From Planctomycetota bacterium (GTDB lineage Bacteria; Planctomycetota; UBA1135; UBA2386): 64,000 nucleotides of DNA. The notes under the pieces were generated by a model. It had not been told where the DNA came from. It ran no database searches and saw nothing but the letters and a program-made list of their open reading frames with translations. Made by a program: the position numbers and the translations under genes. Position 1 is the first letter of the stretch. The number at the start of each line of letters is the position of its first letter. Below, piece after piece: positions 1-64,000 of this stretch. The DNA lies in assembly GCA_965228735.1 (NCBI GenBank), contig OZ245838.1, forward strand, positions 2,784,001-2,848,000, given 5' to 3'.

Positions 1-535
1 CGCGCGCGACGAGCGCCTGGTAGGTCTCCTGGTTCGCTCGTTTCTGCACGTCGTCGACGCCCATGCCGAGCCACAGAGCTGCGCCATCGGACAGCGGCAC
101 GACGCGGCCATTGGCGTCGCGCACGTAGCCGCGCCGTTCCTTCGCGCGGGCCATCGCCGCGAGTGCGGCCGCGTCGGGATCCGCGTCGGGACAGAGCACG
201 ACGTCGAAGTCCTCGGTCGACAACCGCGCGGCCGTCACCGCGTCGCCGGTCGTCAGCACCTCGTCGACGAACGGGTTGCCGTCGAACAACGCCGCGGCGG
301 CCGGCCGCGTGACCCAGGTGACGTGCGCGCCCGGCCAGGTCGTGTGCACCGCGGGCAGGAACGCCGTCGTCCGCAGCACGTCGCCCGTCGCCGCGAGCTT
401 GACCATGAGCACCCGATGCCGGACCCGGTCGTACTCGTCGCAGCTCCCGCACACCTTCCCGCGCTGCTTGTGCGGCGCGCACGGCCGGTCCCAGCGCACG
501 TGGCGGCAGTCGGTTCGGAGGTCTTCGGGCTTCAC
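1..535 (-). CDS. Glycosyltransferase family 9 (LPS heptosyltransferase-like), runs off the left edge
   Basis: Manual translation from GTG at 535 gives KPEDLRTDCRHVRWDRPCAPHK...RVLMVKLAATGDVLRTTAFLPAVHTTWPGAHVTWVT, the GT9 N-terminal motif. Not in the ORF track. Confidence 0.85.
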   Translation of the reverse strand, partial: MKPEDLRTDCRHVRWDRPCAPHKQRGKVCGSCDEYDRVRHRVLMVKLAATGDVLRTTAFLPAVHTTWPGAHVTWVTRPAAAALFDGNPFVDEVLTTGDAVTAARLSTEDFDVVLCPDADPDAAALAAMARAKERRGYVRDANGRVVPLSDGAALWLGMGVDDVQKRANQETYQALVAR

Positions 536-628
536 TGAGGACGTATCGGCAGCACGCGGCGCGAACAAAACCTAGCAGACCGGCGGCCCGGGATTGGACA
601 CAACCCGGTCAACACCGAGACTTCATTC

Positions 629-1066
629 ATGCTCGAACCAGGTCAACCCGCTCCCGACTTCACCGTCCCCGACGAGAACGGCAAGCAGCACTCGCTCGCC
701 GACTACCAAGGCAAGACGCTCGTCCTGTGGTTCTACCCCAAGGCCGACACGCCGGGTTGAACCGCGCAGGGCAAGGGGCTCCGTGATCGATTCCCCCAGT
801 TCCTCGCCAAGAACGCCACGGTCCTCGGCGCGTCCACGGACGACGCCGCCGCCAATCAGGCGTTTCGCAGCAAGTTCGACTTCCCGTTCCCGCTGCTCTG
901 CGACACGGACCACACGCTCGCCAAGGCCTACGGCGCGATCGCGGACGGCGCCGAGAACGCGAGCCGCGCGGCCGTCGTGATCGACCCGGACGGCAACGTC
1001 CATCGCTACTGGCCGAAGGTCGACGCGCAGAAGTTCGCCGAGATGGTGTTCCACGAACTCCCGTGA
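629..1066 (+). CDS. bcp: Selenocysteine-containing peroxiredoxin (BCP/PrxQ family), 145 aa, Sec at codon 44
   Basis: MLEPGQPAPDFTVPDENGKQHSLADYQGKTLVLWFYPKADTPG-TGA(758-760)-TAQG...FPFPLLCD...RAAVVIDPDG. The in-frame TGA sits exactly at the peroxidatic Cys of FYPKAxTPGCT, and tRNA-Sec is in the window. Confidence 0.9.
761..808 (+). promoter_or_regulatory. Candidate bacterial SECIS hairpin
   Basis: Immediately 3' of the UGA, gggc..gggg can pair with cccc..gttc around an apical ctccgtgatcgatt segment (folded by eye). Confidence 0.55.
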
Positions 1067-1096
1067 CCGCTGGCGGCCCGGCATGATGGGGTCGCC

Positions 1097-1663
1097 ATGA
1101 CTGCTCTCACCATGCTGTGGCTGCCGATCCTGCTGTCGGCGGTGTTCGTCTTCGTCGTCAGCTCGATCATCCACATGGTCCTGCCGATCCATCGCAAGGA
1201 CTTCGGCAAGGTGCCGAACGAGGACGACGTCCGCACCGCCATCCGCGCGGCCAACGTCCCGCCCGGGCAGTACATGCTGCCGTGCGCCGGCTCGATGAAG
1301 GAGGCGCAGGAGACCGACTTCATGAGCAAGCTCAAGGAAGGCCCGGTCGCGACGATGATCGTGCGGCCGAACGGCATGTGGAGCATGGGCCCGGCCCTCC
1401 TCAAGTGGTTCGTGTTCAGCCTGCTCGTCAGCGTGTTCTGCGGCTACCTCACGGGCATCCACGTCGCCCCGGGCGGCGAGGCGATCACCGTGTTCCAGAT
1501 GACGGGCGCGATCGCGGTGCTCGGCTACGTGTTCACCCACGTGCACGAGTGGACGTGGAAGGGCCTCGGCACGAACATCATGGTGAAGTTCGCGATCGAT
1601 GGGGTGATCTACGCGCTCGTCACGGCCGGCACGTTTGCGTGGTTGTGGCCGTCCGCGGTCTGA
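1097..1663 (+). CDS. Hypothetical membrane protein (about 4 TM)
   Basis: 188 aa ORF with host-like codon usage and hydrophobic segments. Confidence 0.8.
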   Translation: MTALTMLWLPILLSAVFVFVVSSIIHMVLPIHRKDFGKVPNEDDVRTAIRAANVPPGQYMLPCAGSMKEAQETDFMSKLKEGPVATMIVRPNGMWSMGPALLKWFVFSLLVSVFCGYLTGIHVAPGGEAITVFQMTGAIAVLGYVFTHVHEWTWKGLGTNIMVKFAIDGVIYALVTAGTFAWLWPSAV

Positions 1664-1669
1664 GACCGA

Positions 1670-2188
1670 CTACCGCTCGCGTGACGCGAGCTTCCAGACC
1701 GCGTTGCTGAAGAGCATCGACAGGCCGACGACGATGAATACCGCCGCTACGAGCAGATAGAGGTAGGGCGTCACATCGCCGTCCATCATCCCGAACATCG
1801 ACAGGATGCCGGGCAACAACAACACGCCGTAGACGGCGACCAGCAGACCGCAGACCTTGAGCGCGACCCACAGCCAGTCGTAGCGGTCGAGCCCGGGCGC
1901 CGTCGTCGCGGGAACTGCCGGAGCAGTCGACTCCGGTCGATCCGCGTCCCGACCGACTCGATCCACCCCCATCGCGCGCAGCATCGGCTCGATGTTGGCG
2001 AACAGCAGGAACAGGCCCGCGATCAGCGGAATGCCGCTGTCGAGAAACGCCGCGAGCGATTCGTTGTTGTCCTTCTCCGTCCAGCGATGCAGCGTCATCA
2101 CGGCGTCTGGCACGGCGACGACCCCCTCGACGAGCAGCCACAATCCGCTCGCCTTGACGAGCAACCACGCGATGTCGTCCCGCTCCAT
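1670..2188 (-). CDS. Hypothetical membrane protein with internal duplication
   Basis: Start MERDDIAWLL; two similar TM hairpins; TAGACT 8 nt upstream of the ATG. Confidence 0.7.
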   Translation of the reverse strand: MERDDIAWLLVKASGLWLLVEGVVAVPDAVMTLHRWTEKDNNESLAAFLDSGIPLIAGLFLLFANIEPMLRAMGVDRVGRDADRPESTAPAVPATTAPGLDRYDWLWVALKVCGLLVAVYGVLLLPGILSMFGMMDGDVTPYLYLLVAAVFIVVGLSMLFSNAVWKLASRER

Positions 2189-2199
2189 GACGGCGGAGT

Positions 2200-3297
2200 C
2201 TATCCGCCAGCCGCGACGAGCCGCTGGACCACCGCCTCGATCTCCGGCCCGAGCCGGTCCGCGGTGAACATCGCCAGGCACCGCTCGCGCCCGAGCGCCC
2301 CGTGCTCCTCACCGAGCTCGGGATCCTCGAGGTAGCCGGCGAGCGCCGCGGCCAGCGCGGGGGCGTCACCCTTCGGCACCACGGCGCCGGTCTCGCCCGC
2401 GACGACGATCTCGCCGTTGCCGCCAGCATCGGACACCACCTGCGGCAGCGCCGCGAACCCGGCCTCGAGGCACGCGTTGCACAGCCCCTCGTGGAACGAC
2501 GGCATCGTGAACACGTCGGAGCTCGCGTAGACGTCGTGCACGGGCTTGACCGGCCCCGGCAGCAGCACGCGGTCTTCGAGGCCGAGGCGTTGGCTCTGCC
2601 CGCGCAGCTTCTCCAGCTCGCTGCCGCCGCCGGCGAGCAGCAGCACCGCGCGCGGGAACTGCGGCGCCAGCTGCGCGAACGCGTCGATGAGCACGTGCTG
2701 CCCCTTCCGCGGTCGCAGCACGCCCGCGAGGCTGATCACCTGCGCGTCTGCCGCGATGCCGAGCCGTTCGCGCGCGACGGCCTTCTGCTCCTGCAGCCCC
2801 GTCCACGGCGCCGGATCGATGCCGTCGTAGACGAGCGTGATCCGATTCTCCGGGACCCCACCGTGCAGCAGCCGCCGCCGGATCGCGTCACAGATCGCGA
2901 TCGTGTGATCGACGAGCTTCACGTACCGCGCGCCGCCGAACAGCCCCGGCTTGATCGGGTAGTCGATGCGTCGGATCGTGAACTTCTTCGCCGGGTGCCG
3001 CCGCAGCACGAGTCCTGCCGTGACCATCGATCGCGGACACGCGTAGTGGATCACGTCCGGCTCGACCGTGCGCGCGACGCGCCGCACCTTGGTCCACAGA
3101 TCCGGCCGCCACCACCGACGCAACGGAGCGGTGTGGTATGGCACCCCGAGTTCGTCGGCGACGGGAGCGAACCTCGCCCCGGACGCGAGCAGCAGGTGGT
3201 TGTCGTGCCCCGCTGCGATGAAGTGCTCGAGGATCAGGCGCAGCTGGGTCTCGCCGCCGGAGAAGCCGGTCTCGGCGAGGACGTGCAGCAGACGCAT
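2200..3297 (-). CDS. Glycosyltransferase family 4
   Basis: SGGETQ, KGQHVLIDA and PSFHEGLCNACLEA GT-B motifs. Confidence 0.92.
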   Translation of the reverse strand: MRLLHVLAETGFSGGETQLRLILEHFIAAGHDNHLLLASGARFAPVADELGVPYHTAPLRRWWRPDLWTKVRRVARTVEPDVIHYACPRSMVTAGLVLRRHPAKKFTIRRIDYPIKPGLFGGARYVKLVDHTIAICDAIRRRLLHGGVPENRITLVYDGIDPAPWTGLQEQKAVARERLGIAADAQVISLAGVLRPRKGQHVLIDAFAQLAPQFPRAVLLLAGGGSELEKLRGQSQRLGLEDRVLLPGPVKPVHDVYASSDVFTMPSFHEGLCNACLEAGFAALPQVVSDAGGNGEIVVAGETGAVVPKGDAPALAAALAGYLEDPELGEEHGALGRERCLAMFTADRLGPEIEAVVQRLVAAGG

Positions 3298-3327
3298 GGC
3301 GTGCGCGCGCGGCCGGCGCGGCGGCCG

Positions 3328-4530
3328 TCAGCGCCCCTCGATGGAGCTCGGCGCCGGCGCCGGCACGCTTCCTTTGGCAGTGCCCGCATCCACCACACCC
3401 GCGTCCTCGAGTTGATCACCGACCGACGGCAACCCGGTCTGCAGCCAATGCAGGATGCGCGCGACCCGATGGAAGTAGCGGTGATGCTGCATCACCTCCG
3501 CGTGACCGCTCGCGGCGATGCGCGCCCGTTCGTCGGGCTGGTTGAGCCAGTTCTCGATCTGCTCGAGCGCCTCGTCCTCGTCGTGATACCACGCGAGGTG
3601 CTCGCCGTGGCCGAACACCTTCTCGAGCCGCGGCACGTAGTGCGTCAGGTGGAACCCGCCGCACGCCAGCGTGAGGAACGTGCGGTTGCTGAAGTAGTAG
3701 GCGTCGTCGTTGACCTCGTTGATCCCGAGGACGATGCGCGAACTCGCGCACACCTTGGCGTACTCGCGGTTCTTCACCGCCCCACGCACGCGCAGGTTGC
3801 CCTTGAGGTGCGGCCACCGATCCCAGTGCATGCCGAACACCTGGGTGTCGAAGCGCTCGGCGACGCGCGCGAGGAACGACGCGCGCTGCCCCTTGCGGCC
3901 CGGGCCACCGATGAACGCGACGTCGCGGACCTTCTTCTGCGCCGGTGCCGGGTGATGGAAGCGCGGCGTGAACCCGCTCATCAGGAACGCCATGTTGTCG
4001 AGCCCGCGCTCCCGCAGCCACGCGAAGCGCGCCGGGTTGCTCATGCAGATCATGTCCGCGAGCTCGAAGTAGTCGACGATCGAGCCGTCGAGCGACTCGA
4101 GGGCCTCTTCGCACCACACGACGATGCGGGCATCGCGCCGAAATTCGGCCGCGAGCGCCGCCGGCAGATCGCGGAAGAACACGAACACCGTGTCCGGCTG
4201 GTAGCGGTGGAATTCCGCCCGAGCCATTTTGTTCGCGAGGTTGGCGCCGAACCAGCGGCGCCACGTCGTGAGGTTGCGCCAACGCACCTCGGCGCCGTGT
4301 TCGCGCAGTGCATCGACGAGCGCGCCCGTGCACCGCGTCCGCGACATGCTCTTGCCGTAGAACAGCACGCGTCTTACGGGCCCCAGGCGGGAGGCGTTCA
4401 GTCGCGCGGAACCCGCAGCCGTTGCACTCGCGCCAGCCGCTCCCCCGTGGGCCGCCCCACCTCTCGGCGGAACGGCAGGAAGGATGACCGGCTGGCTGTC
4501 GCCGTCTATCTGGTTGTCCTCAGTCCCCAT
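3328..4530 (-). CDS. CgeB/YkvP-like glycosyltransferase
   Basis: DVAFIG, SRIVLGIN, SNRTFLTLACGGFHLT and RARIAASG motifs; start taken at MGTEDNQ (uncertain). Confidence 0.85.
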   Translation of the reverse strand: MGTEDNQIDGDSQPVILPAVPPRGGAAHGGAAGASATAAGSARLNASRLGPVRRVLFYGKSMSRTRCTGALVDALREHGAEVRWRNLTTWRRWFGANLANKMARAEFHRYQPDTVFVFFRDLPAALAAEFRRDARIVVWCEEALESLDGSIVDYFELADMICMSNPARFAWLRERGLDNMAFLMSGFTPRFHHPAPAQKKVRDVAFIGGPGRKGQRASFLARVAERFDTQVFGMHWDRWPHLKGNLRVRGAVKNREYAKVCASSRIVLGINEVNDDAYYFSNRTFLTLACGGFHLTHYVPRLEKVFGHGEHLAWYHDEDEALEQIENWLNQPDERARIAASGHAEVMQHHRYFHRVARILHWLQTGLPSVGDQLEDAGVVDAGTAKGSVPAPAPSSIEGR

Positions 4531-4627
4531 CCGCGTCCGCCCCCATCCGTGCCGGGTAGGCGAGGTGCCACAGGCGCTCGCTCGACCGCCGTAGTTGTCA
4601 CCCCGATCCTGGTAAGCGCCGTCCTCG

Positions 4628-5701
4628 TCAATGCCGGCCGTCGAGTCGCGCAGAGCCCGACCTGGCAATTGCGAGTTCTTGCTCGATTCGTTCCTCGCTG
4701 CACGTTGTTGGAACATACAAAGCAGTGCCGCCGCCGAGCCACCACCACTTTCGGAAGAAAGCCCAGAACACGGGCGAACGGGAACCGAACAACTGATTGG
4801 CGCGCTGACCGAGCCACACGTCGCGGAAGTCGTGACGACCGGGCAACCAGCGACCGTCGGGTTGCTCGCCCCGGTGGCTGTGGAGCACGCCGGACCAGCG
4901 CACCCGGCGCGTGAATCCGGTCGACTCGCGCAGACAACGCAGGACGCGCCGGCGCGCGTAGGCCTGCCGCTCCGCCGCGGCCCGCACCAGCGCCTCGTCG
5001 AGTTCGGCCTCATCGTGCAGGAGACCGCCTTGCACGAGCTCCGCGGCCTGCTCCACCGGCACGTCGCGCACGAGTCGTGCGGCGGCGGCAAGTCGCGCCG
5101 CGCGGTCGGTGCGCGGCGAGGACTCGGCACTCGCGGACTGCAGGTCGAGGACGGCGACCTCGCCGCTCGCGAGGCGCACGAAGTTGTCGGCATGCAGATC
5201 GCGGTGCACGATCCCGGACGCCAGCAGGCGGACCGCCAGCGCTGCCTGCTCGGCCAGCCTCGGTGGTGTGGCCTCGGCGGCCGGCAGCGGCAGCGCTCGC
5301 GTGACGAGCCACGAGCGCCAGGGCAGCCCCAGGCGCCGGGTCTCGCGCACGTCGACGACCTCGGGGCAGGGGATGCCGGCGGCGCGCACCCGGGCCAGCA
5401 TCGCGGCCTCGTGCGCGGCGGGCAGGGATCGCACGAGGTAGCGGAGGCGGTCCTTGAGGCGCGGGAACGTCATCGTCTTCACGAACACGTCCCCGACCGG
5501 CAGGGTCGCGCGGTGCACGCTGCGGATCAGGCGCGTCTGGACCGGCGCCAGCGCGGCCGGCAGCTCACCCGTCGCGGCGAAGTGACGCCACCATTGGCCG
5601 AGGCTCTCGCGTTCGGCCGCCGTCGCTGCGGTCGGCACCGCAGCCGACGCCCCATCCGACGCCAGACCCGAAGAACGGGCGGACCCGGACCCCGACGTCA
5701 C
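4628..5701 (-). CDS. LPS kinase (Kdo/WaaP/InaA family)
   Basis: VFVK, HEAAML, GIVHRDLHADNF and VAVLDLQSA kinase motifs within an LPS cluster. Confidence 0.82.
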   Translation of the reverse strand: MTSGSGSARSSGLASDGASAAVPTAATAAERESLGQWWRHFAATGELPAALAPVQTRLIRSVHRATLPVGDVFVKTMTFPRLKDRLRYLVRSLPAAHEAAMLARVRAAGIPCPEVVDVRETRRLGLPWRSWLVTRALPLPAAEATPPRLAEQAALAVRLLASGIVHRDLHADNFVRLASGEVAVLDLQSASAESSPRTDRAARLAAAARLVRDVPVEQAAELVQGGLLHDEAELDEALVRAAAERQAYARRRVLRCLRESTGFTRRVRWSGVLHSHRGEQPDGRWLPGRHDFRDVWLGQRANQLFGSRSPVFWAFFRKWWWLGGGTALYVPTTCSEERIEQELAIARSGSARLDGRH

Positions 5702-6933
5702 GAGCCCCCCGCCGTGGCCCCGCCGGCCCCACCACCGTCAGTGTAGCCAGCCCGGTCATGCCCGTTCACAGGCGCCAGGATCCGCGCGTAGTGCGTCGCG
5801 GTCACCCTGGCCGCGCGCAGCGGATCCATGACCGTCCGGGTCACGCGCAGCGCCGCGGCACCCATCGCGCGCCGCGTGTCCTCGTTCTGCAGCAGGCTCA
5901 GCAGCCCGTCCGCGAGGGCCGCGCCGTCCTCGCGCCGGACGAGCCCGGGCGGCTCCCCGGCCGTGCGCGTCGCGAGCAGCGAGGGCAGGATCCCGCGATC
6001 GGTCGCGACGACCGGCACCCCGAACGCCATCGCGTCCGTCACGGCGCGACACGTGCCATCGCTGCCCGGAACGAGGAACAAGAACGCATCGAGCGCGCGC
6101 AACGCCGCGTCGTAGTCGGGTCCGCGTTGGTAGCCCGGCAGCACGACGTGATCGCCGAGGCCCAGCCGCTGCACGGGTTGTTGCACGAGCCGCCGCGTGT
6201 CCTCGTCGTTGCCGCGCCCGAGCAGGACGAAGCGCACGTTCGGCTGCCGTGCGACGACGCGCCGGGCGATCTCCCACAGCAGATCGAACCGGCGATGCGG
6301 CTGGATGCGCGCCGTGATCCCGACGAGCAGATCCGCTGCCGAAACACCGAACCGTGAACGCGCGGACGGCCCCTCGACCGGCCGCGGCTCCGTCACCGGA
6401 TCGAGATACTCGACCGCGTCGGCCGGCAGCCCGAAGGCCTCGCGCACGCCATCGCGCGCCGCCGGCGTCGGGGCGAGCACCGCGGCCGTGCGGCGAAACG
6501 CGAAGCGCTCGCGCCAGCCGCGCGGCGGCGGCTCGGGGTCGTAGAGCGTGCGCACGATGCGCGGCGGCTGCCGCAGCCGCCGACACGCGAGCGCGGCGAG
6601 CAGGTGATCGCCCGGCAGGTGGCAGTGCAGGATCGCGAACCGCTCGCGGTGGATCATCGCCCGCAGCCGGCCGACGTCGTGCAGCAGCGCGCGCACGCGG
6701 AAGTGTTTGCGCAGCTGCAGTCCGGTGAGGACGGGCAGCTGCCAGCGAAACAGCTGATCGGCGACGTCGTGCCGCCCGCCCGCGTGCAGCCAGCCGGCCT
6801 GCGCGAACGCGACGTCGAGCCCGAGCCGCCGCAACCGCGCCGCGGACCGGATGGCGGGATCGGCCGGCCCCGTCCACTTGTAGTTCGCGAACAGGTGCAG
6901 CACGCGCGCATCGGCCAGCGCCGCGACCGTCAC
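5698..6933 (-). CDS. Glycosyltransferase family 4
   Basis: RVLHLFANYKWTGPADPA...GSDGTCRAVTDAMAFGVPVV; GTG start overlaps the upstream TGA. Confidence 0.85.
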   Translation of the reverse strand: MTVAALADARVLHLFANYKWTGPADPAIRSAARLRRLGLDVAFAQAGWLHAGGRHDVADQLFRWQLPVLTGLQLRKHFRVRALLHDVGRLRAMIHRERFAILHCHLPGDHLLAALACRRLRQPPRIVRTLYDPEPPPRGWRERFAFRRTAAVLAPTPAARDGVREAFGLPADAVEYLDPVTEPRPVEGPSARSRFGVSAADLLVGITARIQPHRRFDLLWEIARRVVARQPNVRFVLLGRGNDEDTRRLVQQPVQRLGLGDHVVLPGYQRGPDYDAALRALDAFLFLVPGSDGTCRAVTDAMAFGVPVVATDRGILPSLLATRTAGEPPGLVRREDGAALADGLLSLLQNEDTRRAMGAAALRVTRTVMDPLRAARVTATHYARILAPVNGHDRAGYTDGGGAGGATAGGS

Positions 6934-7742
6934 GAGCCTTCCCCCTCGCAGCGCGACCGCGCGGCCCGCGGCAGCCACATGAGCCGCCAATACTTCTTCC
7001 AGTCCGTGTAGGCCGCCATCGCCGCGACGACGAACCCGCGCCAACCGTCGAGGAAGCCGCGCTTGAGCAGCAGGCTCTTCACGAACACCGCAGGCGGTCG
7101 CACGAGCAGGTCCAACGGATTCGCCCGGCGCCCCTCCGCGGCGAGCGCCTGCGCCGCGATCCGCGAGAACGAGTCGATCGTGCGCCGGTGATCGCGAAAG
7201 CTGCGATAGCTCAGGTGTTCGATCCCGTCCGCGAGCCGCACCGCCGAAGCACCGCCGGGCAGCTGCACGCGATCGTGCGGGTTGCGCCCACCCCACTGCG
7301 CCTGCCGCCGGTCGAACAGCCGGATCTTGCGATCGGGCCAGAACAAACCGCGCCGCAACACCCGGCCGAGGTAGTGATTGAGCCGCGGCATCTCGTAGGC
7401 GACGCCCGACAAGCCGACAGCCGCGAGTTCGCGCACGCTTCGCTGCAGCGGCGGCGTCGCGCGTTCATCCGCATCCAGACAGAAGACCCAGTCGTGCGCG
7501 CACTGCTCGACGGCCCAGTGCTTCTGTTCGACGTAGCCCGGGAACGGCGCGTTCACGATCACCCGCGCGCCGTGCTCGGCGGCGAGCTCCTGCGTGCCGT
7601 CGTCGCTGCCGCTGTCAACGACGACGATCTCGTCGCAGAACGCCAGCGACTGCAGGCAGTCGACGATGCGATCCGCTTCTCGAAACGTGATGACGCAGCC
7701 GCTGATCGGCGTGCGCTCGGGCTCACGCGTTGGCGTCGCCAT
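6930..7742 (-). CDS. Glycosyltransferase family 2 (WaaE/KdtX-like)
   Basis: VVVDSGSDDGT, WVFCLDADE, PDRKIRLF and GFLDGWRG motifs. Confidence 0.92.
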   Translation of the reverse strand: MATPTREPERTPISGCVITFREADRIVDCLQSLAFCDEIVVVDSGSDDGTQELAAEHGARVIVNAPFPGYVEQKHWAVEQCAHDWVFCLDADERATPPLQRSVRELAAVGLSGVAYEMPRLNHYLGRVLRRGLFWPDRKIRLFDRRQAQWGGRNPHDRVQLPGGASAVRLADGIEHLSYRSFRDHRRTIDSFSRIAAQALAAEGRRANPLDLLVRPPAVFVKSLLLKRGFLDGWRGFVVAAMAAYTDWKKYWRLMWLPRAARSRCEGEGS

Positions 7743-8136
7743 CGGCCGCGAGTCCGTCGCCATCGACCGCGCTCGCATCGCCGCCGGCACCGGCCGACGC
7801 CTCGATGTCGCCGTCGTCGATGTCACCCGGCGGCGCGTCGGAGACCATGCGCGCGTGGATGCTTTGCAGGGCATCCTGGATCTCGATCAGACGCCGCCCC
7901 CAGTCCTGGAGGCGGCCATCCTGCTCGACCGCGTTGGCGGCCGCCTTCATCACCCGATGCCGCTCCTCGGCGGTGAGGCCGAGCTTCTCGTGCAGCAGGT
8001 ATTGGTTGCTGTAGCCGAGCACCTGGTTCCAGCGCAGCAATTCGAGCACCTGACCGAGCAGCTCGACGAGCTGCAGTTCGGCCTCGGTGAGGCCCATCTG
8101 CCGGGCCTTCTGCTTGCGCCTGCGATTGCTGACCAC
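7723..8136 (-). CDS. Hypothetical helical protein
   Basis: 137 aa ORF filling the gap between sodB and the GT2 gene, with host-like codon usage. Confidence 0.65.
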   Translation of the reverse strand: MVSNRRRKQKARQMGLTEAELQLVELLGQVLELLRWNQVLGYSNQYLLHEKLGLTAEERHRVMKAAANAVEQDGRLQDWGRRLIEIQDALQSIHARMVSDAPPGDIDDGDIEASAGAGGDASAVDGDGLAADGDANA

Positions 8137-8152
8137 GTGCTCGACCGATCGA

Positions 8153-8746
8153 TCAGCCGAGGTTCTGGTTCGCGAAGTCCCAGTTGATGAGGTGGTCGAG
8201 GAACGCCTTCATGTAGTCCGGCCGCCGGTTCTGGAAGTCCAGATAGTAGGCGTGCTCCCAGACGTCCATCGTGAGCAGCGGCGTCGCGCCACCGGTCATC
8301 GGGTTCTCCGCGTTCGGCGTCTTCTTGATCGCGAGCTTGCCGCCCTCGAGCACGAGCCAGGCCCAGCCGCTGCCGAACTGCGTCGCGCCCGCCTGGGCGA
8401 AGTCGGCCGCGAACTTGTCGTAGCCGCCGAGGTCCGCATCGATCTTCGCCGCGATCTTGCCGGTCGGCTTGCCGCCGCCACCGGGCTTCATCGAGTTCCA
8501 GTAGAACGTGTGGTTCCACACCTGCGCGGCGTTGTTGAACACGCCGGCCTTGTCGGCCTTGCCGGCCGTCGCCTTGATGATGTCCTCGATCGCCATGTCG
8601 GCGAACTCGGTGCCCTCGATCAGCTTGTTGCCGTTGGTCACGTAAGCCTGATGGTGCTTGCCGTGATGGACCGACAGGGTTTCGGCGTTGATGTGCGGGG
8701 ACAGCGCGTCGAGCGCGTAGGGCAGGGGGGGAAGTTCGAGTGCCAT
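8153..8746 (-). CDS. sodB: Superoxide dismutase [Fe]
   Basis: LPPLPY, HHGKHH, NAAQVWNHTFYW, FGSGWAW and DVWEHAYY; the AAQ and PNA signatures indicate the Fe type. Confidence 0.95.
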   Translation of the reverse strand: MALELPPLPYALDALSPHINAETLSVHHGKHHQAYVTNGNKLIEGTEFADMAIEDIIKATAGKADKAGVFNNAAQVWNHTFYWNSMKPGGGGKPTGKIAAKIDADLGGYDKFAADFAQAGATQFGSGWAWLVLEGGKLAIKKTPNAENPMTGGATPLLTMDVWEHAYYLDFQNRRPDYMKAFLDHLINWDFANQNLG

Positions 8747-8865
8747 GGTTCTTACTGTGGTCGCGGCGCGGGCCGGTTCAACGATGGAACTCGCCAAGTT
8801 ACGGAACCAGCGGATCACCGCGAGCCGAATCCCCGCGATGCACCTCGCGCCACCGATCCGCGAGC

Positions 8866-8910
8866 GGCCCTGACCGCAGGGGCCCTGATCGCAGTGACCC
8901 TGACCGCGGG
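8866..8910. repeat. Three tandem 15-bp imperfect repeats (ggccctgaccgcagg)
   Basis: Units at 8866-8880, 8881-8895 and 8896-8910, between divergent sodB and mazG. Confidence 0.7.
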
Positions 8911-8951
8911 ACCCTCGACGCCCGCGCCGGCGAACGGATAGCCTGCCGCGA

Positions 8952-9824
8952 ATGGCCGAGCCTCCGAAGCGGGACACGTCCTCCAACCTGCCGGGCATCA
9001 CCCGCCTGCTCCAGACCGTCGCCGCCCTGCGCGCCCCGGACGGCTGTCCGTGGGACCGCGAGCAAACGACCGACTCCATGGCGCAGCACCTCGTCGAGGA
9101 GGCCTTCGAAGCCGCCGATGCGCTGCGCCGGCTTGACGATCCGGCAGCCGGTGAGGAGCTCGGCGACGTCCTCGTGAACGTCGCGATGATCAGCCACATC
9201 GCGAGCGAGACCGGCCGCTTCGCCGTCGACGACGTCGCCGACCGCGCCGCCAGCAAGCTCGTGCACCGCCACCCCCACGTCTTCGGCGACGACAGAGGCC
9301 GCGTCGACGGCGCCGACGCGGCCTATCGCAACTGGGAACGGATGAAGCAGCGCGAACCGCGCCCCGGCCAGATCCACACTGGTCCCAGCAGCCAGGATGC
9401 CGCCGCCCGCCGCAGCGTGCTGGCCGGTGTGCCGGCAGCCCTGCCGAGCCTGCTGCGCGCTTTCCGAATCGGTGAGAAGGCGGCTCGCACCGGGTTCGAT
9501 TGGCCAGACCGGACCGGCCCGCGTGGCAAGCTCGACGAAGAACTCGGCGAGCTCGACGAAGCGGTCGCCGGCGGCGACCCGGCGCGTATCCGGGCCGAAC
9601 TCGGCGACGTCCTGTTCAGCGTCTGCAACCTTGCCCGCCACCTCGGCGTCCAGCCCGAAGTCGCCCTCGCCGACACCTGCGACGAGTTCCAGCGCCGCTT
9701 CATAGCGGTCGAGCGCAAGTTCGATCACGATCTGCGCGGCCGCCCGCTGGCCGAGCTCGAAGCCGCCTGGCAGCAGGCCAAGGCAGCCCCCGGGGACGGG
9801 ACCGACGGCGAGCCGACGGCCTGA
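8952..9824 (+). CDS. mazG: Nucleoside triphosphate pyrophosphohydrolase MazG
   Basis: LRAPDGCPWDREQT, EELGD, RHPHVFG, GFDW and ELGDVLF motifs. Confidence 0.95.
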   Translation: MAEPPKRDTSSNLPGITRLLQTVAALRAPDGCPWDREQTTDSMAQHLVEEAFEAADALRRLDDPAAGEELGDVLVNVAMISHIASETGRFAVDDVADRAASKLVHRHPHVFGDDRGRVDGADAAYRNWERMKQREPRPGQIHTGPSSQDAAARRSVLAGVPAALPSLLRAFRIGEKAARTGFDWPDRTGPRGKLDEELGELDEAVAGGDPARIRAELGDVLFSVCNLARHLGVQPEVALADTCDEFQRRFIAVERKFDHDLRGRPLAELEAAWQQAKAAPGDGTDGEPTA

Positions 9825-10034
9825 CGGACGCCCGCCACGGGATGCCGGCGATCAGGCCCCAACCCGGCCTCCTCCGGCCTGATCACGGTTCGCCGAATCA
9901 CCTCAAATACCGATGGTATAGTGATTTAAGAACCGGCCCGAAAACCGGCGAACTTCCGCCAGCAGCGGCACGGGTACTGCATTTCCCCCATCGGTGGAAA
10001 GAAACGCCTGGGCATGGGCCCAGTGGCAGGGATT

Positions 10035-10077
10035 GGCCCTGGTGCGGAGTGGTGCCGCACCAGGGCCGCTTTTTTTT
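10035..10077 (+). terminator. Rho-independent terminator
   Basis: Perfect 13-bp stem ggccctggtgcgg/ccgcaccagggcc, 7-nt loop, then gc and T8. Confidence 0.85.
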
Positions 10078-10221
10078 GGCCCGGGGAACCCTGACGAGCG
10101 CACTCCGCGCCGCCGTGGGTGAATCCACACCCAAGCCATCAGCCCAAATTCCGGTTGAGCGATATCGAGTCGCGGGCCGGAGGTGCTGGGTTGGGTGTTG
10201 GTTTCGGCGCCGGCCGCGGCC

Positions 10222-11184
10222 CTACCAACCAGCGAGCTCGGCCTCGGCGGCGAGGACTCCGAAGGCCGCCCAGCCCGGCCGCGCCGCGAGTTCTTCGAGC
10301 CCGCGCTGCGCCGCCGCGCGATCGCCGGTCACGAGCGCGTGGTGCGCGAGTCCGAACGCGAGGGCGGCGCCGGAGCTGCCGTCGCCGGGGGCGAGCTCCG
10401 CACGCGTGAGGCGCCCGGCGTAGAGCAGGCAGAGGCGGTGGTAGCTCGTGTTCTCGACGACGTCCATTGCCGGGGTGATCGGCGCGACCACGGCGGCGGC
10501 GCCCGCGGTGTCGCCGAGTCGCATGCGCACGCTCCAGAGCCAGTGCGTCACCGCGACGCGCGACTCGTCGTCGTCGGTCACCGCGAGGCAGTCGAGCCAG
10601 GCAGCCTCGGCCGCGGCGAAGTCGCGGGCGACGAAGTGCGCGAGACCGAGGTGATAGTGCACGTTGAAGTGCAGCGAGCTGTGCGGGGGTCGTCCCGGCG
10701 TCGGCAGCCCGTCTGGCTCCGTCTGGTCGGGTTCGGTGCGGCACCCCACTGCGGCGCGGGTCAGATCAGTGATCGCGCGATCGATCGCGCGGACCGAGAG
10801 GTGCCGGTGGCCGCGGTGACGCAGCAGGAACGGATCGTCGGGGTGCCGCTCGAGGGCCTCGGTGTAGACGTCGATCGCGTCGTGGTAACGGCCGAGGTAG
10901 CCGAGCCGGCGGCCGACCCAGATCGCGGCCTCGCGGTCGTTCGGGCGCTCCGCGAGTTCGGCGCGCGCAGCAGCGAGCAGCTCGTTCTGCCGGGACTCGA
11001 ACGCATCGGCGAGCGGCGCCAGCGCGAGCGGTCGGCCGTCGAGCGACCGACAGACGGCCCCGGCGGGCAACGTCGGGTCGCGCAGCGCCGGCATGCCGCC
11101 GCAGCTCGCGAGACTCACCACGGCCACCGCCGAGAACGCCCGCGCCATCGCCCCCGCCGACACCCACACGTTTCGATCCTGCAT
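10222..11184 (-). CDS. TPR-repeat protein, probable lipoprotein
   Basis: SLASC lipobox-like motif; TPR helices (IWVGRRLGYLGRYHDAIDVY, YHLGLAHF). Confidence 0.8.
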   Translation of the reverse strand: MQDRNVWVSAGAMARAFSAVAVVSLASCGGMPALRDPTLPAGAVCRSLDGRPLALAPLADAFESRQNELLAAARAELAERPNDREAAIWVGRRLGYLGRYHDAIDVYTEALERHPDDPFLLRHRGHRHLSVRAIDRAITDLTRAAVGCRTEPDQTEPDGLPTPGRPPHSSLHFNVHYHLGLAHFVARDFAAAEAAWLDCLAVTDDDESRVAVTHWLWSVRMRLGDTAGAAAVVAPITPAMDVVENTSYHRLCLLYAGRLTRAELAPGDGSSGAALAFGLAHHALVTGDRAAAQRGLEELAARPGWAAFGVLAAEAELAGW

Positions 11185-11234
11185 CGCTCTGCTCCTGTTT
11201 CCGTTCAGTTGGTTCCCGGTTCGTCGTTGGTTCT

Positions 11235-12242
11235 CTAGTCGGGCCAGTGACAGCGCACGACGCGCCCGGCGTCGTCGTCCGCGACGAACAGCAGCGCGCC
11301 GACCGCGAACCGTTCGCGCAACCGCTCGATCACCTGCACCCCACGTTCTTCGCCGAGCACGAGCAGCGCGGTGCCGAGCGCGTCTGCGACCGCCGCGTTC
11401 GGACCGATCACCGAACAACTGACGACGCGGGACGTCGCACTCCGGCCGGTACGGGGGTCGAAGACGTGGTGCGCGCGCTCACCGTCCGCGGTGAACGCGT
11501 TGCGGTAGTTGCCGCTCATGCACATCGACTGCTCGCGCAGCGGCAGCACGGCGAACGGCTCGCGACGACCGAGCGCAGCCGCGGTCGGGTCCTCGACGCC
11601 GATCTGCCATGGCGAACCGGGCGCCTTCTCCCCGCGACACCAGATCTCGCCGGTCACGTCGAGGTAGAAGCTCGACAGGCCGAACGCGACGAGGCGGCGA
11701 TCGAGTTCGTCGAGGCACGCACCCGCGACGATGCCGTCGAGGTCGAGCTGGGTGCCAGCCGGGGCGCGCACCGTCCCATCCTCGACGGTGACCCGCGCGT
11801 AGCCGACGCGCGCGCTCGCGGCGTCGAGCTTCGCGGGGTCGAGCGGACTGCCGTTCGCCTTGGCCTCGCGGTAGAGCGCGAGCAGCGGCCCGACCGTAGG
11901 ATCGAATGCGCCGTCCGTCGCGGCGGCGAGTTCGAGCGCGAGCTCGAGCACGGCGCAGAAGCGCGGTGTCCCGTCATGCGGCTCTCCCGCGCGCAACGCG
12001 GCGTTGCATCGTTCGAGCTCCGAGTCGTCGCGCCACTTGGAGAACGCCGCGTCGAAGTCCGCGAGCGTCGCTTCGACGACGCGCTGCAACGCCGCCTGGT
12101 CGACATCGGCCACGTACTTCACCGTGTACGACGACCCCATCGTCGGGCCCGAGAACGAGCGCACCTCGGGCACGCGCTCACAGCCGGCGAACGGGATCGC
12201 GAGCAGGGCAGCCAGCGCGGTAGCTCGGCGGAGGATCGACAT
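11235..12242 (-). CDS. apbE: FAD:protein FMN transferase ApbE (lipoprotein)
   Basis: FAGC lipobox, GPTMGS, GAFDPTVGPL, SGNYRN, HHVFDPRTG and ADALGTA motifs. Confidence 0.93.
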   Translation of the reverse strand: MSILRRATALAALLAIPFAGCERVPEVRSFSGPTMGSSYTVKYVADVDQAALQRVVEATLADFDAAFSKWRDDSELERCNAALRAGEPHDGTPRFCAVLELALELAAATDGAFDPTVGPLLALYREAKANGSPLDPAKLDAASARVGYARVTVEDGTVRAPAGTQLDLDGIVAGACLDELDRRLVAFGLSSFYLDVTGEIWCRGEKAPGSPWQIGVEDPTAAALGRREPFAVLPLREQSMCMSGNYRNAFTADGERAHHVFDPRTGRSATSRVVSCSVIGPNAAVADALGTALLVLGEERGVQVIERLRERFAVGALLFVADDDAGRVVRCHWPD

Positions 12243-12434
12243 CGGCAGCCCGCGATCCTACGCCCGATCCGCCGCCCGGCCACCTTCGGCGTCGCGCCGG
12301 GCCGAGCCGTCCTCTGGAGCCGATCCGATCGGCGCTCGAGGTCGCACCACGCGACAAAACCGCTACCCTCGAGCGCTCTTCGTCTCCGCCGGCCACCAGG
12401 CCGCCTCCCCTCAGGCCCCGTCCGAACCTCCGCC

Positions 12435-13736
12435 ATGGCCAAGACCACCCGCCGAACGTTTCTAGCTACCTCGTCCACCGCCATCGTCACTGCCGGAACG
12501 GCCAGTTCGATGGCGTTCACCCCGCACATCGCCGGCAAGGACGAGATCCGCGTCGCGCTGATCGGCTGCGGCGGTCGCGGCACCGGCGCCGTCGCGCAGA
12601 TCATGAACACCAAGGGGCGCACCAAGCTCGTGGCGGTCGCCGACGCGTTCCACGACAAAGCGGCCAGCACAGTCGAGAACCTCAAGGGCCACGACGAGTC
12701 CAAGGTCGACGTCCCGCGCGAGCGCATCTTCTCGGGACTCGACGCGTTCCAGAAGGCGATCGACAGCGACTGCGATCTCGTCGTGATCGCGACGCCGCCC
12801 GGCTTCAAGCCCGTGCACTTCGACGCCGCGGTCAAGGCCGGCAAGCACGTCTTCATGGAGAAGCCGGTCGCGACCGACGCGCCGGGCGTGCGCCGCGTGC
12901 TCGCCGCGGTCGCCGAGTCCAAGAAGAAGAACCTCGCGGTCGCGATCGGCCTGCAGCGGCGACACGAGCCGAAGTACATGGAGACGATCCAGCGCGTGCA
13001 CGACGGCGCGATCGGGGACCTGATCCTCGCGCGCGTCTACTGGAACGGCGGCGGCATCTGGTATCGCAACCGCAAGCCGGAGATGACCGAGATGGAGTTC
13101 CAGTGCAACAACTGGTACCACTTCAACTGGATCTGCGGCGACCAGATCGTCGAGCAACACATCCACAACCTCGACGTCGGCTGCTGGGCGAAGGGCAGTT
13201 ACCCGGTCAAGTGCAACGGCATGGGCGGGCGCGAGATGCGCATGGGCGGCGACCGGACCAAGTCGCAGATCTTCGATCACACGTTCTGTGAGTACACGTT
13301 CGCGGACGGCACGAAGATGTACAGCCAGGGGCGCCACCTGCGCGGCAGTTGGACGAACGTGAGCGAGTCGCTGCACGGCACGCTCGGCACGTGCAACCCG
13401 GCCGGTCGCATCGAGGGCCCCAACAAGTGGCGCTTCGAGGGCAAGAGCCCGGGCGGCCACCAGCAGGAGCAGCACGACCTCATCGAGGCGCTGAGCCGCG
13501 GTGAGATCTACAATGAGGGCGAGTACGGCGCGATGTCGACGTTCTGCGCGATCCTCGGCCGCGAGGCGTGCTACTCCGGCAAGGAGATCCAGTGGGACGA
13601 CCTGCTGAAGCGCGGGCGCGACCTGTGCCCCGGGATCGACGGCTACCGGATGGATTCGGAGCCGCCGACCAAGCCGGACGAGAACGGCGAGTACCCGGTG
13701 CCGATCCCCGGCAAGTACAGCCCGTTCGCGAGCTGA
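12435..13736 (+). CDS. Tat-exported Gfo/Idh/MocA oxidoreductase
   Basis: TRRTFL Tat motif, LIGCGGRG, HVFMEKP and EQHIHNLD. Confidence 0.92.
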   Translation: MAKTTRRTFLATSSTAIVTAGTASSMAFTPHIAGKDEIRVALIGCGGRGTGAVAQIMNTKGRTKLVAVADAFHDKAASTVENLKGHDESKVDVPRERIFSGLDAFQKAIDSDCDLVVIATPPGFKPVHFDAAVKAGKHVFMEKPVATDAPGVRRVLAAVAESKKKNLAVAIGLQRRHEPKYMETIQRVHDGAIGDLILARVYWNGGGIWYRNRKPEMTEMEFQCNNWYHFNWICGDQIVEQHIHNLDVGCWAKGSYPVKCNGMGGREMRMGGDRTKSQIFDHTFCEYTFADGTKMYSQGRHLRGSWTNVSESLHGTLGTCNPAGRIEGPNKWRFEGKSPGGHQQEQHDLIEALSRGEIYNEGEYGAMSTFCAILGREACYSGKEIQWDDLLKRGRDLCPGIDGYRMDSEPPTKPDENGEYPVPIPGKYSPFAS

Positions 13737-13964
13737 TCGCCGGCCCGGGCCCGATGACGGCTCGACGTTGCAGCGGCCACGGGCCTGAACGATCGTTCCG
13801 GCGCGCACCTCGATCGTGAGCACCGGGCGAACGTCGTTGCCGTGCGGACTCGAGCCGCCCATCGGTCCGCGCAACGCGCAACCCCCTCGCGTGAGCTTCG
13901 GCGACGAACGCTGGCCCGGTATCATCCGGGCCGACGTCCGTGACGCCGTCATAGCGAGCAGCGA

Positions 13965-14942
13965 ATGCGATCGATCCACCCCGCCTCGCTCGCGCTGCTC
14001 TTCGGAGCTTGCGCGAGCGCCCCGCTCGAACTGCGCGCACCGAATCCCGAGCTCGCAGTCACGGTCGCCCCCGGCGAGTTCCCGGGTGCCGGCAGGCTGG
14101 CAACCGGCTTCGACGCACGCACCACGGATCGCGCCTGGCGCGAGGGCGACACCGTGGTGTTCGGGCTGCGGCTGCAGCAGGGCGAGTCCGCGCAGCGCTG
14201 GCTGCTGCGACTGCGCGTGCTGCCGAGCCCGCGCTTCACCGTCGAGACGAAGAACGGCACGACGACGGACGGCGTGAAGTTCCTCGGCCTGCACCGCAGC
14301 TGGAACTACACGGCGAAGGTCGACGGCGAACTGCGCGAGGTCGAGGTCGAGTCCGGCATCGTTCGGGTCGCCGTGAGCGTGCACGACCCGGACGGCTCAC
14401 TGCTCGGCGATTCGATCGTGAGCCTGCCGGCAGACCTGATGACGAACGGCCTGCTGCCCGGAATCGAAACCGCGATGCGCCTCGAGGCGAGCACCACCGG
14501 CAACGATCCGCTGCCACCGAGGACCAGCCTCGAGGACCTGCGGCCGATGGCGGAAGGCCTGATCGCGCTGCTCGCCCTCCTCGACGTCGTGCAGAACGAC
14601 AGCGTCCTGCAGGGGTATTTCTGGCAGGTCGTCCAGAAACCGAGCCTCTGGTCCGTCATCCGCACGATGGGCGTGAGCGCCTCCCTCACCGCGTCCCCCG
14701 AACGCAGCGTCCGCCTCGAACAGCTCCCCGAAGCGATCCTCCCGACGGACCGAGCGTTCGCCATGCCCCTCCGGGTCGACGTCAACGACACCCCAGCCCT
14801 GCTGGCCGACGTCATCGCCATCGATTCGGCTCGCCCCTACGCCCTCTGCAGCGGCATCATCGCCGCCTCCGCCCGCCACCCGACCGAAAAGGACCTCACC
14901 TTCGAAGTCCGCCTACTAGCCGCTCGCCTGGGCAAGGAGTGA
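13965..14942 (+). CDS. Hypothetical lipoprotein
   Basis: LALLFGAC lipobox; 325 aa. Confidence 0.7.
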   Translation: MRSIHPASLALLFGACASAPLELRAPNPELAVTVAPGEFPGAGRLATGFDARTTDRAWREGDTVVFGLRLQQGESAQRWLLRLRVLPSPRFTVETKNGTTTDGVKFLGLHRSWNYTAKVDGELREVEVESGIVRVAVSVHDPDGSLLGDSIVSLPADLMTNGLLPGIETAMRLEASTTGNDPLPPRTSLEDLRPMAEGLIALLALLDVVQNDSVLQGYFWQVVQKPSLWSVIRTMGVSASLTASPERSVRLEQLPEAILPTDRAFAMPLRVDVNDTPALLADVIAIDSARPYALCSGIIAASARHPTEKDLTFEVRLLAARLGKE

Positions 14943-14958
14943 AGGCCACCACGCACCC

Positions 14959-15003
14959 GTACCGTATGGGTGCCTTTGCAGCGCGAACCAGGTTCCGTAC
15001 GGG
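14959..15003. repeat. Degenerate copies of the REP-like motif found at 24234-24366
   Basis: gtaccgtatgggtgcctt and gaaccaggttccgtacggg match gtaccgtacgggtgacctt and gaaccaggtaccgtacggg. Confidence 0.65.
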
Positions 15004-15157
15004 CCACCCCCGCATCCCCGCCCCGCGAGCCGCAGGCGAGCCCCCCTCCTGGGCGTATGGCCCCCGCCGGCCAACTCGCCGGTACCGTTGTTGGCCGAGC
15101 CCAGGAGGACAAAGACGTTCGGCGACTTCGGTGGCTGTCGCCGAGCGCAGCTCGGCG

Positions 15158-16390
15158 TCAGCCGCCGAAGTCGTCGAACGCGATCATTTCCTTCTCGACG
15201 CCCAGATCATCGAGCATCTTGAAGACGGCGCTGTTCATCATCGGCGGGCCGCAGAGGTAGAACTCGATCTCGTCGACGTTCTCGTGGTCCTTGAGGTGGT
15301 TCTCCATGACCACCTGGTGGATGAAGCCGGTGTAGCCGTCCCAGTTGTCCTCGGGCAGCGCGTCGCTGAGCGCGACGTGGTACGAGAAGTTGGGGAAGTC
15401 CTTTTCGATCTTCTCGAAGTGGTCGGTGTAGAACATCTCGCGCTTGCTGCGCGCGCCGTACCAGTAGCTCACCTTGCGGTCGGTCTTGAGCGTGTGGAAC
15501 AGGTGGAAGATGTGGCTGCGCAGCGGCGCCATGCCCGCACCGCCGCCGATGTAGACCATCTCGCGGTCCGTGTCCTTGATGAAGAAGTCACCGTAGGGAC
15601 CGGAGATCGTGACCTTGTCACCCGGCTTGAGCGAGAAGACGTAGGAGCTGCAGATGCCCGGCGGCAGGTCCATCTGGCGCGGCGGCGGCGTGGCGATGCG
15701 GATGTTGAGCATCACCATGTTGCCCTCGGCCGGATGGTTGGCCATCGAGTAGGCGCGGAAGACCGGCTCGTCGTTGTTGGCGACGAGATCCCACAGCTTG
15801 AACTTGTCCCAGTCCTCGCGGAACTCCTCTTCGATGTCGAAGTCCGAGTACTTGAGGTTGTGGTATTCGGGAACGTCGATCTGGATGTAGCCGCCCGACT
15901 GGAAGTCGATGACCTCGCCCTCGGGGAGATCGACGACGAACTCCTTGATGAACGTCGCGACGTTGTGGTTGCTCCGGACCGTGCACTCCCACTTGCGGAT
16001 GCCGAAGACCTCGTCCGGCACCTTGACCTTCATCGGGCCGCGGACCTTGACCTGACACGCGAGGCGCCAGCCTTCCTTGGCTTCCGAGCGGCTGATGGAC
16101 GTCATCTCGGACGGCAGGATGTCGCCGCCGCCCTCGAAGACCTGGCAGGTGCACATCGCGCACGAGCCCTTCCCGCCGCACGCCGACGGCAGGAAGATCT
16201 TCTGGTTGCTCAGCGCCATGAGCAGGTTGCTGCCGACCTCGACCTCCGGCGACTTCTCCGGGTCGTCGTTGATGAGCAGCTTGACCTTGCCCTTCTGCAC
16301 GAGCCGGCTCTCGCAGAACATCAGCACGAGCACGAGCAGGATGACGACGCACGTCAGCGCGACGACGCCGATCAGGATCGAAGTGAACAT
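15158..16390 (-). CDS. nqrF: Na+-NQR subunit F
   Basis: [12 protein letters not shown] 2Fe-2S motif, [21 protein letters not shown] and DDFGG terminus. Confidence 0.97.
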
Positions 16391-16436
16391 TGGGTTGCCT
16401 GTGGCTCCTGGGAGTCTTCTCTCAGATTCCCCGAAC

Positions 16437-17096
16437 TCAGATACCACTGAAGGTCATGAACGCCATCGCGATCAGACCCGTGGTAATGAACGTGATGCCG
16501 AGGCCCTTGAGCGGCCCGGGCACGTGCGCCGTGCGGATCTTCCAGCGGATCGCCGCCATGCTCACGATCGCGAGCAGGAAGCCGATGCCGGAGCCGAAGC
16601 CGTAGACGGTCGCCTCACCGAACGTGTAGTTGCGTTCGACCATGAACAGCGAGCTGCCGAGGATCGCGCAGTTCACCGCGATGAGCGGCAGGAAGATGCC
16701 GAGCGCCGCGTAGAGCTTGGGGCTGAACTTGTCGACGGCCATCTCGACGATCTGCACCGCGGTCGCGATCGACGCGATGAAGGTCAAGAACTGCAGGTAG
16801 CTCAGGTCGAGGTCCGGGAATCCCGCCCACGCGAGCGCCCCCGGCGCGAGGATGAACGTCTGCACGGCCCAGTTGATCGGCACGGTCAGTCCCAGCACGA
16901 ACACCACGGCGATGCCGAGGCCCATCGAGCTGTCGACGCGCTTGCTCACCGCGAGGTACGAGCACATGCCGAGGAAGAACGCGAGCAGGATGTTCTCGAC
17001 GAAGATCGCGCGCAGCACGATCGAGATGTAGTTCGCAGCGGTGCTGGTGCCCTCGATCGGGTCCTGCAGCGCGGTCACGAAGAGTTCGGCGGTCAT
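16437..17096 (-). CDS. nqrE: Na+-NQR subunit E
   Basis: [25 protein letters not shown] and GLGITFI motifs. Confidence 0.96.
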
Positions 17097-17108
17097 CTTT
17101 CAGTCTCC

Positions 17109-17771
17109 TCAGTTCTTCTCGACGTAGCCACTGATCGCGCGCTGCACCCAGACGAGCACACCGAGCAGGAGGAACGCGCCGGGGGCGAGCACCATGAGGC
17201 CGTTGTTGACGTAGCCGGCCTCGTAGAACGCCTCCGGCACGACGGCGTAGCCGAACAGCTTGCCCGAGCCGAGCAGCTCGCGGATCGCCGCGACGACCGC
17301 GATGATCCAGGCGTAGCCGAGGCCGTTGCCGATGCCGTCGAGGAAGCTGCGGTAGGGCCCATTGCCCATCGCGTAGGCCTCGAGGCGCCCCATCACCATG
17401 CAGTTCGTGATGATCAGGCCAACGAAGACCGACAGCGACTTGCTGAGGTCGTACATGTAGGCCTTGAGCAGCTGGTCGAACAGGATCACGAGCGACGACA
17501 CGACGACGAGCTGGACGATGATCCGGATCTTGCTCGGGATCATGTTGCGCAGCAGCGAGATCGTCACGTTCGCCAGCGCAGTGACCATCGTCACGCCGAT
17601 GCCGAGCACGATCGCCTTGTCGAGTCGCGTCGTCACAGCGAGCGCGGAGCAGATCCCGAGGACCTGCAGCGCGATCGGGTTGTTGTCCCAGAGCGGGTCG
17701 AGGATGGCGCGCTTCTCTTCCTTGCCGAAGAGCGGCGCCTTCTTGGTTGCGGGTGCAGTTGTGCTGGTCAC
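17109..17771 (-). CDS. nqrD: Na+-NQR subunit D
   Basis: [18 protein letters not shown] and [13 protein letters not shown] motifs. Confidence 0.96.
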
Positions 17772-17804
17772 GGTTGGATTCCTTGGCTTCCTCCGACCTA
17801 CTGG

Positions 17805-18509
17805 TCAGTCACCCTTGTTGTAGAGGTACTTCGAGAACGCCCTGAGGTCGGCCTCGACGAACGTCTCGACGCCCTTGCCGGTGATCGTCGCGCCCGCGAG
17901 GCCGTCGACGGCGTGCTTCTTCTCGCGTTCGATCGACGGATCGACGTTGCCCTTCTTGACGGTGACCGACACGAGATCGCCGTCCTCGTCGAGCACGGTC
18001 TTGCCCTTCCACTGGTTCTGCCACTGCGGGTTGTCGACCTCGCCACCGAGACCGGGCGTCTCCTTGTGGTCGTAGAACGTGATGCCGCGCACGTGGTTCT
18101 TGTCGCCATCGAGCGCGAGGTAGCCGTAGAGCGTGCTCCACAGCCCGCGACCCGAGATCGGCAGCACGTAGGCCTCGACCTCGCCGCCCTCCGCCTTGGT
18201 CGTAGCGACGACCCGATAGCGCTTGCCGTCGGCCTCGAGCGGTTCCATGTCGGTCTTCGCGCCCGACTCGGTGTCGATCACGAACTCCTCGACCCGGTCC
18301 TCGTAGAGCTTCTCGAGCTCCTCGCGCGGCCGAGGATCGTCGGCCGTGCAGAGCCCGGCCGCGATCATCACGTTCTTCTGGCGATCGAACTCCTTCGCCG
18401 CCGCCTGGATCTCGCGCAGCGAATTGGCGGCGACGGCCAGCGTGAGACTGGTCGCGACGCATACGCCGACCGCGAAGATCAGGACGTAGCCGTTGCTGTT
18501 GATGTTCAT
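17805..18509 (-). CDS. nqrC: Na+-NQR subunit C
   Basis: GRGLWS, HKETPGLGGE and VDGLAGATIT; ATG overlaps the nqrB stop. Confidence 0.95.
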   Translation of the reverse strand: MNINSNGYVLIFAVGVCVATSLTLAVAANSLREIQAAAKEFDRQKNVMIAAGLCTADDPRPREELEKLYEDRVEEFVIDTESGAKTDMEPLEADGKRYRVVATTKAEGGEVEAYVLPISGRGLWSTLYGYLALDGDKNHVRGITFYDHKETPGLGGEVDNPQWQNQWKGKTVLDEDGDLVSVTVKKGNVDPSIEREKKHAVDGLAGATITGKGVETFVEADLRAFSKYLYNKGD

Positions 18510-19783
18510 GAGCGTTTGAGCCTCCGCTTGATGTTGCCCTGCACGACGAAGTGGTCGATCGTCGGCGCGAACGCGTTGAGCAGCAGGATGGCGAGCATCG
18601 TGCCTTCCGGATAGGCCGGGTTGATCATGCGCACCAGGATCGTGAACAGGCCGATCAGCGCGCCATAGATCCACTTGCCGACCGCCGTCTCACACGAGCT
18701 CACCGGATCGGTCGCCATGAAGACGATGCCGAACAGGAAGCCACCCGCGAGCAGGTGGTCGATCGGCGACAGCGTCACCTGCCCCTCGACCAGCGCCTCG
18801 GGCACGATGTGCGGCATGAGCAGGGCCGAGCCGACCAGACCGAGCACGCCGGCGACCATGACCTGCCAGCTCGCGACGCCCATCGCGATCATGAAGCCGG
18901 CGCCGAGCAGCACGCAGAACTTGCTCGTCTCACCGGCGCTCCCCGGGATGAACCCGAAGAACATGTCGGTCCGACTCCAGGTCTCGTGCACCACCGCCGA
19001 CGCGCTCTCGGTCGCGGCCTTCGCGGTCGCGAGCACCGTCGGCGACGAGTAGCCGTCGATCAGGTAGGCCGGGTTGGTCGCGACGTCGTCGTTGCCCGCG
19101 ACCCAGACCATGTCACCGGAGAGCTGCGCGGCGAACGCGAAGAACAGGAACGCACGCACCATCATCGCGACGTTGAAGATGTTCATGCCGGTCCCGCCGA
19201 ACACCTCCTTGCCGAGAATCACGGCGAACGCGACACCCGTGGCCAGCTGCCACAGCGGGATCGACGCGGGCACGATGAGCGCGATCAGCATGCCGGAGAC
19301 GAGATACCCCTCGCTGACCTCCTCCTTGCGGATCACGGCGAAGAACATCTCGATGCCGAGCCCGACACCGTAGCTCACGATGAGGATCGGCAGCATGCGC
19401 TGCAGCCCGAAGACGACCGTGTCGAAGAACGACGGGTCCGCGAGGCTCGGAGCGCCCACGACCGACTGCAGCCAGCCGAGCGAGTAGCCCTCCGGATCGT
19501 AGTTCCCCGCCTCGATCATGCCGCCGATCGCGAGGAAGTGCTGGTAGCCGTTGCCGTAGAACGACCACAGCAGACACGGCACGAGCGCGAGGATGACGGT
19601 GTTCATCACCCGCTTGAGATCGACGTAGTCGCGGACGTGCACGCCGGACCGATCGGTCCGGTGATCCGGCGCGAACAGGAACGTCTCGAACGCGTCGAAC
19701 AGCGGCCACACCTTGTGGAACTTGCTGTCCTTCTCGTGGTAGAGCTTCTTCTGCTTCTCGACCAGGTTGCGCAAGAACTGCAT
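18506..19783 (-). CDS. nqrB: Na+-NQR subunit B
   Basis: HVRDYVDLKR, KEVFGGTGMN, FMATDPVS and NPAYPEG motifs. Confidence 0.96.
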   Translation of the reverse strand: MQFLRNLVEKQKKLYHEKDSKFHKVWPLFDAFETFLFAPDHRTDRSGVHVRDYVDLKRVMNTVILALVPCLLWSFYGNGYQHFLAIGGMIEAGNYDPEGYSLGWLQSVVGAPSLADPSFFDTVVFGLQRMLPILIVSYGVGLGIEMFFAVIRKEEVSEGYLVSGMLIALIVPASIPLWQLATGVAFAVILGKEVFGGTGMNIFNVAMMVRAFLFFAFAAQLSGDMVWVAGNDDVATNPAYLIDGYSSPTVLATAKAATESASAVVHETWSRTDMFFGFIPGSAGETSKFCVLLGAGFMIAMGVASWQVMVAGVLGLVGSALLMPHIVPEALVEGQVTLSPIDHLLAGGFLFGIVFMATDPVSSCETAVGKWIYGALIGLFTILVRMINPAYPEGTMLAILLLNAFAPTIDHFVVQGNIKRRLKRS

Positions 19784-19786
19784 CGC

Positions 19787-21139
19787 CTAGCCCTCCTTCT
19801 CGAACATGTCGAGTCCGCTGCGAATGACCCCACCGACGTCGATCTTGCAAGGATCGGCAAACGTGCAGAGCGCGACGTCTTCCTCGGTGACCTCGAGCAG
19901 GCCGAGCTTGATGGCCTCGTCGAGGTCGTTGGCCTGAATGGCGCGACACAGGAACGTCGGGAAGATGTCGAGCGGCGTGACCCGCTCCCACGATCCGATG
20001 TTCACGATCGGCCGGACGCCGCCATGCAGGCGCGCATCGACCGCGTATTCCTTCTTGCCGGGCAGCAGCCAGGACACGCTGCGGTGCATCGTGAGCTTGG
20101 TCGGCTGCGGCTTGGCCCAGCCGAACAGGTCGCGACGGTCCGTGCCCTCCGCGATCACGGTGACGGTCGAGGTGCGAAAGCCGATGGCGCCGTCGCTCTC
20201 GATGGCGCGCCCGTGCAGCACGTTGCCATCGATCACCCGCACGTCGCCGGTGATCGGCTGCCCGCCGTTGAAGACGGCTACCGGCGAACCGTGCCGCACC
20301 CGGAAGTACTGTCGCTGCGGCGCCTCGCTACCGCCGACCGCGACGACGATACGGGCCGGATACTGCCCGCTCTCCACCCACTGCCCGAGGCGCGCGACGT
20401 CCTGAACGCGCAGCGTGTAGGCGATCTCCTCGCTCTTCAGCGGCCGGATCTCGTGGATGTGGGTGCCGGTCAGACCCGCCGGGTGCGGGCCGGAGAAGTT
20501 GTGCACCTCGACGCCGCTCAGGTCGCGCAGATCACTCTGGTCCTGGCCCTGCGCGTGCAGTGACAGGTAGACCGGACCGTCCGTCAGCTGCTTGAGCAGG
20601 TCGATGCCGCGCTGCACCTCGGCCTTCTTGCCGCCCGTCAGGAACGCCGGGTCGGCGGCGAGAGGCGCCGTGTCCATGCCGTTGACGAAGATCGCGACGG
20701 GCTTCTTGTCACCGCGCACGAGCTTGCCGACCGGACGCTGCACGAACAGGTGCCAGAGGCCCGCGTTCTTCAGCGCCTTGCGCAGCGACTCCGCGTCGCT
20801 ACCGGGCTTGACCGCGTCGGCAAACTGCTCCTGCCCACCACCCGCGAGCCCGTTCTCGATCACGACGCGCCGCAGGAAGCGGCGCGCGCCGTACTCGATC
20901 GCCTTGACCTTGCCCGTCGTCGGCGAGCAGAAGACGACCTCGCGGTCGATCTTGTCGAGGAACAGCGGCTGTCCCGTGACGACGTTGTCGCCCTCCTTGA
21001 CGAGGACCTTGGGTTTGATGCCGAGGAACTCGGCGGTCTCGACGGCGACCTCTTCGGCCTCGGGCGCATCGCTCAGCGTGCGCTCCGGGGAGCCGGCCAG
21101 AGGGAGATCGAAGCCTTTCGTGATGGTATGGGTGGTCAT
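19787..21139 (-). CDS. nqrA: Na+-NQR subunit A
   Basis: ITKGFDLPLAG, MDTAPLAAD, GPHPAGL and EEDVALCTFADPCK motifs. Confidence 0.96.
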   Translation of the reverse strand: MTTHTITKGFDLPLAGSPERTLSDAPEAEEVAVETAEFLGIKPKVLVKEGDNVVTGQPLFLDKIDREVVFCSPTTGKVKAIEYGARRFLRRVVIENGLAGGGQEQFADAVKPGSDAESLRKALKNAGLWHLFVQRPVGKLVRGDKKPVAIFVNGMDTAPLAADPAFLTGGKKAEVQRGIDLLKQLTDGPVYLSLHAQGQDQSDLRDLSGVEVHNFSGPHPAGLTGTHIHEIRPLKSEEIAYTLRVQDVARLGQWVESGQYPARIVVAVGGSEAPQRQYFRVRHGSPVAVFNGGQPITGDVRVIDGNVLHGRAIESDGAIGFRTSTVTVIAEGTDRRDLFGWAKPQPTKLTMHRSVSWLLPGKKEYAVDARLHGGVRPIVNIGSWERVTPLDIFPTFLCRAIQANDLDEAIKLGLLEVTEEDVALCTFADPCKIDVGGVIRSGLDMFEKEG

Positions 21140-21233
21140 CCCGTTGCAGGTCGGGCCAGGGGAATCAGGCCGTCAGTGGCCTGGGTGCGTGAGCTTTCGG
21201 CAGCGGATCGCGGCAGCGACTTGGTCGGACGGG

Positions 21234-21413
21234 TCACCGACACGCCTCGACCCCGGGTTCGCCGGAGCCGGGCTCGCGCCCGCAGGTGTTGCACGAGCCG
21301 TCGGCGCTGAGTCCCCCGCACGAGCCGGACAGCCGCCGGCCGGACAATGCGAGGAACACGACCGCGACGACCGGGATCGTGAACACAAGGACGGGAAGCA
21401 GGACCGAGGACAC
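21234..21413 (-). CDS. nqrM: NqrM-like Na+-NQR maturation protein (about 59 aa)
   Basis: GTG start, one TM helix, then RRLSGSCGGL..SCNTC......C; directly upstream of nqrA. Confidence 0.75.
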   Translation of the reverse strand: MSSVLLPVLVFTIPVVAVVFLALSGRRLSGSCGGLSADGSCNTCGREPGSGEPGVEACR

Positions 21414-21612
21414 CGTTTTCGCTCCGAAAAGTCGCAAGCAGGTTAGCGAACGGCGCCCGAGATTCGAGGCTGCGATTTCGAGAGCAGCGCGAATCCGGGG
21501 ACCGAAGGCCGGGTATCTGGTCGAACGCCGGGGCGCGGCCGCCGAATTTCGCGAATCGCCGACTCCAGCCGGGAATCGCGCCAATGCGGCCCGAAGTCAG
21601 CGGCGCGGCCCC

Positions 21613-21879
21613 TCAAAGCCGGGCCAGCACGAGATCCGAGAGCGCCCCGAGCGTGTTGCAGTTGCGCAGCGACACGTCCTGGTCCTCGACCTTGACCCCG
21701 AAGCGGCTCTCGAGGAACTCGACGATCTCGAGAACGCCGGCCGAATCGACGATCCCCGAGGTCACGAGCGGCGTGTCGGTCTCGAGCCCGTCGCCCCGAC
21801 CGTCGCGAAACCAATCGGCCACGAAGCCGCGGATCTGGGCCAGCACGGAGTCTCGGGTCGGCAGCGGTTCGGCGGTCAT
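21613..21879 (-). CDS. Stand-alone acyl/aminoacyl carrier protein
   Basis: LVTSGIVDSAGVLEIVEFLESRFGV phosphopantetheine site; 88 aa. Confidence 0.88.
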   Translation of the reverse strand: MTAEPLPTRDSVLAQIRGFVADWFRDGRGDGLETDTPLVTSGIVDSAGVLEIVEFLESRFGVKVEDQDVSLRNCNTLGALSDLVLARL

Positions 21880-22260
21880 GCGGGCGGCAGACTATGCCAG
21901 CGAAGCGGCGCCCGGGAAAGGCCGAGAACCCGGCCACGGAGCACTGATGCCATGAGTGTGGATTTCCCGGCGCGCGCCGCGCCCAAGCGCCGGCGGGCCG
22001 CGCGCTTGCGGCAGGAGGGTGCCCTCGGGCCGGACGCGTGCCCGGGACCGCGGAGCCGGCAACGAGTTGCGGACATCCAACCACACGCAAGGCATCAGCC
22101 CCGGGGGGATGCGGCGGTGGCTGCCCGAGTTCGTGGACAGAACCCCACAACTACCTGCAAAGTCTCGACCTGCGCGCGTTCGCCAGCCGCCCGATTGACC
22201 GCCGCTGCGTTGCGCGCGGCCCGAGCCGCCATTACCGTCCGTCCCCGGGAGGCTCAGGTC

Positions 22261-23154
22261 ATGCTGTATTCGCTCGTCATTCCGGCCCACAACGAGGAAG
22301 GCATCCTCACGGCGACGGTCGACAGGATCCTCACGGCGATGCGCGCCGAGGCGATCCCGACGGAGCTCATCCTCGTCGAGGACAACAGCACCGACGGGAC
22401 GCTGCCGGTGATGCAGGCACTGCAGTCGCGCTGGCCGGAGATCCGGATCGTGCAGCGCACGCCACCGGGCGGGTTCGGTCGCGCGGTGCGTTCCGGCGTC
22501 GAGGCGGTCACGGGCGACGTCGTGGCGATCGTGATGGCGGACGACTCGGACGACCCGAAGGACATCGTCGCCTACTACCGCAAGATCCAGGAAGGCTACG
22601 ACTGCGTCTTCGGCTCACGCTTCCGGAAGCAGAGCGTGGTGAAGGACTACCCCTGGTTCAAGTACGTGCTCAACCGCGTCGTGAACAAGATGATCCAGAT
22701 CCTGTTCTGGACGAAGTTCAACGACATCACGAACGCGTTCAAGGCCTACCGCACCGAGGTGATCCGCACCTGCGGGCCCTACACGGCGTGCCACTTCAAT
22801 ATCACGATCGAGATGTCGCTGAGCGCGCTGATCCGCAAGTACGACATCGCGGAGATCCCGATCAGCTGGTACGGCCGGACCTGGGGTTCGTCGAGCCTCA
22901 AGGTCACGGAGATGGGCCGGCGCTACCTCGCCGTGCTGCTCAAGCTGTTCTTCGATCGCATGCTCGTCGCCGACGACCTGCTGTCGGAGAAGGTCGCCGC
23001 GCACGGTCGGCAGCAGCAGCACACGGATCGGCTCGAGCAACGGCTCGGCGAGGTCGAGTCCAAGCTGGGCATCCAGCAGGCAGCGGAGATCCAGCAGAAG
23101 GGGACCGCGGCTGCCGCACCGGCCGCGAAGACCGCGGCGCGGGACGCCGGATGA
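22261..23154 (+). CDS. GT2 glycosyltransferase (polyprenol-phosphate glycosyltransferase, DPM1-like)
   Basis: SLVIPAHNEE, EDNSTDGT, MADDSD, VFGSRF and DITNAFKAY; GGAGG SD upstream. Confidence 0.9.
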   Translation: MLYSLVIPAHNEEGILTATVDRILTAMRAEAIPTELILVEDNSTDGTLPVMQALQSRWPEIRIVQRTPPGGFGRAVRSGVEAVTGDVVAIVMADDSDDPKDIVAYYRKIQEGYDCVFGSRFRKQSVVKDYPWFKYVLNRVVNKMIQILFWTKFNDITNAFKAYRTEVIRTCGPYTACHFNITIEMSLSALIRKYDIAEIPISWYGRTWGSSSLKVTEMGRRYLAVLLKLFFDRMLVADDLLSEKVAAHGRQQQHTDRLEQRLGEVESKLGIQQAAEIQQKGTAAAAPAAKTAARDAG

Positions 23155-24230
23155 GCCAGCGGTTTCGGCACGCACTCGTGACCGGCGGCGCCGGCTTCGT
23201 CGGCAGCCGACTCTGCCTGCGGCTCAGAGCCAGTGATCCCGATCTGCGGGTCACGGCGTTCGACAACCTCGTTCGCCGCGGCAGTGAGCTGCACGTGCCG
23301 CTGCTGCGCGAGCACGGCGTCGAGTTCCGTCACGGCGACATCCGGTGCCCCGAGGACTTCGAGGGGTTGCCGCCGTTCGACCTGCTGCTCGAGTGCTCGG
23401 CCGAACCGTCCGTGCACGCGGGCCAGGACGGCTCGCCCGTCGGCGTCGTGCACAACAATCTCACGGGCACGCTGCACTGCCTCGAAGCCGCGCGCCAGCA
23501 GGACGCCGCCGTGCTGTTCCTCAGCACGAGCCGGGTCTACCCGATCGCGCACCTGCGGAGCCTGCGGACCGAAGAACGGGCGAGCCGACTCGCGCTCGCG
23601 GCCGAGCAATCGTTGGCCGGTTGTTCGGAGAACGGCATCGCCGAGGACTTCCCGCTCGACGGTCCGCGCTCGTTCTACGGCATGACGAAGCTCGCGGGCG
23701 AGGCGCTGATCCACGAGTACGGCTTCACCTATGGCACGCGCGCGCTGATCAACCGCTGCGGCGTGATCGCGGGCCCGGGCCAGATGGGCAAGGTCGACCA
23801 GGGCGTCGTGACGCTGTGGGCCGCGCGCCACATCTACGAGCAGCCGCTGAAGTACATCGGCTTCGGCGGGCACGGCAAGCAGGTGCGCGACATCCTGCAC
23901 GTCGACGATCTGTGCGACCTCGTGATGGCGCAGCTACAGCGCAGCGAGCTGTGGGACGGCCGCATCTACAATGCCGGCGGCGGCACCGCGCACTCCGCCT
24001 CGCTGCTCGAACTAACGGGCCTGTGCCGCGAGCTCACGGGCAAATCGGTCGCCATCACGCCACAGCCCGAGACCAACGCGGTCGACGTGCCGCTCTACGA
24101 GACGGACAACGCCAAGGTCACCCGCGAATGCGCCTGGTCCCCGCAGCGCAGCGTTGCGCAGACGGTCGAAGAGATCGTCGCCTGGATCCGCGATCGAAAG
24201 GACGAGCTCCGCCCGATCCTCGGCACGTGA
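23151..24230 (+). CDS. NAD-dependent epimerase (CDP-paratose 2-epimerase-like)
   Basis: TGGAGFVG, STSRVY, YGMTK and GKVDQGV motifs. Confidence 0.9.
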   Translation: MSQRFRHALVTGGAGFVGSRLCLRLRASDPDLRVTAFDNLVRRGSELHVPLLREHGVEFRHGDIRCPEDFEGLPPFDLLLECSAEPSVHAGQDGSPVGVVHNNLTGTLHCLEAARQQDAAVLFLSTSRVYPIAHLRSLRTEERASRLALAAEQSLAGCSENGIAEDFPLDGPRSFYGMTKLAGEALIHEYGFTYGTRALINRCGVIAGPGQMGKVDQGVVTLWAARHIYEQPLKYIGFGGHGKQVRDILHVDDLCDLVMAQLQRSELWDGRIYNAGGGTAHSASLLELTGLCRELTGKSVAITPQPETNAVDVPLYETDNAKVTRECAWSPQRSVAQTVEEIVAWIRDRKDELRPILGT

Positions 24231-24233
24231 CCC

Positions 24234-24366
24234 CCCGTACGGTACCTGGTTCAGACTGCCGGGCCGAAGCGGCGGCGACGGCGCGAAGCGCCGCAGCCGC
24301 CGCCTCGGCCCGGCAGTTTGAACCAGGTACCGTACGGGTGACCTTAGGTACCGTACGGGTGACCTT
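24234..24366. repeat. 105-bp imperfect palindrome plus 21-bp tandem direct repeat (REP/MITE-like)
   Basis: Arms cccgtacggtacctggttca and tgaaccaggtaccgtacggg span 24234-24338; aggtaccgtacgggtgacctt occurs at 24325-24345 and 24346-24366. Confidence 0.85.
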
Positions 24367-24407
24367 CCGCTGTTTCGCGGCTCACTCCTCCCCTACCATT
24401 CGGGGCC

Positions 24408-25553
24408 ATGGTTCATGGCGGTAAGACAGTGGTCGTCACCGGCGCGGCCGGGCTCGTGGGTTCGGAGGCGGTCAGCTTCTACTCCGAACGCGGCGCCCGG
24501 GTGCTCGGGGTCGACAACAACATGCGGCGGTCGTTCTTCGGCGCGGACGGGGACACGACGTGGAATCGCGAGCGGCTGCAGCAGGCGTATCGCGGCTACG
24601 AACATCGGCATCTCGACATCCGCGATCGCGAGGGGATCGACGCGCTGTTCCGGGCGGAGAAACCCGATCTGATCGTGCACTGCGCGGCGCAGCCGTCGCA
24701 CGACCTCGCGGCGCGGCGCCCGTTCGACGACTTCGACGTCAACGCGGTGGGCACGATGAACCTGCTCGAGGCGTGCCGGCAACACTGCCCCGAGTCGCCG
24801 TTCGTCTTCACGTCGACCAACAAGGTCTACGGCAACGCGCCCAACGAGGTGCCGCTCGTCGAACTCGAGACGCGCTGGGACTACGAACGGCCGGAGGACC
24901 GCCAGGGCATCGACGAGACGTGCCGCATCGACCAGTGCCTGCACAGCCTGTTCGGCGCCTCGAAGGTCGCCGCGGACGTGATGGCGCAGGAGTATGGCCG
25001 CTACTTCGACATGCCGGTCGGCGTGTTCCGCGGCGGCTGCCTCACGGGCTCGCACCATTCCGGCGCGGAGCTGCACGGCTTCCTGGCCTACCTCGTGCGC
25101 GCGACGTTCGAAGGGCGGCAGTACCGGATCTTCGGCTACCAGGGCAAGCAGGTGCGCGACAACATCGACAGCCGCGACGTGATCGCCGCGATGGATGCGT
25201 TCGCGCAGGCACCGCGCCCGGGCGAGGTCTACAACCTCGGCGGCGGGCGGGCGAACTCGATCTCGATGCTCGAGGCGATCGCGACGATCGAACACCGCAC
25301 GGGCAAGACGCTCGCTCACGAGTACGTCGACGACAACCGCATCGGTGATCACATCTGCTACATCACCGACATGTCCAAGTTCCGGTCGCACTATCCGGAC
25401 TGGTCGCTGCAGCACTCGCTCGACGACGTGTTGACCGACATGGTCGACGCGATGGCCGAGCGCTACGCGCGCACCGACGCGGCTCCGGTCGCCGCGCGCC
25501 GCCCCTACTCGAGCGACGAGAGGGTCAACGAGGACACCGCGACGCCGAGCTGA
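24408..25553 (+). CDS. NAD-dependent epimerase (CDP-paratose 2-epimerase-like)
   Basis: [27 protein letters not shown] and GKQVRDN motifs. Confidence 0.9.
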
Positions 25554-27523
25554 CGGCGTTCGTCGCGCAGCCCGTAGTCGAACGGGGCGAACGCGTCGGG
25601 GAACACGAACTCGAGATCGAACGGGCCGGCCGCGATCGGCGGCACCGCGAGATCGACCGTGACATGATCGTGGTCCACGGCCACGAATTCACCGACGACC
25701 TCGCCGAACGCGCACACCTGCACGCGCTGCGTCGGCGCGCGCTCGGCGTCCACGTTCGTCATCGCGTAGGTGAGCTCGAGCCGCAGCGGTCCGGTGTGCG
25801 CGGGCGCCTCGAAGCGCATGCGTGCGCGCCGACCGGCACTCCAGACGAACCCGCCCTCGTCGATGCTCCAGCCCTCGCGCAGGAACGGTCTGGCGTTGCC
25901 GTCGAAGCCGAAACGCAGCTCGTCACCCCAGTGGTAGGCCGCCGGCGCGAGCCGACGCGGGGCGGCGGCCTCCGCGGCGAACACCGACCAGCGCCGCCGG
26001 GCGAGATAGTCGGCGCCGGCCCGGACGCGGGCCGCGTTGCCGTAGAGCGCTTCGAGCTCGGTGTCCGCGCGATTGCGGTAGTCGACGAGCATCGGCACGA
26101 GCATGGAACGCGACGCGTGCTCCGACTGCGCGATCGCGAGCCCGACGCGATAGCTCTGGACCGCGCCGACGGTGAGCAGAACGAGTCCGGCGACGGCAAA
26201 CCACCGTAGGGCGGCCGGCGGCCGTGAGGAGTCGGCGGGTGCCCCCGCGCGCGCCGGAAGCCGCAGCAAGGCAGCGAGCAGCGTGACGAGCACCGCGATG
26301 ACCGGCAACGAGTAGGTCGCGTAGGCCGCGCGATACGCGAGGTGACCGTTGCCCGAACGACCGACGGCGATCATCGCGAGCGTCGCGAGCGCGAACGCGC
26401 CGACCCCGATCCAGATCCCCTGCCGCGCGAGATCGCGGCGCCGCCACAGCACGACCGTCGCGAACGTCAGCGCGAGCAACACGAGGATGCCGACGACCTC
26501 ACCGAGGTCACCCGCGGCCTCCCCGGACCCCGCGACCCACGCACCGCACAACGTGACGAAGAAGTCGAGCAGGCGTGCTGGCTCGAGCAGCGCCGACGTG
26601 ACCGACGCGTGGTGCACGGGCGTCCGATAGCCGATGAAGTAGACGCCCCACACGAGCCCGCCGACGATCAGCCACGACAACGCGAGCCGCACGATGGCGC
26701 CCCGGTTGCTCACCGCCTCCCGCCAGCACGGCAGCAGCAGCACGAGCCCGGCCGGCCAGGCCAGGAGCCCCATGGCCGACGAGAACGAGGCGGCCGTCGC
26801 GCCGAGGATCGCGCCCAGGAAGTGCCGGTTGCGCCCGCGTTTCGGAACGCCCCCGACAGCAGGGTCGCCGACCCGCCCGACCGCGACGTGCAGGTGGAAC
26901 ATCGCGATGAACGTGAACGTCAACGGCATCGTCAGCCCGATCTGGAAGCCCCAGAGCAGGTTCTCCGCCTGTCGCCAGCTCAGCAGCAACCACGCCACGA
27001 GCACGAACCACACGGGCGCGAGGCCGAACCGCAACCGCTCGCTGCGCCGCACCGCGAGGTAGGCGTAGAGCAGCATCACGCTCATGTGCAGCACGGTGAA
27101 CAGGCTCTGCGCCACGGTGTCGTACTGCGTCGCCCACGCGAGCAGGATCGCGCACGCCCGCGGGATGATGATGCGGTGCTCGTTGTGGAACGCGAGCAGC
27201 TCCGCGAGCCCGGCGTCGCCCGTGTCGATCGCCTCGAACAGGTGGACGAACTCCCACTCGTCCCAGAACGGCAGGTCGACGGCGTAGCTCGACACGTACG
27301 CGAACGTCGAGACCGCTGCCGCGAGACCGGCGATGCACCAGATCACCGACGGGCGGAACGGGCCGCGCACCTCGAGGCTGGTCACCCCGGCACTGGTCAC
27401 CCCGGCACTGGCCACGTTTGGGCTGGACTGGGACGACGGAGAAGGACTGGACGGCCGGCGGTTCAACGCCGGCGGATGGTATGGCGCAGCCGACGCGCTG
27501 TCATGCGTCGACCGCCCCATCAC
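25505..27523 (-). CDS. Multi-pass membrane protein, GT-C-like; start uncertain
   Basis: LPFWDEW and HNEHR in the first external loop, many TM helices, soluble C-terminal domain. Confidence 0.7.
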
Positions 27524-27549
27524 CGGTCATCCGGCGCCCGGCGGGGCGC

Positions 27550-29568
27550 CTACCCGCCGACGACCAGCGCCGCGGCGTCGGACATCACGCCGCCGAGGCC
27601 ATTCGCCCCGGCATCGAACGCAAACGCCTGCGAGAAGAACCGCGTGCCGACGAACATCGTCGACGCCGGAATCGCCAGGTTGAACGACACCGTGTTGCCG
27701 GTGCCGAGCAGCAGCAGCGTGCTGTCGGGCGACGCGTAGCCGGTGCAGCCCGGCGCGCCGAACGGCGCGAGGTCGACCGGCAGCGGACCGAAGGCCGACG
27801 TCGTCCGGCTCAGACCGAGCCAGAACACCGCGGCGTTCGTCGGGACGTTGTCGACGTTCGCCGTCATCGTCGCGCCGACCACCGGCTGGCTCGACACCGT
27901 GTTCGTCGGCACGCCGAGCGAACCCGCGCAGCCCGCGCCGATGTAGCCGTAGCCGCCCACGCCCGTGACCGAGTTGGTCGCGTAGTAGAGCGCGCCGTTC
28001 CAGATGCGCGGGTCGAAGACCGTGCCGGAGAACAGCGGATCACCCTGCGTGATGCCGGCCGTGATCGTCAGGTCGCTGTTGCTGAACGTCTCCACCTGAC
28101 CCGTGTTGGTGTAGGACGGCGACGAGCCGATCTGCTGGATCGCGAGACCGTGAACGCCGCTCGCGAGGAAGACCGGCGTCGAGAAGCTCACGAACGTGCG
28201 CTCACCGGGGCCGGCCGCGGTGACCGTTTCGTTCGCGACCTCGCGCCACTCGGTCGGGTCGGTCTCGCTGCCGACGTAGGTGCCGGGCTTCTGCCAGAGC
28301 ACGACCGTCAACGGCTGGCCGATCGCCTGGTTGCTGCGGACGTGCATGCCACAGACCGTCAGGCCCTCGGGGTTGGTGACGTCCGCGTCGATGAAGTTCG
28401 TGCCGCCCGTCGCGGTCGCGCTGATGATCACACCGCCGACGTCGAGCGTCTCGAGTCCGGTCGCGACGGCGATCTCGCGGGTCAACGTGACCGTCGGCTG
28501 ACAGAGCCGCCCGACGTTGAGCGTGATCTCGACCGGCACGCAGCCGTTCGGATACACGAAGATCGGGTTCTGTGCGGTCGAGTCGGTCAGACCATCACCG
28601 TCGAGGTCCCAGTCCCAGCTGGTCGGCGTCGGCGTGCTCGTGTCCGTGAACTGGACCGTGTTCTGGCCGATGAGCGCGGCGGTGAAGTCGGGAGTCACGA
28701 TATCGGTGACGATGTAGTTCGTGCGCGTGAGCTGCGTCGTGCCGCCGGCGTCGAACATGAAAACCGTGACGTCGTACGACCCGCAGGTCGTGTAGGTCGT
28801 CGACGGGTTCTGGACGGTCGTATCGACCGTGCCGTCACCGTCGAGATCCCAGGCCCAGCCGACGATGCCGGACGGGTTCGAGGTCGCGCCGATGCCGGTG
28901 AACTGCACCGCGAGCGGCGTCGCTCCACCCGTCACGTCCGACGTGAAGCTCACGAACGTTCCGCCGACGACGTACTCGAGCGCGATGTTCGCGTGGCGCG
29001 GCGCGAAGCCGTTCCCCGTCGTCGGATCGAACGGATCGAGCGCGGACGACCGCCGCACGCGCGCCGACGACATGTCGAGCGTGACCTCCGCCGTGCTGTA
29101 GGTCGGCGGCAGCGCCGGCGTCGGCGAGTTCGGGTTGGTGTAGATCGGGTTGCCGCCGTCGTGATGCAGCGCCATCCCGTAGGTGCCCATCGGCAGGGAG
29201 ATCGGCGAGGTCAGCACGTAGGTCGTGCGCCCCCCGGTGAACGTGACCGTCACGGAAGACGCCAGGGTCCACACGGACGCGTTGGTCTCGTTGCCGTTCG
29301 CCGTCGTGCCGGCCGGCGTGAGGTAGACGTCGAGCTTGTTGGTCAGGCTGAACGTCGTCGCCATGTTCACATCGATCTCGGTGATGATGATCCCGCTCGG
29401 ATCCGTCACGTCGACCTCGAAGAGCTGCGTGATCGGCGACGGGTTGGAGTTGCTGACGACGAGGCCGCCGACGAAGTTCGTCGTGCCCGGTTGCACACCG
29501 GCCGTGACCGGGGATTGGGCAGTGACGAACGGGGCGGCGCAGAGCAGTGAGAGAAGGAGTCTTTGCAT
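27550..29568 (-). CDS. Secreted PKD-domain protein with conserved C-terminal domain
   Basis: Signal peptide MQRLLLSLLCAAPFVTAQ; two PKD repeats (WAWDLDGDG..QNP, WDWDLDGDG..QNP). Confidence 0.85.
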   Translation of the reverse strand: MQRLLLSLLCAAPFVTAQSPVTAGVQPGTTNFVGGLVVSNSNPSPITQLFEVDVTDPSGIIITEIDVNMATTFSLTNKLDVYLTPAGTTANGNETNASVWTLASSVTVTFTGGRTTYVLTSPISLPMGTYGMALHHDGGNPIYTNPNSPTPALPPTYSTAEVTLDMSSARVRRSSALDPFDPTTGNGFAPRHANIALEYVVGGTFVSFTSDVTGGATPLAVQFTGIGATSNPSGIVGWAWDLDGDGTVDTTVQNPSTTYTTCGSYDVTVFMFDAGGTTQLTRTNYIVTDIVTPDFTAALIGQNTVQFTDTSTPTPTSWDWDLDGDGLTDSTAQNPIFVYPNGCVPVEITLNVGRLCQPTVTLTREIAVATGLETLDVGGVIISATATGGTNFIDADVTNPEGLTVCGMHVRSNQAIGQPLTVVLWQKPGTYVGSETDPTEWREVANETVTAAGPGERTFVSFSTPVFLASGVHGLAIQQIGSSPSYTNTGQVETFSNSDLTITAGITQGDPLFSGTVFDPRIWNGALYYATNSVTGVGGYGYIGAGCAGSLGVPTNTVSSQPVVGATMTANVDNVPTNAAVFWLGLSRTTSAFGPLPVDLAPFGAPGCTGYASPDSTLLLLGTGNTVSFNLAIPASTMFVGTRFFSQAFAFDAGANGLGGVMSDAAALVVGG

Positions 29569-29730
29569 CGGTGTAGCTGCGAGAAATGCGAGCCGGGCGG
29601 GGGCTCCCGGCGCGGCACACGATATCCGAGCGCCGCGCGCCGCAACGGTCCAGTAGCCGGGTGTTGCACCCGCGTGACAGATCGCGGAGCAACTGGTATC
29701 ACCCACCCCCCCCACGACGCGGCCGCGGGC

Positions 29731-30714
29731 ATGACCGACGAAGACGATCCACCGAAACCCCGCCGCCGCATCCGCGCGTCGAACATCCTGGCGCAGCTGA
29801 CGTCGGTCGGGTTCCCGTTCGCGATCGCAGGCCTCCTGCCGACCCGGCACTGGATCGTCGATCTGCCCGCGTGCTTTCCGGTGCAGGGCGGCGCGCTGCT
29901 GCTCGTCGGCGCGATCGGTCTCGCGATCGCGCGCCGCTGGTGGCTCGGCGCGATCTGGGGCCTCGGCGCCGTCGCCGCTCTCGTGGTCATCGCTCCGGGC
30001 CAGATCCGCTGCGCCGCCGAGCGACTGTCGGCCGACGAGGGCGCGCCGTCGGCCGGCCGGCTGACCGCGATCGCGCTCAACCTGCAACGCGGCGCCCATC
30101 GCCACGCGGACCGCGCGGTTCGGCTCCTGGAGACGGACACGCCGGATCTGCTGTTCGTCAGCGAGCTCACGCCGGGCTGGCACCGCGGCATGGCAACGGT
30201 GCTCGGACGCTATCCGTATCGGCACGAACAGGTCGACCCGGGCTACTACGGCCTCGCGCTGTACAGCCGGTATCCGATCACCGCCACGACCGTGCCGCTC
30301 GGTGTCGACTGGGCGCCGGCGATGCGCGCCACGGTGCGCACACCGTGGGGCGAGGTCGGCCTGCTCGGCATCCATCCCCCCCGCCCTGGCCGCCGCCACC
30401 GCAACGGCAACCGCGATGCCGCGCTGGCGGCGATTCCGGACCGCCTCGAGGGGTTGCCCGCCCGCCGGCTCGTGCTCGGCGACTTCAACGCGACGCCCTG
30501 GAACGGCGCGTTCTCGGATCTGCTCGGCGCGACCGAACTGCGGCACGGCAACGGCCTCGGCTTCGCGCCGTCCTGGCCCACGTCGCTCCCCTGGCCCTTC
30601 CGCGTCCCGATCGATCACGTGCTCGTCGGCGGCTCGCTCGTCGTCGAGGAGGTCGCGATCGGCGACTCGTTCGGCAGTGACCACGCGCCGCTCTTCGTGC
30701 GGGTGCGACTCTGA
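29731..30714 (+). CDS. Endonuclease/exonuclease/phosphatase family membrane protein
   Basis: GDFNATPW, PIDHVL and GSDHAP motifs; N-terminal TMs. Confidence 0.9.
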   Translation: MTDEDDPPKPRRRIRASNILAQLTSVGFPFAIAGLLPTRHWIVDLPACFPVQGGALLLVGAIGLAIARRWWLGAIWGLGAVAALVVIAPGQIRCAAERLSADEGAPSAGRLTAIALNLQRGAHRHADRAVRLLETDTPDLLFVSELTPGWHRGMATVLGRYPYRHEQVDPGYYGLALYSRYPITATTVPLGVDWAPAMRATVRTPWGEVGLLGIHPPRPGRRHRNGNRDAALAAIPDRLEGLPARRLVLGDFNATPWNGAFSDLLGATELRHGNGLGFAPSWPTSLPWPFRVPIDHVLVGGSLVVEEVAIGDSFGSDHAPLFVRVRL

Positions 30715-30743
30715 CCGCGAACCCCCTGCCCACGCTAGAGCCC

Positions 30744-31510
<767 letters not shown>

Positions 31511-31514
<4 letters not shown>

Positions 31515-33133
31515 TCTTCGCGCGGACCGCGACCGACCGCGCGCTGCGCCGGCTGTTCTGGCAGATCATGACCCGCGGCCGCACGGCGGCCGACGAGAAG
31601 GCGAAGAAGCGCATGGGCTCGATGGGCCTGAAGATGACCTTCTTCATCTACCTGATGTTCGGGCTCATGCCGGCGCTGACGGCATTCAACCTGCCAACGC
31701 TCGCGTTCGCGGGCGTCATGCACGGCGTGTCGCTGATGTTCGCGTCGCTCGCGCTCGCGGCCAGCGCCGGCAACCTGCTGTTCGCGCGCGAGGAGACCGA
31801 GATCCTGCTGCACCGCCCGGTCGAGCCGCGGCAGCTGCTGCAGGCCAAGGCCTGGGTCATCATCCGGTTCGCGCTCATCCTCGCGTTCGCGCTCAACTTC
31901 GTCGGCCTGATCACCGGCTCGATCCTGCCCGAGGTGAACTTGCTGTTCGCGCCGGTCCACCTGCTGTCGACGACGCTACTCATGGTCTTCTCGGCGGGCC
32001 TCACGGTGCTCGTCTACAACCTCTGCCTCAAGTGGTTCGGCCGGCAGCGGCTCGACACCCTGCTCACGATCGTCCAGACGCTGCTCGCGATCGCGATGGT
32101 CGCGGGCAGCCAGATCGCGCCGCGGCTGCTGCAGAACTCCGAGCTGCTCGCCGACTTCGACGCCACGTCGCTGTGGGCGATCCTGCTGCCGCCCGTGTGG
32201 TTCGGGGCGATCGACGCGATGTTCACCACGGCGACGCCGATCGAACACCTGTGGCCGCTCGCTGCGCTCGGGGTCATCGCGACGATCGTCGTCGCGTGGC
32301 TCGCGTTCGACCGGCTCGCGAAGTCCTACGGCGAAGGCCTGCAGGCGCTCGGCGAGGGTTCGGGACCGGCCGTCGCCGACGACCGCGATCGCCGGCTGCA
32401 CGCGGTCACGCGCTGGCCGCTGCTCTCCCTCTGGCTGCGCGACCCCGTCGAACGGCACGCGTTCGTGCTCACCAGCGCCTACCTGCTGCGCGACCGCGAG
32501 ACCAAGATGAAGATCTACCCCGGTCTCGCACCACTGCTCGTGATGCCTGTCGTCCTCATCGGCATCGACCAGGGCATCAGCGAGTCGTTCGTCTTCCTCG
32601 ACTACGTGATGCTCACCTACCTCGTGATCATCCCGATCCAGCCGCTCGTGTTCCTGCGCCACACGGAGCACTACCGGGCCGCCGAACTGTTCCGGATCAC
32701 CCCGCTGCCGCACTGGGCGCCGCTCTACCACGGCATGCGCAAGGCCACGCTGGTCTGGCTCGGCGTGCCGAGCACGGTCGTTCTCGTCGCGATCATGCTC
32801 GCCATCCGCGGCCGCGTCGAGCTGCTGCTCGCGGCCGTGCCGGTCGTCGCCATGATGCCGGTGTACTCGCTCGTGCCCGGCTACGTCCGCGCCCGCGACG
32901 GCTGGCTGCCGCTCAGCAAGGCGCCGGCGGACCTGCAGAACGCGTCGCTCGGCTGCATGGTCATGGCAGTGGCCATGGGCTCGGCCATGCTCGTCGCCGT
33001 GATCGGGGGTGTGCTCGCCCAGTTCGGCTTCGGCCTCGTCTACGCCGGCGTCGCGATCGTCGCCTCGTTGTTGCTGCAACGCGTCCTCACGCGCGGCATG
33101 CTGGCGCACGCATGGAATCCGACGCGGAGCTGA
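31511..33133 (+). CDS. ABC-2-type exporter permease
   Basis: GTG overlaps the ATPase TGA; multi-pass membrane protein. Confidence 0.8.
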
Positions 33134-34008
33134 GTCCCCTCGCCGACGCCCCGATCGTCGTCCTCGGCGCGCCGCGGTCCGGAACGACGTATCTGCGGAG
33201 CATTCTCGACCGCCATCCCGAGATCACGATCAGCAACGAGGTCCGCCTGTTCGAGTGGCTGCACCGCACGCTGGAGCTCACGAACGATCACGAGGCGGTC
33301 CTGTTCGAGCGCGACGAGTTCCGCGCGCACGTCGAACCCCGACTCCGCGCCGCCGTGCGGAGCTACTACGACGGTCGCAAGTCCGGCGCGCGCTGGTGGG
33401 GCGACAAGAACCCGCACTACGCCGCGCACCCGGCGACGCTCGCGACGATCGCGCGGCTGTGGCCCGAGGCGACGTTCCTGCACATCGTCCGCGACCCGCG
33501 GGCCGTGCTCGCGTCGCTGCTGCACAAGAAGCACCCGGACGGCACCCGCTGGATCGCGCACCCGGAATACGCCCACACCCTGATCGCCAACCACCTCGAC
33601 TTCGCCCATCGGTTTCGCGACGAACACCCGAACGCGCGGTTCTACGAGCTGCGGTACGAGGACCTCGTCGCCGACGACGAGGGCGTGGCCCGGCGGCTCT
33701 TCGAGTACCTCGCGATCCCGTTCGCGGACGCGGTCGCGGCGTTCTGCCGCGGGCAGCAGGAAGAGCGCACGGGCTTCAGCGGCCCGACATCGGACCTGCA
33801 GAGCGCGGGTGATCGTGACGTCGCGCACGCCGCTTGGGCCGCGGTCGCGCCGCCGCACCAGCAACGCGAGAGCCTGCGGTTCCTCGCGCCGTACCTGATC
33901 CGGCACGGCTACGAGACCGAGGCGAGCGTCGGCGAGCTCACCGACGCGTTGCCGCCCGCGGGGCCGGAGCCGGACGCGGGCAGCGAGTCGCCGCCGCCCA
34001 GTCGGTAG
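33112..34008 (+). CDS. Sulfotransferase
   Basis: GAPRSGTT PAPS loop, WGDKNP, HIVRDPR and RYEDLV motifs. Confidence 0.9.
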   Translation: MESDAELSPLADAPIVVLGAPRSGTTYLRSILDRHPEITISNEVRLFEWLHRTLELTNDHEAVLFERDEFRAHVEPRLRAAVRSYYDGRKSGARWWGDKNPHYAAHPATLATIARLWPEATFLHIVRDPRAVLASLLHKKHPDGTRWIAHPEYAHTLIANHLDFAHRFRDEHPNARFYELRYEDLVADDEGVARRLFEYLAIPFADAVAAFCRGQQEERTGFSGPTSDLQSAGDRDVAHAAWAAVAPPHQQRESLRFLAPYLIRHGYETEASVGELTDALPPAGPEPDAGSESPPPSR

Positions 34009-34025
34009 GGACGAACCAGCCCGGG

Positions 34026-35495
34026 CTAGTAGCCGAACGTCGCCGCGACGGCGTTGCTCACGGCGATGCCGCCGGTGGCCGCCGCGTCGAGCGAAGCCGC
34101 CTGGAAGAACACGTCGAAGCCGATGAACGACGCGAGCGCGGGCACGGGGAACGAGTAGGTGCCGGTGCCGCCGCTCACGCCGAATAGCAACGTGAACTGC
34201 GCGCTCTGCCACAGGTCACACGACGCGCCGAGTCCGAACTGGGCGAGGTTGACGGGCAACGCGCCGAGCGCCGACGTCGAGTCCGAGAACCCGAAGCTCA
34301 CGAACGCGACGGCAGCCGCCGGATCGAGGTTGCTCGCGTCGAGCTGCAGCGTGGAACCGAGCACCGGCACGTTGGCCGCGGCGAGTGCCGGCACGCCGCT
34401 GCCGCCCGGGCAACCCGCGCCGTAGGTCGAAGCCACGGCCGCACACCCCTGGATCCAGGTCTCGTCCGTGAACGGCCCGAAGAACGCCGCGCCACCGCCG
34501 AACGACACGTGGCAGTCCCCCGGTCCCTCGGCGGTCGCGAAGCGCACGCGCGGCGCCGTCGGGCTGCCGAACGCGCCGGTGACGTCGGTCCAGCTCGTGC
34601 CGTCGAAGATCCAGGTATCGCTGAGCGGCGTCGTGCCGGACAGCGTGCTGTCGTAGCCACCGTGCATCACGTAGACGCCGGTCGCTTCGTCGTACAGCAT
34701 GCTCGCGCCCGCGCGTGCCGGCGGCAGCGGGCCGGTCGCCGGCGTGATGTCCGTCCAGGTATCGGTCACGGCCGAGTAGACCCAGGTGTCGTTGAACACG
34801 ATCTCGCCGTTCGGCCCGGGCGGGTTGTTGAAGTTGGTGCCGCCGAACAGCAGCACGCCGCCGAGCGACGTCGCGGTGCAGAGCGACGCCTGCGACCGCC
34901 GCTCGGGCGAGACCGCCGGCGTCGTCAGCGACCAGTCCGCGCCGTCGTACTCGAGCGTCTCGGCCGGCATCGGCACGATGCCCTGGAACAGCTCACCGCC
35001 GAACAGCACGACGCGCTGCCCGATCACGTCGAACGCCATCGACACCTCGCCGATGCCGTTGTTCGAACCGATGAGCGACCCCGGCGTGTTGGTCGTGGTG
35101 ACCTGGCTCCAGTTCGCGCCGTCCCACTCCCACGTGTCGTTCCGGTGGTTGCCGCCGATCAGCGACGCACTCAGTCCGCCGTAGAGCACCGTGCGATCGC
35201 GGAAGACGTCGTGGGCGATCCCCGCGAAGTAGCGCGCCGGCGGCGTCGTCGCCGGTGAGAGCTGCGCCCAATCGACGCCGTCCCACACCCACGTGTCGTC
35301 GTAGTTCGTCGGCGGGAACCCGGCGAGGTCCGCGCCACCGAACAGCAGCGTGTAGCCACCGGACAGGTGGTGCGCCATCGCCGGCTCGAGGCGCGGGGAC
35401 GGCGCGTTCGCGGGAGTCGCCTGGCGCCATTGTGCGGTAACGGAGGCGGTGACGAGGAGCGCCGAGGCGGCGACGAGGGCAGGACGATGCGTCAT
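34026..35495 (-). CDS. Secreted Kelch-repeat protein with conserved C-terminal domain
   Basis: Signal peptide ending VTAQ; repeats of LFGG...DTWxWDG. Confidence 0.88.
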   Translation of the reverse strand: MTHRPALVAASALLVTASVTAQWRQATPANAPSPRLEPAMAHHLSGGYTLLFGGADLAGFPPTNYDDTWVWDGVDWAQLSPATTPPARYFAGIAHDVFRDRTVLYGGLSASLIGGNHRNDTWEWDGANWSQVTTTNTPGSLIGSNNGIGEVSMAFDVIGQRVVLFGGELFQGIVPMPAETLEYDGADWSLTTPAVSPERRSQASLCTATSLGGVLLFGGTNFNNPPGPNGEIVFNDTWVYSAVTDTWTDITPATGPLPPARAGASMLYDEATGVYVMHGGYDSTLSGTTPLSDTWIFDGTSWTDVTGAFGSPTAPRVRFATAEGPGDCHVSFGGGAAFFGPFTDETWIQGCAAVASTYGAGCPGGSGVPALAAANVPVLGSTLQLDASNLDPAAAVAFVSFGFSDSTSALGALPVNLAQFGLGASCDLWQSAQFTLLFGVSGGTGTYSFPVPALASFIGFDVFFQAASLDAAATGGIAVSNAVAATFGY

Positions 35496-35640
35496 GATGG
35501 AGTGCGGCGGGGTGGCAGGTCGGCGACGTTCGCGAGCGCGCCGACGGAGATGCCGATCGTAGAACCACGAGAACGAGCGGACCAGCGCGCCCCCCACCGC
35601 GACTGCCGCCACTGCCGCTTGGCCGTATCGTTACGGCGCC

Positions 35641-36525
35641 TCAGCGGCCTCGTGCCCGCTCGATCAACTCGGCGACCGCGTCGGTCTCGCAATACTGCGC
35701 GACCGCCTCGAGGTGCGACTGAACCTCGGTGCGAGCGAGGTCACGATCGAGCAGCTCCGCCGCGAGCCGCAGCGATGCAGCACCGGTGTTCAGGTGCGCG
35801 CAGCCGTTGACCTCGACCGCCGCGCGCAGCGACCGCAGGGCAGCCGCCGGATCGCCGCGGTCGAGCGCCCGGAGTCCGTCGATGTTCGCGACGAAGTTGA
35901 CGGCGCACTCGCACACGTGCGCGTTCCGCGGCAAACCCTCCCACCGCGTTCGCAGCTCGTCGTAGCGCGGCCAGTCCGCCTGTTCGACGGCATGGCGCAT
36001 GGCTCGACTCAGTTCGTGCGAGTGCCATTCCGGATCGGTCCTCGCCAACAACTCGTCGAACGTCGCCGCGTAGCGCGGGTCACCCAGCGCCCGCAACGCC
36101 TCGACGTAGACCTCGAGGAACTCGCGATCGCCCGCGAGCGGTGCGCCGACGCGATCCAGGGCGGCCACGGCGCGCTGCACCATTGCGAGGTCCGGCTGCC
36201 GCCGCGACGCGGCCGCCATCCACAACTGTCCTTCGAGGAACGCCTGGAGCGACGCGTCATCGAGTTGCCACGAGCGGATGCAGGCCTCGACATCATCCGC
36301 CGCCAACCCCGGGATCGATTGCCCATGGGGATCGGTGACGAGGAGGTACGGATCCGCTGCCGCGAGCTTCAGGACCGCAGTCCGCATCAGCTCTGCCGCG
36401 TCATCACCGTCGTAACGGAACGAGTTCTGGAAGAACCGCAGGCACTGAGAGAGCGAGGCGTCGCCGGCCCGCAGAGCCGCGACGTAACCGTCCATGGCGA
36501 GCTTCATGAAGCGATCCGACCTCAT
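35641..36525 (-). CDS. Hypothetical alpha-helical protein
   Basis: Long ORF; start placed at MRSDRF, 7 nt after TATGCT. Confidence 0.65.
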   Translation of the reverse strand: MRSDRFMKLAMDGYVAALRAGDASLSQCLRFFQNSFRYDGDDAAELMRTAVLKLAAADPYLLVTDPHGQSIPGLAADDVEACIRSWQLDDASLQAFLEGQLWMAAASRRQPDLAMVQRAVAALDRVGAPLAGDREFLEVYVEALRALGDPRYAATFDELLARTDPEWHSHELSRAMRHAVEQADWPRYDELRTRWEGLPRNAHVCECAVNFVANIDGLRALDRGDPAAALRSLRAAVEVNGCAHLNTGAASLRLAAELLDRDLARTEVQSHLEAVAQYCETDAVAELIERARGR

Positions 36526-36608
36526 CGACGGGAGCATAGCGCCGATCGCGCACGCCTGACGGCGCCCGATCGGCGCGGGCAAGTCGCACGCGTTAGAGTG
36601 CGATCTCG

Positions 36609-36917
36609 ATGTCCCGAACGGAGCCACCCACGAATCGGCCTGGCGGCCTGAGGACTGCATCGCGGTGCGCGGTTCTTCTGGTCGGCAGCACCATGTTCCT
36701 GGTCGGGGGGACCATCGGCGTAGAGTGGCTCTTGGAACCGCTCGGGATGTTGTCCCTCGTGTGGTTCCTCGTCATCTTCTTCGCGCCATTCGTCCTCGTC
36801 CCGTTGCACCTCAGGTATCAGTCGCCGCGAGAGCACAGCGTGACTCTGGCGTTCGTCACGGGCGTGGGATCGTGGCTGCTGTTCTGGTGCGTACTGATCA
36901 TCAACTCTGCGACCTGA
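36609..36917 (+). CDS. Small hypothetical membrane protein (3 TM)
   Basis: 102 aa hydrophobic ORF. Confidence 0.55.
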   Translation: MSRTEPPTNRPGGLRTASRCAVLLVGSTMFLVGGTIGVEWLLEPLGMLSLVWFLVIFFAPFVLVPLHLRYQSPREHSVTLAFVTGVGSWLLFWCVLIINSAT

Positions 36918-37032
36918 CAGAGCTGCCCACATACGGCCGTCAGCTGGCATGTCACAGAGCTGCGCGGATTCGCCGCAGCCCCAGCCAGAGAATCACGTAG
37001 CACGCCGCGGCTCTCCTGGTCATTCCCTTCGC

Positions 37033-39645
37033 ATGGTGCTGCGAAACAAGACGATTGACCGCCGGTTTCGGCGGTTCTGCGAAACCGGTGACCCAGACGC
37101 CCTCGGCGACGTGTTCGACGCGACGGCCGGACGACTCATGAGGGTCGCGCTCTGGCTCGCCCGTAACCGGAACGACGCCGAGGACCTGCTCCAACGCACG
37201 TTCTTGCAGGCAATCGAAACGCGCGAGCAGTTTCGGATCGGCGAGCCCGTGCTGCCGTGGCTCATCGGGCTATTGGGCAACCAGACCCGCAAGCTACGTA
37301 GCGAGCGCGATCGGACGGCGGCGTCACGAGGTCTCGTCGACAAGGTCGATGACCCCGAGGTCGCAGTCGCTTCTCGCGAGCTCGCCGGTGCGGTGAAGGC
37401 CGTCAGTAATCGGCTCGGCGAGCCTTACCGCGATGTGCTGCTCCTGCACCTGGAGTCTGGGCTGAACGCCAAGGAGATCGCCGCACGACTCGATCGGCCG
37501 GCGGGGACGGTCCGAACGCAGTTGGTGCGCGCGCTGGAACTCCTGCGGCGACGACTGCCCAACGGGTTCGTCGCCGGCATGGTCGCCATCACGGCACCCG
37601 AGGTGTCGGCGTTGGCCGGCACGCGCGAAGAGATCGTGCGAGCCGCACATGCGGCGGTTCCTGCATCGGTCGCTTCCGTCGCGGCCGCCGGACTCGCTGT
37701 CGGAGGATCGATTGTGGCGAAGAAGTTGGCGGTAGCAGTATCGGCCCTCGCGCTCGTCGGTGGAATCACCATCTGGGCCATGGCCGCGGTGCGATCCGAT
37801 CCCGTCGCCGATTCAGCGGGAGAAAGTACGCGACTGGTGACGATGTCGGAGCCTTCCCGGAAGGAACCCACGCCGCACCGCCAGCTCGCCAGAACGCCAG
37901 GCGACAGCGGGAAGACGAAGTCAACGGACCACCAGCCCGAAACCTGGTCTCCGAACCTGATCGTCGTCGATGAGAGCGGGCAGCCCGTAGCAAACGCCGA
38001 GGTATCGATCTGGGCACCACGAAGGGTCGAGCCATCGCCGCGAGGAGGACGACGGTACGAGGGCCGGGAGAAGGCTGCCAGGGCGGAGCTCGTAACCGAC
38101 ACCCGTGGGCGGGCACGCGCCTCGGTCGACTTCGAAGCCTGTGTCGTGGCGGCGAACCGCGCCGACATCGGCCGAAGTCGCGAGCTCTGGCTGACCGCCA
38201 AGGGCGGGACGGCGACTCTCGTGCTCGAACCTCCGATTCGCCTACGTGGGCGCGTCGTCGACGAACGCGGAACGCCCGTGGCCGGGGCTTCGGTCGAAGT
38301 CAAGTGCGTGCCCCATACGGGCCTCTACCTCAATCGTGGCGCGCCTCCGACTCCGCCACCCGGAACCGTGGACCGCGACGGTCGTTTCTCGATCGACGTG
38401 TTCCGGGGCGCAAACTACACGTTGAGCGCGCGGCTACGCGAGCGACAGTCGTTTCGGGTGCGCGTCAGTGTCGACGATCGCGAACCGCTGCCCGTGACGC
38501 TTCGGTTCCCCGGAGCAACGAAGATCTCCGGCATCGTTGTCGACGGCTACGGACGACCGGTTCCGCGAGCCAAGGTCACCGCGTGGCGGATCCTGGCCCC
38601 CGACGATGATCACGCCGAACCCGAACGGGAGCGAGCTCTCGCCGATGCCGACGGCACCTTCGAGGTGATCGTCAGGTCGCACGCTCGCTACCAGTTGCTG
38701 GCGGCTGCGGACGGATACGCGACGAGTGCCCTTGCGAAGACCCAGACGACCCCGAAGGAACCGCACCCAAAGACGCAGCTCGTATTGCGGGAATTCGCAT
38801 CGATCACCGGGCGACTCGCAAGAGCCGACGGGCGTCCGCTGCCGGGCATCAAGGTCATCGCCAAACCCGAGTCGGGAGAGCCGTCGCCGCGGGCAGACAT
38901 CCCGAACCAAGAAGACCTCTTCCCACGAGTGAAGACATCCGTCACCGACGCTGACGGCAGGTTCGGGCTCCGGGTTCACCCGGACACCGCGTGGACGATC
39001 TCCGCCAGGCTGCAGCCCGGAAACTGGCGAATGGCCGTGCATCGACGCGGCGTCGCTCCCGGCACGACGAACCTGCTGATCACGGTGAGTGATGCTGAGT
39101 CACGGGGATGCGTAGTCGCCGGTCGTGTCCGGCGCCGCGACGGGCAGCCCGTAGGCTCGCTCCGGGTCGAAGTCGTCGATTACGATGACGACGGGAAACC
39201 CGTGACCTCGAGCCGCGTGCCGGCGAACGTCGAGGGCGACACGTTCACGTGCCCGCCGCTGCCGATCAACGCAACCTTCGCGCTACGGGTCCATGACGAA
39301 GACGACGAAGCCACGGCGCCCGCGATTCTCGGCCCTTTCGAAACCAACCGCGCCACGCTGACGCTCGACTGTTGGCTCGAGAATTGGGGACTACTGCCTG
39401 TCCGAGTGTTCAGTGCCGACGGAACACCAGCACTCGGCGTCGCTGTCTACCTTCGCCGCAGTACGCCATCGGGGTCCGATCACGTGGTCCGCGAGCCCGA
39501 CCTCGAGGGACGGGTGCCTGTTCACCGATGCATTCCAGGGCCACATCGGCTCTACGTGTCGCGCGATTCTCAGACCCTCGTCGAGCGCGATATCGAGGTG
39601 CAGAGCGGTGAGAACATGGAGGTCCTCGTCGAACTGCCGCGCTAA
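37033..39645 (+). CDS. ECF sigma factor fused to a TM helix and carboxypeptidase-regulatory-like beta domains
   Basis: DAEDLLQRTF (region 2) and EIAARLDRPAGTVRTQL (region 4), then a TM segment and repeated GRVVDERGTPVAGA modules. Confidence 0.9.
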   Translation: MVLRNKTIDRRFRRFCETGDPDALGDVFDATAGRLMRVALWLARNRNDAEDLLQRTFLQAIETREQFRIGEPVLPWLIGLLGNQTRKLRSERDRTAASRGLVDKVDDPEVAVASRELAGAVKAVSNRLGEPYRDVLLLHLESGLNAKEIAARLDRPAGTVRTQLVRALELLRRRLPNGFVAGMVAITAPEVSALAGTREEIVRAAHAAVPASVASVAAAGLAVGGSIVAKKLAVAVSALALVGGITIWAMAAVRSDPVADSAGESTRLVTMSEPSRKEPTPHRQLARTPGDSGKTKSTDHQPETWSPNLIVVDESGQPVANAEVSIWAPRRVEPSPRGGRRYEGREKAARAELVTDTRGRARASVDFEACVVAANRADIGRSRELWLTAKGGTATLVLEPPIRLRGRVVDERGTPVAGASVEVKCVPHTGLYLNRGAPPTPPPGTVDRDGRFSIDVFRGANYTLSARLRERQSFRVRVSVDDREPLPVTLRFPGATKISGIVVDGYGRPVPRAKVTAWRILAPDDDHAEPERERALADADGTFEVIVRSHARYQLLAAADGYATSALAKTQTTPKEPHPKTQLVLREFASITGRLARADGRPLPGIKVIAKPESGEPSPRADIPNQEDLFPRVKTSVTDADGRFGLRVHPDTAWTISARLQPGNWRMAVHRRGVAPGTTNLLITVSDAESRGCVVAGRVRRRDGQPVGSLRVEVVDYDDDGKPVTSSRVPANVEGDTFTCPPLPINATFALRVHDEDDEATAPAILGPFETNRATLTLDCWLENWGLLPVRVFSADGTPALGVAVYLRRSTPSGSDHVVREPDLEGRVPVHRCIPGPHRLYVSRDSQTLVERDIEVQSGENMEVLVELPR

Positions 39646-39811
39646 TGCCGCTCGTCGGTGACCAGCGGCCAGGGCGTACTGAAGCCGTGGAAGTACCCAT
39701 CGAGCAGGCTCGATCGGGTTCACCGGCCGCGCCATGACGCACGCCAGTAGAAAGGCCGACACAGCCGTTCAGCCACTAGACAGGCCGGCCGCAGCACAGG
39801 AGAGTGAGGTC

Positions 39812-40987
39812 ATGCGTCTCGTGGTATCGATGGCCTTTCTCATCACCGCGTCAGCGGCATCACAGACCTTCATCGTCGACGCCGCCAACGGACCAGGTGC
39901 TCACTACACCGACCTGCCAGCGGCCGTCGCCGCGGTGCCCGATGGCGCCGTGCTGCTCGTTCGTCCAGGCCACTACACGGGGTTCGCGGTCGCAGGAAAG
40001 GGACTCTCGATCCTCGGAGAAGGGGCGAAGATCACCGGCTCGATCGCGCTCACGAGCACGCAGTCGCACCAGGGGATCGCGATCCGTGGGTTGCGTTGGA
40101 CATCGGCCCAGCTCCTGACTGGGGACAAGCTCCTCAAGTTGGCGAACTGCGCTGGTCCTGTGCTCGTCGAGACACTCGAGCAACCCGCTAGAACGGGCCA
40201 CTGCTCGGCGTGCGCCGTGCCAACCGGAATACACGCGACGTCGTGCGCCCAGATCTGTGTACGCGATTGCCAAATCGGCTGCACGGCCCTGTTCGACTCG
40301 TGCACGGTCACGATCGACTCCTGCCAGATCCGCGGGGAACACTCATCCGCGCCGGGCAACAACTTCGGGCGCTCCGCCGTGGTGTTGTGGGGTTCCGACG
40401 CGCAGGTCTGCGGCGCCTCCGATCTCCGGGGAGGCGATGGTTGGCTCGGGGGACTCGGCACGGCGTTCCCGGGGGTGGGCATTCAGATCTTTGCTCCATC
40501 GACCGTCCGCCTCCTCGACGGCCGGCTCCAGGGAGGACGATGGGGCCCCACCCTGTTTGGACCGCTCGGATCCGCGAACTCGACCAACACTCGCATGTCG
40601 CCAAGGGTGAAGCTCGTTCAGGGCTCCACCTACACGGTCAGCCTGAGCCAAACGGCGATGCCCAGCCTGTCGGCCAACAGCACAGTGCCCGGCGGCGCGA
40701 TCCACGCTGCGACGCGGACGGAGGTTGGCGATCTTGTGGTCCTCGCGGTGGGGTTGCGTAGCGCCACCGCATCGGTCCCCGGATTCGTCGACGGATTCTG
40801 GCTCGATCCAGTTGCGCACGTGTTCCAGGCGATCGGCGTGCAACAAGCCAGCGCCCCAGTAACCGGCACGATCAACGTGCCGAACTGGCCTGGGTTGGTC
40901 GGGCAGCAGCTAGTCTGGCACGCGGCCTGCTTCGGCCCCGTCACGGGGCAGCAGAACAGCAACCCGGCGATCAGCATCGTGCACTAG
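39812..40987 (+). CDS. Secreted beta-helix-like protein with conserved C-terminal domain
   Basis: Signal peptide ending ASAASQ; FIVDAANGPG..DLPAAVAAVPDG..VRPGHY pectin-lyase-fold cap; GAGG SD. Confidence 0.78.
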   Translation: MRLVVSMAFLITASAASQTFIVDAANGPGAHYTDLPAAVAAVPDGAVLLVRPGHYTGFAVAGKGLSILGEGAKITGSIALTSTQSHQGIAIRGLRWTSAQLLTGDKLLKLANCAGPVLVETLEQPARTGHCSACAVPTGIHATSCAQICVRDCQIGCTALFDSCTVTIDSCQIRGEHSSAPGNNFGRSAVVLWGSDAQVCGASDLRGGDGWLGGLGTAFPGVGIQIFAPSTVRLLDGRLQGGRWGPTLFGPLGSANSTNTRMSPRVKLVQGSTYTVSLSQTAMPSLSANSTVPGGAIHAATRTEVGDLVVLAVGLRSATASVPGFVDGFWLDPVAHVFQAIGVQQASAPVTGTINVPNWPGLVGQQLVWHAACFGPVTGQQNSNPAISIVH

Positions 40988-41087
40988 ACGCTCGCCATGC
41001 ACGCGGCGCCGGGGGATGCGCGACGTGCGACTGGTCAGCCGTTCGCCGCTGCGTCGCCGGCGGCACCGCATTGCACGCCAGGAGAAA

Positions 41088-41186
41088 TGGCGGGAGTGCA
41101 TGGGAATCGAACCCACCGAGAGCCGCGCCAGGCGACCCCCCACAGGTTTTGAAGACCAGGCCGAACACCAGCTCGGATGCACTCCC
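41088..41186 (-). tRNA. selC: tRNA-Sec (anticodon TCA)
   Basis: GGGAGTGC 8-bp acceptor stem, GGT-CTTCAAA-ACC anticodon arm, long variable arm, GGTTCGATTCC T arm, GCCA end. Confidence 0.95.
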
Positions 41187-41243
41187 GTGGGGTTTCTCGC
41201 TCGTTCTGGGGCAACAGCCGGTGCAACGGGCTAGAATTGCCTC

Positions 41244-42301
41244 ATGCCGAGGAGACCCCAGCGCTGGCCTTATGTGGAGAAGTCCGGCGCTGGGTGGCGC
41301 GCGAGCGTATCCATCGACGGCAAGCGATTCAAAGGACCCGTCCGCCGAGGCGATGGCGCGGATCGTCAGGCTCACGAGGACGCCGTGCGGCTTCTCGAAG
41401 AGCGCAAGTCCGAGGCACCGAGCGAGACGACCATCTCGACGGGCTTCGAGATCGTGAGCGCCGCCCTCGACAAGGAACCCGAGACGCGCCCCGCCACGCG
41501 GGACTTCTACCGGAACCACCTCCGGCCGTGGATCGAGGCCCTGGGCGCCGACCGGCTCTGGCGGGCCGTGACCTTCGACGAGGTGCAGCGGATCGTCGAC
41601 CGCTGGCGCGAGACCATCGGCCCGCAAACGATCCGCCACCGCCTCGGCGCAGCCACGCGCGTGGTGCGGCTCCTCGGGCTCCAGTCCAACCCGTTCGATC
41701 GCAACCGCCTCTCGCTACCGAGGCAGCGCAGACAGCGGCGTGAGGATCTGTCGTGGCCCGAGGTGCTCGACATGCTGCGCAAGCTGCGCGACACGAACCA
41801 GCGCACCGAACTGGTCGTGCTGGGGACGATCGCCGGGTTCGGGCTGCGCCGCGCTGAGTTCGCCCGGCTTCGGCGCCGGCACTTCGACCTGCGGAGCGGA
41901 TTTCTGCGCATCTCGGCAGACGTGGGCAAAACCGGCCCCCGCGATCTGCCGATCCCGAAGACGAAGGACACGCGCATCCTGATCGAGGATCTCCTCGACC
42001 TATAGCCCCCGGCCCCGCGGACGGCTTCGTCATTCCGGGCACCAGCGAGCGCCGAAGGATCGACTTCCTGCGGGCCGTGATCGAGCGCGTCCGTCACCTG
42101 ATCGAGAACACGGACGACCGGCTCCAGCTCCATGGCCTGCGCAGAGCGTTCGCGTCGCGCCTCGCCGCGACTTGCACGGTGCCCGTTGCGAGCGCCCTAC
42201 TCGGGCACAACCTCGAAGGCGTCGTCGGCCGCTACGTCCACGCGGACAAGAAGGCCCTAGCCGACGCGATGGACGCCCTGTGGCGCGACTTCGCGGACTA
42301 G
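41244..42301 (+). pseudogene. Tyrosine integrase split by a single-base frameshift near 42002
   Basis: GLRRAE and GKT lie in 41244-42005; HGLRRAF, LLGH and GRY lie in the -1 frame, open from 42002 to 42301. Confidence 0.85.
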
Positions 42302-42373
42302 GTCGCGAGCCAGCGCCCGACGCAAAGGTGAACGCCCGCGCTTGCGAGCGAGTCGGCCAAACAACTAGGACAA

Positions 42374-42522
42374 CTAGGTCGAACGTGTCGGCAGTAGCTT
42401 GTTCAGGTCCTTGAACAGCTCCTCGAATCGGTCAAGCGCCGTAGCTTCGTCGACTAGAGCGTATTCGCCTCCCTCCCGAGTGAGGCACTCGGCTGGGCGG
42501 TAGTGGTCGAACTCGTCCACTT
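42374..42522 (-). pseudogene. C-terminal remnant of a gene truncated by IS256
   Basis: VDEFDHYRPAECL...LDRFEELFKDLNKLL ends in a stop, and its 5' side abuts the IS inverted repeat. Confidence 0.55.
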
Positions 42523-43886
42523 GGGAGTGTGCGATGAACGGTGTATTCGCGTGACGGCTGGTGGGATCCTCTGACCCGTAGGGAGCCCACCGATGACCCC
42601 GAAGAAGAATGACCGCCACCGAATCCCGGACGAGCTGATCGACCAGCTCCTCGCCAACTACGAGAAGCCAGAAGACCTGACAGGAAAGGACGGCATCCTC
42701 AAGGAGCTGACGGCCCGGCTGCTCGGCCGAGCCCTCGAAGGCGAGATGACCGAGCACCTCGGCTACGAGAAGCACGCACCGCGTGCCGAGGGCACGAGCA
42801 ACGCGCGCAACGGATCACGCAGCAAGACGATCAAGGTCGAGGACGGCGAGCTCGAGATCGAGGTGCCGCGCGATCGCGACAGCACGTTCGAGCCCGAGAT
42901 CGTCAAGAAGCGCCAGAGACGCTTCGCGGGCTTCGACGAGAAGATCCTGGCGCTCTACGCCCGCGGCATGACCGTCCGCGACATCCAGGGCCACCTGGAG
43001 GAGCTGTACGGCGTCGAGGTCTCGCCATCGCTGATCTCGAGCGCCACGTCGGCGGTCCACGAAGACGTCCTGGCCTGGCAGAGCCGGCCGCTCGAGCCGG
43101 TCTACCCGATCGTCTTCCTCGATGCGCTCGTCGTGAAGGTGCGCGACGAAAGCGTCGTCCGAAACAAGTCGGTTTACCTGGCGATCGGCGTCACGCTCGA
43201 CGGCCGCCGCGAAGTCCTCGGGATCTGGATCGAGCAGACGGAGGGCGCCAAGTTCTGGCTGAAGGTCATGAACGAGCTGAAGACGCGGGGCGTCCAGGAC
43301 ATCCTGATTGCGTGCTGCGATGGCCTGAAGGGCTTCCCGGACGCGATCGAGCACGTGTTCCCGCAGGCCACCGTGCAGACCTGCATCGTGCACATGATCC
43401 GGAACTCGCTGCGCTTCGTCAGCTACAAGGATCGCAAGGCCGTCGCCAAGGACCTCAAGCCGATCTACACGGCGGCCAACCGTGAAGCCGCCGAGGCAGC
43501 GCTGGATGCCTTCGACAAGAAGTGGGGCCGCCGCTACGAGATGATCACCTCGTCCTGGCGAGCGAACTGGGAGCGTGTCGTGCCGTTCCTCGACTTCCCG
43601 CCCGAGGTCCGGCGCGTGATCTACACGACCAACCAGATCGAGGCGCTCAACTCGAGCCTGCGCAAGCTGCTGCAGTACCGCGGCCACTTCCCGGACGACA
43701 AGTCCGTCACCAAGCTGCTCTACCTCGCGCTGCGTCGCTTCGAGAAGAAGTGGACGCGTGCGCTCTGGAATTGGAGCGCCGTCCTCGGGCAGCTCGCTAT
43801 CTTCTTTCAAGGCAGGATACCTGCCCTGTAACCGTGACCTCACTCCGCCAGCTGGTCGCCGTTTACACCGTTAGCTGCACACTCCC
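42523..43886 (+). mobile_element. IS256-family element 1
   Basis: Terminal IRs gggagtgtgcgatgaacggtgta and tacaccgttagctgcacactccc; no target duplication. Confidence 0.92.
42593..43831 (+). CDS. IS256-family transposase
   Basis: RNG, VPRDR, VFLDAL, CDGLKG, QTCIVH and YTTNQIE motifs. Confidence 0.96.
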   Translation: MTPKKNDRHRIPDELIDQLLANYEKPEDLTGKDGILKELTARLLGRALEGEMTEHLGYEKHAPRAEGTSNARNGSRSKTIKVEDGELEIEVPRDRDSTFEPEIVKKRQRRFAGFDEKILALYARGMTVRDIQGHLEELYGVEVSPSLISSATSAVHEDVLAWQSRPLEPVYPIVFLDALVVKVRDESVVRNKSVYLAIGVTLDGRREVLGIWIEQTEGAKFWLKVMNELKTRGVQDILIACCDGLKGFPDAIEHVFPQATVQTCIVHMIRNSLRFVSYKDRKAVAKDLKPIYTAANREAAEAALDAFDKKWGRRYEMITSSWRANWERVVPFLDFPPEVRRVIYTTNQIEALNSSLRKLLQYRGHFPDDKSVTKLLYLALRRFEKKWTRALWNWSAVLGQLAIFFQGRIPAL

Positions 43887-43903
43887 GCGGGAGCGCCACG
43901 AAC

Positions 43904-45328
43904 GGTAGTGCAGCATGCGTTCTGTAAACCGCCCGAGGCAGCTTGACGCAGTCGGCGGTGGTCGTCGCGGTCGGTCTGGGCGCTGCACCCTGGGTGCAGT
44001 GGCCAGGCCGACCGCGACGACCACCGCCGGCGCGGACGGATGCTTCAAGTCGGCGAGTCACGACGCTCAGCTTTTGTTAACCACAACGAAAGCAGAACGA
44101 AGTGACCCACCAATCCGAAAGTAGCACGCTCGACACCGTCTTGGAATCCATCGCAACGCAGGGTCTGGGAGGGATCGCGGACGCGATCCGCGTCCTCGTG
44201 AACGAGGCCATGAAGATCGAGCGATCCGCGTTCCTGGGCGCCGGTCCAAACGAGCGTACCGAGTCACGACGGGGCTACGCCAACGGCTTCAAGCCGAAGA
44301 CCGTGGCGACTCGCGTCGGCGCGATCGAGTTCGCCGTCCCGCAGGTCCGCGAGGCCGTCGACGGCGAACGCTTCTATCCGACGGCACTCGAACGCGGGAT
44401 TCGCTCGGAGCGCGCCCTGAAGCTCGCGGTCGCCGAGATGTACGTCCAGGGCGTCTCGACCCGCAAGGTCGCCGCGATCACCGAGGAGCTCTGCGGAGTA
44501 CAGGTGTCGTCCCAGCAGGTCTCCCGGGCCGCCGCGGCACTCGACGACGAGCTGCAGCAGTGGCGGATGCGCGAGCTCGGCCGGTGCCGCTACCTGGTCC
44601 TCGATGCCCGCTACGAAAAGGTCCGGCACGCCGGCTCCGTCATGAGCGCCGCCGTCCTGATCGCGACGGGCGTCGATGATGCAGGCCATCGCTCGGTCCT
44701 CGGCGTCAGCGTGTCGCGCTCGGAAGCCGAGGTCCACTGGCGCGACTTCCTCGACAGCCTGCGTGAACGTGGCCTGCACGGGCTCGGACTCATCGTCAGT
44801 GACGACCACTCTGGCCTCCGCCAAGCTTTGGCGGCGAGCTTTCCCGGAGTCGCTTGGCAACGCTGCCAGTTCCACCTGCAACGCAACGCCGCTCCACGAG
44901 TGCCGACCGTCTCGTTGCGCCCGTCGATCGCTCGTGGACTTCGTGCGGTCTTCAACGCTCCAGACCGACCTGAGGCCGAACGGCTTCTTGATAGGCTTCT
45001 GGAGGATCACGCGGAAACCGCTCCCGACTTTGTCCGGTGGGCTCGCGACAACGTCCCCGACGGCTTCGCTGTCTTCGCGATCCCGGCGACGCACCGTCGC
45101 TGCCTTCGCACGACCAACATGCTCGAGCGCCTCAACAAGGAGCTCCTGCGCCGCACCCGCGTTGCGACGCTCTTCCCCAACGACGCCTCTCTTCTCCGGC
45201 TCGCCACCGCGGTCCTCATGGAGATCAGCGAGGACTGGGTGACTGGCCGTCGCTATCTCTCCATGGACGCTGAGTGAAATGATTCGCCGACTATGGGCTC
45301 GCTCTTACAGAACGAATGTTGCTTTGCC
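43904..45328 (+). mobile_element. IS256-family element 2 with 8-bp target duplication
   Basis: IRs ggtagtgcagcatgcgttctgtaa and ttacagaacgaatgttgctttgcc; ccacgaac at 43896-43903 and 45329-45336. Confidence 0.92.
44102..45277 (+). CDS. IS256-family transposase
   Basis: EMYVQGVSTRKV, LDARYEKVR, SDDHSGL, WQRCQFH and RTTNMLERLN motifs. Confidence 0.96.
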   Translation: MTHQSESSTLDTVLESIATQGLGGIADAIRVLVNEAMKIERSAFLGAGPNERTESRRGYANGFKPKTVATRVGAIEFAVPQVREAVDGERFYPTALERGIRSERALKLAVAEMYVQGVSTRKVAAITEELCGVQVSSQQVSRAAAALDDELQQWRMRELGRCRYLVLDARYEKVRHAGSVMSAAVLIATGVDDAGHRSVLGVSVSRSEAEVHWRDFLDSLRERGLHGLGLIVSDDHSGLRQALAASFPGVAWQRCQFHLQRNAAPRVPTVSLRPSIARGLRAVFNAPDRPEAERLLDRLLEDHAETAPDFVRWARDNVPDGFAVFAIPATHRRCLRTTNMLERLNKELLRRTRVATLFPNDASLLRLATAVLMEISEDWVTGRRYLSMDAE

Positions 45329-45434
45329 CCACGAACGCCGAGGAATTCGCGTGACCGCACGCATCGCTACAGATAGCAACTTCACCCAGGGAGAGGAATC
45401 GCACGTCGCGAAACCAACCTGGAAAGGAGAGGCG

Positions 45435-45791
45435 ATGCACTACGGACAGTGGCTCATCAACGACGGCGATGCGACGACGAAAGTCTTCACGCCATGGTTC
45501 CCGCGCGGTGGCGACAACGCAATCATGACGTATGAGATCATTACGTCGCTCGGCGGGACCTTCACCGTGGACGTGGTCCACAAGAACAAGGACGACACCG
45601 GGAACGGCTCCATCCTAACCCCATCGAGCGCATTCACCGTGGTGTCTGGAACAAGCTTCTACGAAGGAGAGTTTGCCAAGCTCAAAGAGCTTGTGCGATT
45701 CCAGGTCAGCCTGGTGTCCGGGACGACAGCAATCCAAGCGGTGCTCTACCGAATGCTAGCCCCAACTTGGTTCAACGACGTCGGCGCGTAG
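45435..45791 (+). CDS. Hypothetical 118-aa beta-rich protein (FPRGGD paralog A)
   Basis: Strong AAAGGAG SD; clear similarity to the next ORF. Confidence 0.85.
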   Translation: MHYGQWLINDGDATTKVFTPWFPRGGDNAIMTYEIITSLGGTFTVDVVHKNKDDTGNGSILTPSSAFTVVSGTSFYEGEFAKLKELVRFQVSLVSGTTAIQAVLYRMLAPTWFNDVGA

Positions 45792-45823
45792 CTTGCCACA
45801 ACAACAGTCGAAAAGGAGAAGTC

Positions 45824-46174
45824 ATGAACATCCCAGGTCGCAGAATCGAAGAGAACGAGATAATCACCACCGAGCCTTTCCCCCGCGGCGGAGATGGTAT
45901 GTTTCTTAGGGCACAGATGATCGATCGTCTGGACTCAACCGGGAACCTCGAAGTTGCCGTGTTCACGCGCAATACGGAGGAGGACTGGCCGGGATTGGCT
46001 ACCGCAACAATGAACATGACGCTCACGAATGGTGCGGTGTCTGAGATTCAAGTGGAAGGCTTGAAGGAGCAGATCCGTGTCAGGGTGACCGGGCCGACTG
46101 GCACGGGCACTGCCGCCGTCGTCCGCATCTTCCCGCCGCTTTTCTACGACGCGGCTATCGGAAACCTACCGTAG
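45824..46174 (+). CDS. Hypothetical 116-aa beta-rich protein (FPRGGD paralog B)
   Basis: Strong AAAAGGAG SD; shares FPRGGD and LKExxR with the previous ORF. Confidence 0.85.
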   Translation: MNIPGRRIEENEIITTEPFPRGGDGMFLRAQMIDRLDSTGNLEVAVFTRNTEEDWPGLATATMNMTLTNGAVSEIQVEGLKEQIRVRVTGPTGTGTAAVVRIFPPLFYDAAIGNLP

Positions 46175-46252
46175 CTCAGCGAGGCATAGCTTCCTGAAAC
46201 CGGGGCCCGTCATATCCGCGCACCCTCCCTGAGACTCCACCCCTCCAAAGCA

Positions 46253-47425
46253 ATGCTCCCAGATTACAGCGGCACTCTGTTTGATCCTCCGGCCGAACAA
46301 GGCTGTGGATGCTCAGGGGGAGGTTGCGGCGGTGACTGTGGATGCGGAGGATCCTGTGGCGGGTGCAACGGCGGCTGCACGGGCGGGTGCAGCGGCGGAG
46401 CTGGGAGCAGCGCCCCTTTTTCGGAACCAGCCTTCGAGCCCGCGAACAGTCATATCCCGATTGACTTCCTAGGCGCCTGGTCAAGCGGTGGCTTGGGGAG
46501 TTCGGGGCCGCAGTTACTGGGCAGTGCCGCGCGCCAGGTAGACATCCCGAATCCCGGCGAAGGTGAACGCGGACAAATCACCAAGGAGGAGCCCGAGCCC
46601 CGCATTTGCCCCAAGGAATGCGAGGATCTATTCCCGCGCGTAGAGAAGGCCTGCACCCCGGATTGCTTCGTGCGAGAATGCATGACAATTGCTCACATCT
46701 ACGCTGAGTGCATTCGATCGGCGGGCGTCGACCCGAAGATGTGCCCTCAAGTCGACTGCGGGGACGACGAGGAGTGCCACGAGCTCCCTGAATGCAAGCC
46801 GCTGTATCGAGCTTATCTCGCGTCACAGGAGGACCTCCTTCAACCCGGCGGCTTTGCTCGCCTCGCGGCTCGCCACCCCAAAGGCTACGGTTCACCGTGG
46901 AGCAAGTATAAAGAATGCTGCCTGAAGAACTGCAAAAATGTGAAAGGCAAAAAGGGGCGCAGCAAGAAATCTGCCCGATCTTGCCGCTACGGAGGAGCCA
47001 ACATTACGTGTAACTTCTCGATTCCGGGGCCGACGGAAAGTCCAATACCGACGTTCTGCGAGTGCACATGGAAGCTAGATTGCGTATGCTGCAAGACAAG
47101 CGACTCCGAAGGAATGAAATGCGTTCGTGGGTGCGTGCAATGCCTGAAGTCTGTTGGCGCCGATGTAGACGCACATAATGACTGCTTCGAGAGTTGCCGT
47201 GAAGACGGCAAGTGGACCGACCAGGACGAGCAAGAATTCCGGCGAGTCGCGGACGATTGCTTGGTATGCAACGATCCCTACTGTGAGAGCGCAATGAGGG
47301 CAGGGATCCCGTTTAGAACATGGGAGATCATGAAGCGTATGGGCAATTGCGTCTACCGCGAGACTGGATCGGGGCCGATCTTTGAGGCGGCGGAGGGATG
47401 CAGTGACGAAGATCGAAATGGCTGA
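46253..47425 (+). CDS. Cysteine-rich protein (about 39 Cys in 390 aa) with a Gly/Cys N-terminal tract
   Basis: Long ORF in lower-GC DNA; GCGCSGGGCGGDCGCGGSCGGCNGGCTGGC leader; no signal peptide. Confidence 0.82.
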   Translation: MLPDYSGTLFDPPAEQGCGCSGGGCGGDCGCGGSCGGCNGGCTGGCSGGAGSSAPFSEPAFEPANSHIPIDFLGAWSSGGLGSSGPQLLGSAARQVDIPNPGEGERGQITKEEPEPRICPKECEDLFPRVEKACTPDCFVRECMTIAHIYAECIRSAGVDPKMCPQVDCGDDEECHELPECKPLYRAYLASQEDLLQPGGFARLAARHPKGYGSPWSKYKECCLKNCKNVKGKKGRSKKSARSCRYGGANITCNFSIPGPTESPIPTFCECTWKLDCVCCKTSDSEGMKCVRGCVQCLKSVGADVDAHNDCFESCREDGKWTDQDEQEFRRVADDCLVCNDPYCESAMRAGIPFRTWEIMKRMGNCVYRETGSGPIFEAAEGCSDEDRNG

Positions 47426-47452
47426 GGCAAGGATGACGAGGAGAGACGCTGA

Positions 47453-47839
47453 TTGAGATCGCAGAGGCGGCACTATGTCGCGGCCCTCTCTTTGGCTGCC
47501 ATTTGCGGACTTGCTCTCCTTCTCTGGACGCAAAGACCCAGCGTGGACGCGATTGCCGAGAAGTGGAGGACAGCGGACGCTGAAGTCGGATCAGTTCTTT
47601 TCCAGAAACACTGCATCAACTGCCATACTGGGTTCGCACCTCGATTGAGGGGAGCAATCAATCGCGCTCGCGAATCGAACGTGGGAATTAGGTATTTGAT
47701 TGAGTCGATCGTCTACCCAGAGAGCGTCGTGGTGCCACAGCCAACAATGAAGAGGTCGTTGCCCATGCCATACTTTGACTTCAGCGAACGGGAGATTGCG
47801 AACCTCGTTCGATACATGATCGAGAGTCACGGGCGATAA
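47453..47839 (+). CDS. Membrane-anchored monoheme cytochrome c-like protein
   Basis: TTG start after GAGGAG; TM helix; G..LF..HCINCH, YLIESIVYP, MP distal ligand and EIANLVRYM. Confidence 0.78.
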   Translation: MRSQRRHYVAALSLAAICGLALLLWTQRPSVDAIAEKWRTADAEVGSVLFQKHCINCHTGFAPRLRGAINRARESNVGIRYLIESIVYPESVVVPQPTMKRSLPMPYFDFSEREIANLVRYMIESHGR

Positions 47840-47961
47840 GGACACTGCCGTCGCAGCCCCAGCTCAAGAAACTCTGCCTCCGCCGCTGCGATCCGCTCCG
47901 CACGCGAACAGCTCTGCTTGCCGGTTGAGGGAATCTCGACGCCTACGCCCGCTCGCGCTCC

Positions 47962-48123
47962 TCATCCTCGAAAATCGGCCACGACGACTTCCCACAACCG
48001 TCGCACTGCCTCACGAACGTGAGCCTCGGCGGGGCGAGCGTAGAGGCCCGTGATCCCTGCCGCAGTCGTAGCCTGATGGCCTAGCAAGTGCGCGACGACT
48101 GGGATCGGCACGGGCGGATCGAC
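47962..48123 (-). pseudogene. C-terminal remnant of a second tyrosine recombinase
   Basis: Manual translation VDPPVPIPVVAHLLGHQATTAAGITGLYARPAEAHVREAVRRLW...stop contains LLGH and the catalytic Tyr. Confidence 0.7.
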
Positions 48124-48125
48124 CG

Positions 48126-48944
48126 TTACCGCAATTGCGGCGGATCGATCTTGCCCAACAATGCCGCCACCGCGCGGAAGTAGGCGCCGACGAACGGGAG
48201 ACGCATGGCGAACCGGCCAACCGCGTCCGCAAGGATGGGACTAATCGTCGTGACCGTGATCCAGGTGCGAACGGCGAGGACATGCAATCGCCCGGGGCGC
48301 TTCTTGCGCATCTCGCTAACGTGTCGCCGCAGGTCGGCCGCGGACATCATCAACATCTCGCCCGTCTCGCCGGTCGAAAACCATGCGAACCAGTCGAGGA
48401 CGGCGCCAACCGTCGCGCGCCGACGAGGCGATCGACGCTCCGTCGTGCCTCGCCCTCGCACCAAGGTGAGCGCCAAGAGCCCGGCGACGCCGAGCATGGT
48501 CAATTGGATCCACTCCAGCCAACCAGGCGCCGAGACCGCGACCTGGTCAAACGAGGTCTTGCCGAGGTGCAACTCGATCCCTGAGTGAAATACCCCATCG
48601 TGGATCTTGACGCCCTCCCATCGCGTGCCCGCGCTCAGCTCGCGAGCGATCCGCTGCGCTTCGTCTCCTGGCATGTCATAGACTCGCGAGTAGCCGAACT
48701 CGCTCCAGATCGGGTGGCTGGTGTGGAGCAGATGCTCGTCAACCAACCGCGAACAGTATTCGCGATCGGCAGGGATGACCTCGGCGCCTCCACGCCGCTG
48801 GAAGTCCTCGATTGCTACCGCAAGCTCGTCGATCATCTCCTCGCGAGTCGGGGCCCGATGCCCGCCCGGCGCCGACGGAACGAAGCTCATCAAGCACGCG
48901 CAGAACACCGACGCGACCAAGATCATCAGCTTGCGACGACTCAT
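48126..48944 (-). CDS. Hypothetical membrane protein coupled to the PadR gene
   Basis: ATG overlaps the PadR TGA; N-terminal signal/TM and internal TMs. Confidence 0.7.
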   Translation of the reverse strand: MSRRKLMILVASVFCACLMSFVPSAPGGHRAPTREEMIDELAVAIEDFQRRGGAEVIPADREYCSRLVDEHLLHTSHPIWSEFGYSRVYDMPGDEAQRIARELSAGTRWEGVKIHDGVFHSGIELHLGKTSFDQVAVSAPGWLEWIQLTMLGVAGLLALTLVRGRGTTERRSPRRRATVGAVLDWFAWFSTGETGEMLMMSAADLRRHVSEMRKKRPGRLHVLAVRTWITVTTISPILADAVGRFAMRLPFVGAYFRAVAALLGKIDPPQLR

Positions 48945-49240
48945 GCCAGCCTCCCGCGCAGTCCGAACTTCGCGAGTTGCTGGTATCTCTCTCGCGCGAG
49001 CGCCAGAGCCTCAACACCAGCGCCGGTGATCCTGAACCACCGCAGGCGCCCGTCTTCGTCCTCGTCGTCGCGCATGGCTACCCACCCGGCTTCCCGCATC
49101 CGGCGGAACGAGGTGTAGAGCGTGCCGAACGAGATGGAGCGGCCGGTTTCCTTCTCGAACAGCTTGCCGACCTCGCGGCCAGTCCGCTCCGTGACGGTCA
49201 ACGCCAGCAGTTGGAACTCGGTGTCGGTCGGGAGACCCAT
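48941..49240 (-). CDS. PadR-family transcriptional regulator
   Basis: EFQLLAL..ERTGREV..SISFGTLYTSFRRM..GWV..RWFRITGAG winged-helix pattern. Confidence 0.88.
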   Translation of the reverse strand: MGLPTDTEFQLLALTVTERTGREVGKLFEKETGRSISFGTLYTSFRRMREAGWVAMRDDEDEDGRLRWFRITGAGVEALALARERYQQLAKFGLRGRLA

Positions 49241-49246
49241 GCCGAT

Positions 49247-49275
49247 AGTGTGCAGTCGTATACTATACGTGTCAA
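49247..49275 (-). promoter_or_regulatory. Sigma70 promoter with a palindromic operator in the spacer
   Basis: TTGACA-17 nt-CACACT, 6 nt before the PadR ATG; palindrome CGTATA-G-TATACG at 49257-49269. Confidence 0.7.
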
Positions 49276-49341
49276 GACAGCAGCGGCGAGCACCCACTCG
49301 CCCACTGGTTTTCACACTGGTGCTCCACAGGTGTCCTGGAG

Positions 49342-49386
49342 CTGGGGCAACCTGGGGCAACAGGCTGGGGCAACGGGTGGTGCAAC
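49342..49386. repeat. CTGGGGCAAC direct repeats (candidate integrase arm sites)
   Basis: Copies at 49342, 49352 and 49365 plus a degenerate ggtgcaac; an identical copy lies at 41206-41215. Confidence 0.75.
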
Positions 49387-49525
49387 ACTCCGAAATCACG
49401 CCTCAGCAGCCCACCGAGTCACTTCCCAGCGGCATCGCCACTTCCGCTACAAGCCGTTCAACAATATCGGCTTACGACTCCAGTGGAAGCCCTGCGAAAG
49501 ACGTGATCCGGCGGCGTTCTCTGGC

Positions 49526-49724
49526 TTTGAAGACCAGGCCGAACACCAGCTCGGATGCACTCCCGTGGGGTATCTCGCTCGCTCTTGGCAACAGCCGCTG
49601 CAACGGACTGGACCTGCCTCGTGCCGAGGAGATCCCAGCGCTGACCCGATCTTGCAAGGGTCCGGCGCTGGGTGGCGCGCGAGCGTATCCAGCGGCTGCA
49701 GGCGATGCAAAGGACCGGTTCGCC
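49526..49724. repeat. Displaced 5' half of selC plus a decayed copy of the integrase 5' end
   Basis: Homologous to 41148-41346; the first 46 bp are identical; ATG is changed to GTG and TGG to TGA. Confidence 0.88.
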
Positions 49725-50602
49725 CGGACGAAGTTGCGAATCAGCGGCCGATCGGCCGGTCGAAGTGTCGCGCCCCCCGGCCCGAAACGCTGCGCGGCAG
49801 GAAGCGGAGTTTCTTTGGGCGCCGTGCAACCGTCGGCTCGTTGCTGTCGAAGAAATGGTCGAGAAGGCCGCGCCGGATCAAATACCGACTTTCTTTGAAA
49901 CATAGTCCGGGCGCGGCCTTCTCCCATTTCCCGTTCGAACCCCGGACGACGGAAACCCTCCCCTGGCGCAGCCGCTCCCTCCGACCCGCAGCGGAGAGGT
50001 GTCCGAGGCGAGCGCATCTCGGTCGGGCAACACCGCGGAGCGTCACCCGGAGTCGAGCCGACTCACGACTCGGCCCCGCCGACCACCGCGCTGCTCGCCC
50101 GCCGACGTTCACGGTGTGAAACGCGACCATCGCGCGGACGGCGCTACGCGCGCGGGCCGCCGTTCCGTTGTCGCCACGAGATTCGTCCGGATGAATAAAA
50201 GGCGACAGGCCCGCCGCTTGCCTCGACGGCGGACAAAGACTCGGGGGAGAAAGGGAAAGAAGGAGGAGTCGAGTCCCAACAACCCGGAACGGGATGTTCT
50301 GTCGCAGTGTTCGATCGCACGCCGAGCGGCGCATAGGCCCACGCGCCCGACCGAATCCACCGGGGTCTCCGGGCGTACGCACCTGTCACGCCGACCGGTC
50401 GCCATCCTCAGTACGTTCTCGCCTTAAGAGAAAACTCCCATCGCAGCGGCCCGTTGCGGGCCCACGAAACGGCGGGTCCAGGAACGAGACCAGACCACCG
50501 ACGGACCGGTCTCATCCCGAGAACGCGACGATCAAGCGAGTGGCGAAACTGGTCGACGTCTTCTGCAGGGCGCGGAAGCCAGAGCCGCGCACCATCGTTT
50601 CG

Positions 50603-51424
50603 ATGACGGACCAGAACGACATGACGCAGCGATCGGCCGAACCGATCGACCGCTCTTCTGACCACGGGGAAACCGCTGCGAGCTCGTCGACCACCGGGAA
50701 CGGCAAGGGCAGACGGCGCGAATCACGACGCGCACGCAAGCGGGCCCGGCGGCAGGCCGCGCGCGCGACGGCAACGACCGAGAAGGCAGAGCCGCTCGAG
50801 ACGCACGAAGGTCAGGCCCTGGCAACCGCGGAGCTGGTCTCGGCCATCGACACGTTCGATCTCGAAACCACGGTGCGCGCGCAGCCGACGGACGCCGAGC
50901 GCCCGAGTGAACCGACCGCGATCGAACGCGGCCTCGACCGCGATCTCGACCAGGCCGCCGCGGCGATGGCACAGGCGGCCCTCGAACCGGACATCGACAC
51001 CGTCGATGGGCTCGTGGAGGAGACCCAGGCGATCGTCGCGCGGCTCGCGGACACCGTCGAGGCCGGCCCCACAGAACAGACCGAGACCGCGGACTCCGGC
51101 GACGCGATCGGCATCGTCGAGGCCGTGAACGACCTGGACGACCTCGAGGTCGTCGACGACGACGCGTTCGCCGGTCAGCTGCTGCTGCGACCGGAGCGCG
51201 GGCCGAGTCCGCTCGACGCGCTCATTCCGGCGCCGCCCACGCTCGTGCTCGAGGAAGAGCCCGAACGGCCGCGCCGGGACTACAAGATGAGGGCCCCGAC
51301 CGGCCGGCGCGACCGCCAGCGCCGCCGCGCGGCCCCGCGCAGTGACGAACTGCTCGTGATCAAGCTCATGCTGCCGTTCGTGATCGGCCTCTGTGCCGGC
51401 TTCGGGTTCGGCCTCATCAACTGA
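50603..51424 (+). CDS. Hypothetical acidic low-complexity protein with a C-terminal TM anchor
   Basis: Host-like codon usage; ends LLVIKLMLPFVIGLCAGFGFGLIN. Confidence 0.7.
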   Translation: MTDQNDMTQRSAEPIDRSSDHGETAASSSTTGNGKGRRRESRRARKRARRQAARATATTEKAEPLETHEGQALATAELVSAIDTFDLETTVRAQPTDAERPSEPTAIERGLDRDLDQAAAAMAQAALEPDIDTVDGLVEETQAIVARLADTVEAGPTEQTETADSGDAIGIVEAVNDLDDLEVVDDDAFAGQLLLRPERGPSPLDALIPAPPTLVLEEEPERPRRDYKMRAPTGRRDRQRRRAAPRSDELLVIKLMLPFVIGLCAGFGFGLIN

Positions 51425-51425
51425 G

Positions 51426-51490
51426 CCGGTCGACTAGACCGGTCGACTGGACTGGTCGACTGGACTGGTCGGGTGGGCCGGCCGGCCGGA
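51426..51490. repeat. 13-bp tandem repeat (c[ct]ggtcgactgga), about 5 decaying copies
   Basis: Read directly, between convergent genes. Confidence 0.7.
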
Positions 51491-51508
51491 CCGGCAACGT
51501 CGGGCCGA

Positions 51509-54500
51509 TCAGCTGGCGGGCAACGGCGGCGCGGTCTGGCGAGCCGCGGCAACGGCCTGCCGGTCCTCGAGCTGCGACTCGAGGCGACGCGCGCGTCGCA
51601 TCGGTGAGCCCGTGAACGGCGCGATCAGCCCGTAGGTCCCGGGCACGACGAGCAGCGTGGTGAACGTCGCGACCGTGACGCCGAACAGCACCACGAGCCC
51701 GATCGCGGACCGCCCTTCGGCACCCGCACCCGTCGCGAGCACGAGCGGCAGCGCGCCGAGCGAGGTCGACAGCCCGGTCATGAGGATCGGCCGCAGGCGC
51801 AGCACCGAGGCGTCGACGATCGCGTCGCGCCAGCTCTCGCCCTGGTCGCGCAGCTGGTTGGCGAACTCGACGATGAGGATGCCGTTCTTGGTGGCGAGGC
51901 CGATGAGGATGACGAGGCCGACGCCGCTGTAGATGTTGAGCGTCGCGCCGCCGAGCTCGAGCCCGAGCAGCCCGCCGAACGCGGCGAGCGGCACGGTCAG
52001 CATGATGACGATCGGCTGCAGGAAGCTCTCGAACTGCGCGGCGAGCACGAGGTAGACGAGCAGCAGCGCGACGATCAGCGTCACGAAGAACGCCGCGGAC
52101 GACTCCATGAACTCGCGGCTCTGGCCGTCGTAGGCCACGCCCGGGCGGTTGTCGAGTTCGTCGCGCACGATGCCGCGGAGGAACTCGAGCGCCTCGCCGA
52201 GCGTGTAGTCCTCGGCGAGGTTGGCGCTGATCTTGATCGCGCGCAGGCGGTCGTAGCGGTTGAGCGACGCCGAGTCGGCGAACTCCTTCAGCGTCACGAG
52301 ATTGGCCAGCGGCACGAGCTCGCGCGACGTGCTCGACCGCACGTAGATCTGCTGCAGGTCCGTCGGCGATCGCTTGTCATCGTCCTCGCACTCGAGGATG
52401 ACGTCATACTCCTCGCCGCGGTCGACGAACGTCGTCACCCGCCGCGACCCCATGAGCGTCTCGAGCGTGCGCCCGACCTCGGTCGACGACACGCCGAGAT
52501 CGCCCGCGCGGTCGTGATCGACGAGCACTGCGACCTGCGGCTTGGTCTCCTCGTAATCGGAGTTGACCGCGAGCAGTCCCGGATTCTTGCGAGCCGCAGC
52601 GATCACGGCGTCCCGCCACGCCGCGAGCTCTTCGTAGCTCGAACCCGTGAGCACGAACTGCACGGGCTGACCCGAACGCCGCAGCAGACCGGACTCCGGG
52701 ATGGAGAACGCGCGGTAGCCGGCCATGCTCTCGAACTGCCGATCGACGTCGGCCATGACCTCCTTGGTCGTCCGTTCGCGCTCGTCCCAGTGCACGAGCA
52801 GCACGGTGCCGAACGCCGAGTTCACGCTGCCGCTCGACGAGAACGAGCCGGGCACGCGCACGAGCACGCGTTGGCCCTCGCCCGATTCGATGAGCTCGAG
52901 CAGCACGTCCTCGACGCGCGACGCGGCCGCGACCGAGTGCTCGAACGACGCCCCCTCGGGGCCGCGCACGCTCACGCGGAACGAGCCGCGGTCCTCCTGC
53001 GGCGCATACTCCGCCGGCAGCCCGGTGAGCAGTCCACCGAGGGACAGCGCGAGCCCGACGACGATGCCGAGCGCGGCGAGCGGCTGGCTGACGACGCCCT
53101 CGAGCACCCAGCGATACGCGCGCATGATCGGCTCGAACACCGCATCGACGAACCGCGCGAAGAGCGACGGGCGGCCGCCCCGCAGCAGCGCGGAGCACAT
53201 CATCGGCGACAGCGTCAGCGCGACGAGCGTGGACAGCAGCACGGCGCCCGCGAGCGCCATGGCGAACTCGGTGAAGAGCCGACCCGTCGTGCCTTCGAGG
53301 AACGTCACCGCGAGCAGCACGGCCAGCAGCACGACCGTCGTCGCGATCACGGCGAAGCCGACCTGACGGGCACCGAGGTACGCCGCGCGCAGCGGTGGCT
53401 CGCCGTCGCGGATGCGCCGCGCGATGTTCTCGAGCACGACGATCGCGTCGTCCACGACGAGCCCGATCGCGAGCACGAGGCCGAGCAGCGTCAGCAGGTT
53501 GATCGAGTAGCCCAGCAGGTAGAGCACGAAGAACGACCCGACGAGCGACACCGGCACGGTGACCGCGGGCACGAGCGTCGCCGTGCCGCTGCCGAGGAAC
53601 ACGAAGATCACGAGCACAACGACGCCGGCCGTGATCAGCAGCGTGAGCCAGACCTCCTCGATCGCCGCGTTGATGTAGAGCGACGAGTCCGAGCTCGGGT
53701 AGAGCTCCATGTCGGACGGCAGCGTCGCGTTGACTGCCGCCATCCGCTCCTTCACGCCCTCGACGACCGCGAGCACGTTGGCCTTGGCCTGCGCCTGGAT
53801 GCCGAGCCCGACCATGTCCTCGCCGTTGCGGCGGAACATCGAACGGTCGTCGGTCGGCCCGAGCTCGACCCGCGCCACGTCACGCAGCCGCAACAGGTGT
53901 CCCGACGTGCCGCGGCCGACGACGAGCTCGCCGAACTGCTGCGCCGTCTGGAACCGGCGCTGGATCCGCACCGTGAACTCGCGGCTCGTCGACTCGATGC
54001 GGCCCGCGGGCAGCTCGACGTTCTCGCGCCGCAGCGCGTCCTCGACGTCGCCGACCGTGAGCCCCGTCGCGGCGAGCGCATCGCGGTCGAGCCACACGCG
54101 CATCGCGGCGCGACTGCCGCCGCCGTAGCGCACCTGCGCGACGCCCGGCACCGTCGAGAACTGGTCGACGATGTAGCGTTCGGCGTAGTCCGAGAGTTCG
54201 AGCGCGTTCCGCACGGGCGACGCGAGGTTCATCCAGAAGACGGTGTCCGAACCGGACTGCGCCTTCGCGACCTCGGGCGGGTCGACCTCGTCGGGCAGGT
54301 TGTCGAGCACGCGGGAGACCCGGTCGCGCACGTCGTTCGCCGCGGCGTCGAGGTCGCGCTCGAGGCGGAACTCGATGTCGATCGACGAGCGGCCATCCGT
54401 CGTCTCCGACGAAACGGTGCGGATGCCGTCGATGCCGCTGACGCTGTTCTCGAGCACCTGCGTGACGCGCGTCTCGACGACCGCGGCGGCGGCGCCGGGA

Positions 54501-54652
54501 TACTGCGTCGTGATCGACACGGACGGCGCGTCGATGTCGGGCAGCTCGCGGATACCGAGCCGCGACAAGCCCACGAGGCCGAGCGTGACGACGAGGAGGC
54601 TGGCGACGATGGCCAGCACCGGGCGACGGACCGCGAGATCGGAGATGATCAT
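51509..54652 (-). CDS. RND efflux permease (AcrB/MexW-like)
   Basis: GLVVDDAIVVLEN, AQFES, KNGILIVEFA and RLRPILMT motifs. Confidence 0.96.
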   Translation of the reverse strand: MIISDLAVRRPVLAIVASLLVVTLGLVGLSRLGIRELPDIDAPSVSITTQYPGAAAAVVETRVTQVLENSVSGIDGIRTVSSETTDGRSSIDIEFRLERDLDAAANDVRDRVSRVLDNLPDEVDPPEVAKAQSGSDTVFWMNLASPVRNALELSDYAERYIVDQFSTVPGVAQVRYGGGSRAAMRVWLDRDALAATGLTVGDVEDALRRENVELPAGRIESTSREFTVRIQRRFQTAQQFGELVVGRGTSGHLLRLRDVARVELGPTDDRSMFRRNGEDMVGLGIQAQAKANVLAVVEGVKERMAAVNATLPSDMELYPSSDSSLYINAAIEEVWLTLLITAGVVVLVIFVFLGSGTATLVPAVTVPVSLVGSFFVLYLLGYSINLLTLLGLVLAIGLVVDDAIVVLENIARRIRDGEPPLRAAYLGARQVGFAVIATTVVLLAVLLAVTFLEGTTGRLFTEFAMALAGAVLLSTLVALTLSPMMCSALLRGGRPSLFARFVDAVFEPIMRAYRWVLEGVVSQPLAALGIVVGLALSLGGLLTGLPAEYAPQEDRGSFRVSVRGPEGASFEHSVAAASRVEDVLLELIESGEGQRVLVRVPGSFSSSGSVNSAFGTVLLVHWDERERTTKEVMADVDRQFESMAGYRAFSIPESGLLRRSGQPVQFVLTGSSYEELAAWRDAVIAAARKNPGLLAVNSDYEETKPQVAVLVDHDRAGDLGVSSTEVGRTLETLMGSRRVTTFVDRGEEYDVILECEDDDKRSPTDLQQIYVRSSTSRELVPLANLVTLKEFADSASLNRYDRLRAIKISANLAEDYTLGEALEFLRGIVRDELDNRPGVAYDGQSREFMESSAAFFVTLIVALLLVYLVLAAQFESFLQPIVIMLTVPLAAFGGLLGLELGGATLNIYSGVGLVILIGLATKNGILIVEFANQLRDQGESWRDAIVDASVLRLRPILMTGLSTSLGALPLVLATGAGAEGRSAIGLVVLFGVTVATFTTLLVVPGTYGLIAPFTGSPMRRARRLESQLEDRQAVAAARQTAPPLPAS

Positions 54653-54664
54653 CGTGCCTCCCGC

Positions 54665-55741
54665 TCAGCCGCCGCTGGTCGTAGAGCCGCGGACGTCGAC
54701 GACGTCGACGGGCGAACCGTCCCGCACGCGCGCAAGGCCCTGCACGACGACGCGCTGGTCGACGGCCAGGCCCTCGAGAACCTCGACGCGACCGATCCGC
54801 CGGCGGCCGACGCGCACCTCAGTCTGCTGCGCCAACCCGTCCTCGCCCACGACGAACACGAAGTGCTGCTGGCCGCGCTGGACCAGCGACTCCTCGGGGA
54901 CCTGCAGCGACGGCGACTCGCCGCGATCGACCCGCACCTTGACGAGCATGCCGGGGCGCAGCCGGCCATCGGGGTTCGGCACGACGGCGCGGACGGTCGC
55001 CGCGCGCGCGACGGGATCGAGCCGGGTCCCCACAGCGGTGATGGCGCCGGGGAACTCATCGTCCGGCCACGCGTCGGTGCGCGCGTTGACCGGCATGCCG
55101 TTCTGGATGCCGGCGAGCCACGTCTCCGGGATCGTGAAGTCGACCTTGATGCGCGACAGGTCGTCGAGCGTCGTGATGACAGTCGCCGACTGCAGCAAGG
55201 ACCCGACGCTGACGCGGCGCAACCCGAGCCGCCCGGCGAACGGCGCGCGCACGAAGTGATCCTCGAGCAGCACCTCGAGCGTCGCGACGCGGGCCTGCGC
55301 CGCCTCGAGCTCGGCGGACGCCGCATCGACCTCGCTCCCGGGCGAGATGTTCTGCTGCGCGAGTTCGACCGCGCGCCGGTGCTTGGCGATCGCCTCCTTG
55401 AGCATCGCCTTGGATTCACGCAGCCGCGCCTCTTCCTCGCCCATCTCGAGCTCGAGCAGCACCGCGCCCTGCTCGACCTCCTGGCCGTCCTCGAAGTGGA
55501 TGGCCCGCACGAGGTCCGAGCGGTTGGCCGTGAGCTGCACGCTCTCGTTGGCGATCGCGGTGCCGAGCGCTTCGAGCGACTCGGAGAACGGCGCCTCTAC
55601 GACCGGTGCGAGGATCACGGGCGTGCTACTCGCGCGCCGCCGCGAATCGGCCTGCGCCTCTTCCTCGCCGCGCAGGAAGCCGAACCAGATCCCGGTCGCA
55701 ATTGCGAGAGCGGCAAACAGAAAGGCGATCAGCGTGCGCAT
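54665..55741 (-). CDS. RND periplasmic adaptor (MFP)
   Basis: VRAPFAG and LRPGM motifs; adjacent to the permease. Confidence 0.94.
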   Translation of the reverse strand: MRTLIAFLFAALAIATGIWFGFLRGEEEAQADSRRRASSTPVILAPVVEAPFSESLEALGTAIANESVQLTANRSDLVRAIHFEDGQEVEQGAVLLELEMGEEEARLRESKAMLKEAIAKHRRAVELAQQNISPGSEVDAASAELEAAQARVATLEVLLEDHFVRAPFAGRLGLRRVSVGSLLQSATVITTLDDLSRIKVDFTIPETWLAGIQNGMPVNARTDAWPDDEFPGAITAVGTRLDPVARAATVRAVVPNPDGRLRPGMLVKVRVDRGESPSLQVPEESLVQRGQQHFVFVVGEDGLAQQTEVRVGRRRIGRVEVLEGLAVDQRVVVQGLARVRDGSPVDVVDVRGSTTSGG

Positions 55742-56014
55742 CGGGGCGCGCAGTCTAGACCCAACGCACGCACGGGTCTGCCCGCGGGGAACGGAATCGT
55801 AGCGCGCGTACCGGCGACGTAACTCGGTCGCGCGAGAACGACGAGACCGAACGCCGATGCCACGGCCGGGTCCGCCGCGGCCGCCCGCGCCCGACTTCGC
55901 GGCCGGACCCAGACCCGGTTCACTCCGGATCGGCCCGCGACCGGCCCCACTGTCGGCCGCGAAGCGTTACGCTGCGACCACCCCCTCGACCATCACGCTT
56001 CACGGAGCTTACGC

Positions 56015-58537
56015 ATGCGCTTGCGTCCCGACCTGTCGCTCGTTCCGTTCCCGTTGTTCGCGTTCGCGACGGCAAGCCCGACCCAGTCGTTCGTCGATTC
56101 GGAACATACGTTCGTTCCCGACGTCGGACCGCACGTGCTCGTCGCCGCCGACTTCGACGGCGACGGGGACGAGGACCTGCTCGCGCAGGCGACCAATCCG
56201 CTGCTCGGCGGCTGGCGGTTGCTGGAGAACGACGGCAACGGCGTGTTCGAAGCGCGGCAGGGCACCCAGCTGGTCGCCGCCAACACGTTCTCCAGCGCGA
56301 CGGCTGCGGACCTCGACGGCGACGGTCACATCGACGTGGCGGTCACGGGCTACCTGTCGTTCGGCGGCGGTGCGTGGGTGCTGTGGAACGACGGCACCGG
56401 CTCGTTCACCGTGCAGGTGATCGCGACGGTCGGACCGTTCCACCGCGTGCTGCCCGTCGACCTCGACGGCGACAACGATCTCGATCTCGCGATCGCGGCC
56501 GGCGCGAGTCATGCTCCGGCCGAGTGCATGCTGTTCCGGAACGACGGCAACCGCACGTTCACCGACGTCTCCACCCTGATGCGCCCCGCGCCGCCGGAAC
56601 AGCGGGCCAGCGTCGCCGCGCTCGACGTGCAGGGCGACGGACGTGTCGACCTCGTGTTCGACGGCAACCCGGTGCTGACGATGCTGCAGAACCAGAACGG
56701 TGAGTTCGTCGCGACCCCCGGGGCACTCGGGCCGCCGCTGCCGCTCTATGGCGTGGGTGCGGTGGACACCGACGGCGATGGCGACGCCGATCTCGTCGGC
56801 CAATCCGGAACGGGCTCGACCGGCATCGGCATCACGCTGTTACGGAACGACGGCGGCGGGACGTTCACCCGCCTGTTCGCACCGACTGCCGACGTGGCGG
56901 CATGGCGCGTGGCCGACATCGACGGCGACAACGACCTCGACTTCCTGACGCAGCGGCTCACGCTCAACAGCATCCAGCTCTGGCGCAACGATCCGGGCTT
57001 CACGCTCGTCGACGTCACGGCGACGGGCCTCGTGGCCGACCCCGACGGGACGCTCCTGACGGCGGCGTTCGTCGACAGCGACGGTGACGGTGACCCGGAC
57101 CTCTACCACCCGAGCCTGCGCGACCTGCGGCACAACGACGGGACCGGCACGTTCCGCGATCTGCGGCCGACGCGCTCGCCCGACGCGCCGCGGGGCGCGG
57201 CGCCGACCGACCTCGACGGCGACGGCGACATCGACCTCGTCGGCTTCGACGCTCCGACCGAGGCCGGCTTCGCGGGCCCGGCCGAACTCGCGCTCTGGCG
57301 GAACCTCGGCACGGGCGACTTCGCGAAGGTCACCGTCCTCGGCGTCATGGATGTCTGCGACGAGTCAGCCGTCGTCCTCTTCGACATGGACGGCGACGGC
57401 GACGACGACATCTGGGCGTTGACCTGCGCCAACCTCGATCGCGTCTGGGAGAATGCCGGCGCGACCGGCTACATCGAGCGCTCGGCCACCGCGTTCCCGG
57501 CGGATTCGCGCTTCGACCACTCGGTGCTCGTGCACGACTACGACGGCGACGGCGATCTCGACGCGTTCGTCGCGCGCGACTTCTACTTCGATTCGTTCTA
57601 CATCAACCAGGGCAACTTCACGTTCACCGAAGAAGGGACGACGCGGCTCACCGACGGCGAGGACACGAACGCCGCGGTCGCGCTCGACTTCGACGACGAC
57701 GGCGACATGGACCTCGCCCTCGCCAACACGACCACCCCGCTGCGATTGTTCGAGAACGACGGCACGGGTTACTTCAGCGATGCGACCGCGGGCCGGGTCC
57801 CGAACCTGACCACGACGTTTCGGTACATGCTCGACTTCGACATGGACGGCGACGGCGACAGCGACCTGTTGCTCGTCGAGCAATCGCCGCTCGCGCAACC
57901 GACGCTGCTGCGGAACGACGGCGGCGTGTTCGTCGAGACCGCGCTCCCGCTGATGCCGAGCGGCAGCCGCGACTGGCCGTCAGCCGCGGACTTCGACCTA
58001 GACGGCGACGTGGACCTGCTGATCGGCAGCCTCTGGCTGCAGAACGACGGGACCGGCACGTTCACGCTGGCGCCGACGCAGCCGGAGATCGCGGCACCCG
58101 AGGTCCGCCGCCCGGTCACGCTCACGGATCTCGACGGCGACGGCGATCCCGACGTGCTGTCGGCGCCGCTGCAGTATCACCGCCACCGCCAGCTCGAGAA
58201 CCGCATCCCGCCGCGCACCGGCCTCACCGCGGTCGCGCGGCTGCACGCACTGCCCGAGGCAGCGAACTGGACGCCGTTCGGGGTCCTCTACACCGCCGCC
58301 GGCCTCGCGCCCGCGACCAGCGTCGCGCCGTTCGGCACGCTGTTCCTGCAGCAGTCGACGCTGACCCCGCTCGTCACGCTGTTCGTCGACCCGGCCACGT
58401 TCACGGCCGACGCCGCGTATCCCATCCCGGCCAACCCGGGACTCATCGGCGTCTCGTTCCCGATGCAGGCGATCGTCGCGCACGGCCCCGCGAGCGCGCA
58501 CACGACGAACGCGGTGTTGGTGACGGTGGAGCAGTAG
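56015..58537 (+). CDS. Secreted FG-GAP/VCBS repeat protein with conserved C-terminal domain
   Basis: More than 10 DxDGDGDxD repeats with NDGxGxF. Confidence 0.9.
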   Translation: MRLRPDLSLVPFPLFAFATASPTQSFVDSEHTFVPDVGPHVLVAADFDGDGDEDLLAQATNPLLGGWRLLENDGNGVFEARQGTQLVAANTFSSATAADLDGDGHIDVAVTGYLSFGGGAWVLWNDGTGSFTVQVIATVGPFHRVLPVDLDGDNDLDLAIAAGASHAPAECMLFRNDGNRTFTDVSTLMRPAPPEQRASVAALDVQGDGRVDLVFDGNPVLTMLQNQNGEFVATPGALGPPLPLYGVGAVDTDGDGDADLVGQSGTGSTGIGITLLRNDGGGTFTRLFAPTADVAAWRVADIDGDNDLDFLTQRLTLNSIQLWRNDPGFTLVDVTATGLVADPDGTLLTAAFVDSDGDGDPDLYHPSLRDLRHNDGTGTFRDLRPTRSPDAPRGAAPTDLDGDGDIDLVGFDAPTEAGFAGPAELALWRNLGTGDFAKVTVLGVMDVCDESAVVLFDMDGDGDDDIWALTCANLDRVWENAGATGYIERSATAFPADSRFDHSVLVHDYDGDGDLDAFVARDFYFDSFYINQGNFTFTEEGTTRLTDGEDTNAAVALDFDDDGDMDLALANTTTPLRLFENDGTGYFSDATAGRVPNLTTTFRYMLDFDMDGDGDSDLLLVEQSPLAQPTLLRNDGGVFVETALPLMPSGSRDWPSAADFDLDGDVDLLIGSLWLQNDGTGTFTLAPTQPEIAAPEVRRPVTLTDLDGDGDPDVLSAPLQYHRHRQLENRIPPRTGLTAVARLHALPEAANWTPFGVLYTAAGLAPATSVAPFGTLFLQQSTLTPLVTLFVDPATFTADAAYPIPANPGLIGVSFPMQAIVAHGPASAHTTNAVLVTVEQ

Positions 58538-58548
58538 GCGGCGGCGCC

Positions 58549-61500
58549 CTACTTCACGTAGGGCACGGCGAGCTTGCGCGCGAGCGCGTTGAACTCCGCG
58601 ACGCCGGTCTCGCGGGCCGTGCCGAACTTCGCGAGCTCGCCGTCGATCGCCTCGATCAGCTGGTTCGCGACGTCGCGCTGGCCCTGGGTCGGCGGGAACT
58701 CCGCCCGGTTCATGCCGCCCATCACGTTGAGCAGCTTGTCCGTGAGCCGGATCGGGAAGTTGAGCACGTCCTGGCTGCTCTTCGCCTTGGTCTGATACAG
58801 CGCTTCCTCGACCGCAGCCAGCTGCTCGGCGATCGCCTTGCGCTTGCTGTCGAGCTGCTCCTTGGCCTCGCCCTCCATGCGGTCGACGACGGCCTGCATC
58901 TGGTCGCGCACCGAACGGATCTCCTCGATCGCCTCGTGCGCGCGCGTCACGGTGTCACGGCAGCGGCGCGCGAGGCGGTAGCGCGCCTGCAGTTCCGCGA
59001 CCGTCGCATCCGTCCGCGGATCGGGCATCACGGCTGCCGACACGGTCTGACTCTGCTCGCCGAGCGCCACCGTGATGTCGTAGTAGCCGGGCGGCAGCTT
59101 GGGCGCGGTGCGACCGCGACCGGACCAGAGGATCATGCCGTCGAGCACCTTGGCGTTCTCCTCGTCCCACTTCACCGTGACCGCGTTCATGCCGCGCGTC
59201 ACGTCGAGCTTCTCGTCGCCCTCGCCGTCCGTGCTGCGCTCGAACACGACCTCGCCGTCGAGGTCCTTCGCGGTGATCGCGACGCGCTGGTCCACGTCCG
59301 CCTCGGGGTCGCCGCCGAGCCAGAAGCGCACGACGATGTCGCGTTCCGGGTTCTGACCGACGCCCTTGCGTTCGCCACCCCGCCCGGGGAACTGCGCGAC
59401 GGGCACGGGCTTCCAGACGTAAAGCGGTGCCTGCGCCTGCTCGGCGGAGAGCTGGCGCAGGTGCGGCAGCCCGTCGAACGACCAGAACGAACGGCCCTGG
59501 GTCGCCGCGATCAGCGATCCGTCCTTCACGACGAGGTCGGTGATCGGCACGAGCGGCAGATTCTGCTGCAGCCGCTGCCACCGGCGGCCGTTGTTGAAGC
59601 TCACCCACACGGTGCGCTCGGTGCCGCAGTAGAGCAGCCCGGGCATCCGCGGATCCGGTCGGATCGCGCGCGTGAACCAGCGCGGGTCCAGCCCGCCGGT
59701 GATCTCGCGCCAGCTCGCGCCGTAATCGTCGGTGACGTAGAGGTACGGCCGGAAGTCGTCGAGCTTGTAGCGCGTCGCCGCGATGTAGGCGCCGCCGTCG
59801 TTGTGCGGGTCGTGCACGAGGCAGTTGACCTGCGCCCACTCCGGCATGCTCGGCGGCGTCACGTTCTTCCACGTGCGGCCGTCGTCGCGCGAGACGTGCA
59901 CGAGCCCGTCGTCGCTGCCGCACCACAGGACGCCCGGCTGCCGCCCTTCGTCGAACGCGAAGATCGTGCAGTAGTACTCGACGCCCGTGTTGTCCTTGGT
60001 GATCGGCCCGCCGGAGCTTTGCTGCCTGCTCTTGTCGTCGGTCGTGAGATCGCCGCTGATCGGGCGCCAGCTCTGGCCCTCGTCGTCGCTGACGAACAGC
60101 ACCTGCGCGGCCGTGTAGAGCCGGTCCTCCACGTGGCGCGACCACTGGATCGGGAAGTTCCACTGGAAGCGGTAGCGCTGCTCACCGACGCCGGCGCCGA
60201 GCGGGTTGTCGGGCCAGACGTTCACGCTGCGGCTCAGGCCGGTGCGGTGATCGCGACGCGCCAGGTAGCCGCCGTAGCTGCCCCCGAACACGATGTCGCT
60301 GTTGCCCGGCTTGGGCGCGATCCAGCCGCTCTCGCCGCCGGCCGTCGATTCCCAATCGTCCTCGCCGATGCCGCGGCCGGTGCTGCGGTGCCGAATACGC
60401 ACCGTGCTGTTGTCCTGCTGCGCGCCATAGATGCGGTAGGGCCGGTCGTCGTCGACCGTGACGCGATAGAACTGCGCCGTCGGCTGGTTGCGAACGCTCG
60501 ACCAGCTCTTGCCGCCGTCCTCGGTCACGCACGCGCCGCCGTCGTTGGCCTCGATCATCCGGGCCGGGTCGCGCGGATCGATCCACAGGTCGTGGTTGTC
60601 ACCGTGCGGCACGCGGATGCGGGTGAACGATTCGCCGCCGTCCGTCGACTTGTGGAAGCCGACGTTGAGCCCGTAGATCGTCTCGGGATCCGTCGGGTCG
60701 ACGACGATGCGCGAGTAGTACCACGCGCGCTGCCGCAGGTTGCGGTCGTCGTTGATCAGCCGCCACGTCTCGCCGGCGTCGTCACTGCGGAACAACCCGC
60801 CGTCCGCGGCCTCGATCTGGGCGTAGACGATGTCGGGGTTGCTCGGTGCGGCGCAGATGCCGCTGATGCCGAGCAGGCCCTCGGGCATCCCGTCGCGCTC
60901 GTGCAGCGGCTCCCAGCTGTCGCCGCCGTCGGTGGACTTCCAGAGCCCCGACCCCTCGCCGCCCGACTCGAGCGAGTACGGCGTGCGGAACGCGCGCCAC
61001 GTCGTCGCGTAGAGCACGTCGGGATCGCTCGCGACGAGCCACAGGTCGACCGCGCCGGCGTGTTCGTTCGTGAACAGCACGCGCTCCCACTTCTTGCCGC
61101 CGTTCTTCGTGCGGTAGACACCGCGCTCCGGGTTCGGCCCCGACAGGTGACCCATGACGGCGGCGAACGCGACGTCGGGGTTCTTCGGGTGGATGCGAAT
61201 GCGGCTGATGTGACGCGACTCGGGCAGCCCGATGTACTCCCACGTCTCACCGCCGTCGGTCGACTTGTAGGCGCCTTCGCCGGAGCTCACGTTGCCGCGC
61301 CACGTCTTCTCGCCGCCGCCGACGTAGATCACGTTCGAATCACTCGGCGCGACCGCGACCGCGCCGATCGAACCGCCGAACGTCCCGTCGCTGATGTTCT
61401 CCCAGGACTCGCCCGCGTTCGTCGTCTTCCACACGCCACCGCCACACGATCCGAAGTAGTAGGTGTCACGGTCGCCGACGATGCCGGTAACCGTGCACGA

Positions 61501-61677
61501 CCGCCCACCGCGGAACGGCCCGACGAGCCGCCATTCGAGCGTCTCGAACAGCTCGGTCGGCACCGGCCCGGGGGGATCCTGCCGCGCTGCGGCAGCGTCC
61601 TGAGCGAACGCGGAAGTCGCCACGACCGCGACGGTCAGGGCGAGAACGAACGAACCAGCGAAGGCGCGCATCGACAT
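58549..61677 (-). CDS. Secreted BNR/Vps10 (sortilin-like) beta-propeller glycosyl hydrolase-like protein
   Basis: WRLVGPFRGGR, many SxDGGxTW Asp-boxes and PHGDNH. Confidence 0.9.
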   Translation of the reverse strand: MSMRAFAGSFVLALTVAVVATSAFAQDAAAARQDPPGPVPTELFETLEWRLVGPFRGGRSCTVTGIVGDRDTYYFGSCGGGVWKTTNAGESWENISDGTFGGSIGAVAVAPSDSNVIYVGGGEKTWRGNVSSGEGAYKSTDGGETWEYIGLPESRHISRIRIHPKNPDVAFAAVMGHLSGPNPERGVYRTKNGGKKWERVLFTNEHAGAVDLWLVASDPDVLYATTWRAFRTPYSLESGGEGSGLWKSTDGGDSWEPLHERDGMPEGLLGISGICAAPSNPDIVYAQIEAADGGLFRSDDAGETWRLINDDRNLRQRAWYYSRIVVDPTDPETIYGLNVGFHKSTDGGESFTRIRVPHGDNHDLWIDPRDPARMIEANDGGACVTEDGGKSWSSVRNQPTAQFYRVTVDDDRPYRIYGAQQDNSTVRIRHRSTGRGIGEDDWESTAGGESGWIAPKPGNSDIVFGGSYGGYLARRDHRTGLSRSVNVWPDNPLGAGVGEQRYRFQWNFPIQWSRHVEDRLYTAAQVLFVSDDEGQSWRPISGDLTTDDKSRQQSSGGPITKDNTGVEYYCTIFAFDEGRQPGVLWCGSDDGLVHVSRDDGRTWKNVTPPSMPEWAQVNCLVHDPHNDGGAYIAATRYKLDDFRPYLYVTDDYGASWREITGGLDPRWFTRAIRPDPRMPGLLYCGTERTVWVSFNNGRRWQRLQQNLPLVPITDLVVKDGSLIAATQGRSFWSFDGLPHLRQLSAEQAQAPLYVWKPVPVAQFPGRGGERKGVGQNPERDIVVRFWLGGDPEADVDQRVAITAKDLDGEVVFERSTDGEGDEKLDVTRGMNAVTVKWDEENAKVLDGMILWSGRGRTAPKLPPGYYDITVALGEQSQTVSAAVMPDPRTDATVAELQARYRLARRCRDTVTRAHEAIEEIRSVRDQMQAVVDRMEGEAKEQLDSKRKAIAEQLAAVEEALYQTKAKSSQDVLNFPIRLTDKLLNVMGGMNRAEFPPTQGQRDVANQLIEAIDGELAKFGTARETGVAEFNALARKLAVPYVK

Positions 61678-61783
61678 GCGAGCAAGCATGCAGCAACGCC
61701 ACACCGCGGAGAACAGCGGTCGCACCTTTGGGACAGGATCCGCGCCTCAGCGCAAGCGCCGGCGGGCGAAGTCGAGGAGGGCG

Positions 61784-62944
61784 CTACCGCGTCACTGTTC
61801 GCTCCAACCCGTCCGCGCTGGCGAATCGGGCGCGGTCACCGTCGATCTCGATCTGCAGCATTCCGTCGCCGAGCAGGTCGCGCAGCTGAGGCAGTGGCTT
61901 TCCGAGATGGAACACGACGGCCAGTCGCAGCAGGCGGAGTGCGACGCCCGCGCGGCGGCAAGACTCTTCGATGTCCGCGGCATCCGGCAGCATGAAGCCG
62001 GTGTGGGCCGCGGCGCGCAGCTCGTCTTGCAGCGTGTCGAGTGCGCGGCGACGTTCCGTCCAGGTCGCGGTTGCGATCGGCGCGCGTCGGCGGCTGCGTT
62101 CGAGGAGTTCGAGCTGCTCGACGATCGCGCTGCGGGCGTAGGACCGCATCGAGAAGCCGTGCCGCCACGCGACCCAACGGCCGCCGAGCCCGAGCGCTGC
62201 TGGATCGAAGCGCTGATCGTCACCCGCGCAGGCGACGCGGTGCGCGATCTCACGCTCGAGGAAATCGTCGCCGATCGGATGCACGGTGATCAGATCCTGC
62301 AGCGCGCGGTCGAGCTTCTCGAGCCGCGAACGATCGAGCTCGGCGAGCATCGCGTCCGTGAACTCCTCGCAGAACCACAGCACACCCTGCTGCCCGATCA
62401 GGCGCTCGACGCCGATGCCGGCGGTCGCGGTGTCGAGCGCGGCGGTGATGCCGTCGAGCAGCAGCGCGGCGGCCGCAGCGCGGTCGGTGCGGGCGAGTTC
62501 CAGAGCCGTCAGCCGAACAGCGCCGAAGGCGCGGTGCAGCGCCAACACGTCGAGCACCGCGGACGACGCATCGACGCCCAGCCGCGGCCGCTGCGGGTCG
62601 ACGTCCTGGATCCTGCCCACGCCGGCCCGTATCGCTGCCACGATCGGTCCCAGCTCCTGGGTCTGAGGGGGCGCGAGCTGGGGCCCGGCCGCCATGGTGA
62701 CCCGGACACCGACGGCCTCGGGCAGCCGTGCCGCGAGCTCGGCGGCGCGGCGGTAGTCGTAGCGCGAGCAGCCCTCCTTCGGCCATTCCGCGACGACCGG
62801 CGCGCCGTCGGTGCGCCATTCGCGCTGCCGTTCCGCGAGCCAGTTCTCGACCGCGCCCCAGTCAGGCGCGTCGTCGCTCATGCTGGAGAGCGTCATGGCG
62901 ACGACGACCGCGCCGGCGATCGCGATGGGGACCCACTTGCTCAT
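61784..62944 (-). CDS. Hypothetical protein with N-terminal membrane anchor
   Basis: 386 aa ORF with a hydrophobic N-terminus. Confidence 0.7.
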   Translation of the reverse strand: MSKWVPIAIAGAVVVAMTLSSMSDDAPDWGAVENWLAERQREWRTDGAPVVAEWPKEGCSRYDYRRAAELAARLPEAVGVRVTMAAGPQLAPPQTQELGPIVAAIRAGVGRIQDVDPQRPRLGVDASSAVLDVLALHRAFGAVRLTALELARTDRAAAAALLLDGITAALDTATAGIGVERLIGQQGVLWFCEEFTDAMLAELDRSRLEKLDRALQDLITVHPIGDDFLEREIAHRVACAGDDQRFDPAALGLGGRWVAWRHGFSMRSYARSAIVEQLELLERSRRRAPIATATWTERRRALDTLQDELRAAAHTGFMLPDAADIEESCRRAGVALRLLRLAVVFHLGKPLPQLRDLLGDGMLQIEIDGDRARFASADGLERTVTR

Positions 62945-63003
62945 GGTGGGTCAGACCGGGTGCGGGCGCCGTTTCTTCCCGCGCGGCCAGAACGACGTCA
63001 ACA

Positions 63004-64000
63004 TCAGCGTCGATGCGACCGCCGGCGCGCGCGGTCGAGCGCGCCGAGCATGTCCGCGCCGCGATCATCGGCCTTCGCCTGTGGCTTCGCGCTCGGCGGC
63101 TCGATCGTCTTCGGCTCACGAATCCGTGCACGCTTCACTTCGGCCGGCGCCGCGGCGGGATCGACAACGGCTCGCTCCCGCTTCGTGATCGTTGGCAGGT
63201 AGATGCCGAAGCGACGCACGATGATCTCGACGAACAGCAGCACGAACGCCGCGATCGTGGCCCAGAGCGTGAAGTCGCGGCGGCCGAGGCTGTCGCGCGA
63301 ACCGCGCATCACGTCGTCGGCCGTCGGCTGCAGTCGGCCGCCGGTCACGTCCGCGAGGCGCCGCATGAGACGCTCGCCGGCGCGTGGATCGGTCGTCGGG
63401 CGGTACTCGGACGAGTACGGCAGCGCGACCGGCGGCACCCGCACGGTCGTGCCGGCGACCTGAACCGCGGCGCGGTAGACGCCTTCGTTCTGCAGCGGCA
63501 CGCGCGCGCGCAGCCGCGCCTCGCCGAGGCGCTCGAACACGAGCTCCTGCGTTCGGCCGCCCGGGGTCGTGAGCACGCCGCGCACCTCGTCGAGCTGCGG
63601 CGCGAGCTCGCGTTCGACCTCGAGATCGAAGAAGCCGACGTCGCCCTCCCGGCGCGACTCGACGTGGATGCCGGGCGTCTGCCCCCCCGTGAGCCAGCGC
63701 ACGAGCGTGCCGAAGAAGTGGCCGTACTCCTCCCACGTCGAGAGCCCGCCGGACAGGTCGCCGTCGGCCTCGCCGAGGAACGCGGCCGCACGGCCGAGCC
63801 CGACCTGCCAGTGGCTGAGCATCGCCGTGTCCTGATCGTCGAGCGTGACGAGGTCGAGTTCGGCGCGCGGCTTCAGCCACGCGAGCGAGTAACCGTCGAC
63901 GCGCGGGAACGCGGTCGGCATCTCGCCGATCGCCGCCAGCGCCGGGCGGACCTCGCAGTCCGTCGGTTCTTCGATCATCGACGAGCGCGCGACCTGGATC
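63004..64000 (-). CDS. C-terminal part of a large membrane protein (vWA/glutamine-amidotransferase-like family); start beyond the window
   Basis: WQVGLGRAAAF, LVRWL, YSSEY, LADVTGG and a C-terminal TM followed by RR. Confidence 0.7.
   Translation of the reverse strand, partial: IQVARSSMIEEPTDCEVRPALAAIGEMPTAFPRVDGYSLAWLKPRAELDLVTLDDQDTAMLSHWQVGLGRAAAFLGEADGDLSGGLSTWEEYGHFFGTLVRWLTGGQTPGIHVESRREGDVGFFDLEVERELAPQLDEVRGVLTTPGGRTQELVFERLGEARLRARVPLQNEGVYRAAVQVAGTTVRVPPVALPYSSEYRPTTDPRAGERLMRRLADVTGGRLQPTADDVMRGSRDSLGRRDFTLWATIAAFVLLFVEIIVRRFGIYLPTITKRERAVVDPAAAPAEVKRARIREPKTIEPPSAKPQAKADDRGADMLGALDRARRRSHRR

Follow-up and report, generated by a model that had tools for sequence, protein, structure and literature searches.

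Paralogous jelly-roll genes and a Cys-rich neighbour with an exchangeable C-terminal tip form a mobile, putatively toxic cassette in Planctomycetota

Polymorphic toxin systems, among them Rhs, CDI, MafAB-MafI, MuF and TANFOR, are treated in parts of PMC3482391 and PMC12419801, and further papers were used for comparison (PMC11362473, PMC5742833, PMC8812541, PMC13730344, PMC6834076, PMC3863775, PMC7738311, PMC7073777). The classes of polymorphic toxins are defined by the way in which the toxin is packaged and delivered. The cassette described here carries the genetic signature of such a system, without the known trafficking hallmarks. In open-access text no earlier description of it was found; the neighbourhood tables belonging to PMC12419801 could list such loci.

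In this report, we analyzed a 64,000-nucleotide stretch of a planctomycetotal genome (hereafter the window), centered on two small adjacent genes, A and B, together with 86 related cassettes, which were defined from the best-scoring loci only and a few of which are frameshifted pieces. Our main finding is a polymorphic architecture: a set gene order, paralogy of the small genes, a C-terminal tip that is swapped behind a conserved leader, and a coupled, variable, membrane-anchored gene. From these sequence comparisons we propose, with a probability of about 0.57, that A and B form the conserved core around which a mobile cassette is built, and that their products would co-assemble, bind the leader of the toxin and carry it to target cells, while the partner protein would protect kin. 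The features of the locus are listed in Table 1.

Table 1. Features of the cassette and of the island that carries it (positions in the window)
Feature	Position	Strand	Evidence or marks
tRNA-SeC, integration site of the island	41088..41186	-	
Left island repeat, ~220 bp: 5' half of tRNA-SeC and start of integrase	41145..41364	.	
Tyrosine integrase in two ORFs (41244-42005, 42077-42301)	41244..42301	+	
IS256-family element, transposase 42593-43831, 11 genome copies	42523..43861	+	
IS256-family element, transposase 44102-45277, 9 genome copies	43904..45328	+	
Jelly-roll subunit A, 'A' clade, 118 aa	45435..45791	+	ORF, AF2 fold, structure matches, tree
Jelly-roll subunit B, 'IPG/B' clade, 116 aa	45824..46174	+	Fold via homology to A, profile comparison, tree
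Putative polymorphic toxin, 390 aa, 39 Cys, no signal peptide	46253..47425	+	
Toxin leader	~46253-46480	+	LPxG-like motif, Cys/Gly run, IPxDxxGxW-like junction
Putative immunity protein: N-terminal TM helix and CxxCH cytochrome c-like domain	47453..47839	+	
Right island repeat	49523..49742	.	

The two ORFs delimited by an earlier sequence-only reading are present as it described them, with all eight of the motifs that it quoted; they are separated by 32 nucleotides and each is preceded by an AGGAG site. A longer, 170-aa frame of A was dropped: its extension is sequence of the end of the adjacent IS element (43904-45328), which places the start of A at 45435. The sequence is confirmed by four public runs, which span 45301-49555 as one contig with zero differences. 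Among close relatives of the A-type gene, synonymous codon differences outnumber non-synonymous ones in all six pairs (12-26 versus 8-15). Neither a sigma-70 promoter nor a terminator consensus was found in 45250-48200. The same reading had called A and B paralogs, and this is confirmed by 28% identity over 100 aa (E 6e-8), by a local alignment score of 79 that none of 2000 shuffles reached (best, 57), and by profile-profile comparison (probability 96.8%, E 2.6e-10). It was also right that both proteins are devoid of Cys, as their composition shows, and of signal peptides and transmembrane segments: the maximal hydropathy over 19 residues is 1.27 for A and 1.13 for B, so no such stretch exists in either. 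Across the family, conserved residues are WFPRGGD, K50, E85/R88, R106 and a C-terminal PxWFD, and Cys is absent from 112 of 161 members. No family could be assigned to A, B or their profiles in Pfam, PHROGs, NCBIfam or PDB sequences, and A and B are the only members found in the window's genome.

The jelly-roll fold suggested by that reading is upheld for A, whose AF2 model (pLDDT 87) has nine strands and finds jelly rolls as its best structural matches; B can be inferred to share the fold by its homology to A. The nearest solved folds, namely PirA, GOLD, Ena pilins and XepA/YomS, are roughly tied, and matches shared about equally among PirA, GOLD, Ena, CBM and protease domains reveal no function. 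Foldseek searches of A against PDB and BFVD gave no match at E<=1e-3. Among the matches listed by the profile search is P0085, a natural 248-aa fusion of two family domains. In its model both domains fold, with undefined packing (pTM 0.48) and with no alignment depth for the second half. BFVD matches of this two-domain model were rejected as merely repeated beta-sandwiches (rmsd at least 10, TM at most 0.44).

A and B lie in an 8.4-kb low-GC island bounded by a direct repeat of about 220 bp, whose copies (D1-D3) share 83-94% identity, with a spacing of 8378. The repeat is made of the 5' half of tRNA-SeC and the first codons of the divergent integrase, so that the element seems to substitute for the tRNA's 5' end; a remnant of the integrase N-terminus persists in the right copy, which suggests successive integrations. 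Also within the island, at 48126-49240 on the minus strand, a gene for a PadR-like regulator (likely start 49240) overlaps the gene for a 272-aa membrane protein, with no other copy in the genome. Outside it, an 898-aa protein in which an ECF sigma is fused to several carboxypeptidase-regulatory-like domains (36949-39645) is followed by a secreted 417-aa protein without Pfam match (39734-40987).

The GC content of the cassettes is below that of the flanks in 68 of 69 loci, and the only genes that recur within 6 kb of them are transposases, integrases, a ParB/methylase module, kinases and Cys-rich genes. The ParB-like/methylase module, with its associated small ORFs, adjoins cassettes in L042, L074, L075, L014, L015 and L078, and its recurrence suggests that the cassettes travel on integrative elements of one common family. 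In the window, the IS element at 43904..45328 occupies the place that in many other cassettes is held by an ECF-sigma-like gene, and no remnant of a sigma gene was recognised around the two IS elements. When eight of these upstream ORFs were picked by hand, six matched sigma-70 models, all below cut-off. A sigma-like profile found a match upstream of 17 of 77 cassettes, 10 of these 17 being its own seeds, so that we consider the gene frequent and make no claim of universality.

The family has no name and is large: a profile search gathered 646 clusters at 50% identity, and members occur in 34 of 151 relatives and, spread over many families of the phylum, in 32 of 401 of its genomes, with up to 16 matches per genome. 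Among the 78 cassettes clear of locus ends, 37 have two family genes, 21 have three, 16 have one and four have four. Only 17 of 131 members find their best match in a cassette-mate, and a FastTree phylogeny of 153 members contains an A clade of 25, a B clade of 22 whose genes are found in either order, and one three-gene type that splits into clades for positions 1, 2 and 3 (9, 11 and 13 members); the paralogs of a cassette are therefore not recent duplicates. The maintenance of separate clades across genomes, together with the P0085 fusion, gives genetic support to the earlier proposal of an A:B hetero-oligomer. It does not extend to every cassette, since the 16 with a single gene indicate that hetero-assembly is not universal. 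Whole cassettes, jelly rolls included, are also found duplicated in tandem, with near-identical cores and different tips, in L023 (3377-4114 and 7351-8088), L031 (8158-8973 and 11693-12508), L049, L063, L066 and L068.

The jelly-roll array is followed, family-wide, by a gene encoding 250-570 aa, with a Cys/Gly leader of about 80-130 aa and a variable C-terminus. Under a fixed rule, a Cys/Gly-leader gene is found behind 54 of 80 cassettes, compared to 36 of 600 control ORF ends; six cassettes near locus ends were dropped from this count, and among the 26 that failed some are IS-broken or Cys-poorer. In an independent set of 34 metagenome loci, unused in setting the rule, such a gene lies behind 10 of the 13 cassettes for which enough sequence was available; in the three others the downstream gene is likewise long and Cys-rich. 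Swapping of the tip is most visible in six loci where the jelly rolls are 84-100% and the leaders 72-99% identical, yet which carry five unrelated tips, the switch occurring immediately after DYDG[EQ]IW. Reciprocally, the tip of the window is found on three different leaders (the window, P0163 and L031); it has no match in Pfam, and no further relative was found in plasmids or in 301 genomes of the phylum. The type of leader tracks that of the jelly rolls (median 124.5 bits versus 50 overall) and the type of tip barely does (64), in pairs that are not independent; this covariation is also expected from linkage alone. The leader junction offers a precise handle for harvesting dozens of candidate toxin and immunity domains.

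Directly behind the putative toxin gene lies a variable, tightly coupled gene. In 45 of 61 cases, against 15 of 78 controls, the N-terminus of its product is hydrophobic or resembles that of a lipoprotein. Such membrane anchoring, coupling and variability are what is expected of an envelope-facing immunity protein. In L031, the homologous tip is likewise followed by an N-terminally hydrophobic CxxCH protein (L031:10195-10641), so that in both genomes this tip is accompanied by a membrane-anchored cytochrome c-like protein at the place of the immunity gene; it would be unusual for a haem protein to serve in this role. At other loci (L027:11806, L053, L060, L104, L116), this position is sometimes held by a large secreted protein of 330-700 aa, for example with carboxypeptidase-regulatory repeats.

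In the system that we propose, the genes would be co-expressed, in many loci under the adjacent ECF-sigma-like gene, which is absent from the window, where an IS lies. The A and B products, and C where present, would form an obligate hetero-assembly on which the leader docks. Release would need no signal peptide, T6SS or eCIS and would probably occur by lysis or in vesicles, after which the assembly might attach to the envelope of the target, much as PirA or a carbohydrate-binding module would. The tip would act mostly at the envelope or in the periplasm, where the membrane-anchored partner would block it in kin. As a first guess, the assembly would be a small hetero-ring or an AB-type binding moiety, with a fibre or a shell as alternatives.

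It is conceivable, and we put it forward tentatively, that the jelly rolls build a virus-like shell or an ENA-like fibre by self-assembly, with the toxin packaged in it or placed at its tip by way of the Cys/Gly leader, which is possibly metal-binding. If true, four to five genes would suffice to make a toxin particle without a secretion machine, spread over the whole phylum and derived from the same stock of small jelly rolls as phage cement and single-jelly-roll capsid proteins.

In the proposed carrier role, A and B would travel with the toxin. They could instead act in the cytoplasm, as chaperones or adaptors that keep hold of the leader, pass the toxin on to a machine already in place (T6SS where present, or another exporter) and stay behind. 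A signal-like N-terminus is indeed scarce (one of 64 toxins, two of 158 jelly rolls). The many Cys of the toxins weigh against our own reading, as they imply an oxidising destination that signal-less proteins have to reach. The window's genome encodes Hcp and TssC, with no match to an eCIS tube (the T6SS locus and a second, divergent TssC-like match lie at G000:C1:3573115-3575037 and 360313-360819), and TssC is commoner in carriers of the family, 14 of 34 of which have it, against 25 of 117 genomes without the family. On the other hand, the five carriers with an eCIS-type tube are all among these 14, and neither marker (PF05943, PF06841) was found in the other 20, where an absence means 'not found' as most of the genomes are incomplete MAGs. 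The marker-less carriers include G005 (92% complete, 16 family matches), G009, G036 and G070, and completeness reaches 91-94% among them; an injection machine thus seems unneeded. Moreover, genes for PAAR, VgrG, Hcp, Rhs or transporters do not recur in the 6 kb around the cassettes, and the typical role of jelly rolls is that of binding and structural subunits. We therefore judge the chaperone role unlikely.

A different objection concerns the variable pair, which might be a ligand and its receptor, used in kin identity or adhesion and displayed on a jelly-roll scaffold, rather than a toxin and its immunity protein. The tips are disulfide-rich and mostly without assignment: they form 56 clusters among 73 ORFs, and 65 of 72 downstream proteins have no Pfam family (one pick is a transposase). 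The partners are often lipoproteins or membrane proteins, one being a cytochrome c, and the tips include a match to AMOP, the name of an adhesion-associated domain. However, the tips that can be recognised appear to belong to the enzymatic repertoire of conflict systems (Ntox44, DUF4329, DUF3750, HExxH and lipocone-like). The models matched are DUF4329, Ntox44, DUF3750 (three), DUF6973, AMOP, YfiM and astacin-like ones, several of them below cut-off, namely Ntox44, DUF4329, one DUF3750 and YfiM by the curated thresholds; by clustering, Ntox44 tips amount to seven ORFs. We take the DUF3750 domain to be papain-like, and the DUF4329 domain is presumably JAB-like. A recognition pair also fits poorly with the clean C-terminal swap coupled to a cognate downstream gene. 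That combination is, in the part of PMC12419801 that deals with it, the signature of polymorphic toxins, and we regard a pure signalling role as decidedly improbable.

A viral function is less likely still. The sequence-only reading had considered a capsid, spike or tube origin for A and B, which the searches did not bear out. No family member was recovered when IMG/VR was scanned with three alignments or when A was compared by tblastn with GenBank phages, and PHROGs gave weak single matches for four of 97 members. A clue to the contrary comes from the language-model features of the ESM Atlas, a lead only, which place A and B near clusters of viral hypothetical proteins, some of them Bbp16-like. 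The cement protein Bbp16 of phage BPP-1 (PF21190, 3j4u), a jelly roll of similar size, is the nearest named family by these features, and A and B might clip onto the capsids of resident or passing phages as cement or decoration proteins and load the toxin, a hitch-hiking comparable to that of MuF toxins. This is very unlikely: hhalign against the four PF21190 members, a shallow four-sequence template, gave probabilities of 0.9% and 4.3%, Pfam gave no match, Bbp16 ranks 27th among structural matches, the family is missing from IMG/VR and phage records, and the window's genome has no match to PF05065, the only capsid family scanned. A degenerate provirus, in which A and B would encode two single-jelly-roll proteins of a capsid, spike or tube in a Helvetiavirae-like two-MCP arrangement, is scarcely credible, as no packaging ATPase, terminase, portal, replication or other capsid gene recurs near the 86 cassettes, the constant neighbour is a Cys-rich variable gene, and both genes are intact, with conservation that extends over many families of the phylum. 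A distant common ancestry with phage cement or single-jelly-roll proteins is possible; a present-day viral role of A and B is not supported.

The cassette can further be compared with described systems. XepA and YomS (6i56, 6i5o) belong to Bacillus prophage lytic cassettes, whereas holin and endolysin genes do not recur here, and at the sequence level nothing matches. ENA pili (Ena1A/B/C, Ena2A, Ena3A; DUF3992) resemble the cassette in jelly-roll fold, tandem paralogs and a Cys-docked tip. However, ENA subunits are cross-linked by disulfides through N-terminal connectors, while A and B have neither Cys nor such an extension and do not match DUF3992 in Pfam, and the cargo of ENA is collagen rather than a variable enzyme-like tip. 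A parallel for a jelly-roll partner of a toxin is PirA of PirA/PirB (7fcn, 3x0t), which is structurally similar to A. It shares only 3-12% identity, with no link at the sequence level, and is a single gene where the cassettes mostly have two to three paralogs; PirB is a Cry-like pore former and not a swappable tip, and the genes downstream in the cassettes encode unrelated Cys-rich polymorphic proteins.

With polymorphic toxins, the cassette shares a conserved N-terminal part, a C-terminal tip switched at a fixed motif, a cognate variable gene directly downstream, residence on mobile islands and, probably, given matches of which several are below cut-off, the tip families Ntox44, DUF4329 and lipocone-like. 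It departs from them in the small size of the toxin, just 250-570 aa, and in its constant partners, which are one to four small jelly-roll genes that an ECF-sigma-like gene often precedes. Unlike Rhs and CDI loci, which have arrays of orphan tips, it is at some loci duplicated in tandem as a whole. Unlike the Rhs, CDI, T6SS, T7SS, MuF and MafB classes, its toxin has no hallmark trafficking domain or signal peptide, and neither Pfam (72 downstream ORFs) nor NCBIfam (60) detected Rhs, FHA, WXG, LXG, PAAR, MuF or HINT hallmarks. If the jelly-roll pair is the carrier, the cassette would give interbacterial toxins a new and minimal route of delivery, in a phylum that has been little studied.
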